DNA of 64,000 nucleotides from a virus (taxonomy: Duplodnaviria; Heunggongvirae; Uroviricota; Caudoviricetes), in IMG/VR virus record IMGVR_UViG_3300045988_163275, positions 32,001-96,000 of that record; one strand, written 5' to 3'. Made by a program: the position numbers and the translations under genes. How positions within the stretch are numbered: the first letter of the stretch is position 1; each line of letters opens with the position of its first letter. This document shows positions 1-64,000 of this stretch, in pieces. The notes below the pieces were generated by a model. The model did no database searches, was not told where the DNA came from, and saw only the letters and a program-made list of their open reading frames with translations.

Positions 1-68
1 ATATATTTTTAATGTTAAAAGCGTTTGTAGAAATAGGATTTGAAATCAGTTTACACAAATAAAATCGA

Positions 69-91
69 GCGCCCACTATGGGCGCTTTTTT
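69..91 (+). terminator. rho-independent terminator-like hairpin
   Basis: GCGCCCA / GGGCGC stem with CTAT loop followed by T6 on + strand. Confidence 0.5.
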
Positions 92-113
92 CGTTTCCAA
101 TACTCCCACCATA

Positions 114-139
114 ACGCGCCATCATTGGCGCGTTTTTTA
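114..139 (+). terminator. rho-independent terminator-like hairpin
   Basis: ACGCGCCA / TGGCGCGT stem with TCAT loop followed by T6. Confidence 0.5.
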
Positions 140-469
140 TTGTCCGAAGTTAGCCAAAACAGACCAAAGGCAAGCGCCATAAAAGCGCCAATTTAACGCA
201 TTTTTGCGAGTCGCAGTATCTGACCATTACCCACAATAAAAACACGTTATAGCACGTTTTACAGCGTTTTAGCGTGTTGCTTATTTTGTCGTGTCGTTGG
301 CGTGATCCGCGCTATCCTTCGGGACGTGTCGGCAATATTGGCGCTATCCGTGGGCGCTCGCATATGATTGCCACGTTGGGCAACGTGTACGCGCTTACAG
401 TGGTTTACCCACGGATTCACATAATCACATAGCGAAAGCTATCTGGATGGCCCAGGGGCTGAAACCCCA

Positions 470-660
470 CCAGCGCTACCCCAGCGCCGCTACGCAATTT
501 CTGGCGCGATTCCGGGTTTCTCCCGCTCAGTTTTCTACATAAAGGCGACCCCCGCCGTTTCCCGAAAAAATCTTGGCCGTTTCCCGTCGGCTCATGAATG
601 CGTTCCTCGCCGTTTCTGAAAATTTCCCTGCGGCAGCTGGTGGCTATAGAGAAAGGGCCG
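470..660. repeat. cluster of CCGTTTCC(C/T)G / TTTCCCTG short repeats (copy 1)
   Basis: at least five CCGTTTC-type repeats within ~150 bp; near-identical arrangement recurs at ~4400-4700. Confidence 0.5.
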
Positions 661-679
661 TTTCTGGCCCTCTTCTCAG

Positions 680-1162
680 TTACACGCCATCAAGGATGTG
701 GATGCGGTTGCTTGCGTATACATTCAGCATAAAGTTAGCGCAAAACAGTTTCCATGTGTCAACGCCAGCGGCATACGTAATGTTTTTGCATTTTATTGCA
801 TTGTTGGCGATCCACATCCCCTGCGATACTGCTTCATCGTCGGAAAATTTGAACGACGATTGAGTTTTAATCCAGACAGAAATCTGCGTAGCGAACTCAA
901 TCAGCTTGGACTGGCAGAATCGCCCGGAGCGCACCGGAAAGACGAACGTTCCGAATCCAGAATTTACCACATATGCTTTCTCAAATACCCGCGAGTAACG
1001 ACGATTGCCAATGATGTCGCGTGCAATAATGCATTTTTCTTGTGCTGACAGTTCTACCGTCTCATTGTCGCGCCATGCACCAAGTACTCGTTTTTCAATG
1101 TCAGAGAACGTTACAGCGATATTGCCATGTGCGGGTGCGTTTACAGTAGCGATAAAATTCAT
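680..1162 (-). CDS. hypothetical protein (160 aa)
   Basis: ATG start at 1160-1162; preceded by leader motif A; no recognisable domain. Confidence 0.5.
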   Translation of the reverse strand: MNFIATVNAPAHGNIAVTFSDIEKRVLGAWRDNETVELSAQEKCIIARDIIGNRRYSRVFEKAYVVNSGFGTFVFPVRSGRFCQSKLIEFATQISVWIKTQSSFKFSDDEAVSQGMWIANNAIKCKNITYAAGVDTWKLFCANFMLNVYASNRIHILDGV

Positions 1163-1182
1163 GATTAATTACTTATCGTAAA

Positions 1183-1216
1183 TAACAAATTGTTTTCTTG
1201 TTGGTGTTAATTATCG
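1183..1216 (-). promoter_or_regulatory. leader motif A copy (AACAAATTGTTTTCTTGTTGGTGTTAATTATC)
   Basis: conserved ~35-bp element 20 nt upstream of start of 680..1162. Confidence 0.5.
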
Positions 1217-1338
1217 TTGTACGAATAAGGCGTCAAAGTGGAAAGTTGCGGTAGCCGGACGGGAACAGGTGGGTTTGTCGGTTGCCTGGAGGTAAGAGGT
1301 TGGTGTTTTTAGCCTGCGGGAAACAGGATGGTCATTTA

Positions 1339-1360
1339 AGGCCACCAGCATTGGTGGCCT
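1339..1360 (-). terminator. stem-loop built from Chi-like octamers (GGCCACCAGC-A-TTGGTGGCC)
   Basis: 8-bp stem immediately 3' of stop of 1367..1654; contains CCACCAGC (Chi complement). Confidence 0.4.
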
Positions 1361-1366
1361 TACTCT

Positions 1367-1654
1367 TTAGTGGAGCAGACCGATGTCGATGGTATCCCCT
1401 GAATCATCCACACGGATCATCAGCATGGCGAAGGCGTTTAGTGGATAGCTTGCGTGCCATTCAGGGAAGCGGTCATCTCGCATGAAGTCGGCAATGTCGT
1501 AAACGCAGCCCTCAAAGTGGAAGAATCGCGTGCTTACCTGCTCGTCATATTCCACATGATCCATTTCTTGCTGTTCTGTTTCCGGCAAGTCCAGCCATGA
1601 TTCAAGGAATACATTTTGTGCTTTAGGGGTAATGGTGAAATCAGTCATGAGCAT
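1367..1654 (-). CDS. hypothetical small acidic protein (95 aa)
   Basis: track ORF 1367..1780 begins with TTG and covers motif A; first ATG with GAGGAT SD at 1652-1654 (MLMTDFTITPK...). Confidence 0.45.
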   Translation of the reverse strand: MLMTDFTITPKAQNVFLESWLDLPETEQQEMDHVEYDEQVSTRFFHFEGCVYDIADFMRDDRFPEWHASYPLNAFAMLMIRVDDSGDTIDIGLLH

Positions 1655-1667
1655 ATCCTCACTGCGT

Positions 1668-1700
1668 AAACATATTGTTTTCTTGTTGGTGTAATTATCG
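1668..1700 (-). promoter_or_regulatory. leader motif A copy
   Basis: CATATTGTTTTCTTGTTGGTGTAATTATC 14 nt upstream of ATG at 1654. Confidence 0.5.
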
Positions 1701-1810
1701 CAGTGTAGATAAGGCATAAAAGACGTTAATACAGGCTGAATACACAAGAAAGGTTCTGGAAGTTGATAGCCAGGTTTCAAACTAACCTTCGGTTATTAAA
1801 AGTCATTTAA

Positions 1811-1830
1811 GACCACCAATGCTGGTGGCC
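1811..1830 (-). terminator. stem-loop containing Chi octamer GCTGGTGG
   Basis: GACCACCA-ATGC-TGGTGGCC hairpin 3' of small ORF 1838..1981. Confidence 0.35.
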
Positions 1831-1837
1831 TTAATAA

Positions 1838-1981
1838 TTATCGCCCGATTACGCTAAGGATCTTTTCCTCAACTGATTTGTTGTTGCGACTAAACTGCCT
1901 TGCGTATCTTATGACAGAAGAGGCGTTTCGCTTTCTGACCATCTCGGCTCTCTCCTTCAGGCGTTTCTTGAAATCGCCCAT
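1838..1981 (-). CDS. hypothetical small basic protein (47 aa)
   Basis: ATG at 1979-1981, K/R-rich; not in ORF track (<60 aa); hand-translated. Confidence 0.25.
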   Translation of the reverse strand: MGDFKKRLKERAEMVRKRNASSVIRYARQFSRNNKSVEEKILSVIGR

Positions 1982-1983
1982 AT

Positions 1984-2358
1984 TTACCACCAGGCGCAGA
2001 AGGTCAGTCTATTATTGTGAAAGTCGTGGTTCTTAATCAGATCTTCCACAATCTCTTTCAACTCCCCCACATCATGCCAGTAACCTTCATCGTACTCCTG
2101 ACTGCCGAAGAAAAAACCTTCCTGGGTAGGCAAGTACTCTTCGCAATTACTTTCGTTTATGTGCATCAAATGAGCCTTCAGAAAACAAATGTCATTCATC
2201 GTTAATTCTAAAAGCTCACAATTTTCGACTTCACCTACGTTGCGCTCCATCCACCCAACGAGCGCATTGAACTTACGGAAGTAAGCAACCTGCTTTCTGG
2301 ATGCCTCGTTATTCAGATCGTTTTTTGGCTGCGTCTCGATGTAGATATCAAGCCCCAT
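1984..2358 (-). CDS. hypothetical protein
   Basis: track ORF 1984..2400 starts with GTG; internal ATG at 2356-2358 has AAGGAA SD (MGLDIYIETQ...); alternative ATG at 2392-2394. Confidence 0.45.
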   Translation of the reverse strand: MGLDIYIETQPKNDLNNEASRKQVAYFRKFNALVGWMERNVGEVENCELLELTMNDICFLKAHLMHINESNCEEYLPTQEGFFFGSQEYDEGYWHDVGELKEIVEDLIKNHDFHNNRLTFCAWW

Positions 2359-2416
2359 GATGGTTTCCTTATTAAGTTGCTTCAGTGAAATCATTTTCAC
2401 AAATCAGATAAGGCAG

Positions 2417-2440
2417 AAAACAAATTGTTATCGGGCATAA
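2417..2440 (-). promoter_or_regulatory. leader motif A copy (degenerate)
   Basis: GAAAACAAATTGTTATCGGGCATAAG upstream of 1984..2400. Confidence 0.35.
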
Positions 2441-2475
2441 GAAAATGGCGCGGGGTACGCGCCATTCAAAGAGGA

Positions 2476-2871
2476 TTAAGCGAATACGCTTTCAGGGACA
2501 ATGGTGTCGATCTTTTCGCCGGAGATTATTCGCAGACCGTGTTGTCCCATCCAGGTACTATTGGTATTTAAACTCGATGTATAAACCGCATCGACCTTTT
2601 TCATCAAATTTTCAAACAACGTCTGATCCGCGCCACGGAAATGAGTTTCCAGTTTTATCAGTAAAGGGTCAGAAGCATTACTGATGCTTTGGTAACGCAC
2701 CGAATATTTCCCCTTTGTCGCCTCGCCGGTGCGAGTTAAGGTACTGGTGTGAACTTCTTCGCCGGAGGCATTATCGCGTAGCACAATTGTAATTTTTGCA
2801 ACTTTGTCTCCATTTTCCGTCTCTGATGCATAATACATATCCAGGGTCAGATTTTCGCGTTTAACGGTCAT
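2476..2871 (-). CDS. hypothetical protein (131 aa)
   Basis: ATG at 2869-2871 with AAGGAGAG SD 5 nt upstream. Confidence 0.55.
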   Translation of the reverse strand: MTVKRENLTLDMYYASETENGDKVAKITIVLRDNASGEEVHTSTLTRTGEATKGKYSVRYQSISNASDPLLIKLETHFRGADQTLFENLMKKVDAVYTSSLNTNSTWMGQHGLRIISGEKIDTIVPESVFA

Positions 2872-2908
2872 TTCACTCTCCTTAGTGTTTAATTTTTAAT
2901 TTTATTAT

Positions 2909-2927
2909 CATAAGTAAGTACTTACAA
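2909..2927. promoter_or_regulatory. palindromic operator-like motif B copy (TAAGTAAGTACTTAC)
   Basis: palindrome core TAAGTACTTA, 38 nt upstream of ATG 2871. Confidence 0.5.
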
Positions 2928-2935
2928 TACAAAAA

Positions 2936-2962
2936 AGCCCCGAAGGATTGGCGGGGCTGTCG
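2936..2962 (-). terminator. rho-independent terminator
   Basis: minus strand GCCCCG-loop-CGGGGC followed by TTTTTT, just 3' of stop of 2993..3304. Confidence 0.6.
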
Positions 2963-2992
2963 TACATTCGACTAACTACTGCTTGCACATGT

Positions 2993-3304
2993 TTAAGCTA
3001 CCGCCTGAACAGACGCTCGTTGGATCTCTTGTTGGGCGACACGGTTGGCTTCCATCAGCGCCAGTTCAAGCTGGTCCTCTGGCCACATTTTCTGGACCGA
3101 CATCCACCCTCTTCCACGCTGGCGACGAACTACCATCACATAGCGCGTAAAATTGCCCGCGTCGAAGGTAATGGCTTTTTCACGAAACAGACGGATAGAA
3201 GTCCCATTCGCTACGATATCCAGCAATGTGAGATGCCCCATTAAGGTTGGTTTTTCTTTTCTATCCTGGCCTTCAGCAAGACCCAGCACCAATGAAGTAT
3301 TCAT
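2993..3304 (-). CDS. hypothetical protein (103 aa)
   Basis: ATG at 3302-3304 with GGAG SD; track ORF extends to 3334 over motif A. Confidence 0.5.
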   Translation of the reverse strand: MNTSLVLGLAEGQDRKEKPTLMGHLTLLDIVANGTSIRLFREKAITFDAGNFTRYVMVVRRQRGRGWMSVQKMWPEDQLELALMEANRVAQQEIQRASVQAVA

Positions 3305-3314
3305 CACCACTCCG

Positions 3315-3350
3315 TAAACAAATTGTTTTCTCAATGGCGTAAATAATACC
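3315..3350 (-). promoter_or_regulatory. leader motif A copy
   Basis: AAACAAATTGTTTTCTCAATGGCGTAAATAATAC 11 nt upstream of ATG 3304. Confidence 0.5.
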
Positions 3351-3464
3351 AGTGTAAAAACGGCTACAAAGCATATTGCTCAGGCACATGAATTATCTAA
3401 AGGTGGTTCTGCCCTGCGGCTACAGAGAAGTTAAGCCAGCAGGCGGTGCTGGCTTTGGTTGGGC

Positions 3465-3794
3465 TTACGCGAATAACTCAAGGAATTCCTGCACGTCCCA
3501 ATGCTGGACAAGGTGAAGATAGAGCTTAGAAATCACGTCATTCTCGCTATCGCATGTGAAGTAGTACTTCTGGCTGCGGTTGTATGTGTCCACACAAAAT
3601 TCGCTCATATCCATAAAGTCAGCATCTTCACCCATGTCGCAAATAATCAAAGCAGGAGCATCATCACGAGTCATCAGCTCAAGCACCCAGCGCGAATTGA
3701 TCAGCGTGGAAGACCAACCTTCTAACTCATAAAACTGGTCAAACTCTTTTTGAGTCATTTTCTTGATTTGGTTGATGTCGATATTTGCAAACAT
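3465..3794 (-). CDS. hypothetical protein (109 aa)
   Basis: ATG at 3792-3794 with AAGGAT SD; track ORF extends to 3860. Confidence 0.5.
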   Translation of the reverse strand: MFANIDINQIKKMTQKEFDQFYELEGWSSTLINSRWVLELMTRDDAPALIICDMGEDADFMDMSEFCVDTYNRSQKYYFTCDSENDVISKLYLHLVQHWDVQEFLELFA

Positions 3795-3806
3795 AAAGCA
3801 ATCCTT

Positions 3807-3840
3807 AAACATGTTGTTTTCTGAATTGCGTAAACAATAC
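3807..3840 (-). promoter_or_regulatory. leader motif A copy
   Basis: AAACATGTTGTTTTCTGAATTGCGTAAACAATAC upstream of 3794. Confidence 0.5.
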
Positions 3841-3933
3841 CAGTAAGAAAACGGCCACAAAGTATATCGTTACGGTGCTGCGCTGCCCCGGAGGTTAATA
3901 GCGACAAAAGCCACCGTGCTGGTGGTCTCACTC

Positions 3934-4152
3934 TTAATCTTCGTCGTCCGGGAACTCGCTGTGTACCGCGTCCACCAGCTCCCGCTTTTCATCTTCACTA
4001 AGCAGGTGCCAGATATCCTTCCCTTTGGGCGATTCCCCTTCTGCCGGGACGAACGACCACAACTTGCGGTACAACTCCGGCCCCACTGCATCCAGACACT
4101 CAGCCAGGGAATCCACGCCCCACACCTCAACCGTCACAGGCATCTTAATCAT
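3934..4152 (-). CDS. hypothetical acidic protein (72 aa)
   Basis: ATG at 4150-4152 with GAGGAT SD; preferred over overlapping low-complexity frame 3870..4130. Confidence 0.5.
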   Translation of the reverse strand: MIKMPVTVEVWGVDSLAECLDAVGPELYRKLWSFVPAEGESPKGKDIWHLLSEDEKRELVDAVHSEFPDDED

Positions 4153-4183
4153 CTCTTCATCCTCACTTCGTTTCTATAACGTC

Positions 4184-4218
4184 TAAATATGTTGTTTACT
4201 TGTTGGTGTTATTATCGC
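4184..4218 (-). promoter_or_regulatory. leader motif A copy
   Basis: AAATATGTTGTTTACTTGTTGGTGTTATTATCGC upstream of 4152. Confidence 0.5.
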
Positions 4219-4239
4219 AATAAGACAAAGGCGAAAAAG

Positions 4240-4700
4240 GATTTTATGTCGTGAAAGCCAGGCTGGGCAGTGAATATCCGGGAACGACACGGGAACCAGT
4301 ATTTACGATATTCTGCTCTACGCGCGCCGCAGGGCTGGTGGGCAGAATTTTCTTCTCCCCGAAAACCTACTGAAATCGCTTGAGACCCGAGGATGGTCTG
4401 GCAGACTGGAGTTCAGCAGCTGCACGAGAGGGAACGACACTCCCCCGCGATTTTCAGGCGAGTGAAGAGTAAGGCGCACTCCCGAAGATTTCCCGCACCG
4501 CTCCCGCAGTCGTCTCTCACTCTGTACCGGGATGTACCCGTTTCCCGACCGGCAGCCAGCCTTTTCCCGGTTCGTATAGCGAGATTCCCACCGTTTCCCT
4601 GAAAAACCTCCAGCCTTTTCCCTGCGGCGACGTTCCCGTTCCTGAAAAGGGACATGGCCTTTTCCCTGGATGGCCCGAAGGCTGACCGAAGGGGTGGATA
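4240..4700. repeat. cluster of GGGAAC / CCGTTTCCC / CCTTTTCCC short repeats (copy 2)
   Basis: CCGTTTCCCTGAAAAA ... CCTTTTCCCTGCGGC arrangement mirrors 540-640; ORF-free. Confidence 0.5.
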
Positions 4701-5560
4701 GGGACGTTACGGGGGATGAAAGCTATGGCTTGAATTTATACGAAGAAAGTGGCGATACCCCTCCTTCCCTTCCCACTTATACCTCCCACGAATTTTCTCT
4801 CTTATGTGGGCATAAATCTTCTCTCTGATAACGCTCAATACGGCGACTATTCCTGTGGGTGAAATGGGTGGTTTGTTCTTTCTACCGGCATATGTGGTTT
4901 CGTTCTTCTTGAGGTGGTTCTTCTCTGTGTTTTCGTCAGGGTTGTTCTCGTTGTTTTGGTGATTGTTCTTCTCTGTGTATGGAGTAATGGCAGGTGGGCG
5001 ATTCCTTTCGTTATTGTATTTGAGTTGTTTGTCTTGAGAGCGTGAAAGGCTTTTGTGGTTATTTGTGTATTGAGTAATGGCGTTTCCCCGCGAATGTTCT
5101 GTTTCGTGTCTTTGGGGATTGAGGGAGTCCTTGCGGTAACAGGCTTCGTTAGAGTTTCAGTGGTTCTGGTGTTTATTCGCTGTTTGGGGAATGGCGTGTA
5201 GTGGGTATCGCATGTATGAATGTTTCGAGTTGCCTGTGAAAGTTAGGTTGGTTGTCCGGTAGCCTGGGAAGAAGAGGTGGGTCTTTTCAGTAGCCTGCCA
5301 TAAAGAGGTTGGTTGTTTTTGGGAATGTGGGTAATGGCGTCTCTGGGTTTCCTGTGGGTGTGGTTAGCTTGTTTTCTTGTGTCTGAAAACAACTTGTTTA
5401 GATGTCCAATATAACGCAACGGGAGCGCTTCTGAGCGTGTCTGTTTTTGGGTGGTATCACGAGTCGTTTTTGACGTTTTGGTCGCAGGGAGATGGATTCT
5501 GGTACGCTGGATTTGGGTATAAGAGATGGCGTGCGAAAACATCAACTTTTTAGACCAAAT
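4700..5560. repeat. ORF-free region with extreme G+T strand bias and internal direct repeats
   Basis: plus strand almost entirely G/T; repeated (G)AGTAATGGCG at ~4983, 5073, 5186, 5329 and GTTCTTCTCTGTGT twice; track ORFs here are compositional artefacts. Confidence 0.5.
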
Positions 5561-5595
5561 CAGGGGAAAGCGTTGACTTTACGTTGATGTGTTAT

Positions 5596-5625
5596 TTATT
5601 TGTTTTCTTATGGGTGTAATTAGCT
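5596..5625 (-). promoter_or_regulatory. leader motif A-like copy facing the G+T-rich region
   Basis: TTATTTGTTTTCTTATGGGTGTAATTAGC; would direct minus-strand transcription into 4700-5560. Confidence 0.3.
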
Positions 5626-5741
5626 TAAATGCCTTGTCACGCCTGGGATTGAGTGGGGTAGGGTGGTGGGGAAAGTGGCGATCAACGGACTCTTATAGAA
5701 ATCCTCAATTTGTGACCGCCAATATCAACGAGTTGCAGCCG

Positions 5742-6311
5742 TTAGTTGTTCAGATAGGCATCCGGAACGCGCACATAAAAGTTTCTTTCGCCGGTCAGTT
5801 CCAGAGTAACGTTTATGTCGTTGCCGTTATCCAGCGTAGCCGTCGCTTTATAGAACTTGTCCGTCACCTTGTCCTGAATTGTCACCTTCATACATTTCGG
5901 CGCTGTGGTTCCGTTATTCTCTTTCAGAATGGTCGTTACGAGAGGACAAGCCGCTTCTTCAAGAGCAACCTCTTCCTGGTGTGGGATACCGATGAAGATG
6001 TTACCAGCAAGCAACGCGACGATTACGATAAAAGGAAGTCGACTGCCTTTTGTAACGGTGGCACGTTTCCAGAGATAGACCGGAAGGAGAAATACTCCCC
6101 ACAGGATGGCCGGTGGTTCATACCCTGCATCAGACAATGCCATTCTGTCAGCCACCAGAAAGCCGAGTCCAGCGACTCCACCTATCACTATTGCATAATT
6201 CAAATACTCATCTGGCGGTACTCCAAAGAAGAGAGGCAGTAAAGCTAGAAGCCACGCATAAGCATTATTCAGAGGTTTTGTTTGTTGGTTCTGGGTTTCC
6301 ATCACATCCAT
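5742..6311 (-). CDS. hypothetical integral membrane protein (189 aa)
   Basis: three hydrophobic helices (LLALLPLFFGV, VIGGVAGLGFLV, FIVIVALLAGNIFIG); ATG at 6309-6311. Confidence 0.5.
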   Translation of the reverse strand: MDVMETQNQQTKPLNNAYAWLLALLPLFFGVPPDEYLNYAIVIGGVAGLGFLVADRMALSDAGYEPPAILWGVFLLPVYLWKRATVTKGSRLPFIVIVALLAGNIFIGIPHQEEVALEEAACPLVTTILKENNGTTAPKCMKVTIQDKVTDKFYKATATLDNGNDINVTLELTGERNFYVRVPDAYLNN

Positions 6312-6387
6312 TCCATCAGATTAAAAAGCGGTACTATGTTACCAATTTTCTTCGCTTATATGACATGATTACTCAACGAGTGGGCGA

Positions 6388-6708
6388 TCACCATTCCCAT
6401 GCAGGTAGCCCATCCACCAGCTCGGCGTCGCAATCGAAGTGAACCACGTCAAAGCCGTCATCCAGTATGGTCTGTATGTTGGAGATCGCCTCTTGGGAAA
6501 TGCCGTACTCACGCAGTTCTTCCTTCCAGTCATTCCCTCGCATTCCAGCACGAACAATCCAGCCGTACTGTGTACCGTGTACCCAATTCAACCCGCGATC
6601 AGTAAGTGGGTCGAAGCAGGCAATGGGTAGCCGTTCTGAATCCGCTGCCGTGACGTGGGCGGTGCTGATCACCGCCGTCTTATACGATTCGGTGATTTTC
6701 AGCATCAT
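6388..6708 (-). CDS. hypothetical protein (106 aa)
   Basis: ATG at 6706-6708 with AAAGGAGAAGG SD; overlaps stop of upstream gene. Confidence 0.55.
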   Translation of the reverse strand: MMLKITESYKTAVISTAHVTAADSERLPIACFDPLTDRGLNWVHGTQYGWIVRAGMRGNDWKEELREYGISQEAISNIQTILDDGFDVVHFDCDAELVDGLPAWEW

Positions 6709-6941
6709 GCCTTCTCCTTTGGAAACAGAATGTTGGCCGTGTCAGAAATGACATCCCAATTCACGCCGACGCTGGCGTCATGGCACTCTTTGATTTTTCG
6801 CAAAACCTGAACGCACTGTTCGTCAGTCAGGTCTGGTCGCCCTTCACCTACATCTTCCTTGTGCCACATCACCATCAGCAGCGGCTCGTCTTCTGGGTAG
6901 TTCTCCAGCTTTTCGATAATTTCTTTCGCGGTTCCGAACAT
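6705..6941 (-). CDS. hypothetical protein (78 aa)
   Basis: track ORF starts TTG at 6959; ATG at 6939-6941 with AAGGAG SD 6 nt upstream. Confidence 0.5.
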   Translation of the reverse strand: MFGTAKEIIEKLENYPEDEPLLMVMWHKEDVGEGRPDLTDEQCVQVLRKIKECHDASVGVNWDVISDTANILFPKEKA

Positions 6942-6953
6942 GATTAACTCCTT

Positions 6954-6986
6954 AAACAATTTGTTTTCTTATTGGTATTATTATCT
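6954..6986 (-). promoter_or_regulatory. leader motif A copy
   Basis: AACAATTTGTTTTCTTATTGGTATTATTATC upstream of 6941. Confidence 0.5.
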
Positions 6987-7026
6987 CAAATAACGAAAGG
7001 CAGAAAACAAGATGTTTAAGGGATGA

Positions 7027-7293
7027 CTAGGTGAGTTTGAAGTCGTCTATGTCATCAACAAACTCCATATACCTGGCTTCGACACTCGACAATCTGATCA
7101 GATACGCAAGCCCGTAACTTAGTGAAGTGGGTTGCTCCAGCACAAATTCGAACCCATCCTCATGCGTTTTACCAAGCCAGAACCCCCCACCGTATTCTTT
7201 TTCACGTTGGAAGAAAACGAACTGTCCGGGTATTAGGTGCTTGAGTGCTTCGCCCCTATAGACGATCACATATTTAGAATTCTTGCTGCCCAT
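7027..7293 (-). CDS. hypothetical protein
   Basis: track ORF 7027..7350 starts TTG; ATG with GAGG SD at 7291-7293; start uncertain. Confidence 0.4.
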   Translation of the reverse strand: MGSKNSKYVIVYRGEALKHLIPGQFVFFQREKEYGGGFWLGKTHEDGFEFVLEQPTSLSYGLAYLIRLSSVEARYMEFVDDIDDFKLT

Positions 7294-7381
7294 TGCTCGC
7301 CTCGCAATACTGCACATATAAACAGTGGTATTTATTACGGTACTGGTCAACTTTACGGGTTAATTGAATAACAAGATGGTG

Positions 7382-7400
7382 AAAACAATTTGTTTTGGCG
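7382..7400. promoter_or_regulatory. leader motif A core in divergent intergenic region
   Basis: AAAACAATTTGTTTTGGCG between minus gene ending 7350 and plus gene at 7481. Confidence 0.35.
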
Positions 7401-7480
7401 CTTGAGATTTTGCAAATCGCACCTACATGGAAAACGGCAATTTTTGAAACCTGATTTGACCCATGTGAAAGGAGGAAACG

Positions 7481-7684
7481 ATGAAGACCTATGATCGCAA
7501 CCGTAACACTATCACTACCGGCAGCCGAGTGATGGTGGCAACGAATGGTGCAACGGGAGTCATCAAGGAAATCTGCGGAGAAGGCAAATCAGAAGAACAA
7601 TTACGCCGCTCTGACTGCGTGTCTATCGAAGGTGTGGAAGATCTGTTCTGCCCAATGGATTTAGTTCGCCTGGGATTCCAATAA
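7481..7684 (+). CDS. hypothetical protein (67 aa), plus strand
   Basis: ATG preceded by AAAGGAGGAAACG SD; isolated plus-strand gene. Confidence 0.5.
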   Translation: MKTYDRNRNTITTGSRVMVATNGATGVIKEICGEGKSEEQLRRSDCVSIEGVEDLFCPMDLVRLGFQ

Positions 7685-7698
7685 TTACACCACTAATT

Positions 7699-7712
7699 AA
7701 ACAAATTGTTTA
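7699..7712. promoter_or_regulatory. leader motif A core (partial)
   Basis: AAACAAATTGTTTA next to GGCCACAAATAATGGCC hairpin 7717-7738. Confidence 0.25.
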
Positions 7713-7739
7713 AGGCCACAAATAATGGCCTTATCTGGC

Positions 7740-8438
7740 TTACGGAACAGCAGTAATCAGATCGCAAATGCCTGTTTTAGTTAAATCACTATTTAGCTTC
7801 TGAAAATTGGCATTCAGCATTGCGGTATGTATTCGATTCTCAAGTTCAAAGAAGAGATCGATCTTGCCCTCTTTGGCTGCCACCTTCTTCCAAATATTCA
7901 CCTGGTCATCTGCGATACGACTTGCGCAGGTGAACAAGAACGAACTCCCTCTGGGAAGGGATGTCGTGCTGTAGTATTCACCGTCAACTTCAATATACTT
8001 AGCTCGGAATGACTCCAGAGTTAGCTTTTTACCGCTCTCAGCCTGCTTTGTGTCTGCCTTGCTTGTCTTTTCCTGAACTTCAGGCTGTTTCTGCACAGGC
8101 TTTGGTGTCTCATTGACCACCGCAGTGCTGGCCGAACCATCCAAACTCTTGAGGCCATTAATTTGGATTAGATAAGCCAACTCCAGAGTCTTATCACCAG
8201 TGAGTTTTCCACGCATACTTACCCATTGACGCTGAACCGTCTTTAAGGCGTCTGCGTCCCCCGGGTTTGCTTTGAGTGCGTTGGAATAGGTAGAGCTAAG
8301 TTGTTCGTCTAATTTTGACAGGCGTTCGTTATCGCAGATTTTGTGTTCGATTTCTGCCGAAGCCTTTTGGCAGTCAAAGCTGGCTGCAAATACAGCCGGC
8401 GATGCCACCAACAATGATGCCAGTAGGATATTTTTCAT
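7740..8438 (-). CDS. secreted protein with LprI/DUF1311-like N-terminal domain
   Basis: signal peptide MKNILLASLLVASPAVFA; FDCQKASAEIEHKICDNERLSKLDEQL pattern; ATG 8436-8438 with GGAG SD (track ORF starts at GTG 8444). Confidence 0.6.
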   Translation of the reverse strand: MKNILLASLLVASPAVFAASFDCQKASAEIEHKICDNERLSKLDEQLSSTYSNALKANPGDADALKTVQRQWVSMRGKLTGDKTLELAYLIQINGLKSLDGSASTAVVNETPKPVQKQPEVQEKTSKADTKQAESGKKLTLESFRAKYIEVDGEYYSTTSLPRGSSFLFTCASRIADDQVNIWKKVAAKEGKIDLFFELENRIHTAMLNANFQKLNSDLTKTGICDLITAVP

Positions 8439-8476
8439 ATTCACTCCATAAATATAAAAGCGCCTGACTATAGCAC

Positions 8477-8692
8477 TTAACCGATTGCTTCTCTCATCTG
8501 ATTGTGAAGCTCTTTCAGCCCATTACGTACCGCGTTCATGATACGTTCCAGGTATTGGTATCTGGGGTTTGGCACCGTTGGCCAACCGGCATACCACGGA
8601 TCGTCACCAAACAGACTCAGCAGTTCGTTACCGACACCGAAACAGCAGCAACTTTCTTTTACGTCATCAGCGTTTTCTGCCTCGTCCCACAT
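8477..8692 (-). CDS. hypothetical protein (71 aa)
   Basis: ATG at 8690-8692; reading frame stays open ~23 codons upstream without a start. Confidence 0.35.
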   Translation of the reverse strand: MWDEAENADDVKESCCCFGVGNELLSLFGDDPWYAGWPTVPNPRYQYLERIMNAVRNGLKELHNQMREAIG

Positions 8693-8738
8693 ATTGCGGG
8701 CCTGCTCTGCGTCGATTTCTCTCTCTCCCTGCGCAACT

Positions 8739-8978
8739 TTATGATTTCGGATTTGACGAAAAGCAGGTTTGCGTCGTTGTCATCGTCGACCGTACTGAAG
8801 TGGCACACTGAATTTGGCCGTCTGTAATGGGCAGATCCGGCAACTGTTTAAAAACTTCCATCTGCTCATGGATACGCAGAAACCACCTTGCCAGCTCCAT
8901 CTGCTCACCGCGGGTGAGGGGATTATTCAGCGGGGACTTAACAAAAGCGGAGACTCGCTCGACAAGCAGATCATTCAT
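8739..8978 (-). CDS. hypothetical protein (79 aa)
   Basis: ATG at 8976-8978 overlaps TGA of upstream gene (ATGA coupling). Confidence 0.35.
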   Translation of the reverse strand: MNDLLVERVSAFVKSPLNNPLTRGEQMELARWFLRIHEQMEVFKQLPDLPITDGQIQCATSVRSTMTTTQTCFSSNPKS

Positions 8979-9664
8979 GCCGCGCACCTCTCTGCTTTCT
9001 CCTGCAATTCGCGAACGAACTCGACCAAAGAGCCACCTGGCGGGATCTGGCATTCCTCAACCAACTGGAAGTATATGTCTGCGGCCGCGCGTGTGTTCGA
9101 GCCTTTGTTTAGCTGCTCTTCGCGCAGCGCATCACGTTCATTAATCAAACGGACGCACTCGCCGTTACGCTGATCCACAACGGCCTCAAGTTCAGCGATA
9201 CGTTCGCCAGGAGTCTTACCTTCTTTACGTTGAATGGTGACGGTAAACTCACCCATTTCAGGAACGTCGTACCCCAGCTCCAGGTAGTTTCTGGCCCCGC
9301 TACGAACAAACTCACCGGCAAACATGGTTGCGAACATCGCAGAGGCCATTTCACCTTTAAACAGAGACTCCAAATCTAACGGAGTACCCGCAGCCAGAGC
9401 CGTTTTTTCTGTATCAATTGCAGACATGAATGCATCAAATTCACGAGCACGTTTTTCCAGGTCTCTCCATTGCTCGCTCCAACGTTTAGCAACGAAGTCT
9501 ATGAATGTTTTCGCGGATTCATCATAATCCCCTTCAAACTTAACAGTGCCTTTGTCAATGATGATCTGGTCTACTGCTTCCTCTGCATAACCTCTCATTA
9601 CAAATTTGAAAGGAAAGTCGGCATGGCTTTTGACGTTAAAACGCTCTAACGGAAGATTGCTCAT
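8975..9664 (-). CDS. hypothetical protein (229 aa)
   Basis: ATG at 9662-9664; no recognisable motif. Confidence 0.5.
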   Translation of the reverse strand: MSNLPLERFNVKSHADFPFKFVMRGYAEEAVDQIIIDKGTVKFEGDYDESAKTFIDFVAKRWSEQWRDLEKRAREFDAFMSAIDTEKTALAAGTPLDLESLFKGEMASAMFATMFAGEFVRSGARNYLELGYDVPEMGEFTVTIQRKEGKTPGERIAELEAVVDQRNGECVRLINERDALREEQLNKGSNTRAAADIYFQLVEECQIPPGGSLVEFVRELQEKAERCAA

Positions 9665-9705
9665 GTGTTTTTTCTCTTATCATATAGTCACTATATTCTT
9701 ACATA

Positions 9706-9728
9706 GATTAGGTAAGTATTTACCTCTC
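9706..9728. promoter_or_regulatory. palindromic motif B copy
   Basis: GATTAGGTAAGTATTTACCTCTC between genes. Confidence 0.5.
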
Positions 9729-11412
9729 ATTTAACGCGTTTAAAAACGTATACGCTGACAGTAATCCCGGTGTCTTCAAACATGTTAGTAAACGACTTCC
9801 CTTTGGCATAAACGTAATTATCCAGCGTCATCCAGTTTAGAATTGGCGCGTCGCCCGGCAGCACTGCTACCAGACGCCCACCGACTTTCAGATGTCCCAG
9901 CGCGGCCAACGTGTGCTCTCTGTGACGGCCAAGAGAGTAGGGCGGGTTCATGACGATTTTGTCGAACTGATAACCTGCGTTGTCCTCAGACCACTTCATG
10001 AAGTCGCAGCAGACCGTATTTGTGTACCCCTTGCCAAGCAGGATATCAGCGAAGAGAGGTGCGACTTCTATGCAGGTAACGTCTTCCGGATTGGCGTCGA
10101 TGCAGGCCAGCAGATCTCCGCGCCCGGCTTCAGGCTCCAGCAGCTTCTCACCTGGCTTCAGCTCGATGGCTCTGGCAACGTACTCCGCTATCAAACGCGG
10201 GGTAGGGTAGAACTGGTGTGATTTTGTATCCGGTATTAAGCCGGTGGCCACAATCGTATTGAGCGTATGGCCGATCTCATACGGGAACTGCCAGTGCTTG
10301 TTCTCCTGCACGCCGCCAATAAAGCTCAGTGTACGCTCCAGCTCTTCCACCTGTGACTTCTGAAGACCGGAATCAGAGAAGTACCATACGCGTTTGTCAT
10401 TGCCAGATCGCCCGTCGCGAAGCGCAGTACGCACCGGCTCGGAGATCGTCTTCTGGATTAACCCGAACTGTTTTGGTGCCCGTGTTTTGGGCGCAGTACG
10501 ACATGGAGCCGGGATTGCAGCGGGCATACTGTAAGCCAGCACCTCATTCAGCTTCCAGGCTACGTCAGGATGTATTTCAAAGTGAACGTTGCCGTTCTTA
10601 AACATCTTCACACGCATCAGGTTTCCGTCGACATTCATCCAGTCGCCGGTCTGGCAGTCATTTGCTCGATACGCAGCTGACAGCATCTCGGCCGTGCGGT
10701 TGATGGTGATAAATTCTTTGTGTGCAAAGAAATGCAACATGACGCGCAGGTCGTCTATGTAATCCTCTTTCCGGTAGTTAACGCTGACGCTGTCCCGCCA
10801 GAAATCGGAAATGCAGTCGGCGATGATCAGACGCTCGCTGAAGCCGTTCGTCTTATTGGTCTTGTGAGCAGGACTCAACGCCTTAAACAAGCCATACACG
10901 CGCTCAGAGAGATATTTGTGCCTGTCATTCAGCAAATTAAGCATCGTTGGTATGACCGTTTCTGCTTTGAACTCAGGTACACCAACGAACTCTTTAACCT
11001 TCATTTGATAGCCAGTTCTGTCAGTCTTGATCGTTTCCTGCTTGCCCTCGATAAACTGTTCACGCCACTCGTCGCGGCGGGATGCTGGCATGATCAGCAG
11101 AACGTTGGTCATATCCGTGACCTTCTTCCAGTACTCGGCCCAGATATTTTGTTTCACCCATTCCAGGTCGACTTTGTCCAGCCAGGTTCTGTTAAAGCGT
11201 GTGCGCTCGTCGTCCGGCCGGTGGTTAAGTCGCAGTAGACGGTTAATCATGTTGTGGCGTTCGTCGCCATAAACGAAGTCGTGAACCTTATTCATGAACG
11301 CAATCTCTTTCTCGCATTCGGCCACAATTTCGTGGATAACATTCATTTCCTGCCGGTAGTCAATACCGGTGTCTGGAGTGATAGAGTCAATGATGGAAAG
11401 GGCTGTATTCAT
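9727..11412 (-). CDS. putative amino-methyltransferase (likely DNA N6-adenine) with large N-terminal domain of unknown function
   Basis: C-terminal FYPTP ... LEPEAGRGDLL ... VMNPPYS motifs (AdoMet motif I then NPPY); ATG 11410-11412 (track ORF starts TTG 11430). Confidence 0.55.
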   Translation of the reverse strand: MNTALSIIDSITPDTGIDYRQEMNVIHEIVAECEKEIAFMNKVHDFVYGDERHNMINRLLRLNHRPDDERTRFNRTWLDKVDLEWVKQNIWAEYWKKVTDMTNVLLIMPASRRDEWREQFIEGKQETIKTDRTGYQMKVKEFVGVPEFKAETVIPTMLNLLNDRHKYLSERVYGLFKALSPAHKTNKTNGFSERLIIADCISDFWRDSVSVNYRKEDYIDDLRVMLHFFAHKEFITINRTAEMLSAAYRANDCQTGDWMNVDGNLMRVKMFKNGNVHFEIHPDVAWKLNEVLAYSMPAAIPAPCRTAPKTRAPKQFGLIQKTISEPVRTALRDGRSGNDKRVWYFSDSGLQKSQVEELERTLSFIGGVQENKHWQFPYEIGHTLNTIVATGLIPDTKSHQFYPTPRLIAEYVARAIELKPGEKLLEPEAGRGDLLACIDANPEDVTCIEVAPLFADILLGKGYTNTVCCDFMKWSEDNAGYQFDKIVMNPPYSLGRHREHTLAALGHLKVGGRLVAVLPGDAPILNWMTLDNYVYAKGKSFTNMFEDTGITVSVYVFKRVK

Positions 11413-11423
11413 GATTGCACCAT

Positions 11424-11456
11424 TAAACAAATTGTTTTCTTATTGGTGTTATTTTC
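11424..11456 (-). promoter_or_regulatory. leader motif A copy
   Basis: TAAACAAATTGTTTTCTTATTGGTGTTATTTTCTC upstream of 11412. Confidence 0.5.
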
Positions 11457-11513
11457 TCAAAGCTAAAAAGGCGTAAAAGCAGCATTCACAGGCGTTGCAG
11501 CTGATTTAAGACG

Positions 11514-11536
11514 TAAAAAGGGGGCTTTCGTCCCCT
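11514..11536 (-). terminator. rho-independent terminator
   Basis: minus strand GGGGACGAAAGCCCCC followed by TTTTT, 3' of stop of 11553..12125. Confidence 0.6.
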
Positions 11537-11552
11537 GTACGCAGGTGAGAGA

Positions 11553-12125
11553 TTAGTGGTGTACGTGCTGCGTTTTGTACGGCTGTTTGTTCAGGTTGTG
11601 GCGGTGCATAAGCTCGCGCATCATGTCTTCAAGACGGCTCTTGGTGTCGTCAAGCTGGTCGGCCATTGCCCCCAGCAGCTGGCGAAGGGCCATCGGATCG
11701 TCGCTGTTCAGCTCAGGCATTTTGAACCCAGCCTGGGAAGACATCAGTTTGAAAGCGGCCAGCAACATCGCCAGAGAAGACTTCAGCCCGGCGATTTCAT
11801 GATCTTTGCTGGCGTTGGTTTCATCTGCCTTGACTGAATCCAGTGAGCACTTCGGCTTGCTTACCATTTCCAGAGTTGCCTGAAGTTTGTCGGCGCGTTC
11901 TTTCTCTTCCAGATACGCTTCGCCGAAATGACGCGCCAGCATCACAATTTCAATCGGATCATCAATCATGCTTGAGAACTTGAGAACGCTGAAAAGGCGG
12001 TCAATAGGGGAGGCGTCGTCTTCGTGACCAACCACAAGACCCATGATCTCAACCAGTTCGGCCGCACCAACTTTTTTAATCACGCTTTCAACTTTGGCAT
12101 TAGTTTTTTTGCATTTTTCACACAT
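11553..12125 (-). CDS. hypothetical protein (190 aa)
   Basis: ATG 12123-12125 with AAGGAAG SD. Confidence 0.5.
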   Translation of the reverse strand: MCEKCKKTNAKVESVIKKVGAAELVEIMGLVVGHEDDASPIDRLFSVLKFSSMIDDPIEIVMLARHFGEAYLEEKERADKLQATLEMVSKPKCSLDSVKADETNASKDHEIAGLKSSLAMLLAAFKLMSSQAGFKMPELNSDDPMALRQLLGAMADQLDDTKSRLEDMMRELMHRHNLNKQPYKTQHVHH

Positions 12126-12144
12126 GTGTTCTTCCTTATGCTTT

Positions 12145-12178
12145 TAAACAAGTTGTTTTCTTAATTGTTTAATTGTCT
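12145..12178 (-). promoter_or_regulatory. leader motif A copy
   Basis: TTTTAAACAAGTTGTTTTCTTAATTGTTTAATTG upstream of 12125. Confidence 0.45.
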
Positions 12179-12333
12179 CAAATTCTATGATGATGTGAAG
12201 AGTTGCATTAAGGCGAAAAGACACGCAAAAGGAAAAATCAGGCATACCAGACATTTATTTAAAGTGGCATTCATAGCAGAATGTTCTCATTGCCGAAGTT
12301 CTATTCAGACGTCAGTCCCTAAGAGAGAGCAAA

Positions 12334-13293
12334 ATGTTTGGTAATCTTTTCAAAACGGAAGAAACTAAGGCCCGGGAGGGCTTGGAGTCTCATTATCAGA
12401 AAGTCATGAGCTTCGTTGCTGAAAATGATCTACATGAAGCATGGGAAAAAACACGCAATATCATTTTTCGAAATATGGAAGTTAGAAGCTACATCACGCA
12501 AAACGGCGCGTTCGATCGTAACGATTTTTACTATAAGTCAGCCAAAGAGAAGCTTATTCAAAGCGCCTTCACTTCATACCTACTCATAAAAGTTTTACCT
12601 CAGTTCTATGAAATGCATCTCACCACTTTGAAAAGAAAAGAAAAAACACTCACAACACAGGATGAATACGGGGTCTGGAACTTTGACAAGTGGTTTGATG
12701 AAGTAGACTACTTTTATGACAAGGTAGTAAAAGAGAAAGTTTACGATTGGATCGAAGAGAACACAGGCCGGCTCAACAACCTTTGGTTGGCAGAGTCGGA
12801 GGACAAGAATGCCTGGGGGCGGCCAGTTTACTTTAAATTCCAGTTGCCTGAACAATTTGATCGCTGCGCAATAAATCACATTATGACGGTGGTAGACAAT
12901 ACACCAGAACCTGAATTACCTGAGTACACTTCGCTACTGACCGGGCACGAATATGAGCATTTTGTCGCTGGGGAGTTTATGAAGTATGGATCCGACACCC
13001 AAGTAACTAAGGGCAGCGGCGATCACGGTCTGGATATCCTTGTAACCTATAGAGAAGTTCGAATGGCTGTTCAGTGCAAACACTACCAGTCTAAAGTAGG
13101 CAACAAAGCTATTCAGGAAGCATTTTCCGCGAAACAGTTCTACGATTGCTCCCTCGCAATAGTAGTCAGCAACAGCGAGTTTACCCCTCACGCCAGACAA
13201 GCAGCCAAAAAACTGGACGTTTATCTGTATCACCATGAAGATATACACTTAATAATAGACGCCATTAATAATTGGCTGGATGCGCCGGAGTGA
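12334..13293 (+). CDS. Mrr-like (PD-(D/E)xK) restriction endonuclease-domain protein, N-terminal domain unknown
   Basis: C-terminal GSGDHGLDILV ... VQCKHYQSKVGNKAIQEAF ... IVVSNSEFTPHARQAAKKLDVYL resembles Mrr catalytic domain; plus-strand, AT-rich, amid minus-strand genes. Confidence 0.6.
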   Translation: MFGNLFKTEETKAREGLESHYQKVMSFVAENDLHEAWEKTRNIIFRNMEVRSYITQNGAFDRNDFYYKSAKEKLIQSAFTSYLLIKVLPQFYEMHLTTLKRKEKTLTTQDEYGVWNFDKWFDEVDYFYDKVVKEKVYDWIEENTGRLNNLWLAESEDKNAWGRPVYFKFQLPEQFDRCAINHIMTVVDNTPEPELPEYTSLLTGHEYEHFVAGEFMKYGSDTQVTKGSGDHGLDILVTYREVRMAVQCKHYQSKVGNKAIQEAFSAKQFYDCSLAIVVSNSEFTPHARQAAKKLDVYLYHHEDIHLIIDAINNWLDAPE

Positions 13294-13328
13294 AGATTGA
13301 GGGGCTAATGCCCCCCCCTATTCGTCGG

Positions 13329-13517
13329 TTAAAAGAACCCGAGGATGCCGCCCACTGGAACAATGAAAACTCCCACGACACGCGCAAGTGTCACTCCGGC
13401 ATGAGACTGGAGATCGCCATCGTTCACAAGTTTCACCAGATTCATGATCCAGCCGCTAAACAAAAAAACGGTAAAGCCAACAATCATCAAGGTGAATTTC
13501 TGGAAGTTCCATTTCAT
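13329..13517 (-). CDS. hypothetical small membrane protein (62 aa)
   Basis: two hydrophobic segments (FTLMIVGFTVFLF, VVGVFIVPVGGILGFF). Confidence 0.3.
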   Translation of the reverse strand: MKWNFQKFTLMIVGFTVFLFSGWIMNLVKLVNDGDLQSHAGVTLARVVGVFIVPVGGILGFF

Positions 13518-13526
13518 ACAATAGCC

Positions 13527-14120
13527 TCAGTCACAGCAGAAGGAAGATCCGGAGTCGCAGGTCGAGCTGGAATCGTGTCCATCAGCATCCCATCCAGAGA
13601 GACAGGAGGTCGTTCGGGCAGGGGGGTCATCTGCAAGGCCGTGGTGGCAGTGGAAGTAGTTGTGCCCGGCATCAAAAGGCTCTGACCGGCTGGTACGGTA
13701 ACCGCTGCCAGAGTTGCCAAAATCACTCCGTAGGCCATTGGCTTCAGTCGATTTCGTTGAAAATTTTCCATGAGAACTGTCCTTGTGTGTCCGGGTTTCA
13801 CGCAAAACACGAGAAGCAACGCTATTACGCACCTTCTCCATGCCTACTGTCGTGCCCAGATTAGCTATGGCGGTAGCTTGCGCATTAATGCGCTTCTCCA
13901 GTTCAAACACTCGTTCTTCCAGTTCCGCAAGGCGTGCGGAAACACGACCACTAAACAGCTCGGTCAGCACCAGGCGAATTGAACGGGGACGTTTATTGAA
14001 AGAAGTGAAAGACGTTTGACGGGCCATGTGGATTCCATTCAGTGTCAGAAAGAGTTGCGGCTGGCCAAGCCGCCTTTTGGCGTTCCATCCTGGAACCGTA
14101 CCTAACCGGTACTTCGTCAT
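13527..14120 (-). CDS. hypothetical coiled-coil protein; 3' part overlaps an alternative frame
   Basis: ATG 14118-14120; N-terminal half has LAELEERVFELEKRINAQ heptads; C-terminal third is low-complexity and overlapped by frame 13514..13819 (signal-peptide-like protein). Confidence 0.35.
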   Translation of the reverse strand: MTKYRLGTVPGWNAKRRLGQPQLFLTLNGIHMARQTSFTSFNKRPRSIRLVLTELFSGRVSARLAELEERVFELEKRINAQATAIANLGTTVGMEKVRNSVASRVLRETRTHKDSSHGKFSTKSTEANGLRSDFGNSGSGYRTSRSEPFDAGHNYFHCHHGLADDPPARTTSCLSGWDADGHDSSSTCDSGSSFCCD

Positions 14121-14151
14121 CCTGACGATTTATAAGATACCTGATTTATTA

Positions 14152-14175
14152 TAGTAGGTAAATACTTACTTATCT
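14152..14175. promoter_or_regulatory. palindromic motif B copy
   Basis: TAGTAGGTAAATACTTACTTATC 32 nt upstream of ATG 14120. Confidence 0.5.
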
Positions 14176-14177
14176 TT

Positions 14178-14774
14178 TTATGACAAAAACCCAATGTCAT
14201 GCTTGTGAGGCATATCAGCTGCGGAATAGGCGGCGATCTTCGCCAGACGGTCACACATTTCGTTCTCGCGATGACCTGCATGGCCTTTAACCCACTTCCA
14301 GCGGACATTATGACGACTGGCGGCCGCGTCGAGACGTTTCCAGAGATCCACGTTTTTGACTGGCTTCTTCTCAGACGTGATCCATCCGTTACGCTTCCAG
14401 CCTTTCATCCAGAGCGTCATGCCGTTTTTAAGATACTGGCTGTCGGAATGCAGGATCACGTTGCAGGGGTACTTCAGACGCTCCAGCGCAATCAGGGCGC
14501 CCATCATCTCCATCCGATTGTTGGTCGTGCTGTGGAAGCCCTCAGAAAGCTCGCGCTCTTCGCCTCGATACTGGAGAACGATGCCGTAACCGCCCGGCCC
14601 GCCCGGATTTTTGAGGCAGGAGCCATCACTGAATACTTTTACGGTTTTGAGCTGGGGATTGAACTCGACTACGGGTGTGTTGAAATTGGTACGGGAATGC
14701 TGGTGGGTTTGGCATCTGGCTTTAGACTTCGTGCGGCAGCCAGTGCGTTGCCGGACTGGGTTCTTGGTCGTCAT
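14178..14774 (-). CDS. rnhA: ribonuclease HI with ~40-aa basic N-terminal extension
   Basis: [18 protein letters not shown] ... [11 protein letters not shown] ... HSDSQY ... [13 protein letters not shown] ... [15 protein letters not shown] match RNase HI catalytic motifs; ATG 14772-14774 with GGAG SD. Confidence 0.85.
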
Positions 14775-15368
14775 TTTGGCTCCAGAATCGTGCGCCGCGA
14801 CGATTTTTGTTTTCTCGCGCGTGTGCGCACGCGTGCGTGTAAATAATAAAAAATTTTATAAAAGAAAAACTTACTTCCCAGAACAGGTTTTAATAAAACC
14901 TGAACTGAACGAACGAAGTGAGTGAAGTTCACCTCGAACGAAGTGAGAGGTTGTCTTTTCAGGTAATACTCTCCCAGGGAGGTGAGTACAAAATTTCCTC
15001 ACCAACCTGGTCGTTTCATAACCTGAAAAGTTATGACCTAAGTCTACTGCCAGCTTAGGCTTGGGAAGTTATGGATGACAGCACCCCAGAACCGAGATCT
15101 TCCCACACTTTATGAAGGGGAGTACTGGAATCAACCTCTCGAAACACTCCAGACTCGACAATCATAAAGTGACCCTTCTCTCTGCTCACTTTGGTTCCCC
15201 CTTCCCCAACCCCTAAACGGTGCTGGTTCTACGCTGGTAGTGAGCTTTTTTAAACCTGACGCCAGTGACGCAATCCCCCACCCATCAGGTCGAGCTGCCG
15301 AAAGTATCCGGAAGCGGATAGATTGTATCACTGGTTAGTGGCGCTTTGAATGGTAAGTACTTACCTAT
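14775..15368. other. ~600-bp ORF-poor structured non-coding region
   Basis: alternating GCGCGTGTGCGCACGCGTGCGTG tract, AT-rich block, direct repeat CGAACGAAGTGAG x2, several inverted repeats; only low-complexity ORF 15131..15331. Confidence 0.4.
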
Positions 15369-15370
15369 TA
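15349..15370. promoter_or_regulatory. palindromic motif B copy
   Basis: TGGTAAGTACTTACCTATTA; faces the non-coding region. Confidence 0.5.
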
Positions 15371-15598
15371 TATTGATTGATTAATTTCTCGCCCATGCAG
15401 CTGGACATTCAGAGCAAACACCTCATTGATCAGCTCACCCAACAACTGCTCCACCAGTTCTATGTGCTCGCCTGAATGAAGACACTTGAGCGACCATTCG
15501 TAGAGACTGAAAGCCTTATCGCGATCTTTCATCATGTCGCGTATCTTGGCCAGAAAATCGCTCTCAACGAGCGCTACGACGTTCGTCGGGTATATCAT
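15368..15598 (-). CDS. hypothetical protein (76 aa)
   Basis: ATG 15596-15598 with AAGGAAA SD. Confidence 0.5.
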   Translation of the reverse strand: MIYPTNVVALVESDFLAKIRDMMKDRDKAFSLYEWSLKCLHSGEHIELVEQLLGELINEVFALNVQLHGREINQSI

Positions 15599-15737
15599 GA
15601 TAATTTTCCTTACTGTGGTTCATAAAATCGATTCTAGAGCGTCTGGAGAGGGACTCCAGTGGGTTCTGGAGGTGTAAAACGGTCTGGGAGTTGTTTGGAA
15701 ATCACGTCTTAAAAAGCCTGCGTCTGTATATATTAAT

Positions 15738-15755
15738 AATTAGTACTTAGTTATT
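15738..15755. promoter_or_regulatory. palindromic motif B copy (degenerate) inside larger inverted repeat
   Basis: TAGTACTTAG flanked by CCTGCGTCTGTATATAT / ATATATACGGAAGCAGG arms. Confidence 0.4.
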
Positions 15756-15800
15756 TATATATACGGAAGCAGGTTCTCAAACTAACTCCCAGACTGGTGT

Positions 15801-16394
15801 TTACGCTGCCTTTTTACGTGGTCTCTTCTTCCTGACAACATTGGCAGGGTCATAACCACCCAGCTTTTTCATCACCGCCAGCGGTATCTTGCTGATGGTG
15901 TGCCCAGCTTCCTGACAGTAGCCACGGAAGATAAGCAACATGCTGCCACCAGGGTTGATGTTCACCTCCACCAGCCCAAGTTCAACATCCGGCTCAACGA
16001 ACGCCACGCGGCCGCCAGACAAGATGACGGTTTCGTTGGCGCATTCAGCCGCACGCTCGTACCACTGCGTATCGAGGGATTGTGGTATCAGCATGACCGT
16101 CGTCACTCCACGCGCCTGCTCGCGAATGGCTGCGTCTATCCAGGGGGTGATTTTGGAGTAGGGCGGGTTAAGGAACGCCACAGTGCCAGGTTCTCCCCAA
16201 CTGCACTTGAGCGCATCACGCTCAACACCGATAAAGTTCGGCAGGAGAGCATTATCTTTGTTGCAGGCGACGTCCACATCGAACTTTACGCCTATGTAAC
16301 GTTGGATGGCGACAAACAACCACTGCGGTGTGCGCCAAAGGTCGCGAAGAGAGGCATCACGCTCTCGCTTTTTGATTTTTTCGGCTGCGATCAT
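15801..16394 (-). CDS. dam: phage-type DNA N6-adenine methyltransferase (Dam family)
   Basis: DLWRTPQWLF ... DVACNKDNALLPNF ... FLNPPYS signature; ATG 16392-16394. Confidence 0.8.
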   Translation of the reverse strand: MIAAEKIKKRERDASLRDLWRTPQWLFVAIQRYIGVKFDVDVACNKDNALLPNFIGVERDALKCSWGEPGTVAFLNPPYSKITPWIDAAIREQARGVTTVMLIPQSLDTQWYERAAECANETVILSGGRVAFVEPDVELGLVEVNINPGGSMLLIFRGYCQEAGHTISKIPLAVMKKLGGYDPANVVRKKRPRKKAA

Positions 16395-16405
16395 TACTTT
16401 ACTCT

Positions 16406-16426
16406 GATAGGTAAATACTTACCTAT
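16406..16426. promoter_or_regulatory. palindromic motif B copy
   Basis: GATAGGTAAATACTTACCTAT 12 nt upstream of dam ATG. Confidence 0.55.
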
Positions 16427-16548
16427 TTTTTCATTTAATCCAACGGATAGCAAACAAAGAAGAACGCGCCAGATTCGCAAACGGGAAGCTCTCTGGCGCG
16501 TTTTATCGATGCTGGGTAAGCCAATTCATACCCAGCATCCTAAAGCTC

Positions 16549-17421
16549 TCAGGGTGCTTTAGATCGTGCAGAGGAACATTGTTCAATGGAATACTCCGCT
16601 ATGAATTTTTTGACGATCGGCGACTCTTTATTAAGCGTTAGATTTCCACCTTCTCTGGTGGCAATGCCTGTGGCCGGAAACACAGCCATCATCTGGCCAG
16701 CCTGAGTCGAAGCCGTGTTAAGTGGATATGGTTTCTCCGGGTAGCTCATTAGCGCCAGTTTGATGCTATTGCTGGTCGCCGTGTTCGTATCAAGAATATG
16801 GCGCATTGCGATTACCGTGTAGACGCTGATTTCCGGGCCACCACTAAACCAGTTCAGGAGGTTTAAGATTTTGTCTTTCGCTTTGACCGGCGCGCCTTCA
16901 AATGCGGCAGTAAAGCGCTCACTATCCAGACCGGCTGTCACATAGAACGATTCATCCTTACCCTCCAGCGTGAAGCGAGGTTTGGTCGGCGCACGCTTTG
17001 ATTGTGCCTTCTGGTGTTTTGGCTGCTCTTCTTCAGGTTTAGGCCCAGACTCCACTGAAGGTAAAAGCGTTGGAGCTATATCGGTGGTCTCAGCGCTTCG
17101 AGCATCAAGTTCAGGTGTTGGCTCGTCCACTATCTCCGCAATAGGGCCACGCTCTGGCTCCTCGACCTTCACCGATTCGTGTGCAATCTCAAGCTCTTCC
17201 AGAACGCCACTCAGATCGCCGGTAGAGCTGACATTCATGACTTCATCTGCCACCGCCTCGACTGGTTTTGCGATTGCATCATCCAGACCAGAAAGAAGAT
17301 CGTCGATCTCGTCGACACCGCTCATTTTCGCAGCTTTCTGAACCGGTTCTTCGAGAGATTGCAGCATTGCAGTCAATTCATCCAGGTCATCGTTTTTAAC
17401 AATGTTTGAAACTGCGCTCAT
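16549..17421 (-). CDS. hypothetical acidic protein (290 aa)
   Basis: ATG 17419-17421 with AAGGAG SD (MSAVSNIV...); D/E-rich; track ORF extends to 17505. Confidence 0.5.
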   Translation of the reverse strand: MSAVSNIVKNDDLDELTAMLQSLEEPVQKAAKMSGVDEIDDLLSGLDDAIAKPVEAVADEVMNVSSTGDLSGVLEELEIAHESVKVEEPERGPIAEIVDEPTPELDARSAETTDIAPTLLPSVESGPKPEEEQPKHQKAQSKRAPTKPRFTLEGKDESFYVTAGLDSERFTAAFEGAPVKAKDKILNLLNWFSGGPEISVYTVIAMRHILDTNTATSNSIKLALMSYPEKPYPLNTASTQAGQMMAVFPATGIATREGGNLTLNKESPIVKKFIAEYSIEQCSSARSKAP

Positions 17422-17549
17422 TTTTAACTCCTTATGTTTTCGTTGGTGCATTTCCGCGTTTTGGTTGAGCTTATTCTGGCAAAACCTATCAGGCAGAAAA
17501 GTCATAACTACAGGCAGTTAAAGGAACTGGAGGCAAAGAAAAAGCGCCA

Positions 17550-18104
17550 TCAGGCGCTTTCGAATGGGAGTTTGAAGAAGCCGTATTTCTCTCGGGCTTT
17601 GAAGAAACACTGCATCATCAGATCAGTATCGTAGAGAGCACTGTGGGCTTTCTCACGGTCGTAAGTGAACCCAAGTGAGAATGCCAGCTCTTCCAGGCGT
17701 GGGCGCTTCCCATCCTCGGTAGCCCACAGGGAAAATAGAGTGTCAACCAGAGGGATTTCTGGCAATTTCACTCCATAGCTTCCGAACTCGTGGCGAATGA
17801 ACGGAAGGTCAAAAGCCTCCCCGTTATGGGCGACTAACGCGCTACATGCCCCCATATATGCAGCAATCTTACCTGCGTGATCAGCCAACAGCGGTTCAGC
17901 AGCCAGTTCTTCCAGAGAGATACCATGTACAGCCTGCGCCTTCGGATCGATGCTACGACGCGGGTTGAAGCGCATCTCAAGGCTGTCAATGCGCTTCTGG
18001 GTTTCCAGTTCATAACGAGATATCGCGATTTCGATAATTTTGTGGCCGGATGTGAAGTCCAGCCCCGTGGACTCAATATCGACGCCACCGACAATCGTGG
18101 TCAT
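17550..18104 (-). CDS. DnaQ-like 3'-5' exonuclease (DEDDh)
   Basis: GGVDIESTGLD, AHNGEAFDLPFI, HSALYDTD exo motifs; ATG 18102-18104 with AAGGAG SD. Confidence 0.8.
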   Translation of the reverse strand: MTTIVGGVDIESTGLDFTSGHKIIEIAISRYELETQKRIDSLEMRFNPRRSIDPKAQAVHGISLEELAAEPLLADHAGKIAAYMGACSALVAHNGEAFDLPFIRHEFGSYGVKLPEIPLVDTLFSLWATEDGKRPRLEELAFSLGFTYDREKAHSALYDTDLMMQCFFKAREKYGFFKLPFESA

Positions 18105-18113
18105 TGGTACTCC

Positions 18114-28238: not shown

Positions 28239-28883
28239 TTAAAACGTCTCTGAGGGCTTCTGACGCGCTCTGCTGATGTCTATTACCCCAGCTTTTGGAC
28301 GAGGGTCTACAAGATTCAACTCTTCAGCACTGTGATACTCCGTGTCGAACTCCCGATCGACATGGCGAATGTAAATGGCTGTCAGAAGGCTGTTATCATT
28401 CAGAAAGTGTCCGTAAGATTTGCGAATTACTTCGCCAACCTTCTCAATCTTCTCTCCGCCCATGCAGAGATGGTTAAATCGGCTGTGTTTCCGCAGCATT
28501 TCATCCACCGGGCCTGAGTAGACCTTATCAACTCTCCCGAACCGGATGACATTTCCGGTATCAGCTTCAACCAGACAAACGAGTTTGCCAGGTTCGACAC
28601 GATCTCGCCAAGTGACACCAGAGCGCAGTGTGTTGAAGTAGGGAGCATCCAATCCGATGATCGGTTTACGAAATGCTAGTAGTGGCACGTAACGTATGCA
28701 GCTGTTTAGGTGGAAATGCGCACCGGCGTCGTGGAGTTTAAGCCGGGTTTCGTTAATCGGGCATTTCGAAGCAATGCCGCAAAGGTCGCAGAGCAACTTC
28801 TGTTTGTTCAGACTAGTGTTTGATTCAATGGTGTAGGAGCCATCTTCAAGACGGCGAACCCAGCGCGTGCGTTTAAGATCCAT
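28239..28883 (-). CDS. hypothetical protein (214 aa)
   Basis: ATG 28881-28883; divergent from repA; no SD found. Confidence 0.45.
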   Translation of the reverse strand: MDLKRTRWVRRLEDGSYTIESNTSLNKQKLLCDLCGIASKCPINETRLKLHDAGAHFHLNSCIRYVPLLAFRKPIIGLDAPYFNTLRSGVTWRDRVEPGKLVCLVEADTGNVIRFGRVDKVYSGPVDEMLRKHSRFNHLCMGGEKIEKVGEVIRKSYGHFLNDNSLLTAIYIRHVDREFDTEYHSAEELNLVDPRPKAGVIDISRARQKPSETF

Positions 28884-28969
28884 AATTCTTGTTCAAATAA
28901 TTTTGTCCGGGGCAACGATAACGGATAAGGCGCACCGGAGTTTGCAAATGCCTGTTTACTTATTCACTT

Positions 28970-29045
28970 TATTCACAGGCCCGATCCAATATTTAGATCC
29001 CCAGAGAGATCCTACAGAAGATCAAAAGAGATCCCCGATCGTCTC
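28970..29045. promoter_or_regulatory. GATC-rich origin-like element (6 GATC in ~60 bp), unit 1
   Basis: CACAGGCCCGATCCA ... AGATCC repeats; near-identical block again at 29346-29416. Confidence 0.55.
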
Positions 29046-29077
29046 CAGCGCTTGCGGTTACTGGCTTGAGAAGGGGT

Positions 29078-29183
29078 TACTATCCACTATAGGGAGCAAA
29101 ATAACCACTGTAGAGAGCATAATAACCGCTATGAAGAGCAAAACAACCTCTCTGGAGAGTAGTCGGTATCCACTGTAGTGAGT
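29078..29183 (+). repeat. iteron cluster A (5 direct repeats, ~21-bp period)
   Basis: consensus (A)TAACCACTGTAGAGAGT at ~29078, 29099, 29119, 29140, 29165. Confidence 0.8.
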
Positions 29184-29345
29184 AGGAGACAATGTTTTAA
29201 CTGGATAACTCCGAGCCTGTTTTTCTGCGGCAGATGGCTGATATTCTTGGAAATATTGTAAATTTTGCGTTGCGGCGTGTTTATTTCGATCACACATTAT
29301 CCCCAGAAGGGGAGTGATGCCTGATTTTGTAATTATCTGATTTTT

Positions 29346-29416
29346 ATACACAGGCCCGATCCAGTAATTCAGATCCCTGTTAGAACCAAAGAGAACCACA
29401 AAGACCCAAAGAGATC
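29346..29416. promoter_or_regulatory. GATC-rich origin-like element, unit 2
   Basis: second copy of CACAGGCCCGATCCA-N-AGATCCC plus GAGATCC. Confidence 0.5.
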
Positions 29417-29461
29417 CCCGGACCCTGCAAACCGTTGTGCCACATGGCTTTAGAGGTTATC

Positions 29462-29585
29462 GATATCCACTATAGCGAGAATAACAACCACTATGGAGAG
29501 TAAATCAACCACTATGGAGAGTAGAAAAACCGCTGTAGGCGGTAGGATAACCACTGTGATGGGTGCTACTATCCACTGTAATCAG
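29462..29585 (+). repeat. iteron cluster B (6 direct repeats) immediately upstream of repA
   Basis: six ~19-bp repeats at ~22-bp spacing ending 40 bp before repA ATG. Confidence 0.8.
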
Positions 29586-29625
29586 TAAAGGCACCCAAGC
29601 CGTCGAATAAAAAGAGACATTTGGA

Positions 29626-30681
29626 ATGAGCGTAAACGACAATAAAAACATTGCGATAAGCGAAGCATTTTCCGAAACAGACAAAAAGACCGGCGAAGTT
29701 GTTACGTTAGTTCCTAACACCAACAACACAGTTCAGCCTGTTGCTCTGATGCGTCTTGGTCTCTTCGTTCCGACGCTGAAATCGACATCCAGGGGTAGAA
29801 AGGGGCAAATGGTCTCTATGGACGCCTCCGCTGAACTCAAACAGCTGTCTCTGGCCAAAGCCGAAGGGTACGAGGATATAAGGATTGCTGGTCTTCGTCT
29901 TGATATGGATAACGATTTCAAAACATGGGTGGGCATCATCCACGCGTTCGCCAAGCACAAGGTTGTTGGTGACACCGTCACGTTGCCGTTCGTCGAGTTC
30001 GTCAGACTTTGTGGCATACCAACAGCCAGATCGTCCGCGAAGTTACGTAAGCGCCTGGACAGCTCTCTAAGTCGTATCGCCACAAACACCATCTCATTCC
30101 GCAGCAAAGGCTCTGAAGAGTATTACGTTACGCACCTTGTGCAGACGGCAAAGTACAGTACCAAGAATGACACGGTCGAACTGAAGGCCGATCCTAAGAT
30201 TTTCGAACTTTACCAGTTCGACAAAAAGGTGCTTTTGCAACTTCGGGCCATCAACGAACTCTCCAGAAAGGAATCCGCGCAGGCGCTCTACACCTTCATT
30301 GAAAGTTTGCCACCAGACCCGGCGCCAATCTCATTGGCTCGCTTACGCGCCAGACTTAACTTAACCAGCCGCACCATTACCCAGAATGCGACAGTCAGGA
30401 AGGCGATGGAGCAACTGCGAGAGATCGGCTATCTCGATTACACTGAAGTGAAACGCGGCAGCTCGGTCTACTTCGTCATCCACTATAGACGGCCGAAGTT
30501 ACGTTCGGCACTGCCGCCATCTATGGCCACGCCTGAAGATCCAGAAGATATCTTGCCAGGTGATGATCCGGAGGACATTATCGATGTTGCTCCTGAAGAA
30601 AAAGACGGGGAAATGGTCATGTTGAGCAAGGAAGAACTGGCGATTCTCGAAGAGCTGCGCAAGGCAAAGGCTCGCAAATAG
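29626..30681 (+). CDS. repA: plasmid replication initiator RepA (iteron-binding)
   Basis: flanked on both sides by iterons; [61 protein letters not shown] blocks resemble P1-type RepA as I recall it. Confidence 0.8.
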
Positions 30682-31247
30682 CCCAACCACTGTAGAGAGT
30701 AAAAAGGCTCACTATCCACTGTAGTGAGCCTTTTTGTTTATCGGAAATGCAATATCCACTGTAGTGAGTAAAAGAAACCGAAGAATAACCACTGTAGGCA
30801 GTGCGCACAAATCGCGAAGTAAATGTTAGTGGTTGCAAACATAGATAAAACAAGGGCTGAGAGGTTAGCGGTCACTGGGTATCCATGTTAAGTCTACTCT
30901 CTACAGCGGTTATCGTCGCTCTCTTCATTGTTGACTATCCACTGTGAAGAGCAGAATTGGCTGACTTGACCTTTATCCACTGTAGTGAGTGGATATCTGT
31001 TTAAAACAGCGAAGATTTACTCTCCATAGTGGATATCCGCTGGAGGAGGCATTCCATCACTCTCTATAGTGGTTGTTTGTAGTCAGTGAACGCCTGTTTA
31101 CTCACTACAGTGGATAGTTGATATCGTGGCAGAGGGTTTGCTCACTACAGTGGTTGGGGTGCATACCTGAAGGGTGTTCTACTCGCTACAGTGGTTATGA
31201 GCCGGATTCACACACGGTGAGCTGGCTACTCACCGCAGTGGATAGTG
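30682..31247. repeat. downstream iteron field (~13 repeats in both orientations)
   Basis: direct copies at ~30682, 30710, 30750, 30782, 30933, 30971; inverted copies at ~30891, 31017, 31058, 31097, 31137, 31176, 31225. Confidence 0.8.
30703..30735. terminator. bidirectional terminator-like hairpin after repA (embeds one iteron)
   Basis: AAAAAGGCTCAC-TATCCACTGT-AGTGAGCCTTTTT. Confidence 0.5.
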
Positions 31248-31250
31248 TTA

Positions 31251-31463
31251 TCAGTGGATTTTCTTCAGCAGACCCCAGAGTGTCCCGGCCTTCGTTGCGA
31301 GCTTACCTGTTTCCGGATCGTACATGTGCCATTCACGTCGCTGGTGGACAATATACCCATCTTCACGTTCCAGTCGTTCCAGTACGCCGGACTGCTTGAA
31401 CCCTTTGGCACGCCAGTAGCCGCTTGTTTTTTCGATTTCCAGACCTGTCAGTGTAACCGCCAT
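31251..31463 (-). CDS. hypothetical protein (70 aa)
   Basis: ATG 31461-31463 with AAGGAG SD. Confidence 0.4.
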   Translation of the reverse strand: MAVTLTGLEIEKTSGYWRAKGFKQSGVLERLEREDGYIVHQRREWHMYDPETGKLATKAGTLWGLLKKIH

Positions 31464-31798
31464 CAACTAATCTCCTTGCAGTCATCGAAAAGGTAGCTGT
31501 CGTTCTTCGCGTGAACGCCGTATACATCACCCGATTTGTTGTAAACGAACCTATCTTTACCTACGCCAGATAGTTCGCCGTTACGTTTAGTGAGAAACGG
31601 GGAAGACAGGACGCGATCATCGCGTACCACATAAAACTGTTCGCCGCGGTCCACAACCATCGCGCCGTAATTAGCTTTAACGACGTTACGGATCAGGCCG
31701 TTTTTCGCTTCGACCACAAACATTTCGCACTCATAGACATGTGTGTCCGCAAAGACGGGGAGAGTGAGCAGCGCCAGTACCAGGGCTGTTTTCTTCAT
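31463..31798 (-). CDS. hypothetical secreted protein (111 aa)
   Basis: signal peptide MKKTALVLALLTLPVFA. Confidence 0.5.
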   Translation of the reverse strand: MKKTALVLALLTLPVFADTHVYECEMFVVEAKNGLIRNVVKANYGAMVVDRGEQFYVVRDDRVLSSPFLTKRNGELSGVGKDRFVYNKSGDVYGVHAKNDSYLFDDCKEIS

Positions 31799-31974
31799 GC
31801 CACGACTCCTTTGAAAACGCCTAATGCTGAGTCGAAGACCAGTACTACGGCCAGCGCATTGATCATCACATCATTAACAGGCGCCAGCGCTTTACGGATT
31901 GCCTCTGTGAAGATGCAGTCGAGCACAAAGGCTATCGAGATAATAAGTAACGTAATATCTAATAAAATTTTCAT
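31795..31974 (-). CDS. hypothetical small membrane protein (59 aa)
   Basis: hand-translated MKILLDITLLIISIAFVLDC ... ; stop overlaps downstream ATG; not in track. Confidence 0.35.
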   Translation of the reverse strand: MKILLDITLLIISIAFVLDCIFTEAIRKALAPVNDVMINALAVVLVFDSALGVFKGVVA

Positions 31975-31975
31975 G

Positions 31976-31996
31976 ATAGGTAAATGCTAACTTATA
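31976..31996. promoter_or_regulatory. palindromic motif B copy
   Basis: GATAGGTAAATGCTAACTTAT directly upstream of ATG 31974. Confidence 0.45.
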
Positions 31997-32013
31997 TATT
32001 TTTGCTGTTAATA

Positions 32014-32289
32014 TCACTCAAAAGTGCTGATACCCAAAATGCGCTCAAGATGGGCCGCGTCTTCATCGCTTACCAGCATTGTGTCGTCGACGTACCAGCA
32101 GCTACCGTTGTGCCAACAAACACCGTCATCATCGATATAAATAGAATCCGTATCCATTCCTGTGTATTCAACTAGATTGCGTTCAATTGCCGCTTGAATT
32201 TCTTCATCGTTCAGCCCGTCGCACTTGATCATGAACAACGGGTAAACGTCATAGTCGCTACTAGATGAAATGCGAACCAAAGTCTTCAT
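32014..32289 (-). CDS. hypothetical acidic protein (91 aa)
   Basis: ATG 32287-32289 with AAGGAG SD; track ORF extends over motif B. Confidence 0.45.
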   Translation of the reverse strand: MKTLVRISSSSDYDVYPLFMIKCDGLNDEEIQAAIERNLVEYTGMDTDSIYIDDDGVCWHNGSCWYVDDTMLVSDEDAAHLERILGISTFE

Positions 32290-32305
32290 GTGTTTTCTCC
32301 TTGTT

Positions 32306-32325
32306 GGTAAGTACTTATCTATCTT
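32306..32325. promoter_or_regulatory. palindromic motif B copy
   Basis: GGTAAGTACTTATCTATC 17 nt upstream of ATG 32289; marks left edge of island. Confidence 0.55.
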
Positions 32326-32777
32326 AATGGGCGCTATAAGGCGCACAATCATTGTGTTCAGGCTGGTGGAAAGAACTTCTCCAGCGTGTGGTTGATAGCC
32401 TTATCAATGTGCATCAGGTGGCCAAATTCAGTGTGCCACTTCACTCGAACCCCAAGACCGGCAATGGAATCGCTTTGTAGAGCTAGAGTTAGTGCCGCAT
32501 CCTCGTATTGAGCACAGCGAAGCGATTGAGCTAGACTATGGCATGACGGGGGGCGCTCTAAAGGTTGAGATTAGAGCGGCCTCGGCAGGCTACTTACTCA
32601 GACAATGGAATGTGGATTGTTCTACCAACGCCACACTCCAAGATGGTGGAGCTCAATTGTACTTAAAGAACAGAGCAACACTTTATGGAGTTAAAAACAT
32701 CATGCTAGCTCCAGGGATTGAAAAAGAACTTGGTAACTAATGCACAAAAACGAACTTGGCGCAGAGAATAAATTTTG

Positions 32778-35700
32778 ATGAAAATAATCGATAACCTTAA
32801 CAACCTATTAGGTGACGAGCTTCAACAGACGCTGACACCGAATACAAAGTTAAAGATTGCTGCGTCTTGCTTTTCTATTTATGCGTATGAGGCTCTCAAA
32901 AAGGAGTTAGCGAAGATAGACTCACTTGAGTTCATCTTCACATCACCTACTTTTGTCGCAGATGAAGTTACCGATAAATTCAAAAAAGAAAAACGAGAGT
33001 TCTTTATTCCCAAAGCAGGGCGTGAACGCAGCCTTTACGGAACTGACTTTGAAATACAGTTAAAGAACAAGCTCACTCAAAAGGCGATCGCCAAAGAGTG
33101 TGCAAACTGGATCAGAAAGAAAGCGACATTCAAATCAAACAAAACTGATTCTCCAATGCAGTCGTTTGTTGTGACGGAAGCACCTAGACAGCAAACAGAG
33201 ACAATGAGTGCAGTTTTTGCTCCGGTTAGCGGGTTTACGGCGGTTGATCTAGGGTATCAGCGAGGAAATGCTATTTCGAATTTTGTGCAAAAAATCGATG
33301 AGCCAAATTTCACAGCCCAGTACTTACAGTTATTCGACCAAATTTGGAAAGACCCTGCGAAGCTTCAAGATGTTACTAAAACAATTTGCGAGCATATAGA
33401 GTCTGTCTACCAGGAAAACTCGCCTGAGAAAGTCTATTTCATTATTTTGTATAACATTTTTAATGAGTTCCTTGATGATATTACAGAGGATGTATTACCA
33501 AATGATCGAACCGGCTATCAGGACACCTTGATTTGGAACAAGTTATTCAACTACCAAAAAGATGCCGCGACTGGGATTATCAATAAGTTAGAGACCTATA
33601 ACGGCTGCATTCTGGCTGATAGTGTTGGTCTTGGTAAAACATTTACAGCGTTAGCTGTCATCAAGTATTACGAGCTCAGGAACAAGTCCGTACTTCTACT
33701 GTGTCCGAAAAAATTGGCAGATAACTGGCTCAACTTTAATCGAAACTTAAAGACAAATATTTTTGCTAAAGACCGTTTTAGTTACGATGTTTTGTGTCAC
33801 ACAGATTTGAGTCGAACCTCTGGCGAATCCTTCGGTACTCCGTTGAATAGAATAAACTGGGGTAACTATGACTTGGTCGTCATTGATGAGTCGCATAACT
33901 TTAGAAATAACGATGCAGTGAAAGATCGAGAAACTCGATATCAGAAACTGATGAATAAAGTGATTCGCGCTGGCGTAAAAACCAAGGTGCTGATGCTATC
34001 AGCGACACCAGTGAATAACAGATTTACTGACCTGAGAAACCAGCTCGCGTTAGCTTATGAAGGCGAGTCGAGCAATCTCACAAAGCATCTTAAAACCACA
34101 AAAAGCGTAGAACAGATCTTCAACCAAGCACAAGCCGCATTTAACGCTTGGTCCAAACTCGACCCAGAGACGCGAACAGCTAAAGCCATACTCGATGCCT
34201 TAGATTTTGACTTTTTTGAACTGCTTGATAGCGTCACTATCGCTCGCTCACGAAAGCACATCACAACTTTCTACGACACAACAGATATTGGCCATTTCCC
34301 TGAACGTAACAAGCCAATCTCGTTTCATTGTCCGCTTACTACTCGTTCGGATGTAGTAAGCCTGAATGAGATCTTTGAACAGCTTAAGCTACTCAAACTA
34401 TCTGTTTATGCGCCAGTGAGTTATATCCTCCCGAGTAGATTGAAGAAATATGAGGAGATGTATGACACGGAAGTTGAAGGCGGAAAAGGTAAGTTAAAGC
34501 AAAGCGACCGTGAAAAAAGTTTGGTTGCATTGATGACAACGAACCTCCTAAAGCGTCTTGAGAGCTCCGTATACTCGTTCAGAAGCACCTTGCAATCTCT
34601 CCATGATAACCATGTTCGTGTTCTAGGTATTATCGACGAATTCTATAAGCGAGACGGGCAAACCGAAGTGAGCAGTCTCGTTGAAGCGCTAGAGTCTATT
34701 GAAGCAGATGAAGACGATATGCCTTCTTATCACGATATGGAAATCGGTAACAAAATCAAAATTAAGCTAATGGATATGGATCTTCCATCCTGGCAGCAGG
34801 ATTTAGATGGCGATTTGGAGCTGATCAAAGGGTTACTAGATTCTGTTAGCAAAATTAAGCCAGAAGAAGATGCTAAGTTGCAGCATCTGAAATCACATAT
34901 TGCTGCAAAAATAAATAATCCGATAAATCCTGGAAACCGGAAAATCATCGTGTTCACGGCGTTTGCTGACACCGCTCAGTATCTGTACGAGCAGTTGTCA
35001 CCTGTGATGTTAAGCGAGCATAGAATCCATACTGCGATGATCACTGGTGGTGCCAGTTTACCTAAGACCACCTTAAAAACCGGACGAAAAGGTTACGACA
35101 CACAAGAAGTGCTCACCTTGTTTTCTCCAGTTTCCAAATCGAAAGCCAGTGTATTACCTGACGAACCCGCTGAAATCGATTTGTTGATTGCTACAGACTG
35201 TATCTCTGAAGGGCAGAACTTACAGGATTGCGATTACTTAATTAACTTTGATATTCATTGGAATCCAGTTCGGATTGTTCAGCGCTTTGGGCGTGTTGAC
35301 CGTATTGGCTCGGCGAATAAATGTATTCAGTTAGTTAACTACTGGCCTGATATATCGCTGGATGAGTACATCAACTTAAAAGAACGTGTTGAAAGTCGAA
35401 TGACGATTGTTGACGTAACAGCGACCGGTGATGACAACGTTCTAAGTTGTCAAGCGAATGATGTGTCGTACCGTAAAGAGCAGTTAAAGAAACTACAAGA
35501 AGAAGTCATCGAGCTTGAAGATTTAAAAACGGGGGTTTCTATCACCGATCTAGGTCTAAACGAATTTCGAATGGACCTGCTAAATCTAATGAAACTCTAC
35601 GGCGAACCAAGAAATGCACCAAGCGGCATGCATGCGGTGGTTGAGGCTAAGCCAGAATTAGGGTTATTGCCTGGCGTGGTGTTTGCGCTGAAAAACGTTA

Positions 35701-36110
35701 ATAACAGTATCGATAGAGATCTGCAAAACAGGCTCCACCCTTATTACCTTGTCTATGTATCGAATGAAGGGGACATCGTCGCTAATCATTTTGAGGTAAA
35801 GAGACTATTAGATTTAATCCGAAGTAGCTGTAAAGGTCAAACAGCACCGCTCAGTGAGATTTGTGCTTTATTTAATCGCTTAACGCAAGACGGTCGAGAT
35901 ATGCAGTGTTACTCTCACCTTCTAACAGATGCCATAAAAAGCATGGTTGAAGTTAAGGAAGAAAAAGATATTGATAGTTTGTTCAATGGTGGCGCTACCT
36001 CAGCTTTAGTGAATACATTTGCCGGGCTTGATGACTTTGAATTGCTGGCATTTATTGTGATCCAGCAAAAGCAGCTGATGGAAAACAGTGCCCAGGATGA
36101 GGTTAGCTAA
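32778..36110 (+). CDS. SNF2-family helicase with ~250-aa N-terminal domain of unknown function
   Basis: motif I ADSVGLGKTFTA, motif II LVVIDESHNFRN, motif III LMLSATPVNN, C-terminal helicase motifs ATDCISEGQNLQDCDYLINFDIHWNPVRIVQRFGRVDRIGS; 1110 aa; AT-rich. Confidence 0.85.
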   Translation: MKIIDNLNNLLGDELQQTLTPNTKLKIAASCFSIYAYEALKKELAKIDSLEFIFTSPTFVADEVTDKFKKEKREFFIPKAGRERSLYGTDFEIQLKNKLTQKAIAKECANWIRKKATFKSNKTDSPMQSFVVTEAPRQQTETMSAVFAPVSGFTAVDLGYQRGNAISNFVQKIDEPNFTAQYLQLFDQIWKDPAKLQDVTKTICEHIESVYQENSPEKVYFIILYNIFNEFLDDITEDVLPNDRTGYQDTLIWNKLFNYQKDAATGIINKLETYNGCILADSVGLGKTFTALAVIKYYELRNKSVLLLCPKKLADNWLNFNRNLKTNIFAKDRFSYDVLCHTDLSRTSGESFGTPLNRINWGNYDLVVIDESHNFRNNDAVKDRETRYQKLMNKVIRAGVKTKVLMLSATPVNNRFTDLRNQLALAYEGESSNLTKHLKTTKSVEQIFNQAQAAFNAWSKLDPETRTAKAILDALDFDFFELLDSVTIARSRKHITTFYDTTDIGHFPERNKPISFHCPLTTRSDVVSLNEIFEQLKLLKLSVYAPVSYILPSRLKKYEEMYDTEVEGGKGKLKQSDREKSLVALMTTNLLKRLESSVYSFRSTLQSLHDNHVRVLGIIDEFYKRDGQTEVSSLVEALESIEADEDDMPSYHDMEIGNKIKIKLMDMDLPSWQQDLDGDLELIKGLLDSVSKIKPEEDAKLQHLKSHIAAKINNPINPGNRKIIVFTAFADTAQYLYEQLSPVMLSEHRIHTAMITGGASLPKTTLKTGRKGYDTQEVLTLFSPVSKSKASVLPDEPAEIDLLIATDCISEGQNLQDCDYLINFDIHWNPVRIVQRFGRVDRIGSANKCIQLVNYWPDISLDEYINLKERVESRMTIVDVTATGDDNVLSCQANDVSYRKEQLKKLQEEVIELEDLKTGVSITDLGLNEFRMDLLNLMKLYGEPRNAPSGMHAVVEAKPELGLLPGVVFALKNVNNSIDRDLQNRLHPYYLVYVSNEGDIVANHFEVKRLLDLIRSSCKGQTAPLSEICALFNRLTQDGRDMQCYSHLLTDAIKSMVEVKEEKDIDSLFNGGATSALVNTFAGLDDFELLAFIVIQQKQLMENSAQDEVS

Positions 36111-36113
36111 TCT

Positions 36114-36800
36114 ATGTACTCACCTTGGATATTTCCTGACAAAGCAAAGTTCGGTCGAGTCGTGCCGAAGAACAAAATATACGAACACAGCGCGGCAAGC
36201 GCTGGATTGAAGTCACTTTTTGTAGAGCAAGTAGAGCAAATCCTTTGGGCTTACAAGCTATCGCCTAGCACGCTGAATATTCCTCAAACCAGTGAGGTCA
36301 GTGAAATACAGGTTTTCAGTGTGAAGCTTAAAGGTGACTCGATAGACGACAGCGTACTAAAAGCCATTGATTTGGCGATACCTTTTCCCATTCTATTTGA
36401 GGTATGGGAAGCTCGCGGTGAGCAAGGCCACTACGTTGCTTGCTATAAGCGTAAGGCAGAAAATGATCAGTCAAAATGGTTTTGTAGCCGCTATTTACGC
36501 TCAGAAACCTTCTATTCAAGTGATTCATTAGCAGTGACTTCAGAAGTTTTGGGGTTGCCTACCGCCATCGATATGGCGGAGCTGTATCAAAAGCTTCTTA
36601 CTCGCTTGTTACCCATACCCCAACGAGCCGCTGAGAGTATTGAAGAGGTCATTGAACGCTTGATGGCAATTCAGGCATTGGAAAAGCAAATCTCGCAATA
36701 TAAGAAGAAGGTTCATGCCGAGAAACAGTTTAACCGCAAGGTTGAGCTCAATAAGCAGTTAAAGAATTTAAGGTGCGAGCTTCAAGAGTTACTCGCATAA
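36114..36800 (+). CDS. 228-aa protein of unknown function, coiled-coil C-terminus, coupled to the helicase
   Basis: ATG 3 nt after helicase stop; C-terminal heptad-rich segment; no catalytic motif seen. Confidence 0.7.
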   Translation: MYSPWIFPDKAKFGRVVPKNKIYEHSAASAGLKSLFVEQVEQILWAYKLSPSTLNIPQTSEVSEIQVFSVKLKGDSIDDSVLKAIDLAIPFPILFEVWEARGEQGHYVACYKRKAENDQSKWFCSRYLRSETFYSSDSLAVTSEVLGLPTAIDMAELYQKLLTRLLPIPQRAAESIEEVIERLMAIQALEKQISQYKKKVHAEKQFNRKVELNKQLKNLRCELQELLA

Positions 36801-36873
36801 AGAATAAACAATTTCAATCAGTTAAATAGTGCCACATGCTTTTTATGCAAGGCATCACGCAAAAGGTGAACAC

Positions 36874-38796
36874 ATGGACAAATTAAAGATGCACAGCCCC
36901 GACATGACGCAGCAAAACATAGAGAAAATTCAGGCGTTGTTTCCGAACTGCGTGACGGAATCAAGAGGAGCTAACGGAGAGCTAAAGTTAGTCATTGATT
37001 TTGACCAACTTAAACAAGAGCTATCAAATTCAATCGTTGAAGGCCCGCAAGAGCGCTATCAGCTGAACTGGCCCGGTAAGCGAGAAGCACTACTAACAGC
37101 GAACGCACCTATTGCAAAAACATTAAGACCTTGTCGAGAAGAAAGTGTTAATTTTGATACCACAGAAAACCTCTTTATTGAAGGTGATAACCTTGATGCG
37201 CTAAAAATGTTGCAAGAAACCTATTTGGGCAAGGTTAAGGTGATTTATATAGATCCGCCCTATAATACGGGTAAGGATTTTATATACGAAGACGATTTTG
37301 CTGAAAATTCTGATGGGTTTTTGAAGCGGTCAAATCAAAAGGATGAAGAAGGCAATCGCCTTGTAGCCAATACCGATTCCAACGGTCGCTTTCACTCAGA
37401 CTGGTTGAGCATGATATTTTCGAGACTTAAACTTGCACGCAATATACTAAGTAGTGATGGAATTATCTTTATTAGTATAGATGAAAACGAGCTTGATAAC
37501 CTCTTGAAAATAGGAAAGGAAATATTTGGTGAAGAGAACCACATAACTACGTTTTGTTGGGAAAAAAAGAAGAAACCATCTTTTCTTAATAAAAATGTAG
37601 GTTCGAAATTCGAGTATATTGTCACCTTTTCAAAGAATCGTGATTACACAGGTGCATTTTCCATTGATCTTACAACTGAAGGTAAAAAGTACCCCCTGAA
37701 TAATGCAGGGAACTCACTCGGAAACCTTGTTTTTCCAGCAGGTTCGGTACGATTCAACTTGCCAGACCAGATTATAGAACCGCAAGATATGTCTGAGGGT
37801 AAAATAAAAACCAGGTTAATTAATAGGTTGGAAATAATTGGAGGTAAAAACGTTAATGAATTTATCCTTGAGGGTGAATGGAGATATTCTCAGAATAGAT
37901 TAAATGAAATTCTAGAAAATCGAGAAGAAATTATAATCAGCAAAGTTCCGTTTAGGCCAAATCATGTAAAAGCAGGAGGTGAGATAAAAAAAATGCACAA
38001 CCTCCTAAGTGTCGCTCATTATAAAGTTTCAACTAATGAGGATGCGGATGCCGAAAGTTCAGAGTTGATGGGGAATAAATACTTTGATTACACCAAGCCT
38101 TCAAATTTAATCAAACTATTAATCCAAGCAATAACTTATGACGATCAAGAATGTCTAGTATTAGATTTTTTTGCGGGTTCATCAACAACCGCCCATGCCG
38201 TGATGCAACTTAATGCAGAAGATGGCGGAAATCGAAAATTTATCATGGTTCAGTTGCCTGAAGAGTGTGATAAAAAATCAGAAGCCTTCAAAGCTGGCTA
38301 CAAAACAATTGCTGAGATATCAAAAGAACGCATCCGCCGTGCTGGTGCAAAAATATTAGAAGGGGAGTGCCACAAAGACTGGAATAAAGACGTTGGTTTC
38401 CGAGTGCTTAAAGTTGATACATCCAATATGGCCGATGTCTACTACTCGCCAGAGCAGGTTTCTCAGGGTTCGTTAGACTTATTGGTAGATAATATTAAAT
38501 CAGACCGCACTGATGAAGATTTACTTTTCCAGGTTCTACTTGATTGGGGCGTCGATTTAACCTTGCCAATTAGAAAAGAAACGATTCAAGGTAAATCGGT
38601 ATTCTTTGTCGATGATGATGCACTGGTGGCCTGTTTTGATCTGCGCATAAATGAAGCTTTGATTAAAGAGTTAGCCATAAAAGAACCTCTTCGCGTAGTG
38701 TTCCGTGATGACGGCTTTGAATCTGATGCAGTAAAAATCAATGCTGAGCAGATTTTCAAGCAAGTGTCGCCATATACTGAAGTTAAAGCGATTTAA
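36874..38796 (+). CDS. mod: Type III restriction-modification Mod subunit (beta-class N6-adenine methyltransferase)
   Basis: [13 protein letters not shown] ... [23 protein letters not shown] (motif IV) precedes [16 protein letters not shown] (motif I); ~640 aa; ATG with AAGGTG SD (track ORF starts GTG 36829). Confidence 0.85.
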
Positions 38797-38891
38797 GGGG
38801 GGAGCATGACAAATTTTACCGGATTAAAATTTGCACACAGCCTTGTCGCAGACAAGGTGTGCCCAAAGGGTTGCGTACAGGGAGGTGCGCA

Positions 38892-41800
38892 ATGAAACTT
38901 AAATTCAAAGTCCAGCCTTATCAAACTGTTGCCGTAGAGTCGGTTGTTGACTGCTTTGCGGGGCAACCTAATACCTCCGGTATAACCTACCGAATCGATC
39001 CTGGCATTGCCAAAGATAAATTTGGCAATGCTGGCTGGGATATGAGTGACCAGGATGGGTTTAAAAATGCTGAACTTGCGATCACTGAATCGCAGTTATT
39101 GCAAAATATCCATGGTGTTCAAAGTAGACAGAACCTCCCTGTTTCAGAAGCGTTAGCCAGCAATGCTAGCTCTAAGATTAATCTCGATGTTGAAATGGAA
39201 ACCGGTACAGGTAAGACATATTGCTACATCAAAACTATCTTTGAGATGAATAAACGCTATGGCTGGAGCAAATTTATTATCGTAGTGCCTAGCATTGCCA
39301 TTCGTGAAGGTGTTTACAAGTCGCTACAAATCACAGGTGAGCATTTTGCCCAGAATTACAACGGTAAAAAGGCACGGTTTTTCATCTATAACTCAAAACA
39401 ATTGCACCAGTTAGAGAGTTTTTCTTCTGACAGTGGCATCAATGTCATGATCATTAATATTCAAGCCTTTAATGCATCAGGAAAAGACAATCGACGTATT
39501 TATGAAGAGTTGGATGACTTCCAGTCTAGGCGTCCTATTGATGTTATTAGTGCAAACCGTCCAATCCTGATTTTGGATGAGCCGCAGAAGATGGAAGGTA
39601 AGAAGACATTAGATGCCTTAGCCAAATTCAAACCACTGATGGTACTTCGATATTCGGCCACGCATAAGACAACACATAATAAGGTGCATCGTCTGGATGC
39701 TCTTGACGCTTATAACAATAAGCTGGTTAAGAAAATTGCAGTTCGTGGTATCTCAGTAAAGGGTTTAGCGGGCACTACAGCCTATCTATATCTGGAATCC
39801 ATCGAAATCTCAAAAAAAATGCCAGTGGCTCGTATAGAGATCGAGGTTAAACAACAAAATGGCATCAAACGCATACCCAAGAAGGTCACTAAGGGCGATA
39901 ATCTTTTTGATCTTAGTAATGGTTTGGACCAGTACCGTGATTTTGTGGTTACTGATGTCAACGCGATTAACGACACAGTTGAATTCAAAAATGGCCATGT
40001 TTTAACCGCGGGCGATGCCACGGGAGACGTGACCGAAGAGACCATTCGCCGCATACAGATTCGCGAGACAATTAAAGCACACCTTGAAAAAGAAAAAATA
40101 CTTTTTAACCAGGGTATAAAGGTTCTCTCTCTCTTTTTTATTGACGAAGTCGCAAAGTATAGGGACTACTCTCAAGCCGATGAAAAAGGTGATTATGCTC
40201 GCGTTTTTGAAGAAGAGTATTCCTTGCTTGTACAGGAGTATCTTGATGAGTTGTCCCTTTTGCCAAGTGAGCAGACTGATGCCTATAAAGCCTATCTATC
40301 GGCCATTGAAGGCTCTAGAACGCATAATGGTTACTTCTCAATTGATAAGAAATCAAATCGTCTTCAGAACCCCGGCTTTAAAGTCCGTGGTGAAGATGCC
40401 GGGCTATCAGACGATGTAGATGCCTATGATTTGATTTTAAAAGATAAGGAAAAGTTACTTTCGTTTGAAGAGCCTACTCGATTTATCTTTTCACACTCGG
40501 CCTTGCGCGAGGGGTGGGATAATCCAAACGTATTTGTCATGTGTATGTTGAAACACAGCGACAATACTATCTCTCGTCGTCAAGAAGTTGGACGTGGTTT
40601 ACGTCTGGCCGTCAATAAACATGGTGACAGACAAGATCATCCGGCAACTGTGCATGAAATTAATGTCTTGTCGGTGATTGCAAGTGAAAGCTATAAAGAC
40701 TTTGTCACGAATCTGCAAAAAGAGATCAGCGAGTCTCTCTCAGCGAGACCTAGAAAAGCAGATGAAGCTTATTTTACGGGTAAGACAATTACAACAGCTG
40801 ATGGACCTGTAGAAGTAACACCTGTCATGGCTAAGCAAATTTATAAGTATTTGCTTAAAAATGATTATACCAATGACGTTGACGATTCAATTGCGCCATC
40901 ATTCCACCAGGCTAAGGCTAGTGGGCAGTTAGCGCCAATGCCTGCTGAGTTAGAGCCTTACCGCGAGCAAATATTGACCCTGATTGACGGTGTTTATAGT
41001 GAAGCGCAATTGCCAGGTGTTGGTGATGATCGTAAACCTAAAAACAATCCGTTGAATGCTAATTTTGATAAGAAAGAGTTTCAGGAGCTTTGGCACAAAA
41101 TCAATCGCAAAGCGGTTTATAAGGTTGATTTTGATTCGTCTGAGTTGATTAAAAATTGTATTCGGGTACTCAATAAAGAGCTTAAGGTAACGCCTCTTCA
41201 GTACACGATTCAAGATGGTGTTCAATTGGATGGCATTACCGACGAACAACTCAAAGCTGGACAAAGTTTCAAGGTGAAAAACACTGAGACTGAAACTCAT
41301 CAATCGAGCATTCATTCTGCTGTTCGTTATGACTTGGTTGGTAAGTTGGCTGAAAATTGTGTGCTGACTCGCAAAACAGTCGCCGAAATACTGATGGGTA
41401 TAGAACCTGTAGTATTTGCACAATTTAAGCAGAACCCTGAGCATTTTCTCGCTGAGGCTTCACGCCTTGTGAAAGAGCAAAAGGCATCTGTGATCATCGA
41501 GAAGCTATCATATGATCCAACGAACGAATCTTATGATGTTGATATATTCACGGCAGAGCAAAAAATCACTGATATGACAAAAGCCGTTAGTGGCGTTAAT
41601 AAGCATATTTATGATTATGTTGTCGTTGATTCACAAGGCATTGAACGGGACTTTGTTACCGAGCTTGATACAAGCAAAGAAGTCGTGGTTTATGCAAAAC
41701 TGCCTCGTGGTTTTCTGATACCGACGCCTGTTGGCGACTACAACCCTGATTGGGCGATTTCTTTCAAAGAAGGAAGTGTTAAACACATTTACTTTATTGC

Positions 41801-41969
41801 AGAGACTAAAGGAACGATGTCTTCGCTTGAATTGCGTGGCATAGAAGATCGCAAGATTGAATGTGCTAGGAAATTCTTTGAAAAAATTAATGCAGAGATA
41901 ACGAGTGAAAACGTCAAATATGATGTTGTAACGAGTTACTCGAAATTAATGGAAGTCATAAGCGGTTAG
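38892..41969 (+). CDS. res: Type III restriction enzyme Res subunit (helicase + PD-(D/E)xK nuclease)
   Basis: [23 protein letters not shown]-terminus, Walker [20 protein letters not shown]; C-terminal YNPDWAISF ... [10 protein letters not shown] nuclease motif; strong GGGAGGTG SD. Confidence 0.85.
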
Positions 41970-41990
41970 TTGTTTTCGTTTTTATATCGG

Positions 41991-42024
41991 GCTGTCAGTT
42001 CATCTGGCTGACAGCTCACTTTTA
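41991..42024 (+). terminator. rho-independent terminator ending the island operon
   Basis: GCTGTCAG-TTCATCTG-GCTGACAGC then TCACTTTT. Confidence 0.55.
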
Positions 42025-42211
42025 GTTACATAAAAATAATTGAAAAATTGAGTCAGCAGATTGAGTCTAAATGTCGCTCACTCATGCGGTTATATTTTAA
42101 GTATGGTTGTTGACATGACGGAGAAATAGCATGAATCCTGAAAAGTGAATCGCCACTGCCATCAGATAGAGTTTGATCATGTGTTTTCCTATGTGGCTAT
42201 TGTGTGTAGAT

Positions 42212-42230
42212 GATAAGTAAGTGATTATAT
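42212..42230. promoter_or_regulatory. palindromic motif B copy (degenerate)
   Basis: TGATAAGTAAGTGATTATA downstream of recA stop. Confidence 0.35.
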
Positions 42231-42270
42231 ATTTTCAAGGTATAAAGACGTCCATTCGGACGCCTGAAAA

Positions 42271-44610
42271 TTAATCTTCTAATTCATCTGTCGGTGATGT
42301 CTTCTCGCGCCTGTCATCTATTGCCTGTAACGCAGCAATGATTTCAGCTAATGGCTTCTCCCGGTACATCTCGACGATCTGTGATTTGGTGTATTTCTTC
42401 TCGCCAATTTCCACACGCCCGCTGGCGCTCTTGGGCAGGTATCCTTCCTCCAGCATGTATTCAACCAGAGACTCGACGACGTCCAGCCCGCGAGTCGGGT
42501 CGAAGTAGAATTTCCATGAGCATTTGCCAAACGGAGGCGCGACTTTGTTTTTAATGCACTCGGCGCCAACGTCCTGTCCGATCTTCTCTTTGCCATCCTT
42601 CATGACGGATGCACCCAGACGGATGCGCACCGACGCGTAGAACTTCGGAGAGTCGCCACCCGGAGACGTAGTCGGATCGCCAAACATCACACCAATTTTG
42701 GTACGCACCTGGTTCAAGAAGATGATGCACGCGTTGTACTTACGCGCCCAAAGCGCCAGAGTAGGGAAGTTCGCACTTGTCGCGCGCGCCAGCGCCGTGT
42801 TGTCGTTCATGTTCAGCTGATCTTTGTCCTTCGCAGTGCCTTCTGCCATCTTGTCGAACTTCTCAGCCTTCGAGTTCGGAACCATCGACGCCAGAGAGTC
42901 GGCTACGATGCAGATAGGGGCTGTTTCCGGAATAAGCTCTTCGTCGCGCACCAGCTTGAGGATTGTGCCGATCAGCTCTACGGAGTCTTCGAAGGTATCC
43001 GGCTGTTTGTAGACCCACTGACCGTCGTCTTCGTCGGCGTTCAGTCCGTTCGCTACCGCCAGACCAACGTCGAAACTGTTTTCGTGGTCAAGGAATACGG
43101 CCAGACCATCCTGTTTTTGTGCTGACACCATCGCAGCTGTCGCGAGGAATGTGTTGTGGCTGATAATCCCGTTAGACCAGAAAGAGTGTGTTTCCGGCAT
43201 CGCTACGTCGAACGTTGGTGCTTCACCTTCCTCAATAGCCACGACTTCGTCGTAGAACAAGTTAGAGTCAATTACCGCTGCCAGTTGTGCAAACAGATGC
43301 TCGTTAAAACGATTCTTTCTGCTAATGAAGGAGACATAGATTTCTCGCAGTTTGTCTATTCCGACACGATCGCCGCGGCCAATAACGTGATCTACCAGAA
43401 CGTAGTCTTTACGAGAGGTCTTGGTGAGTGACTCGTAGAGTGATTTCACTAAGCCGCTGATGTGCGGAACGTAGCCTAAATAAGTGCGGTCAAAACTAAT
43501 GTCCCGTTTGGTTGCCACTGCTAAACGAGCCGGAGACTCGAACCCAATCGTTGACAGGAAAAGGTCGTAGTTAGAGCCACTGAATGACAGCCGGTAATAT
43601 ATGTTTTTATAACCTGCGACGTGTTTTTCAGAGATAGTTGACGTAATCCCCAGATTCAGGAGCATGAGGCGAATTTGCTGTAGCAGCAGCCCACTCGCGC
43701 TCACAACCTCAATGCAGCGACCATCATTGATGTGGCATTCCAGCTCAAAGTAGCCGCGAAGGAATGCAATTTGAGCCTCGCTATTGGCGCGACGCACACT
43801 CAACGGAACCTGCTTGCCAGCAGCTTTCTCATACTCCAGACCATATTCTTTAAAAAGCAGCGAACGCACCTCTTTGCTAAACAGCACATGGTCTTCCGAG
43901 CCGTTATGTTTTCTCGTAACTGGCATCTTGTCTGATACCAGCGAAATGAGGCGGTAGTACTCATCCTTGATGAATGGATCTGTGTTAGAAAAATGCACAG
44001 AATTTTCAGAGGCCACGTATCCGTCAGCAATTAAATAGCCCATCAGTTTTGCGATATTGGCATCCAAGTGCTGATCGCCGAATTGATGTGTGCCAACCAT
44101 TGAAGGAATCGTGTCGCCTACACTGATTTTTTCAGCATACCGCCAGACGATATTGCCTAAGTCGTCAACCACACGAATTGGGTGACGGAACGTAGCCTCG
44201 ATGTAACCCCCTGATGCCAGCTTAATGCGCTTGAATTTGCGACGGTTGTTCCATGTCAGGTGTGAGGTCTTCTCTATCACGCCATTTTCATTGATGAGTC
44301 CAACGTTATGCTCTACATCGCGAGTAGTGCATGTTGCTTTGTGCCCCTCAATCTCAAACAGTTCTTTCACTGTTACCATTCCACGCTCCGTCAGCAGCAT
44401 GGTGTCTGCGGTAACACATTTCCCCGCGCTTGGTGGCCCGAAGACTTCAACGATACGCCCACACGGAAAACCACCGTCGTAACGTCCGGAAATGGCTTTG
44501 TTCAGTGGAGGGAAACCGGAGTCAATCCAGTGGGAGACCTTCTGAATCTCGTCATTGCTGCCGATTTTCTTTTTCAGCGCCAGTGCCAGTGCGGATTTGC
44601 CTTTTGCCAT
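42271..44610 (-). CDS. recA: RecA recombinase interrupted by a 422-aa intein
   Basis: exteins total ~357 aa with GPPSAGK P-loop and IFLNQVRTKIGVMFGDPTTSPGGDSPKFYASVRIRLG core; ATG with AAGGAG SD. Confidence 0.9.
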   Translation of the reverse strand: MAKGKSALALALKKKIGSNDEIQKVSHWIDSGFPPLNKAISGRYDGGFPCGRIVEVFGPPSAGKCVTADTMLLTERGMVTVKELFEIEGHKATCTTRDVEHNVGLINENGVIEKTSHLTWNNRRKFKRIKLASGGYIEATFRHPIRVVDDLGNIVWRYAEKISVGDTIPSMVGTHQFGDQHLDANIAKLMGYLIADGYVASENSVHFSNTDPFIKDEYYRLISLVSDKMPVTRKHNGSEDHVLFSKEVRSLLFKEYGLEYEKAAGKQVPLSVRRANSEAQIAFLRGYFELECHINDGRCIEVVSASGLLLQQIRLMLLNLGITSTISEKHVAGYKNIYYRLSFSGSNYDLFLSTIGFESPARLAVATKRDISFDRTYLGYVPHISGLVKSLYESLTKTSRKDYVLVDHVIGRGDRVGIDKLREIYVSFISRKNRFNEHLFAQLAAVIDSNLFYDEVVAIEEGEAPTFDVAMPETHSFWSNGIISHNTFLATAAMVSAQKQDGLAVFLDHENSFDVGLAVANGLNADEDDGQWVYKQPDTFEDSVELIGTILKLVRDEELIPETAPICIVADSLASMVPNSKAEKFDKMAEGTAKDKDQLNMNDNTALARATSANFPTLALWARKYNACIIFLNQVRTKIGVMFGDPTTSPGGDSPKFYASVRIRLGASVMKDGKEKIGQDVGAECIKNKVAPPFGKCSWKFYFDPTRGLDVVESLVEYMLEEGYLPKSASGRVEIGEKKYTKSQIVEMYREKPLAEIIAALQAIDDRREKTSPTDELED
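43153..44418 (-). mobile_element. intein with LAGLIDADG homing-endonuclease domain inserted in the RecA P-loop
   Basis: starts CVTADTMLL after GPPSAGK, TFRHP block, LMGYLIADGYV and FLRGYFELECH dodecapeptides, ends IISHN followed by T; boundary codons checked by hand. Confidence 0.8.
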
Positions 44611-44612
44611 GA

Positions 44613-44879
44613 TTAGGCTCCTTTTGATTCGTTGATTCGCTTCGAAGCAGCGGCTTCGTCAAACTTGATTGCGTCGTGGTTCAGGTGTTTGGCGACGCGA
44701 GCGATGATCTTCACGACCTGCTCACTGACCAGCGCGAACTCACGCTCAGTAGCAGAAATGCCAGCAGCGCCCAGAATGTTCGGCAGCGCTACCACAGCGT
44801 GCTCGCCGTGGCAGAAAACAATCTCCTTTGCCAGCATGGTTGGCGTAGTTGCCCCGCCATTAATGATGGATTTCAGCAT
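44613..44879 (-). CDS. hypothetical protein (88 aa)
   Basis: ATG overlaps stop of flap endonuclease; ends 3 nt before recA ATG. Confidence 0.45.
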   Translation of the reverse strand: MLKSIINGGATTPTMLAKEIVFCHGEHAVVALPNILGAAGISATEREFALVSEQVVKIIARVAKHLNHDAIKFDEAAASKRINESKGA

Positions 44880-45823
44880 CAGCAATACCTCTCAAACGGC
44901 AGAACAAACACTTCCAGATCTTCCAGAAACGAACGGAAATTCAGCTCGTAACACATCTGTTCAAAGGCGCTCATATCGCGTGCGCCTTTAATCGACTCGA
45001 TTTCGCTGGGTGGGAATTTTGTGTCGATAAGGTTCATCAGCATCATGTTGCGCTTAAAGGCTTCGAGCATCCGGCAGCCCGTCTTCTCGTTGAAGGCGTT
45101 CTTTGCCAGCTTGTTGAATGCCGTCTTATAGCGACCTTTGTTGATGACAATGGAACCGTCGTTAATGCCGCGTACCATTGCGGCCACGCTTCCCCATTCA
45201 TGAAGCAGCTCTTTCGCGCCACCATCACCAATGCCACCTACGCCTTTGATGTTGTCCGAGTTATCGCCCTGCAACGCTTTCGCTTCCAGAAACGCGCGTG
45301 GGGTCGGCAGACCGGTCAGCTCTGCGAACTGTTCGAAGTTCACCTGCTTGTGCTTGGCGTCTTCACGCAGGCTTATCCAGCTCACGTTCTCACGAACAAG
45401 CTGGAGCCAGTCGCCATCGCCCGTTAGCAGATAGATATGGTCAACAGTCGGCTGCGGAGCCAGACGAGAGACCAGCATTCCAGCCAGGTCATCCGCTTCT
45501 GCGTCCTTTGCAATGAGTTGGTTAACGCCCAGCGCGGTCATCATTTTCAAGATGTACGGCTTCTGGATGGCAAAGCCTTCTTTCATCTTCTTCATGTCCG
45601 GGTCGTCGTCGCGGTTCGCTTTGTACTCCGGGTAGAAGTCGCGACGTTTGTCGCTGAATCCATCCCACAAGATCATTGGCCGGGCATGGAGAATTGAGGC
45701 GTAACGACGAACGTTCTTCACGAAGCCAAAAGTCGCCTGAACTTCCATCTCGCCGTTGTGTAATTTGTCGGATTGCTGGTGGTAATAGCCCAGGCTGTTA
45801 CCGTCCACAAAGAGATAATTCAC
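44879..45823 (-). CDS. 5'-3' exonuclease / flap endonuclease (FEN)
   Basis: NYLFVDGNSLGYY, EADD, LLTGDGDWLQL, GDNSDNIKGVGGIG; probable GTG start at 45821-45823 with GGAAGGAG SD (track ORF starts 45874). Confidence 0.8.
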   Translation of the reverse strand: MNYLFVDGNSLGYYHQQSDKLHNGEMEVQATFGFVKNVRRYASILHARPMILWDGFSDKRRDFYPEYKANRDDDPDMKKMKEGFAIQKPYILKMMTALGVNQLIAKDAEADDLAGMLVSRLAPQPTVDHIYLLTGDGDWLQLVRENVSWISLREDAKHKQVNFEQFAELTGLPTPRAFLEAKALQGDNSDNIKGVGGIGDGGAKELLHEWGSVAAMVRGINDGSIVINKGRYKTAFNKLAKNAFNEKTGCRMLEAFKRNMMLMNLIDTKFPPSEIESIKGARDMSAFEQMCYELNFRSFLEDLEVFVLPFERYC

Positions 45824-45842
45824 CGGTACACTCCTTCCAAAA

Positions 45843-45866
45843 AGTAAGGCGTCCGCAGACGCCTTA
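45843..45866 (-). terminator. intercistronic hairpin between SSB and FEN genes
   Basis: AAGGCGTC-TGCG-GACGCCTT; possible attenuator. Confidence 0.35.
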
Positions 45867-45883
45867 CTGGTCACGTTATGGGA

Positions 45884-46900
45884 TTACAGAGCGTCCAGTT
45901 CAGCCAGCAGGTTATCGAGACCTTCATCAGCTGGTACAGATGCAGCGGCAGCAGATGCTGAAGCACTTGCGGCTTCGGTGGCTTCCGGAGCTTTCGCTTC
46001 TTCCGGTTTGAACTCAGCTTCAGCTGCACGCAGGATCTCTTCATCAACCAGGCTGGTGGACTCTGGCGCCGGAGTATGTGCTGTAGCGACAGCAGCTGCG
46101 CCTTCCGTATGTCCAGTGATAGAGCCAAAGCCTGGCAGTCCAGCTGCGGCTGATTTTGCAGCGGAAGAAATGGCTGGTGAGGACATAGTTGCTGCCGGAG
46201 CCGCAATACCAATCAGACGACCCATAGTGCGAGCCGTGGACAGCAAACGAGTTTCGTCAGACTGGTTCGCATATGCGATCAGATCGTGTTGGGTAGTCCA
46301 GAGCTTCTCAGGAATGTCGCCTTTGTAGACTTTACGTTTCGGGGATACGTCGTACTTGGTGTCACGACCGGAACCGGTGCGTTTAATCAGGAACGCATAG
46401 CCTTCTTCTTTGCTCAGTGGGTTGCCAATATCGTCCGCAATATCTTCGGACATCACTTTGCAGATATCGTCGAAGACCGTAGACGGCAGCTCAATTAGCT
46501 GGCATTTCTCTGCGTCCGCAAAGTCTTCACGCGCAGACAGAACACCGTTGACCAGATAACGCGGCGTAGCACGCATACTATTAATGCGCTCTTCCATCGC
46601 TTTGTTGCCCTTAAAGCGAGCGCGACCTTCCATAACCATCTCACACAGCTGGCAAGCGTGGCCGTGGGTGTGTTGTTCGCAGATATAGGCGGTGGTTACA
46701 TCTTTGCCTTCCTCATTCTGATGCTTAACGTAGTGCATACCGAAAGTCTGGAAGAACACGCCATTCGGATCGTCCTTGTTCGGAAAAATGCGCAGATAGT
46801 TATTGCCATCTTTCAGACGGGTCAAATCAATGTTATTGCCACGTTTGGAAGCAATATCGCCACGGGTCTTGTTAAGCAGATCAAGTAATGACTTAGACAT
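45884..46900 (-). CDS. putative ssDNA-binding protein (gp32-like) with acidic C-terminal tail
   Basis: GNNYLRIFPNKDDPNGVFFQTFGMHYVKH followed by H/C cluster (CEQHTHGHACQLC); A/E-rich tail; AAGGAG SD. Confidence 0.55.
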   Translation of the reverse strand: MSKSLLDLLNKTRGDIASKRGNNIDLTRLKDGNNYLRIFPNKDDPNGVFFQTFGMHYVKHQNEEGKDVTTAYICEQHTHGHACQLCEMVMEGRARFKGNKAMEERINSMRATPRYLVNGVLSAREDFADAEKCQLIELPSTVFDDICKVMSEDIADDIGNPLSKEEGYAFLIKRTGSGRDTKYDVSPKRKVYKGDIPEKLWTTQHDLIAYANQSDETRLLSTARTMGRLIGIAAPAATMSSPAISSAAKSAAAGLPGFGSITGHTEGAAAVATAHTPAPESTSLVDEEILRAAEAEFKPEEAKAPEATEAASASASAAAASVPADEGLDNLLAELDAL

Positions 46901-46986
46901 GTATTTCTCCTTGTTGTGATTGTGGCCATTGGCGCTATGCGCATTGGGCGTTCGTTTGTTCGTGGCTCTTTCGAGCGAGAAGAATG

Positions 46987-47010
46987 ATAGATCAGTACTT
47001 ACTTACTATC
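46987..47010. promoter_or_regulatory. palindromic motif B copy
   Basis: GATAGATCAGTACTTACTTACTATC upstream of SSB gene. Confidence 0.5.
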
Positions 47011-47019
47011 TAGCATAAA

Positions 47020-47493
47020 TTAACGGGGTAAATGGAATCGTTCGGCCCCCAGACGCTCTATCTCTACGATAGCCATCTTCGACGCCTGGACAATCATATC
47101 GCGGCGGTGGGAGAAGGCGGCTACAGCGTGCTTGTACAGGTCTGCAATGTGTCGAGCATCGTCGAGTTTCTGGCGCTTTGCGAGGTATTGCGGGTTGGTT
47201 CTAACCTTCGCTTCCAGTACTGATTCATTAAACTTAATTCCATTCATACTCAAGCTCTTACGCTCGTTGTCATAGATTTTTGCCTCGATCGCGTCGAGAG
47301 AGAGTTTTGCATCTGCAACCTCACGTTCTGCCCGTGCCAGCTTAGAGCCATACTCCATCAACAGACGCGGTTGCTGACGCCAGACTTCCTCCAGATTGTC
47401 GCGGTCGAACTCCAGATCGGACATGATTTTTTCGTAGATATCGGTGCTCATAAAGTTATCTATATACTTATTTTCGTATATCAATTTTATCAT
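47020..47493 (-). CDS. hypothetical coiled-coil protein (157 aa)
   Basis: ATG at 47491-47493, no SD. Confidence 0.35.
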   Translation of the reverse strand: MIKLIYENKYIDNFMSTDIYEKIMSDLEFDRDNLEEVWRQQPRLLMEYGSKLARAEREVADAKLSLDAIEAKIYDNERKSLSMNGIKFNESVLEAKVRTNPQYLAKRQKLDDARHIADLYKHAVAAFSHRRDMIVQASKMAIVEIERLGAERFHLPR

Positions 47494-47560
47494 GTTGGAA
47501 TCAGGCGGTGGAGCTGGCTTGCTGAAGAACTTGAGGGCTGACGTAGATAAGCTGATGTAA

Positions 47561-48121
47561 ATGGGGATAATTCTGATAACCTGTAGTCAGTACTGCGTAG
47601 TCGCAGATGCTCTGTATAGCCACGGTTGCGATGATGCGCTCATTTGCTACTACGGAAACTCAGTGTATGTAGAATTTGACCGAGAAGCTAAATCTTTAGA
47701 TGAAGCAATCGAATCGGCAATCCTTGATATTGAAACAGCAGGCATTGGCGCAGTGGTGGAATCGGTAGATTCAGCACTGGTAGGCTTGAGCGATATTGCT
47801 CAACTCTCTGGCTTAACGCGCCAGGCTATTACTCTGCTTAAAGACGGATTACGTGGCAAAGGTGATTTTCCTTGCCCTGTTCAGCGTATCAGCGGTCAGT
47901 CTCCACTCTGGGACTGGGCGGAAGTCGCTAAATGGTTGAATGACTGCGGTCGTCTTGACAGCAAAGACGAAAAAGCACGGGAAGAACTGGTGCGTAACGC
48001 GCGCACATTGAGTACGTGGAATCTTGCCCTGCGTATAAGATCGTTGGGCGACATTCATGAGGTGGAGAGAGTTACTCGCTCACTCAGTCACTCGCAAGAC
48101 TGCGAAAAAATTTGCGCATAA
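47561..48121 (+). CDS. putative transcriptional regulator with AlpA-like HTH C-terminal domain
   Basis: LSDIAQLSGLTRQAITLLKDGLRGKGDFPCPVQRISGQSPLWDWAEVAKWL; terminator follows; start uncertain. Confidence 0.45.
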   Translation: MGIILITCSQYCVVADALYSHGCDDALICYYGNSVYVEFDREAKSLDEAIESAILDIETAGIGAVVESVDSALVGLSDIAQLSGLTRQAITLLKDGLRGKGDFPCPVQRISGQSPLWDWAEVAKWLNDCGRLDSKDEKAREELVRNARTLSTWNLALRIRSLGDIHEVERVTRSLSHSQDCEKICA

Positions 48122-48150
48122 AACCCGCCAAATGGCGGGTTTTTCTTTAT
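48121..48150. terminator. bidirectional rho-independent terminator
   Basis: AACCCGCC-AAAT-GGCGGGTT then TTTTCTTTATT, between convergent genes. Confidence 0.6.
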
Positions 48151-51100
48151 TACTTATTTATCGTCTCCGCAATATCAGTCAGAATGGCCTCCAGTCGCTC
48201 TCCTTCTTCCGGTCGGAAGTAAAGGATATTCGGGTTAAATCCGTAGAAAACGGTCGCATCCAGCTCCGGCAGATACTCTTTGCGTCCAACCAGGTCGGAT
48301 GGTTTGCTCTTGTTGTTGAAGAGCGACGTCGCCCGGCTGCCACACGTCAGTACATAGGTCGGACGCACCAGATTGATCTCTTCACGCATAAAGTCGGTGA
48401 ACTGGCCGATCTCGTCTTTGGTGTAGTCCTTCTCTTTGTCCTTCACCTTTTTGCACACGCCGGTGACGTAGAGATCGCCCATACGCAGATCGCCGGCAGT
48501 AAGCAACTTCGCCTTAAAGTCGTCGTAGCCGTTCTCCATGAAGTAGCCGGTACGCCCATCATTGCCGTTCGCGTTGTCCAGAATGACCATGATTTTCGGC
48601 TTAATGCCAATGCTTGGGCGGATCAGGTCGTCTCCCAGACCCATTTCGGCCGCCATGCGAGTCATCAGTGCATTCACCTCGGCAGAGCGCTTAGGGTTCA
48701 TCTCGAACGGTCGAGAGGCTTTTACAGCGTCGATCACCAGATTGCCCATCAACTCTGCCTGGTCGCGCAGTCGTTCCGGATCTGTCGCTGGCAGACTGCC
48801 AGACTCAATCGATGCGAACGCACCGACTCTTTGCAGTGATTCGCGTACCCGGCTGTTACATGCACGCTTCTCGACCGCTTCCTCAAATTGCTCAAGTGAC
48901 TCGAATTTGCCGCCAACTTTCTCACGCGCTCTCATGATGGCCTGGCAACCATTCTCAGAGCAGCCTTTCACAGCAGAGAATGGTGCATACAGAACCTGAC
49001 TGCCGTCTTCCAGCGTGCGGATCTCAATTCGGTTAGATGACACGTTAACGTCTGGTGGCAATACGCGAATGCCATAGGTCAGCGCATCCTTAACCAGCCC
49101 CTGGTGCTTATCCTCGCCCAGAATGGTGAGCGCAGCAGCGAAGAACTCAGCAGGGTAATGTGTCTTTAACCACATAGACTGATAGCTGATTAAAGAATAA
49201 GCAACACTGTGTGATTTGTTGAAGGCATATCCACCGAACTTCTCAAAGGCGTCCCATATTTCTTGGGCTTTTTCCTTACTGAGACCTTCTTGTTCAGAGA
49301 CGATCTCCACGTAGTCTATGCCGTCACTAATAGCCTCGCTGTAGCTTCTACGCTTACCGTCTGAGCAATCCAATTTTGCGTGTTTGTGAACCTCTACAGT
49401 ACCTCCATTTTTGAGTGACAGTGTCACCCAGCCTGCTTGTGCTCGTTCTACAAAATCGCTGCCGATCGCTTTCATCTTATCCATGTTCTTTTTACCGATA
49501 GCGGAACGCAGAGCGTCTGCTTCGGCCATAGAGAACCCGGCAAGTACTCGGGAACTTTGCATGATTTGTTCCTGATAGAGCAAAACACCATTAGTCTCCC
49601 GGGTGACTTCCTCAAGACGCGGATGAATTGAATGTGGAGCCATGAAGCCTTTGGCCACGGAGACATAGTCGTCCAACATGCCGGATTGGATCGGGCCAGG
49701 TCGGAAGAGTGCGGTCGTGGCGACAACGGTTTTGAAGCTCATTGGCTCAATGCCACCGCCCAGATCTTTAAGCAGCTTGCGCATGGGGCCGGACTCCAGC
49801 TGGAATACGCCTTGCGTGTACCCTGCAGCGAACCCATCCAGAACCTTACGATCGTCCAGTGGAATAGCATCGAGATTGATGTCTTCCCCGGTACTCTCTT
49901 TGATGTAGCGTTTCGCGCTATCCAGCAGATCGAGCGTTGCCAGACCGAGAACGTCCAGCTTAATCAGCCCCATCGCCTCGCAGTAACGTTTATCGAACGC
50001 AATACAGCGAGCGTTGCCACGCAGCTCGACGGGCGTGCGCTCTACCAGTGGAACGCCAGCGACGATCATCCCCGCAGCGTGACGACCAAAACCACGCATC
50101 AGGCTTTGCAGCTTACACGCCGCTTTGAACGCTTCCGGGTTTTTCGTGGCGTATTTGTCCAGGCTGGCCAGTTGCTCGCGCAGCTCTTCCAGAGACAGGC
50201 TATCGTCTTCCAGATTCTTGAACTCTTTGGATACCGCCATATCCGCAGCGTCGACACCGTAAATACGCGCAGTGTCTCGCAGCGCAGAAGCGGCGCCCAG
50301 ATAGGTGAAGTTTGGAATACCGGCAACGTAATCTTCGCCATAGCGTTCATTCAGATACTCGATCACCTCATGACGACGTGCCTGGCTGAAGTCCAGATCC
50401 GCATCCGGTAAGTCAAGACGTTCAGGGTTGATGAAACGCTCAAACAGAAGACCGTGACGGATAGGATCGACGTTGGTTATGCCTATGCACCACGCTACCA
50501 GAGAACCCGCTGACGAACCACGCCCTGGCCCAACCGGTATTCCTGTTTCACGGCTGTGATTCATCAGATCGCGTACCATCAGGAAGTAGCCACAGAAGCC
50601 CAGACGGGTCAGTGTGTCCATTTCGTACTTCAGTCGCTCAACATACACTCGGTGCTCAGAAGCCGGTGGTGTGTAGCCAAACTCTTTAGTAGTTAGACGC
50701 TTGCGTAGCCCCGCGACAGCCAGCTTCAGCAGCGTTGCAGGCTCGTCGTCTGCCATCTTGGGCAGTGCTGGTGGCAGTTCATGCCAGCGCCATGTGCAGG
50801 CTTCAATAATGGTGTCCTGCGTTGTTGAGGCCATTGCAGCTGTTACCGGTACGCCCATGCGAACGGAGAAGGCCTTCAGCGCTTCAAGGAGATGGCGACG
50901 ACCATTAACAGCGTTATCTCGCTGGTGGGGGATGCGCAGACGATGCGGCTGGTCGATTTTGATGTTGTTCGTAACCATGTGCGCAATGTCTTTAATGTCA
51001 GCGTCGTCGATCGCTTCGTAATAAGCGGGATAGAACGCCACTGGCTCTATTTTCAGTGCGCTCGCCACTTTCATCGCCCGGACGTTAATCTGGTCGTAGA

Positions 51101-51656
51101 ATGGGGTAGGGTGCGGATAAACCACGCTGTAGAAGTTATCGCGACCGCCAGCTGTGACCAGCGTACCGATAATTTTTGCGAAGTCCCGGCGCTGGAATAC
51201 ACTGCCAATGTCGGACGTCAGCAGGATGATGTTGCCTTTGGCATATGCGGCTGCCAGCTGCTCAAGCGCCAGACGCGGGACAAAGTAGAATTGCTCGCGC
51301 TTGTTCGCTAAGGTCATCAGTTCGCACACGTCGCGATAACCTTGTTCATTCTTTATCAGTGCCGTGAAGCAGTAGCTGCGATCACGAACTAATGATTCCA
51401 TACATCTTCCTGACTCTTTCGCCAAGCGAGCGCGGTGCTCGTATGTCGGATCGTCGACAACATTCAGCTTAACGCCACAAATTACCGACATGTCGTCGCC
51501 AGCGGCACGTTGCAGAGGGATTACACTGGCAATATTCATGCTGTCGGCGGAAATGACAGCGGTGTAGCCAGCGTCTCTCGCGATTTTCACCGCGTTTTCT
51601 GCTTTTAGAGCTGACTCTCCCAGGGAGAAGTCAGTTCTGACCATCAGAGCCTTCAT
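48150..51656 (-). CDS. dnaE: DNA polymerase III alpha (DnaE)-like replicative polymerase
   Basis: N-terminal PHP-like region; GYFLMVRDLMNHSRETGIPVGPGRGSSAGSLVAWCIGITNVDPIRHGLLFERFINPERLDLPDADLDF matches DnaE palm block; 1168 aa. Confidence 0.9.
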   Translation of the reverse strand: MKALMVRTDFSLGESALKAENAVKIARDAGYTAVISADSMNIASVIPLQRAAGDDMSVICGVKLNVVDDPTYEHRARLAKESGRCMESLVRDRSYCFTALIKNEQGYRDVCELMTLANKREQFYFVPRLALEQLAAAYAKGNIILLTSDIGSVFQRRDFAKIIGTLVTAGGRDNFYSVVYPHPTPFYDQINVRAMKVASALKIEPVAFYPAYYEAIDDADIKDIAHMVTNNIKIDQPHRLRIPHQRDNAVNGRRHLLEALKAFSVRMGVPVTAAMASTTQDTIIEACTWRWHELPPALPKMADDEPATLLKLAVAGLRKRLTTKEFGYTPPASEHRVYVERLKYEMDTLTRLGFCGYFLMVRDLMNHSRETGIPVGPGRGSSAGSLVAWCIGITNVDPIRHGLLFERFINPERLDLPDADLDFSQARRHEVIEYLNERYGEDYVAGIPNFTYLGAASALRDTARIYGVDAADMAVSKEFKNLEDDSLSLEELREQLASLDKYATKNPEAFKAACKLQSLMRGFGRHAAGMIVAGVPLVERTPVELRGNARCIAFDKRYCEAMGLIKLDVLGLATLDLLDSAKRYIKESTGEDINLDAIPLDDRKVLDGFAAGYTQGVFQLESGPMRKLLKDLGGGIEPMSFKTVVATTALFRPGPIQSGMLDDYVSVAKGFMAPHSIHPRLEEVTRETNGVLLYQEQIMQSSRVLAGFSMAEADALRSAIGKKNMDKMKAIGSDFVERAQAGWVTLSLKNGGTVEVHKHAKLDCSDGKRRSYSEAISDGIDYVEIVSEQEGLSKEKAQEIWDAFEKFGGYAFNKSHSVAYSLISYQSMWLKTHYPAEFFAAALTILGEDKHQGLVKDALTYGIRVLPPDVNVSSNRIEIRTLEDGSQVLYAPFSAVKGCSENGCQAIMRAREKVGGKFESLEQFEEAVEKRACNSRVRESLQRVGAFASIESGSLPATDPERLRDQAELMGNLVIDAVKASRPFEMNPKRSAEVNALMTRMAAEMGLGDDLIRPSIGIKPKIMVILDNANGNDGRTGYFMENGYDDFKAKLLTAGDLRMGDLYVTGVCKKVKDKEKDYTKDEIGQFTDFMREEINLVRPTYVLTCGSRATSLFNNKSKPSDLVGRKEYLPELDATVFYGFNPNILYFRPEEGERLEAILTDIAETINK

Positions 51657-51834
51657 GTGCTTTTACCTTTCTGGTTTTCTTGATTTTATCATTGGGGAAG
51701 CCAACGAACTTCCCATACATCGAAATCGCAACCTCTTTGGCTGACTGGTGGCACTCGGGTCTATCCGGACATGCCAAACAAGCACTGCCAGTTTCAGACG
51801 CTGCGATAAGAGAGCCGAAACATCCTTTACGCAC
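51631..51834 (-). CDS. hypothetical small Cys-containing protein (67 aa)
   Basis: GTG start 3 nt after upstream stop; overlaps dnaE start. Confidence 0.25.
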   Translation of the reverse strand: MRKGCFGSLIAASETGSACLACPDRPECHQSAKEVAISMYGKFVGFPNDKIKKTRKVKAHEGSDGQN

Positions 51835-51836
51835 GA

Positions 51837-53072
51837 TTAACCAAAGATCTTCTGAACCACTTCACGCGCTGCCTGTGCAGACGTGGATGGAAGTTTATTG
51901 ATAAACGACTTTTCGATGCCGGCAGAGAAATCACCGCGCATCATTCCGATTTTGGCGGACAGCAGCAGCTCACGAGGCCCGATTGGCTGGCTAATCTGAT
52001 GCTTTTCATAACCTTCACGGATAAGATTCGCGAACTTCACCATCTTCTCGGCGTATTCGCGGATGACGCCTGCTTCAGCCAGCATGTTGACTTCTGCCTT
52101 CGTACTCATGTACTTCACGTTTGAAACAATGCCAAAACGCGAGAAGTTCGCTGCGTTCTGGATGTTTGTGCCTTGATAGAGACCTGTTTCGTCGCCAGAG
52201 CCGTTAGTGTTGCCAGTGCCAATGAAGGCAAAGCGTTTATGCGGGGTGATGCGGCGCCAGTCCGCAGTTGCCTCTTTGATGATCAGCGGCTCTCCTTCAA
52301 GAACTGGCTGATACACACCCAGAATCTGCGGGAACGCGAAGTCATATTCATCAGCGAGGTAAACCCAACCATTTTTCATCGCCAGCGCTAGTAAACCCGG
52401 TTCGAAATAGGTGGAACCATCGCGAGCGAGGATCTGGCCTGTAACGTGCGCTTCCTCCATAGACGCCGTATGCTGGGCGCGGATCAGTGGTCGATTTAGC
52501 AGGGCACATAGCTGCGTAGGAAGAGAAGATTTACCGGTTCCTGCATGGCCCCAGAGATAACCCGGGATTCCGATTTCCAGCATCATAAAGATGTCTTTGA
52601 TCAGGTCGAAGTCGCCATACACATAGTTTTTCTTCGCTTCCGGTACGAACTCCGGATAGGGCGTGTTGACGTTGACTGTCACCTGTAGTGGCTTTCCGCG
52701 TGGCGTTCCCAGCTCTTTGATCGTTACGCCAAGCAGCTCGTGCGCGGCCACCAGTTCGGTCTTGTATTCGACCGTTCCTGCGTAGCCCGGATGTGCGCTA
52801 ATCTCCGCTACTTTTCCTTCGCCTGAATGCTTTTCGGCACGCTTCTCATTGAGTTTGGCCAGTGCCGTGCGAGAGATCGTTGGTTCATCTGGAAACGCAG
52901 AGGTGTACATCTTCACCACTTCGTCCACGTCCAGACCCTTCGCAGACTCAGGAATATTCTCGCAACGGCCCATAGAGATATGGGATTTCAGGTAATGAAA
53001 GGATTTGCCACACCACTTGCAGACGATGGCTTCCGGCAAATGTTCTTCTTGCTGTAGTGCAGTAGCGGTCAT
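51837..53072 (-). CDS. AAA+ ATPase (MoxR/CobS-like) with N-terminal zinc finger
   Basis: CKWCGKSF ... GRCEN; Walker A GHAGTGKSS; Walker B YLADEYDF; AAGGAAAA SD. Confidence 0.7.
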   Translation of the reverse strand: MTATALQQEEHLPEAIVCKWCGKSFHYLKSHISMGRCENIPESAKGLDVDEVVKMYTSAFPDEPTISRTALAKLNEKRAEKHSGEGKVAEISAHPGYAGTVEYKTELVAAHELLGVTIKELGTPRGKPLQVTVNVNTPYPEFVPEAKKNYVYGDFDLIKDIFMMLEIGIPGYLWGHAGTGKSSLPTQLCALLNRPLIRAQHTASMEEAHVTGQILARDGSTYFEPGLLALAMKNGWVYLADEYDFAFPQILGVYQPVLEGEPLIIKEATADWRRITPHKRFAFIGTGNTNGSGDETGLYQGTNIQNAANFSRFGIVSNVKYMSTKAEVNMLAEAGVIREYAEKMVKFANLIREGYEKHQISQPIGPRELLLSAKIGMMRGDFSAGIEKSFINKLPSTSAQAAREVVQKIFG

Positions 53073-53131
53073 GTTTTTTCCTTACTGTTTGTCGTTTGTG
53101 GGGTATATCTTATAGAAATATATTAGGCTGT

Positions 53132-53150
53132 ATAGTAAGTAGTTACTTAT
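53132..53150. promoter_or_regulatory. palindromic motif B copy
   Basis: ATAGTAAGTAGTTACTTAT upstream of the AAA+ gene. Confidence 0.45.
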
Positions 53151-53167
53151 TTTTAAGGGTAAAGCTA

Positions 53168-55399
53168 TTACCAAAGAATGATACGAGATAACTCAGTGAC
53201 GACTGACGGCCCTAACTCTTCAACACTGTTAACCAGTGCGTAATTTTTGTAGTAACGCCGTGGTTCGTCGGTCAGAATGCCGATAGCCATCAGTTCGATG
53301 TCGCTCAAGGTCTCAATTTCTTTGGTGACGGTTCGTAAATGCTGATGGAATCCACTACCTGTAGCACATGGCTCCCCATCACTCATAACCAGCATGATCT
53401 TTTTGTCCTCCATTCGCCCTGCAAACAGGGTAGCCAGTTGCGCGACACTCTCACCATCGACGTTATTGAGCAGGGGGAACGTCTCACATACGCATCCCAT
53501 GCGAGCACGGATCTCTGGAGAGTTTGCTTTCTCATTCCAGTTTTTGATAATGGGCAGCATGAGCGCCTCGAAGCGTGTAAACCCGCGCTTCGACCTGGTT
53601 TCATAATCTGGGCTACCGAACGTGGTAAAGCCGGTGATGATGTTGGGGACATTGATACGATCTAAAGCATCCGCAATGGTATAGGCACTGGCTAGGGCCA
53701 GTTGAATCTTCACGCCATCCATTGAGCCGGACAAGTCGATGACCTGCTGGACACACGCATTCACCGCTCTATGGTCTTCCTTCTTGCGGAACACTCGGTC
53801 GTCGTTCATTGCCAGACGATACAGGCTCGCGCCATGTATCCGCCCACGCCTCTGACCAGGTATAAACTGAACTCGGTTGCGGCTGGCGATGGCCCGCTCC
53901 AGGTCTTTGGCCAGCGTCGAAGAAACGCCTGCAGACAGATGTTTTTCGATTTTCAGTTCAAAGAGTTTTCTGCCTTCTGGCACCATACGGTAGCGGTCGA
54001 CTGGTGAGTGCATTGGTATTGCACCGAACGTCTTTCTGGTGCGCTTCACATGCTCTTCGGCTCCATCAATCAACCCGATAAAGTCGTATGATCGATCGTA
54101 TGGCCGATAATCAGAAGGTGAGACGCTCATAAGCTCTTTGCTGATGGTGGCCGACAGTGCGTCTTCGGTCATTTCACCGATTCCGTCTTCCATCTCGTCG
54201 AGCGCCTTTAGCGCCTCCTCCAGAGTCATTTCATCCGGCGCAGGAACAAAGCCAGACTCACTGTCTTTGGGCACTTCCGCACCATCTTTATTTTTTTTGC
54301 CTTCGACGTCTTCTTCTTCAGTTTCCCCACGATCAGTATCGGAGTCCTCACCGCCATCACCATCGGTGTCAGAGTCACTTGATTTCATGCCGATAGCATC
54401 GGATTCTGGGGTGTCTCCTGACTCTTCGTGGCCTGCTTCTGTATATTTACTTTCTGTATCACTAATATCTTTAACGTGTGTAGGTAAGTCCTTATCTAAC
54501 GAATCAGGCAAATCGGAATCCCCAGAATCTTCCTCTTCTGATGCATCATCTTCTCGTTCTTCCTTGTCATCGCCTTCGCCTTTGGCAGGCTTAGATGCAG
54601 AGTCACCATGAGATGGCTCGTCACCTGATTCTGGCGTTTCCTCGGACTCGTCTTTGCTCTCCGACGGATTTCTGGCAGATGATTTAAGTTCTGGTAATTT
54701 GCCCTCTGGCTTGTCTTTCATATCCTGCATGATTTGGGCTATAGCAGCAGCGACCTTCACGCAATCCTCAGTGTTCGACATATTGCGAACGGCCACGTCT
54801 ATACCATGCTCCTTTAGTAAGGCTACCGGCCTCTCGATAAGGCGCCAGTGTTCTTCCATAAAATCGATGAAGGGGCTTTGTCCATCCCAGGCGCGGACGA
54901 CCGGGCAAAGGAAGAATTTCAAAAACAATTCACGCTGGTCTCCGTGACAGGCTAAAACCGCTTCTGGTACTTTATTCCTGAAGTATTTGTCGATAACCAG
55001 ACTCTGTGTTGCAAGTAAATTACGCCGGGTTCCGTTAAAGACCTGCCCCATTCTGCGTTCAATAAAAACGTCTTCCAGCGCATTCCAAAGCCCCGTAGAC
55101 GGAGCCTTTCCTCTTTCGCGCATCTGCATTGCGACTTTCGGTTCAGTAAAGAGAATATGGGCCACCTCATGGTCGAGAAAACCACGCACTGCGTTCATGA
55201 GGGTTGGCGACGCGTCGTCCGGTATAGATGGGATGTTTACCAGCACTGGTTCGCCGCGCCGGTTATAGCGGACATATGCTTCATTGCCTCGTTCTGCAAC
55301 AGGTATCTGTTTACCTGAAAGCATCGCTACAACTCGTTTTACACAGTCGCGAAAATCCTGCACCTCTTTCAGTACAGCTTTGGTGGTTTTTTTGGACAT
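53168..55399 (-). CDS. von Willebrand factor A (vWA) domain protein with acidic low-complexity linker
   Basis: C-terminal MIDAS DLSGSMDG and LVMSDGEP; central D/E/S-rich region; ATG 55397-55399 with AAGGGAA SD (track ORF extends to 55468). Confidence 0.7.
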   Translation of the reverse strand: MSKKTTKAVLKEVQDFRDCVKRVVAMLSGKQIPVAERGNEAYVRYNRRGEPVLVNIPSIPDDASPTLMNAVRGFLDHEVAHILFTEPKVAMQMRERGKAPSTGLWNALEDVFIERRMGQVFNGTRRNLLATQSLVIDKYFRNKVPEAVLACHGDQRELFLKFFLCPVVRAWDGQSPFIDFMEEHWRLIERPVALLKEHGIDVAVRNMSNTEDCVKVAAAIAQIMQDMKDKPEGKLPELKSSARNPSESKDESEETPESGDEPSHGDSASKPAKGEGDDKEEREDDASEEEDSGDSDLPDSLDKDLPTHVKDISDTESKYTEAGHEESGDTPESDAIGMKSSDSDTDGDGGEDSDTDRGETEEEDVEGKKNKDGAEVPKDSESGFVPAPDEMTLEEALKALDEMEDGIGEMTEDALSATISKELMSVSPSDYRPYDRSYDFIGLIDGAEEHVKRTRKTFGAIPMHSPVDRYRMVPEGRKLFELKIEKHLSAGVSSTLAKDLERAIASRNRVQFIPGQRRGRIHGASLYRLAMNDDRVFRKKEDHRAVNACVQQVIDLSGSMDGVKIQLALASAYTIADALDRINVPNIITGFTTFGSPDYETRSKRGFTRFEALMLPIIKNWNEKANSPEIRARMGCVCETFPLLNNVDGESVAQLATLFAGRMEDKKIMLVMSDGEPCATGSGFHQHLRTVTKEIETLSDIELMAIGILTDEPRRYYKNYALVNSVEELGPSVVTELSRIILW

Positions 55400-55426
55400 T
55401 AGAATTCCCTTGTTGTTAAAACAATT

Positions 55427-55460
55427 TGTTTTCTGATGTGCGTAATTTATCACTGTACGA
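55427..55460 (-). promoter_or_regulatory. leader motif A copy
   Basis: TAAAACAATTTGTTTTCTGATGTGCGTAATTTATC upstream of 55399. Confidence 0.5.
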
Positions 55461-55511
55461 ACAGGCATCTAATCTGTTCGTACAGGCGCTAGAGAGGATG
55501 GGAGGGGGGTG

Positions 55512-55724
55512 TTAAATTGTGCGGACGGCTACTGAACCGCAGCCGGTATTGATGAGAGTGAAGCACTTGCCCTTTAGCTCAAAGATGTATGCGGTTGCGT
55601 CTTTCATGCCAAGTAACAAAGACTTTGTTGGCAGTTCAGTGAGTATGGCTGCTGCCCCGTCAGCGTCAATTGAAACCGTATGTCCGACCTTAAGGGCGAT
55701 CAAATTAGAAGTTATTTTTTTCAT
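55512..55724 (-). CDS. hypothetical protein (70 aa)
   Basis: ATG 55722-55724; weak SD. Confidence 0.35.
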   Translation of the reverse strand: MKKITSNLIALKVGHTVSIDADGAAAILTELPTKSLLLGMKDATAYIFELKGKCFTLINTGCGSVAVRTI

Positions 55725-55932
55725 TTCATATCATCCAACTGAACACGTAAATGCCTTGCAATACTACTACCTATTGTATCAATACGGAATACTTATATAT
55801 CAAATACAACTTAGTTTTAAGTTCTTAAATGAGTTGTTTTTTAGATAGTTGTCTATTAATGAAGCCTTTTGCGGTCAATAACTCTACGAAAAAAAATAGA
55901 TAAGTCTTTACAACACTAACCTTTGATGTAAT

Positions 55933-55952
55933 ATCAGTAAGCACTTACCATA
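55933..55952. promoter_or_regulatory. palindromic motif B copy upstream of XRE regulator gene
   Basis: ATCAGTAAGCACTTACCATA ~30 nt upstream of ATG 55981. Confidence 0.5.
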
Positions 55953-55980
55953 TAAAATCAAAACACGCAGGTTGATAATT

Positions 55981-56370
55981 ATGGCTACCAACGAAATAAC
56001 AGAAGCTAAAGTAGGTCGCTATGCTGCTTACATTGACGCTTTAATCGCGATTTCTCCGAAAAGCCAGGCGACCATCGCGAAAGAAGCAGGCTATAAAAAT
56101 CCTAACAATCTTTCACTTATCAAGAGCGGCAAAATCCCGCTTCCGATCGACAAGGTCAGAGCGTTGGCTAAAGCATTGGATGCCGATTCGGTCCGATTGA
56201 TGCTAATGGTGCTGGAAGAGCGTCATCCAGAGCTGTTAGCGTTTTTTCGCGACGAAGGCACAGCCCCTCTGACTAAAGATGAAAAACTAGTTCTGGAAGC
56301 CTTCCGTCGACGTTTCGGTGACCAACGTGGTGCGTCGGAGCGGGTTGTTGAGGCAATCAAGTCGCTATGA
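55981..56370 (+). CDS. XRE-family helix-turn-helix transcriptional regulator (candidate repressor)
   Basis: SQATIAKEAGYKNPNNLSLIKSGKIPLPIDKVRALAKAL; divergent from lytic-type operon, convergent with recombinase. Confidence 0.55.
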   Translation: MATNEITEAKVGRYAAYIDALIAISPKSQATIAKEAGYKNPNNLSLIKSGKIPLPIDKVRALAKALDADSVRLMLMVLEERHPELLAFFRDEGTAPLTKDEKLVLEAFRRRFGDQRGASERVVEAIKSL

Positions 56371-57468
56371 GAAATTTACACGGATTAGCTCAGTAGCGAG
56401 TCGATCTCCCTTGAACTTATGATCTATCTCCTCTAAATCCTGTTTCTCTACGATTGATGCGATGTACGCCGAAAAACTGTTTAAGGCGTCTCGCATCTCG
56501 TCTATATAATCGTGTCGATCGTATACTCGATCTATCCCCTCAAGACTGTGGTTCATAATTTTGCGGGATACCTCCTGACTTATGCCTAACGCGGGGAAGT
56601 AACTACGCGCAGTACGACGCAAATCTCGGGGGGTAAATGGCTCAAGCTCCATCAACTCTGGACGTTCTAAAATCCTTCTCAACGCCTGTGATATGGCCAC
56701 CTTAGACATTGGCACATCCTCACCCTGTTTCTTGTTTGAAGGAACAAGCCACTGGCTGCCTTTTCCGTATTTGATCAGCTCCTCAACACATTTGCGCATT
56801 AGCGGGCTTAATGGTAACGAGTGCTGGCGAGCCGATTTATTCCTCGTTCCTTGATTCCATAAATTATATTCGAGGTTGAATTCTGATCTTTTAGCTCGGA
56901 GCACTTCATCTGGTCGTCTGGCCGCTACAAGGCATAATCTGGCCGCCCACTTTGTACCCTCACATACGTTGAAGTAGTCCCATACATTCCAAAAGACCCA
57001 GACCTCTGCGTCGGTCAGTTTGCGCTCGCGCGGCGTGGGCTTCGCGCCACCGGCTACTCTGTTAAGCGACATATCGTTCAATGGGGATGTATCAATTAAG
57101 CCCTGAAATGCACACCAACTGAGAAACTGCTTCATCAGCGAGAACACACGTCTGCCCTGGACGATCTTACCTTCCAGTATCAGTGGGTTCACCAGCTGGT
57201 TGACCAAGACCCTACTTATATCACTTACCTTTACATCAGAGATATGCGGCATTACATGTATCAAAACACAATGAACGGCTATTTCAGGTCGACGCCTCGT
57301 TATCAGTAAAGATAAGCGAGTGAATAACATGAAGGCAGAAGAAAACGACATGTCTCCGTCGAATTTGGCGGTCGACACTGCCGACAAACCGGAAGCGCGT
57401 TCGAGGTACTCGATGGCTTCCCGAGAGGTATTTTCTGCTGCGCGTGCTTTATCAAAGGTGTTTTTCAT
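56365..57468 (-). CDS. tyrosine site-specific recombinase / integrase
   Basis: FTPRDLRRTARSYF and VYDRHDY C-terminal catalytic-region motifs; 367 aa. Confidence 0.8.
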   Translation of the reverse strand: MKNTFDKARAAENTSREAIEYLERASGLSAVSTAKFDGDMSFSSAFMLFTRLSLLITRRRPEIAVHCVLIHVMPHISDVKVSDISRVLVNQLVNPLILEGKIVQGRRVFSLMKQFLSWCAFQGLIDTSPLNDMSLNRVAGGAKPTPRERKLTDAEVWVFWNVWDYFNVCEGTKWAARLCLVAARRPDEVLRAKRSEFNLEYNLWNQGTRNKSARQHSLPLSPLMRKCVEELIKYGKGSQWLVPSNKKQGEDVPMSKVAISQALRRILERPELMELEPFTPRDLRRTARSYFPALGISQEVSRKIMNHSLEGIDRVYDRHDYIDEMRDALNSFSAYIASIVEKQDLEEIDHKFKGDRLATELIRVNFS

Positions 57469-57493
57469 CGTCCACTCACTGAGTGAAGCCTTT

Positions 57494-57513
57494 TACTGTA
57501 TATATAAACAGTA
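57494..57513. promoter_or_regulatory. LexA (SOS) box
   Basis: TACTGTATATATAAACAGTA = CTGT-N8-ACAG with AT-rich spacer, ~26 bp upstream of recombinase ATG. Confidence 0.65.
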
Positions 57514-57640
57514 TATTAGGCATAAGTTTTTGTATGATCAACCATAAAATAGCCTGTTTTATACAATGATTCCATACTTAATAGGTATGGAATCATTTAA
57601 GGACGGAAATTTAAATTCTGAGATTTTATTAGCGTGATTG

Positions 57641-58051
57641 TCACGGATTAGTGAGAGCTTGAAATGCGGCGGCGTATGCAGCGATATCGGCCATAATTTT
57701 TGGATCTTTCGCAAACTGATGTGCGTTGTTAGGGAAGATTGCCAATAGGCTATACACATCTTGGAAATGTGCATGTTGACTGTAAACGAGTGCGCGGTCG
57801 CTTGTGCAATTGAATCTGTTGCGGCTGCTGGTTCGTTCTTGCTTCGTGAGCAAGAGATGAACGTGATAAACGCGGGAGGACACAATAGCACCCGGAGCCG
57901 TATACGGGCCATCTTTCCCGAATACGGTTGGGTACATGCCTTGTTTAAGCGACGTGAAATCGTTGAGTAACGTGATCTTTAAATCAGGCTTTATATCGAA
58001 GGTCGGCTGTAAAAATTGGGCGTAACTATCACTGTTCCATGTGACCTTCAT
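57641..58051 (-). CDS. YafO-like toxin candidate
   Basis: VFGKDGPY ... RVYHVHLL ... ALVYSQHA ... LLAIFPNNAHQFAKDPKIMADIAAYAAAFQ follows the YafO pattern as recalled; SD inside 3' end of upstream gene. Confidence 0.5.
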   Translation of the reverse strand: MKVTWNSDSYAQFLQPTFDIKPDLKITLLNDFTSLKQGMYPTVFGKDGPYTAPGAIVSSRVYHVHLLLTKQERTSSRNRFNCTSDRALVYSQHAHFQDVYSLLAIFPNNAHQFAKDPKIMADIAAYAAAFQALTNP

Positions 58052-58060
58052 CGATCAACC

Positions 58061-58669
58061 TCAATGGAATGAGAAGTTGGCGAAGACGTCCTCATCGATG
58101 AGGCCAGTCTGCGATTCGATGACGTCTACGTCGTTAAAACACTGATTTAAAATCAATAGCAGATCAGAGATAGCCAAACGATACTCAGTTACAGAATCGC
58201 TCAGGCGTTTCAAGTAGGGATGAGGTTGCTCAGAGTCACGAATCAACTTGTTAACGAATCCCTCCAAACCACGAATGGTCAGGTCAACGTTCTTCAATTC
58301 TTCGTAACGGCTTTCACCGAAGCTGGTGCGAATCTTTTCCGCTTTCCATCCAGAGATGGCATGAGCCAGGCGAACGTGTTTCGCCGTCAATTCTGCGAGC
58401 TTGCTTTCGATCTCCGCCAGCTGCGCCGCATCGCTGTTCTCTTGAACAGGTATACCTGCGGTTCTCACATAGGCTTGTTCTTTGAATCCAGCAAATTTCG
58501 CAGAGTGCTTCACCGTGCCACGGAAGCGTCGATAGCCAAGCGGCTCAATAAAGGCACGCCCAAATTTAGCTTTAGGCTTTGCAGTTGAAAAGCGCGAGGC
58601 GTTAGAGGTCACAGTAGCAAGGGCATTGCTAATGACACTCATATCTTCCAGGCAATTTTCTAAACGCAT
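58061..58669 (-). CDS. hypothetical protein (202 aa); possible antitoxin partner
   Basis: ATG with AAGAGG SD; ends 10 nt before toxin ATG. Confidence 0.45.
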   Translation of the reverse strand: MRLENCLEDMSVISNALATVTSNASRFSTAKPKAKFGRAFIEPLGYRRFRGTVKHSAKFAGFKEQAYVRTAGIPVQENSDAAQLAEIESKLAELTAKHVRLAHAISGWKAEKIRTSFGESRYEELKNVDLTIRGLEGFVNKLIRDSEQPHPYLKRLSDSVTEYRLAISDLLLILNQCFNDVDVIESQTGLIDEDVFANFSFH

Positions 58670-58764
58670 AAAACCTCTTAACTACTCAATGGCTCGTAAC
58701 TAAGTGTACGCTGTGTTGATGAAAGCGACAAATAATAAACGGCCCCAAAAGGAGCCGTATTGTA

Positions 58765-59010
58765 TTACAGAGTGCTCGCAAAAGCAGCAAATTCTGTATA
58801 GCCGCCGATAGGATCACCATTAACGAACACCTGCGGTATGGTTTCCACCGGTTTGCCAACCAGGTCGCTCAACTTCTCTTTGTCGATGCCGGCAGACACA
58901 ATATCGATGTATTCGTAATCGCCAAAGCCGTGGCCGTGCAGCTGCTTCGCCAGCTCGACCGCACGTTTGCAGTATGAGCAATTATCGCGTCCGTAGATAA
59001 CGACCTTCAT
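58765..59010 (-). CDS. glutaredoxin-like protein
   Basis: VVIYGRDNCSYCKRAVELAK with CxxC site and C-terminal VFVNGDPIGGYTEF; ATG overlaps PhoH-like stop. Confidence 0.8.
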   Translation of the reverse strand: MKVVIYGRDNCSYCKRAVELAKQLHGHGFGDYEYIDIVSAGIDKEKLSDLVGKPVETIPQVFVNGDPIGGYTEFAAFASTL

Positions 59011-59630
59011 CACTTCGCCTCGTGCAGCTGCTGCTTGAGAAGATAGCCTTCCAGCGGCCAGATTTTGGCAATCGCGTTCTGACGTGTAATTTTACGCCCG
59101 ATCTCCGGGTCAAAGTTCTCCGGGCTGGCGCACGCAGACTCGCCGGTTACGGTAAAGCCGTTCTTGGCCACCTCTGGCTTTAAGCAATATTCAAGGAATG
59201 AGCCACCCAAACGCTTCTGTAGCACGTCATAGACGGGCCGGAAGAACGGAGCGAACTTCTCGCTCATGTCGCCCGGAAGGAAGCCCAGATCTTCTTCTGC
59301 TTGCAATACCGGACGCGTCACGATGATCTTCCCGACTTCCTTATCCAGCAGACGCTGCGCTGCGACGGCAGCAGCCAGGTAGGTTTTGCCGCAGCCGGCT
59401 TCACCAGTGGCGAACGTCAGAGATTTGGTGTCGAGGGAGATAAGATAGTGGGCCTGGGCCTCGTTTCGCGCTTCGATGGGAGAGTTGTCGCGTTTAGGTT
59501 TTGGTGGCAGAGCAGGGGCGACAGCCAGCTCGTCAACGATGATTGTGTCAATTTCGTAGCCGTGGATGCGTGGCTTTGACTTCAGTGCCTGACGAGCTGC
59601 GCGACGCGCCTGTTTACGTTTGTTTCCCAT
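59010..59630 (-). CDS. PhoH-like P-loop ATPase lacking the usual C-terminal half
   Basis: FATGEAGCGKTYLAAAVAAQ ... IIVTRPVLQAEEDLGFLPGDMSEKFAPFFRPVYD; ATG 59628-59630 with AAAGGA SD. Confidence 0.65.
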   Translation of the reverse strand: MGNKRKQARRAARQALKSKPRIHGYEIDTIIVDELAVAPALPPKPKRDNSPIEARNEAQAHYLISLDTKSLTFATGEAGCGKTYLAAAVAAQRLLDKEVGKIIVTRPVLQAEEDLGFLPGDMSEKFAPFFRPVYDVLQKRLGGSFLEYCLKPEVAKNGFTVTGESACASPENFDPEIGRKITRQNAIAKIWPLEGYLLKQQLHEAK

Positions 59631-59676
59631 ATTGAGTCCTTTCAAGTGAGTAACTGAAAGAACTATACCGACAAAT

Positions 59677-59697
59677 AATAGGTAAGTCATTACCTAT
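59677..59697. promoter_or_regulatory. palindromic motif B copy
   Basis: AATAGGTAAGTCATTACCTAT 47 nt upstream of PhoH-like ATG. Confidence 0.5.
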
Positions 59698-59743
59698 TTT
59701 TCGTGCATTATCCCTCTACCATGTAGAGGGATATCGTCATGAC

Positions 59744-60532
59744 TCACGGCAGTTTTGCTCTAATTTCGAGTAATTTCTGTGCCGTTATGCTGATTTCATA
59801 CGCCAAATCTTGTGTTTGGTTAATGATTCCGTAATAGCGCTCAACCTGATCAGGATAAAAACGTCTGATATGGGGGATATCGATATAATCATAATACCCA
59901 AGCCCTCCAGCAGAATGTTCTCTGAACAGCGCCCAAAAGTTGTTCACTTTCCCGACCAACTCCATACGGATTGTTTCTAAAACAACATCATTGAAGCTGT
60001 AAAAGGGGTTATGGGCAATATTATCAAATGCGTAGAGAGGGTCGGTAATGTCGGTGCTAACTTTTGCCCGGAACTGTTCGCTCTTCAGAATTTGGAGGTA
60101 GTTGTAATTAAAAATATCAGTAATGGCTTTTAAAACACCGACATCTCTTTCTGAGTAATTGTTCTGACTCACCTGGTGCGTCATCTGAAGCAGAAGAGAT
60201 TGTTGAGTTTCGGCCAGCTGCTTCCAGTTTTTCAATTGCTCAACGGAATAGATAGTGTAGTCAGAGTCAATGAGTGCGCCATGTGAACGACACATCCATA
60301 TACCGTTATCAATCGAGCTTCGCTGTTCTGGGGTCAAGCTAGGATCATATCTCGGTCCACCCGGCGCTGCTGCTGTAATATGTGCCGCGATACCATTATT
60401 AATCCTGCCGTTTGTATCACTGCTATCTGGGCCGACTGTTACCTGGTTGCATCCAAGAAAAGAGCACTTCCAGCCTACGCGTTCGGCTAGTGTTCGCTTC
60501 ACCGATGGAGAAAAATCATCTCTGTTACTCAC
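59744..60532 (-). CDS. HNH nuclease-domain protein with C-terminal region of unknown function
   Basis: KCSFLGCNQ ... IAAHITAAAPGGPRY ... NGIWMCRSHGALID; probable GTG start with GAGGT SD. Confidence 0.55.
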   Translation of the reverse strand: MSNRDDFSPSVKRTLAERVGWKCSFLGCNQVTVGPDSSDTNGRINNGIAAHITAAAPGGPRYDPSLTPEQRSSIDNGIWMCRSHGALIDSDYTIYSVEQLKNWKQLAETQQSLLLQMTHQVSQNNYSERDVGVLKAITDIFNYNYLQILKSEQFRAKVSTDITDPLYAFDNIAHNPFYSFNDVVLETIRMELVGKVNNFWALFREHSAGGLGYYDYIDIPHIRRFYPDQVERYYGIINQTQDLAYEISITAQKLLEIRAKLP

Positions 60533-60571
60533 GTTTACCTCGCTGTGTTTAAACAATCTTATGGCTATTTG

Positions 60572-61126
60572 TTAGTGGCGTTTATCTTCTTCCAGACGAG
60601 CCGTTTTTAATTGTTTATCGGTAAAGGTAAGCAACGTTACGCCCTCTTTTTCGTTCAAAAGGCCTGCACCGTTAATCACCATTACTAACCGATCCTTCCC
60701 TCGATAGACTTCATAATACTTGCCCGCACCACAGGTCTTTGTCTCAATACAGTCCATACCAGATATAGCTTCTTGGTCGAAAATTCTGTCTTTCGTTGCT
60801 ACCGGTTTTCCGTACTCCTTTGTCAGCATTTCACCGATCTGCATGAACGTATACTTGCCGACATTTGTCGTTAAAGACGATTCAACCTTTCCATCAATGA
60901 GATTGCCATACGTATGCGGTTCCTGCTCCTTCGGTGCATTTTTATCTTGAAGTGCGAAGGCTTCAATATTGGGTGTTTGCTCTTGGAACTGGGCTTTATA
61001 GTTCTGTGCAAGATCGCTTTTATCTCTACCTATTAAGGTGATTTTGTCGATCTCCGACTCGTTACATCCCGTCAGAGCGAACGCGATCACCAGAGATGCG
61101 AGAATATTGAGGTTGCGCTTTTTCAT
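60572..61126 (-). CDS. lipoprotein (184 aa)
   Basis: MKKRNLNILASLVIAFALTGC lipobox; ATG 61124-61126 with GGAG SD. Confidence 0.55.
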   Translation of the reverse strand: MKKRNLNILASLVIAFALTGCNESEIDKITLIGRDKSDLAQNYKAQFQEQTPNIEAFALQDKNAPKEQEPHTYGNLIDGKVESSLTTNVGKYTFMQIGEMLTKEYGKPVATKDRIFDQEAISGMDCIETKTCGAGKYYEVYRGKDRLVMVINGAGLLNEKEGVTLLTFTDKQLKTARLEEDKRH

Positions 61127-61428
61127 TGGCTTATCTCCATGTTTTACTGCCACATCCTATCACCCACATGCAGGCAGTCTAATGCTGCCGTTGCTAAATG
61201 AAGGCCCAAAGGTGGTAAAACCATACGTGGAAATATTCTGGAGTCAACCCAGCAAAAAAGGGGCCGAAGCCCCTTTGATTTTTGCGCTAAAAAGTGTTGG
61301 TACAATGCTAAGAAGCAATGGTTAAGAACGTCTGCCGTGTCTATCACAGCGCTGAACGGTCTGGCGACATTTGCGGAGTCTTTCCGTTCGGACGGTGGTG
61401 GCGAACTCCAAACCGTTCAGCGCTATGT

Positions 61429-61503
61429 TGGCGATGGTGGGTGGACTCGAACCACCGACCAGTTGATTAACAGTCAACCGCTCTACCACTGAGCTACACC
61501 ATC
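61429..61503 (-). tRNA. tRNA-Asn (anticodon GTT), CCA encoded
   Basis: hand-folded cloverleaf: acceptor GATGGTG/CACCATC, anticodon stem GTTGA/TCAAC with loop CTGTTAA, T-arm GGTGGTTCGAGTCCACC; differs from E. coli tRNA-Asn. Confidence 0.85.
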
Positions 61504-62233
61504 ATTTTTCGCGGCGGTACTTGTTCATGGACAACCAGGCAACCAAGAACTTTCCCGCAACTTGCACTTTACGTTAGTGCCAGACGAGGCTTGTGGCTCG
61601 CTCACATAGAGCGAAGATCTGGAATCCTTCTCGGCTGTTGATGGCCGCCAGACTCTTCGATCTTATTGGATGTATGGAATCATCCATGTTGTGAAACCAG
61701 GGGCTACATAGGCAACAATGATTTCACCAGAGGGTTAAAGAATCCTGCTTTCACAACGTTGAGGCCACTGAACCGATTTATGTTCGACCCAACATATTGA
61801 TCAGTCACTACAGCTCTGTGGAATCACCTGTATGATTAAAAGAAAAACAGTGACCTCAACGTTGTGCGCTGGCTAACCAAGCCAGCCGGGTTACGTCGCC
61901 GCTTTTAACCCAAGATTAAACGACATAAGTAATGGAAATGACGTAACAGGATGGACGGTCAGCTGGCTGAAACCGGGATGATGGAATGGAATGAGGAAAC
62001 CAACCGCCCATCCTGTTACTTCATCGAATAGGGCATGGGTGGTGCAACATGCCCTATCCTGCGTTCTGCAATCACACTCGCTCAGTGTGTCCCATTTCGG
62101 TGACGAGGCTGGAAACTGACCTCGCTGGTGTTTGGCTTCTTAGGCTACTGCCAGGTATGCATCTTCGTTTGCAGTTATATTTAACGTTCAAACAGTCGCA
62201 TCTCAACGAAAACAAAGTGATCTTATACATATT

Positions 62234-62260
62234 AGATAAGTAAGTAAATACTTATCTATC
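62234..62260. promoter_or_regulatory. palindromic motif B copy
   Basis: TAGATAAGTAAGTAAATACTTATCTATC overlapping stop of 62252..62557. Confidence 0.5.
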
Positions 62261-62557
62261 TGTAATGCGTTTAGTTGCTATCTTTTTGATCAGGCTCCCC
62301 TTTTGTTCCGGAGTTCTCGTGATGATGGCGGTAAAACGCTTCGCTTGAATAGTGATAGTTTCGTTTTCCTTGAGTTCGCCGTAATGCGTCTCTAACAGGG
62401 ACCCCAGACGCCACAGACCGTCGTCTATGCGTTTATGGCTGGCGAATCTTATCAGCAGTAGCTTTACGATTAACTGACCAACGTAAAAGGCAAATCCGAA
62501 GCCGGCCGCAACAAGGTAGGTTGCCAGCCACCAGTCGAAGGAAGTCAAATTGCTCAT
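62252..62557 (-). CDS. hypothetical membrane protein (101 aa)
   Basis: N-terminal TM segment WWLATYLVAAGFGFAFYVGQLIV; ATG with GGGAG SD. Confidence 0.5.
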   Translation of the reverse strand: MSNLTSFDWWLATYLVAAGFGFAFYVGQLIVKLLLIRFASHKRIDDGLWRLGSLLETHYGELKENETITIQAKRFTAIITRTPEQKGSLIKKIATKRITDR

Positions 62558-62706
62558 TTTCGCACTCCCGTCTCGTGAACAACCCGATACACACGCTTAC
62601 CGACACGAAGTGTTTTGGTTTTCAGTTCCTGCTGGACCAGGGCGCGGCAGATTGCGAGGCCGAGACCCACGCCACCAGTGAATGATAAAATGATGTATGG
62701 AATCAT
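62554..62706 (-). CDS. hypothetical small membrane protein (50 aa)
   Basis: hand-translated MIPYIILSFTGGVGLGLAICRAL...; overlapping start/stop with neighbours; not in track. Confidence 0.3.
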   Translation of the reverse strand: MIPYIILSFTGGVGLGLAICRALVQQELKTKTLRVGKRVYRVVHETGVRK

Positions 62707-62918
62707 CAGTATGCCCCCGCCTCAGTCAATTGCTGCAACAACAAATAACCTTTTTCAGTCAGTTGATAGTTCTCAATACATCCCTTTGGAGAAACGTTGG
62801 CGACAAGATTCATGCGCTCCAGTTTGGCTCTGGTCTTCGGCTTCCAGTTGGCATAGAACTCCTTCCACTTGCTAATTTCACGCAGGGTTTCCTTCTCTCG
62901 TTTACTTAACATGATCAT
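62706..62918 (-). CDS. hypothetical protein (70 aa)
   Basis: ATG with AAGGAG SD. Confidence 0.45.
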   Translation of the reverse strand: MIMLSKREKETLREISKWKEFYANWKPKTRAKLERMNLVANVSPKGCIENYQLTEKGYLLLQQLTEAGAY

Positions 62919-63081
62919 CCTTAATCTCCTTCAGTGTGTCCGTGATATCTACTATGCGATAAATACGACCTCGCCTTTGCATGACACCGGCTTTTACGTA
63001 ATCGTGGATACAGCTGGACATAACCAGACTTCCGATAACAATGCCGACGACTAAAAATACAAACATCCAGCCGAGCATCAT
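62902..63081 (-). CDS. hypothetical small membrane protein (59 aa)
   Basis: hand-translated MMLGWMFVFLVVGIVIGSLVM...; GGAGATAAAGA SD; not in track. Confidence 0.35.
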   Translation of the reverse strand: MMLGWMFVFLVVGIVIGSLVMSSCIHDYVKAGVMQRRGRIYRIVDITDTLKEIKDDHVK

Positions 63082-64000
63082 TCTTTATCTCCAATACGAT
63101 CTTCGGTATCTCGAAGACATTTAGGCCACTTCAGACGTGGATGACGCAAGCTACCATCTGGCGTTTTCTCATGGCAGTGAACCTCAACGATGCGTCCACG
63201 ATACTTCTCCTGATTGTTCCAGATTTCATCCAGGTATTTATGCTTGATACCGCTGGCACGAACGATGACGCCGTTCTCCAGACGAATCACTATCTTGCCT
63301 AGCGTATGCGCAAATCCAGAATCCGGATCGCCAGGCTCGAAGTCGATGATTTCACCGTCTTCTGAATCCTCGTCTTTCAGCTTCCACCAGCTGCGGGTAC
63401 GTTTGAACTCGTAAACTGAATCCGGATCTTTGCCCATCTCTCCCTCTTCATTCTCGTCCAGTCGCTTCATGAAACGTTCGATGAAATCTTCGTGGCTATG
63501 GATGATGTAGAACGGATGAAGGTGGATATCTTGCGCATAATCTTCCACGCAAGTGTTGCGGAACAACGCCACCAGCATAGCCAGGCGCTCTTTCAGCTTC
63601 ATACCGGTCTTCAGGTACTCTTTGCTTTTTGCCTGAGCACGCCACTCCGGTAAGAAGAAATCGAAAATGTGGTAAACGGCACCAATGGCTTTCACGTTCT
63701 TCTTACGAAGCGCCGACACTGACTGGTTGAATGTACCTGCAGTGCCCTCTCCATCGAAGAAGATGTGATTGAAGCCGGAGAGTCTGCCCCGCTCCAGCAT
63801 GGCTGGTTTAAGGTGATCGAGTGACGTAATCGGATTGCCGGTGCGCGTCAGGAAATTGACCTCACCCTCGTCCACGATGACTTCGCAGATAACCCGGAGA
63901 CCATCGAGTTTGAGACTGCCGATCATTGGCCACTTGGCCTTTGGATTTGGTTTAAATGGGTATTTGTCGCCTTTCTCCTTGTACGGAGACGCCAGCTGTA
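63078..64000 (-). CDS. ATP-dependent DNA ligase, 5' end outside window
   Basis: KLDGLRV adenylation motif only 6 residues after first in-window ATG; frame stays open to position 64000; FDGEGT and SWWKLK motifs. Confidence 0.8.
   Translation of the reverse strand, partial: QLASPYKEKGDKYPFKPNPKAKWPMIGSLKLDGLRVICEVIVDEGEVNFLTRTGNPITSLDHLKPAMLERGRLSGFNHIFFDGEGTAGTFNQSVSALRKKNVKAIGAVYHIFDFFLPEWRAQAKSKEYLKTGMKLKERLAMLVALFRNTCVEDYAQDIHLHPFYIIHSHEDFIERFMKRLDENEEGEMGKDPDSVYEFKRTRSWWKLKDEDSEDGEIIDFEPGDPDSGFAHTLGKIVIRLENGVIVRASGIKHKYLDEIWNNQEKYRGRIVEVHCHEKTPDGSLRHPRLKWPKCLRDTEDRIGDKE

Follow-up and report, generated by a model that had tools for sequence, protein, structure and literature searches.

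A LexA (SOS) box lies directly in front of a tyrosine recombinase gene in the viral DNA analysed here, a stretch of 64,000 nucleotides (the window). The locus raises two questions: whether the LexA protein of the host controls expression of the recombinase, and which recombination event such control would govern. The region round the box has hundreds of matches among non-mobilizable plasmids, about 108 kb in size, of Enterobacter, Klebsiella, E. coli, Salmonella, Citrobacter, Cronobacter and Yersinia; pHCM2 of S. Typhi and pMT1 of Y. pestis are among them, and the phage matches are Cyrano and CMS-2020a. Because of these plasmid and phage matches, the window is assigned on sequence to the SSU5/pHCM2/pMT1-type phage-plasmids, of which it is a piece. 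SSU5-like elements are reported to be exclusively extrachromosomal, and a tyrosine recombinase is among their persistent genes (PMC9600943, PMC7969092).

The recombinase gene (56365-57468, minus strand) encodes a protein of 367 amino acids. At its 3′ end it overlaps by 6 bp a convergent gene for an HTH (XRE-like) regulator (55981-56370, plus strand), which matches phrog_8 transcriptional regulator and is annotated in Cyrano as a 'putative repressor'. Next come a 70-amino-acid gene in the cro position (55512-55724, minus strand) and, beyond that, a CobT-like gene, also on the minus strand. On the other side, an intergenic region of 172 bp separates the recombinase gene from a gene for a YafO-family toxin (57641-58051, minus strand). 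This intergenic region contains the box and, at 57565-57597, a perfect inverted repeat, AATGATTCCATAC-TTAATAG-GTATGGAATCATT, with a 13-7-13 arrangement, which is a candidate core recombination site. The toxin gene is followed by one for a 202-amino-acid protein to which no function is assigned (58061-58669, minus strand) and then by grxA.

The toxin gene had been singled out in the preliminary description as a YafO-like neighbour of the box. Its identity holds, as the protein scores 79.7 bits with PF13957 YafO_toxin (E 1.9e-22) against a curated cut-off of 25. The score with NCBIfam PRK09885 is 54.5, below the cut-off of 153, so that the protein is taken to be a member of the family and not an equivalog. 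The YafO and 202-amino-acid genes (57641-58669, minus strand) form the cargo of a variable slot that extends from the inverted repeat to grxA, its far edge. In relatives, the slot contains hypothetical genes (pHCM2), the caf1 operon (Y. pestis pMT1), a colicin immunity gene, a sialate esterase, or nothing, and the YafO operon is absent from most of them. In E. coli, YafO is LexA-regulated through the dinB promoter, as part of the dinB-yafNOP operon. The arrangement differs here: the window box is downstream of yafO and faces the recombinase gene, and no good SOS box was found upstream of the YafO operon by matrix scan of the window. The YafO neighbour is incidental variable cargo, unrelated to the box.

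The box itself, TACTGTATATATAAACAGTA (57494-57513), is a palindrome that matches the 20 bp E. coli LexA consensus, TACTGTATATATATACAGTA, at 19 of 20 positions. It had been described as a CTGT-N8-ACAG match situated ~26 bp upstream of the start of a tyrosine recombinase. All three elements of that description are borne out: the match is present at these positions and is unique in the window at this quality, 25 nt were counted between the box and the ATG, and the downstream protein matches Pfam PF00589 (Phage_integrase, E 6.8e-9). The bare 16-mer pattern CTGT-N8-ACAG is not significant alone, with two matches in the window where 0.64 are expected and with two or more in 14 of 100 shuffled sequences, and for this reason the full 20-mer and a matrix were used. 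The second 16-mer match, at 58434, makes a poor box. Judged by the 20-mer, TACTGTATATATAAACAGTA is the sole site within three mismatches of the consensus in 64 kb, and no such site arose in 100 dinucleotide-preserving shuffles.

On a heterology-index matrix, which is approximate and was derived from known E. coli sites, the box scores 1.07, compared with 1.9-11.4 for the training sites. The runner-up in the window scores 8.8 on the same approximate matrix. A weaker SOS-like box is found at 7308, before a gene of 88 amino acids. The site at 57494-57513 displays the 20 bp palindrome TACTGT-N8-ACAGTA, the CTG-N10-CAG core and the low heterology index of a gammaproteobacterial LexA operator. It also differs by 1 nt from TACTGTATATAAAAACAGTA, the umuDC operator of E. 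coli.

The position of the box relative to the predicted recombinase promoter would fit repression. A -10 hexamer, TAATAT (57513-57518, minus strand), is read from the sequence, and a -35 hexamer, TTGATC (57536-57541, minus strand), is found at a spacing of 17 bp from it. In the minus-strand reading, the box abuts the -10 hexamer, beginning with its final T, and spans the predicted transcription start of the recombinase gene. Since the box and the -10 hexamer share this 1 nt, LexA at the box would cover the promoter from the edge of the -10 through the expected start. The -35 and -10 hexamers together match the sigma-70 consensus at 8 of 12 positions; the promoter was unlisted by the scanner, whose cut-off is 9 of 12, and phylogenetic footprinting was used because the consensus scan had missed it at this cut-off.

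In the footprint, drawn from 73 unique homologous segments, conservation is 81-100% at the -10 positions and 84-100% at the -35 positions. The 17 bp spacer, the 5′ UTR (33-78%) and the four central positions of the box (47-64%) are variable in the same segments. The 73 segments were chosen for the presence of the box, and half-site conservation in this set is circular; promoter conservation is not. A divergent locus (L014) displays TTGACC, 17 nt, TTAAAT and then the box, which is the same architecture. The recombinase gene has one recognisable promoter, predicted to be sigma-70-like. A 5′ UTR hairpin that masks the ribosome-binding site was considered and rejected, as the fold is no better than that of shuffled sequence (z = -0.58). 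A search of the intergenic region for known RNA families yielded sub-threshold chance matches only.

The box was present in all 16 annotated relatives that were first compared. As an unbiased anchor, the inverted repeat was used to collect 7 genome loci and 113 viral-contig (IMG/VR) loci, which gave 104 unique repeat-containing segments of 289 bp. The motif CTG-N10-CAG is found in 95 of the 104, and its distance from the repeat is fixed at 51-54 bp, rarely 60 bp. There are 29 distinct box sequences in these segments, and 94 segments score below 8 on the approximate matrix. The Shigella sonnei box, ACCTGTATAAGTAACCAGTA, keeps CTG-N10-CAG and has a score of 7.1, inside the functional range. The half-sites are thus conserved across orthologous promoters, and they are fixed and the centre is free, as would be expected under selection for LexA recognition.

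The distribution of the box follows the relatedness of the recombinase. When loci are grouped by identity to the window protein, all 107 with at least 80% identity have the box, none of the 7 at 60-64% has it, and 9 of the 13 at 55-59% do. An older module of recombinase and repeat has gained the box in certain clades, and the box is not universal. As some clades of the same recombinase family are without it, LexA control would not be essential to the module. A 404 kb Klebsiella plasmid carries three copies of the box-repeat segment, and the one region inspected is a standard phage-plasmid backbone that contains a group II intron. The palindrome serves a group II intron as an insertion landmark.

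The pattern of conservation bears on whether LexA is the ligand at all. The palindrome might be bound by a protein encoded by the element, or it might be a promoter or DNA-structure feature that has no repressor role. AT-rich palindromes are common near promoters, and its use as a landmark by a group II intron shows that this one can act as a structural motif. What has been conserved, however, is the pattern recognised by LexA, namely invariant CTG and CAG at a distance of 10 bp round a variable centre. All hosts are Enterobacterales, and the LexA of Enterobacterales uses a motif of the CTG-N10-CAG type. In Cyrano, moreover, the other strong box precedes a umuD-like gene, and this gene and the recombinase gene are induced together, as described below. 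A function of the palindrome independent of LexA is considered very unlikely.

Cyrano is a plasmid of E. coli LF82 with ~78% identity to the window over the recombinase gene. A scan of its whole genome gave two strong boxes only, at 41044, before the recombinase gene, and at 89275, before CYRAN_98, which encodes an S24 peptidase that resembles UmuD. The umuD gene is a classic LexA target. Published RNA-seq data for Cyrano are available as log2 values for LB, for medium at 1 h and 6 h, and for macrophages at 1 h and 6 h (PMC9928086 S1 Table, GSE154648). In this order, the recombinase gene CYRAN_44 has values of 5.6, 7.9, 6.1, 8.9 and 10.3, and the umuD-like CYRAN_98 rises in parallel (7.2, 9.7, 9.1, 11.3 and 12.2). 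From LB to macrophages at 6 h, the recombinase transcript increases by 4.7 log2 units (~26-fold), which ranks about eleventh among the 123 Cyrano genes; dnaE, the large terminase and the ligase are up by only ~1-1.5 log2 units over the same interval. The divergent cargo gene CYRAN_43 is flat and constitutively very high (13-15), and because it does not respond, the box would appear to act on the recombinase side only.

The macrophage is a genotoxic, SOS-inducing environment according to the authors of that study, and ciprofloxacin induces Cyrano (PMC9928086). The rise in macrophages is not specific to the SOS response, as toxin-antitoxin genes and some others rise too, and the recombinase is raised already after 1 h in cell-culture medium (7.9). 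The RNA-seq data are thus supportive of damage-associated induction of the recombinase in one relative, but not specific. The suggestion that host LexA controls the recombinase is supported by the top quality of the box, the conserved predicted promoter, the presence of the box in every one of the 107 relatives with a recombinase of at least 80% identity and the Cyrano rise shared with the umuD-like gene. Regulation of the recombinase promoter by host LexA is considered highly likely.

The same expression data enter into a different view of what LexA would control. The LexA-gated promoter might serve chiefly to relay DNA damage to the lytic switch, with the recombinase a passenger or secondary beneficiary, which is thought unlikely. 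A transcript from this promoter would cross the recombinase gene, run antisense over the HTH repressor gene and enter the cro-position gene at 55512-55724. LexA at the recombinase promoter would then be the damage sensor of the whole SSU5/pHCM2/pMT1 lineage, with the switch flipped by transcriptional interference, a proposal just as doubtful; if it is true, neither a cleavable repressor nor an antirepressor would be needed. Mitomycin C or ciprofloxacin does induce SSU5-like elements (PMC9600943, PMC9928086), and neither a peptidase nor an autocleavage domain is present in the 132-amino-acid HTH protein. The convergent overlap of recombinase and repressor genes is found in all phage-plasmid relatives, a terminator scan gave no terminator-like site from the recombinase stop codon to the 70-amino-acid gene, and Cyrano has no strong boxes other than those of its recombinase and umuD-like genes.

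CYRAN_46, the next Cyrano gene in the direction of the recombinase, is the most induced of all, and its values (4.3, 7.0, 6.0, 8.7 and 10.8, in the order given above) track those of the recombinase. However, CYRAN_46 probably has its own promoter in a divergent region of 250 bp. The repressor transcript dips slightly from 1 h to 6 h in macrophages but is still high at 6 h (9.9), and Cyrano made no virions in macrophages (PMC9928086). In addition, the role of the HTH protein as master repressor is a matter of annotation only, related phage-plasmid clades are without any box, and the 88-amino-acid gene that follows the weaker box at 7308 could be an antirepressor instead.

If LexA controls the recombinase for its own sake, the properties of the enzyme become the next question. 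Apart from PF00589, the protein matches PF22022 (P4-type central domain) and phrog_1 integrase (E 1.5e-46). It displays the catalytic R-K-H-R-H/W residues and tyrosine of the tyrosine recombinase superfamily, with no variation at R185, K211, R284 and Y316 and very little at H307. Arg (R281) takes the place of the first His of the pentad, as it does in a relative that bears the arm domain (P0118). Neither the query nor any relative of at least 44% identity has the N-terminal arm-binding domain (PF13356/DUF4102), which was seen only in matches of 33% identity or less. The protein does not belong with the P4-type arm-binding integrases, as it scores 33.7 bits (E 1.5e-8) with NCBIfam PRK09692 against a cut-off of 434. 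Neither is it an integron integrase; no IntI model in NCBIfam matches, and no second site bounds the cargo. A sequence search of the PDB gave no relatives. Since the catalytic residues are kept and the arm-binding domain is absent, the recombinase is probably active and acts in the simple style of Cre and Xer.

The inverted repeat is situated 52 bp past the box and 96 bp upstream of the recombinase ATG. Its arms (11-13 bp) are identical in all 104 unique segments, where the flanks are as low as ~76% identical, and its 7 bp spacer is found in 17 discrete types. The repeat is single-copy: it was found in 7 places, on one contig each, in a scan of one genome per species, and once on each of the 113 IMG/VR contigs. 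In the clades without the box, the repeat stays beside the recombinase gene, ~45 bp from the ATG. A 507 kb plasmid of Pantoea vagans has a recombinase homologue of 45% identity in a non-phage region, and ~20 bp upstream of it is TGACTCCAGAC-TTATTAG-GTCTGGAGTCA, which is arranged in the same way but carries symmetrical changes at two positions of each arm. The distance from repeat to recombinase start is therefore about 20, about 45 or 96 bp, according to clade. As this distance varies between clades, a role of the repeat at the DNA level and not the RNA level is suggested. A function as an intrinsic terminator was rejected, since the stem is AT-rich, there is no direct T-run on either strand and the scanner was silent.

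As in modules of the Cre/lox type, a single inverted repeat with an asymmetric spacer of 6-8 bp is adjacent to the recombinase gene, one per replicon. Because the 13-7-13 repeat co-evolves with an arm-less recombinase, and at a variable distance from its start, the repeat is best explained as a core site. That it is the lox-like core recombination site of this recombinase is considered likely. No recombination product at the repeat was found in the sequences compared.

The same features weigh on the possibility that the protein is a true integrase, with LexA timing its integration into and excision from a chromosomal attB and so the passage between plasmid and integrated states. The protein is annotated as a 'site-specific integrase', its nearest recognisable relatives are of the P4 type (PRK09692, E 1.5e-8, and the PF13356 relatives), and SOS-timed excision is common in prophages. 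Yet the arm-binding domain used by directional integrases is missing, and there is no excisionase gene nearby. The repeat is never duplicated as attL and attR in the 7 places found with one genome per species, one of them on a contig of 169 kb, and there is one copy on each of the 113 IMG/VR contigs. No chromosomal attB or integrated form was found in the one-genome-per-species scan for the repeat. The elements are reported as exclusively extrachromosomal (PMC9600943, PMC7969092), and the Pantoea homologue, with a repeat of its own, is carried by a non-phage megaplasmid. Chromosomal integration as the event timed by LexA is judged very improbable indeed.

A further possibility concerns the cargo slot. 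The locus might be an integron-like capture platform, in which the SOS-induced recombinase inserts circular cargo at the repeat, and this would explain the variable slot, including caf1. The order of recombinase gene, LexA box on the promoter, site and variable genes is integron-like, homology between elements breaks at the repeat or no more than ~30 bp past it, and the spacer types are discrete. Against this, no second repeat or half-site was found at the far end of the cargo in the 16 loci examined, every element has a single repeat, and the cargo breakpoints are outside the spacer. The protein is not of the IntI type, and variable moron slots are common in phages that have no site-specific mechanism for them. 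Cargo capture at the repeat is regarded as extremely improbable.

The reading favoured here is that LexA gates a recombinase for plasmid multimer resolution, and as a whole it is considered moderately probable. While the element is in quiet plasmid replication, LexA on the box would hold the recombinase low. DNA damage would activate RecA, LexA would cleave itself and the recombinase promoter would fire. The recombinase would then work at its cognate 13-7-13 repeat, 52 bp past the box. RecA-driven recombination after damage would generate plasmid multimers, and the recombinase would return these to monomers, as Cre does at loxP in P1. A low level of enzyme at other times would curb off-target recombination, an argument that has been used for integron integrases. 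That a resolvase should be repressed for most of the time nevertheless counts against this role. Multimer resolution is the simplest role because the element is always a plasmid. As the main role of the recombinase, it is given an even chance. The preliminary description had offered either dimer resolution or an induction step as the function under LexA control; of the two, dimer resolution is the better supported.

LexA control of integron integrase promoters (PintI), reportedly described by Guerin et al. in 2009, is the closest precedent. LexA controls PintI of class 1 and Vibrio chromosomal integrons (Cambray et al. 2011, PMC3108266). The phage-plasmid locus is similar in that a LexA box overlaps the predicted promoter of a mobile-element tyrosine recombinase, the candidate site is just past the promoter with variable genes beyond it, and box conservation goes with an intact recombinase. 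It differs in that the recombinase is of another family, the repeat is of a double-stranded, lox-like 13-7-13 form and not attI/attC, the cargo has no bounding second sites and the carrier is a phage-plasmid.

Cre-loxP of P1 provides a second comparison, as there too a phage-plasmid has one arm-less tyrosine recombinase beside one site with 13 bp inverted repeats and an asymmetric spacer, although the site described here is a candidate. At the thresholds used, however, the protein sequence shows no detectable relationship to Cre, and the spacer is 7 bp here and 8 bp in loxP. The cre gene is not known to be LexA-controlled. Multimer resolution and cyclisation are the functions generally ascribed to Cre (PMC7969092). 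LexA-gated induction modules of phage-plasmids are represented by the N15 antirepressor antC and by GIL01, where LexA acts with gp7 (PMC11652158). In those systems, as would be the case here, host LexA is wired straight into a promoter of an extrachromosomal prophage. The promoters concerned are antirepressor or lytic promoters, in contrast to the recombinase promoter of the window, for which a link to induction is hypothetical.

No mention of a LexA box in front of these recombinase genes was found in the searchable literature, and LexA control at this locus is apparently undescribed in a medically widespread plasmid family. Such regulation is unsurprising to a specialist. In Klebsiella, E. 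coli, Enterobacter and Salmonella, few large plasmids are commoner than the SSU5-like phage-plasmids. If LexA gates their sole site-specific recombinase, antibiotics that trigger the SOS response would alter the recombination state of these plasmids, that is, multimer resolution, stability and possibly induction. SOS control of mobile-element recombinases would, if the reading is correct, extend past integrons. The module is compact, consisting of a recombinase gene, a promoter predicted to be LexA-controlled and a candidate site of 33 bp, and it borders a cargo slot that in Y. pestis carries the F1 capsule operon. In practical terms the gain is modest and amounts to a defined regulatory wiring and a candidate new lox-like pair of recombinase and site.

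Some features of the locus go beyond the reading given here. One is the occurrence of spacer flips in the repeat. Others are three orphan half-sites that are several kb away, share the sequence ATGATTCCATACATC and do not fit a simple lox-like model. One of these (61669-61683, minus strand) is ~165 bp upstream of tRNA-Asn, and another (62692-62706, minus strand) coincides with the start codon of an open reading frame of 50 amino acids. The third (51392-51406, plus strand) is inside a dnaE-like gene, antisense to it, and this 15-mer is kept exactly at the syntenic place in Cyrano despite diverged flanks.

Next to the tyrosine recombinase gene (56365-57468, minus strand), the inverted repeat at 57565-57597, a candidate core recombination site, has a 7-bp spacer (57578-57584) whose orientation is not fixed. 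Five spacer types are found both ways round relative to the recombinase gene, in the window and in homologous loci of relatives (L010-L012, L014, L025 and others), as the pairs TTAATAG/CTATTAA, CTACCAA/TTGGTAG, TCTATAG/CTATAGA, CTTACAA/TTGTAAG and CTTCCAA/TTGGAAG. The flanks are nearly identical between two of these loci, L011 and L012. As five types occur in both orientations, repeated inversion of the 7-bp centre must have taken place. Such flips could result from template switching at the hairpin, or else from some activity of the recombinase.

Sequences related to the repeat arm are also found at a distance. The 15-mer ATGATTCCATACATC, which consists of the arm plus ATC, is present in three exact copies: at 51392-51406 (plus strand), antisense inside dnaE; at 61669-61683 (minus strand), upstream of tRNA-Asn; and at 62692-62706 (minus strand), where it forms the start codon of a 50-amino-acid open reading frame. 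The copies flank the inverted repeat on both sides, 4-6 kb away, and all are directed toward it. No further copies were found in the window, nor elsewhere in the 108-kb genome of the related phage-plasmid Cyrano. All three are unchanged at syntenic positions in Cyrano, although the flanking sequences have diverged, and the SOS-box-free clade has them as well. They may represent additional binding sites of the recombinase.

The other side of the inverted repeat, up to the grxA terminator (57598-58760), is a variable cargo slot, as shown by comparison of loci L003-L016. The window carries a 202-amino-acid protein and YafO here. In pHCM2, Cronobacter and Cyrano its place is taken by unrelated hypothetical genes, whereas Yersinia pestis pMT1 has the caf1 F1-capsule operon at this position and Shigella has a sialate O-acetylesterase. 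A colicin E1 immunity gene is another occupant, and in Escherichia coli p13P484A-3 the slot is empty. The Cyrano occupant is CYRAN_43, a gene expressed 723-fold over background (PMC9928086).

The SOS box at the recombinase promoter has itself been a target of insertion. In the Klebsiella pneumoniae plasmids CP133391 and CP050276 (L015, about 590-2499; L141), it is split by a group II intron with ltrA (Rfam RF02005, 186.6 bits). The intron entered in sense orientation and precisely separates base 19 of the box from base 20, with the junction ...ACAGT / ATAAAAAGCG and an intron 5′ end of GTGCG. This places the intron and its reverse transcriptase gene, together with the recombinase gene, under the predicted LexA-controlled promoter. 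The palindrome may have served as a stem-loop landmark for insertion, as used by some bacterial introns.

A second, weaker SOS-like box, TACTGCACATATAAACAGTG, is located at 7308-7327 (approximate heterology index 8.8), 15 bp upstream of a minus-strand open reading frame of 88 amino acids that starts with the ATG at 7293 and has no match in Pfam. The SOS response could induce this gene too, which might for instance encode an antirepressor. Cyrano differs in having a strong box, TACTGTATGTGTATACAGTA, that precedes an umuD-like S24 peptidase gene.

Downstream, the recombinase gene converges on that of the HTH "repressor" with a 6-bp overlap (56365-56370), so that each of the two transcripts must extend antisense into the opposite gene. 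The overlap is 6-9 bp in relatives and reaches 32 bp in the SOS-box-free clade. Between the neighboring 70-amino-acid gene and a CobT-like gene is a perfect 12-bp inverted repeat, CTGTACGAACAG-N9-CTGTTCGTACAG (55453-55485). Because Cyrano RNA-seq falls about 30-fold across the equivalent point (log2 values of 10.8 for CYRAN_46 vs 5.9 for CYRAN_47), a terminator or attenuator is suggested, despite the absence of a T-run after the repeat.

A probable gene fusion lies at 59010-59690 (minus strand), a 226-amino-acid open reading frame. Its first part matches the N-terminal half of PhoH (profile positions 2-101 of 205), and this is followed by the C-terminal part of a Gp49-family protein (positions 35-82 of 82). 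Since phoH, a 67-amino-acid gene and gp49 are three distinct genes in relatives, an in-frame deletion in the window appears, from sequence comparison, to have fused them.

Follow-up and report, generated by a model that had tools for sequence, protein, structure and literature searches.

The locus considered here lies within a 64,000-nucleotide stretch of viral DNA (positions 32,001 to 96,000 of IMG/VR record IMGVR_UViG_3300045988_163275), hereafter the window, and consists of two adjacent genes on the minus strand. The first (58669-58061) begins with an ATG and encodes a protein of 202 aa, a presumed antitoxin that is referred to below as the partner; its delineation draws on this start codon, a match to PHROG 13546, alignments of homologues and an AF2 model. 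The second (58051-57641) encodes a YafO-family toxin of 136 aa, assigned by a Pfam match and by homology to YafO of E. coli K-12. Both open reading frames are present where an earlier note on this DNA had placed them. That note also described a gap of 10 nt between the genes, with the Shine-Dalgarno (SD) sequence of the toxin inside the 3′ end of the partner gene. The close spacing holds and the exact figure does not, the spacer being 9 nt, and the placement of the SD is essentially right: a GAGG segment on the minus strand (58062-58059) overlaps the TGA stop codon of the partner, 7 nt before the toxin ATG. Given this overlap and distance, translational coupling of the two genes is likely. The two open reading frames share one reading frame, and their organization, in which adjacent co-directional genes are separated by a short spacer and the presumed antitoxin comes first, is the generic layout of type II toxin-antitoxin systems.

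Upstream of the partner gene are several candidate expression signals. The partner ATG is preceded by an SD sequence of its own, AAGAGG (58679-58674). Farther upstream, a terminator-like hairpin follows the grxA gene (58758-58739, minus strand), comprising an 8-bp stem with six GC pairs and then a T-rich tail; the cassette thus has its own upstream region, apart from grxA. Within this region resides a putative sigma-70 promoter (58731-58703, minus strand), in which TTGTCG (58731-58726) and TACACT (58708-58703) are separated by a 17-nt spacer. Promoter function is inferred from the sequence itself; the element agrees with the consensus at 8 of 12 positions, a score under the threshold of the promoter scan. 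It is conserved in related phage-plasmids, in a chromosomal copy of the locus in Erwinia, and 5′ of a different YafO pair in plasmid pEh27_1. A 10-nt direct repeat (TAGTTACGAG/TAGTTAAGAG) was considered as an operator and is not supported, being absent from the corresponding upstream regions in Klebsiella, Erwinia, Pluralibacter and Brenneria. Alternative antitoxins acting in cis were also sought: comparison with Rfam antitoxin RNAs returned sub-threshold matches alone (for example sok, with 24 bits against a cutoff of 59), and the search revealed neither tandem repeats nor, downstream, a credible small ORF.

YafO is one of the less well understood mRNA interferases of E. coli. The earlier note had recognized the 136-aa protein as a member of this type, and profile comparison agrees: toxin residues 36-131 align to positions 5-100 of the 101 positions of PF13957 (YafO_toxin) with a score of 79.7 bits, where the gathering threshold is 25, and the protein is 35% identical to K-12 YafO over 110 aa. 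With the NCBIfam equivalog model for YafO (NF007377), the toxin scores 54.5 bits, below the cutoff of 153. It is therefore regarded as a family member rather than an orthologue, and biochemical details established for E. coli YafO may not transfer to it. An alignment of 11 sequences, comprising toxins of the window type, those of three further clades from plasmids or prophages, and YafO of K-12, contains six invariant residues (K36, G45, D47, H65, Y90 and H111), all of them shared by the K-12 protein, and two that are nearly invariant across the four clades (H63 and S84). The toxin is basic (pI 9.0), and its AF2 model, of medium confidence (pLDDT 60), suggests a possible HigB/RelE-like fold, with a sequence identity of 6-9% to those proteins. 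A sequence search of the PDB gave no significant match for the toxin or for the 202-aa partner, and no solved YafO structure was found. E. coli YafO is a ribosome-associated enzyme that cleaves mRNA (reviewed in PMC7781912), and by analogy the same activity would be expected of the toxin in the window. The cuts made by the E. coli enzyme fall 11-13 nt downstream of start codons (PMC7781912). The window toxin itself is ordinary.

The partner is predicted to comprise four parts: an N-terminal helix (residues 4-27), a disordered basic linker (28-74), a three-helix core that contains an RGLEG motif (75-179), and an acidic C-terminal tail (180-202) ending in FANFSFH. The AF2 model is of medium confidence (pLDDT 62) and includes a short helix within the tail (193-198); 47 residues are predicted to be disordered. 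The linker carries a charge of +8.5 and the tail one of -6. Alignments of homologues fit this layout, with a conserved N-terminal helix and core and a hypervariable linker, which is missing altogether from the homologue in Pluralibacter (pI 4.55). Conservation is highest, even among the most divergent homologues, in the last ~15 residues, where the consensus is [IV][DE]xxxFxxFxFH.

Database comparisons place the partner in a small family. PHROG 13546, which has no annotated function, matches it at full length (E 5.2e-123, residues 1-202 against 1-201 of 201), and there is no match in Pfam, NCBIfam or PADLOC; Pfam still returns nothing at E≤1 across 20 family members. The family amounts to 27 clusters at 90% identity, and an exhaustive HMM search of 1.84 billion representatives recovered 11 partner-family proteins, about half of them fragments. 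No paper characterizing the partner turned up in a search of the literature, nor did one that characterizes a YafO module of SSU5, pHCM2 or pKPHS1 elements. The partner represents a real, conserved and undescribed protein family.

To our knowledge, YafN is the sole characterized antitoxin of YafO. In the K-12 YafN-YafO pair, as in the window, the antitoxin gene lies upstream of the toxin gene and close to it. The antitoxins themselves differ, YafN being a 97-aa protein of the Phd/YefM fold and the partner a 202-aa protein predicted to be a helical bundle. The partner has neither the Phd/YefM N-terminal domain nor the size of ~80-100 aa that goes with it, and it is predicted to be all-helical; BLASTP yields no alignment with YafN, and HMMs of the partner family score YafN no higher than shuffled sequences. 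The description of the upstream protein in the earlier note as much larger than antitoxins of the YefM/YafN type, and without a recognizable motif, is sound. Nor do Pfam or fold searches reveal an HTH, RHH, AbrB or Phd domain in the partner, the fold searches leading to generic helical bundles alone. Most type II antitoxins, though not all, carry a DNA-binding domain with which they autoregulate their operon. The genetic settings are also distinct, as the K-12 pair belongs to the dinB/SOS operon and the cassette in the window is mobile cargo of a phage-plasmid with a putative promoter of its own.

A looser resemblance to YafN was noticed on reading the two C-termini. The partner tail (...IDEDVFANFSFH, window 58061-58132) and the end of K-12 YafN (...TDDDFNDFKE, locus L002, 1206-1499) both contain an acidic run followed by F-x-x-F, seen as DEDVFANF in the former and DDDFNDF in the latter. 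This could represent a common YafO-binding motif, or it could be coincidence.

The toxin and its upstream gene were proposed in the earlier note to be a paired unit, and the distribution of the two genes bears this out. Phage-plasmids carry the pair, and so do chromosomes in five settings that are unrelated to one another and to the phage-plasmid, for a total of at least six genomic contexts. In Erwinia sp. JUb26 it resides between genes for an AsnC regulator and an HNH protein, in Pluralibacter gergoviae it adjoins amn, and chromosomal pairs are also found in Brenneria goodwinii, Samsonia erythrinae and Pectobacterium brasiliense; in Acerihabitans, the partner and toxin genes are both truncated. 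Every full-length partner homologue that was sampled has a YafO gene 9-12 nt downstream, save for one on a viral contig that has no toxin gene, and the spacers among homologous pairs are either 9-12 nt or a 10-nt overlap. Across IMG/VR, the toxin accompanies the partner in 25 of 26 contigs, and the spacer is exactly 9 nt in all 25 that have both genes. The plasmids of PLSDB tell much the same story at ≥60% identity, with 312 records for the partner and 313 for the toxin (~1:1).

Similar regularity is evident in how the two genes have diverged. Both are conserved down to ~40-50% identity with length and spacing kept, and their dN/dS values (0.17-0.21 for the partner and 0.09-0.25 for the toxin) indicate purifying selection on each; these are thus not chance ORFs. 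Divergence is faster in the partner than in the toxin (mean dN ratio 1.27) and tightly correlated between the two (r = 0.95). Faster divergence of the antitoxin, correlated with that of its toxin, is a pattern typical of toxin-antitoxin pairs, and so are the basic toxin, the acidic partner tail and the stretch of predicted disorder in the partner. The viral contig that breaks the pairing (L052, IMGVR_UViG_3300045988_161936, 2501-3106) encodes an intact partner of 201 aa that is followed by unrelated ORFs, the YafO gene being missing, and this partner looks like an orphan antitoxin. Retention of the partner and loss of the toxin is the direction expected if the former protects against the latter, and no toxin of the window clade was found without a partner. 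Together, co-inheritance in at least six contexts, near-equal numbers on plasmids, spacing of 9-12 nt and correlated divergence support the view that partner and toxin form one functional module.

The element that carries this module has a phage-plasmid backbone of the SSU5/pHCM2/pKPHS1 type. A 123-kb E. coli plasmid shares 99.8% identity with the region, and many non-mobilisable IncFIB plasmids of ~110 kb share 92-98%, their hosts being Enterobacter, Citrobacter, Salmonella, Klebsiella and E. coli. The matches also include entries classed as phages on deposition, for example Escherichia phage CMS-2020a and Klebsiella phage pJN2-26. Around the cassette are genes for DnaE, an AAA ATPase, a CobT-like protein, a tyrosine recombinase, GrxA and PhoH, as well as a tRNA-Asn. 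Two further features of this neighborhood were noted. The phoH gene (59010-59690) is truncated and joined in frame to the C-terminus of a gene resembling that for N4 Gp49, ~760 bp having been deleted relative to pHCM2 and pEh27_1, with the junction at window position 59164. A 270-aa ORF (59744-60556) has no Pfam hit, and its N-terminal ~130 residues match the PADLOC models for the HNH-endonuclease effectors PDC-M68A and SduA (best E 1.4e-22); situated near the tRNA-Asn (61429-61503), this HNH-like ORF is a possible defence gene.

On its downstream side, the cassette is bordered by a lox-like 13-7-13 inverted repeat (AATGATTCCATAC-N7-GTATGGAATCATT, 57565-57597, unstranded), which marks the left boundary of a segment whose content changes among related elements. 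The 13-bp arms are essentially invariant across seven aligned elements, one of which has a single mismatch, and the 7-bp spacer varies by lineage. Homology of the backbone ends at 57596-57599, the outer edge of the 33-bp repeat, in pMT1, pHCM2, pGS04EC-1 and Kpn BA4656; in pEh27_1 it extends ~26 nt past the repeat, to 57623. It picks up again at 58690 in pEh27_1 and at 58738 in pHCM2. Between these limits, pHCM2 carries an unrelated 163-aa ORF on the opposite strand and Yersinia pestis pMT1 carries the caf1 F1-capsule operon. The corresponding segment of Enterobacter hormaechei pEh27_1 (locus L019, 4141-5072, against window 57598-58690) encodes a different YafO toxin, 34% identical to that of the window, together with a 174-aa partner. 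This pair sits behind the same promoter sequence as the window pair, up to ...TAGTTACGAGCCA. The sharing of the promoter as far as ...TAGTTACGAGCCA, followed by a different pair, implies that one cassette has replaced another, the breakpoint lying ~25 nt ahead of the start codon of the partner gene. By these alignments, then, the cassette evidently sits in a replaceable cargo slot beside the lox-like site. Such variability agrees with the reported placement of toxin-antitoxin systems in the shell genome of SSU5-like elements (PMC7969092).

Adjoining the slot, and outside the toxin-antitoxin pair, is the gene for the tyrosine recombinase (57468-56365, minus strand). The lox-like site may be the target of this enzyme and the site of cargo exchange. 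A separate observation concerns the control of the recombinase gene: a near-consensus LexA (SOS) box (TACTGTATATATAAACAGTA, window 57494-57513), the only one in the window, resides 26 nt upstream of its start codon and departs from the 20-nt consensus at one position. Conservation of its core, CTGT-N8-ACAG, extends to pMT1, pHCM2 and five further related plasmids, which suggests that the recombinase is under SOS control.

Comparisons with other YafO clades show that a large upstream protein is not peculiar to the window. In each locus sampled (pEh27_1, a Klebsiella IncFIB/IncL-M plasmid, Enterobacter and E. coli IncFIB plasmids, a Pantoea ananatis prophage tail cluster and a metagenomic chromosome), a “hypothetical protein” of 174-190 aa is encoded directly 5′ of the toxin. 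The distant plasmid-borne toxins in this sample have such partners without exception (4/4, 174-189 aa), all apparently of the same superfamily. The pairing had been called non-canonical in the earlier note, a term that fits in relation to YafN-YafO of E. coli K-12 but not in general, since a long partner accompanies all four of these distant toxins. A long unannotated partner appears instead to be the common companion of mobile YafO toxins, rather than an exceptional one.

These long partners have several features in common with that of the window. Two of them, WP_049006169 (from K. pneumoniae pRIVM_C019719_1) and WP_058652518 (from E. hormaechei pEh27_1), illustrate the type: they too are encoded upstream of a YafO toxin, at 174-190 aa, and show the same layout and the motif L-x-[IL]-R-G-L-E-G, but they are <30% identical to the window partner and have other C-terminal motifs (..SGRFH and ..AAKW[RH]). 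The Klebsiella-type family, represented by alignment A5, likewise combines a conserved N-terminal helix, a variable linker and an RGLEG core, in which ELQLRGLEG takes the place of LTIRGLEG in the window partner, and its members also end in an aromatic residue followed by His. The proposed relationship rests on HMM-versus-shuffle tests (2000 shuffles), because direct profile-profile comparison of the window family with A5 is weak (hhalign probability 12%). Scored with the A5 HMM, members of the window family reach 10.6-12.7 bits, whereas the highest-scoring shuffle has 8.6; in the reciprocal test with the window-family HMM, the Klebsiella partner obtains 21.2 bits and the best shuffle 10.5. A third subfamily of partners obtains 10.2-26.4 bits with the A5 HMM, and YafN remains at background. 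A YafO-specific superfamily of long partner proteins with three subfamilies is thus probable, though not proven. The unrelated 163-aa ORF of pHCM2 (locus L018, 4229-4720) scores 7.3 bits with the window-partner HMM, a value reached by 1 of 2000 shuffles; this score is probably due to chance.

Unknown YafO partners have been encountered before in a computational survey. A SLING survey of E. coli lists 13 partner clusters for 6 YafO_toxin clusters, 8% of them known (PMC10790755), so that such partners had already been noted, although not described. The SLING partners come without a family definition, architecture or function (PMC10790755), and they may include the partner from the window.

Overall, the locus is probably a type II toxin-antitoxin cassette in which a YafO-family RNase toxin is paired with a 202-aa protein antitoxin of an undescribed family. 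The gene pair, the family of the toxin, the lack of a known antitoxin domain, co-inheritance and purifying selection are observed; toxicity, neutralization, the toxin-binding region, lability and biological role are inferred. The toxin would act as an endoribonuclease of the RelE/HigB fold that blocks translation by cutting mRNA on the ribosome, and the partner would be its cognate antitoxin, made from the transcript of the toxin and probably translationally coupled to it. Neutralization would most likely take place through direct binding, for which the best candidate contact is the conserved acidic and aromatic C-terminal tail (IDEDVFANFSFH); this tail and the disordered linker are indirect cues to binding and lability. 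Upon loss of the element, decay of the partner, the more labile of the two proteins, would leave the toxin to arrest the cell, which would stabilize the plasmid-prophage, and the same logic could abort infection by other phages. Confidence in this reading is tempered by the lack of a DNA-binding domain in the partner and by the medium quality of the structural models.

Among known systems, a parallel to such a cassette would be Phd-Doc of phage-plasmid P1, a type II addiction cassette that is likewise carried on a phage maintained as a plasmid (PMC7969092), although its toxin and antitoxin families are unrelated to the pair in the window. The HigB/RelE ribosome-dependent mRNA interferases, for their part, differ from the toxin in sequence (6-9% identity), and their HigA-type (HTH) antitoxins are unrelated to the partner.

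A second possibility retains the same proteins and the same neutralization but holds that the cassette was selected for anti-phage abortive infection or for superinfection exclusion, instead of plasmid addiction, with the large partner serving as a sensor that releases YafO upon infection. We consider it unlikely as the primary role, although several features of the setting lean toward it. The cassette occupies a variable cargo slot outside the replication and partition core, the ORF at 59744-60556 with its matches to PADLOC HNH effector models is nearby, and homologous pairs are found as morons in the tail cluster of a Pantoea prophage and also at sites in chromosomes, where plasmid addiction has no bearing; the partner is, moreover, far larger than a simple neutralizing peptide needs to be. 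However, neither protein matches any PADLOC model, and the partner resembles no known sensor domain. A defensive function is, in any case, compatible with addiction, as many toxin-antitoxin systems do both.

It is also conceivable, although improbable, that the 202-aa protein is not an antitoxin at all. It might instead be a co-transcribed regulator or, by way of its basic linker, a binder of ribosomes or nucleic acids, with the YafO homologue either non-toxic or neutralized in trans by a host antitoxin of the Phd/YefM type. The generic helical-bundle matches and the lack of any known antitoxin or DNA-binding domain would suit such a protein, as would the strongly basic character of the linker (+8.5), and some papers do regard YafO genes of this kind as orphans. 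Yet the linker is dispensable, to judge from its absence in the Pluralibacter homologue, and a bystander role sits poorly with strict co-inheritance at fixed spacing across Klebsiella, Erwinia, Brenneria and Pectobacterium. The sole decoupled case (L052) retains the partner and not the toxin, and the putative catalytic residues of the toxin are kept under purifying selection. Least probable is an enzymatic or indirect counteraction of the toxin, in the style of type IV to type VII systems and in place of stoichiometric binding. The unusual size of the partner and its lack of a DNA-binding domain would fit such a mechanism, but the fold prediction is a simple bundle of helices in which neither a catalytic motif nor a nucleotide-binding signature is seen, and the most conserved element of the partner is a short C-terminal peptide typical of binding tails.

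Returning to the type II cassette with a binding antitoxin, a more far-reaching version can be formulated, which we regard as speculative and doubtful as a whole. In that version, the long YafO partners would be an unrecognized antitoxin superfamily unlike the classical type II kind, having no DNA-binding domain and using a C-terminal aromatic-His tail to plug the RNase cleft. The helical bundle would then be the sensor of a trigger, making the pair a phage-defence switch, and such cassettes would be exchanged between phage-plasmids at the lox-like site by an SOS-controlled tyrosine recombinase.

The observations on other clades suggest that most mobile YafO toxins in the Enterobacterales pair with an unannotated partner of ~170-200 aa rather than with YafN. 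Because these partners are unannotated, annotation pipelines and several papers report the corresponding toxins as orphan or incomplete. The cassette itself is present on >300 sequenced plasmids of ~110 kb, including the pKPHS1-type phage-plasmids of clinical Klebsiella pneumoniae. If functional, it would help these elements, among them some with resistance genes, to persist. Definition of the partner family would improve the annotation of toxin-antitoxin systems and would provide a tractable system in which inhibition of the YafO RNase can be studied.
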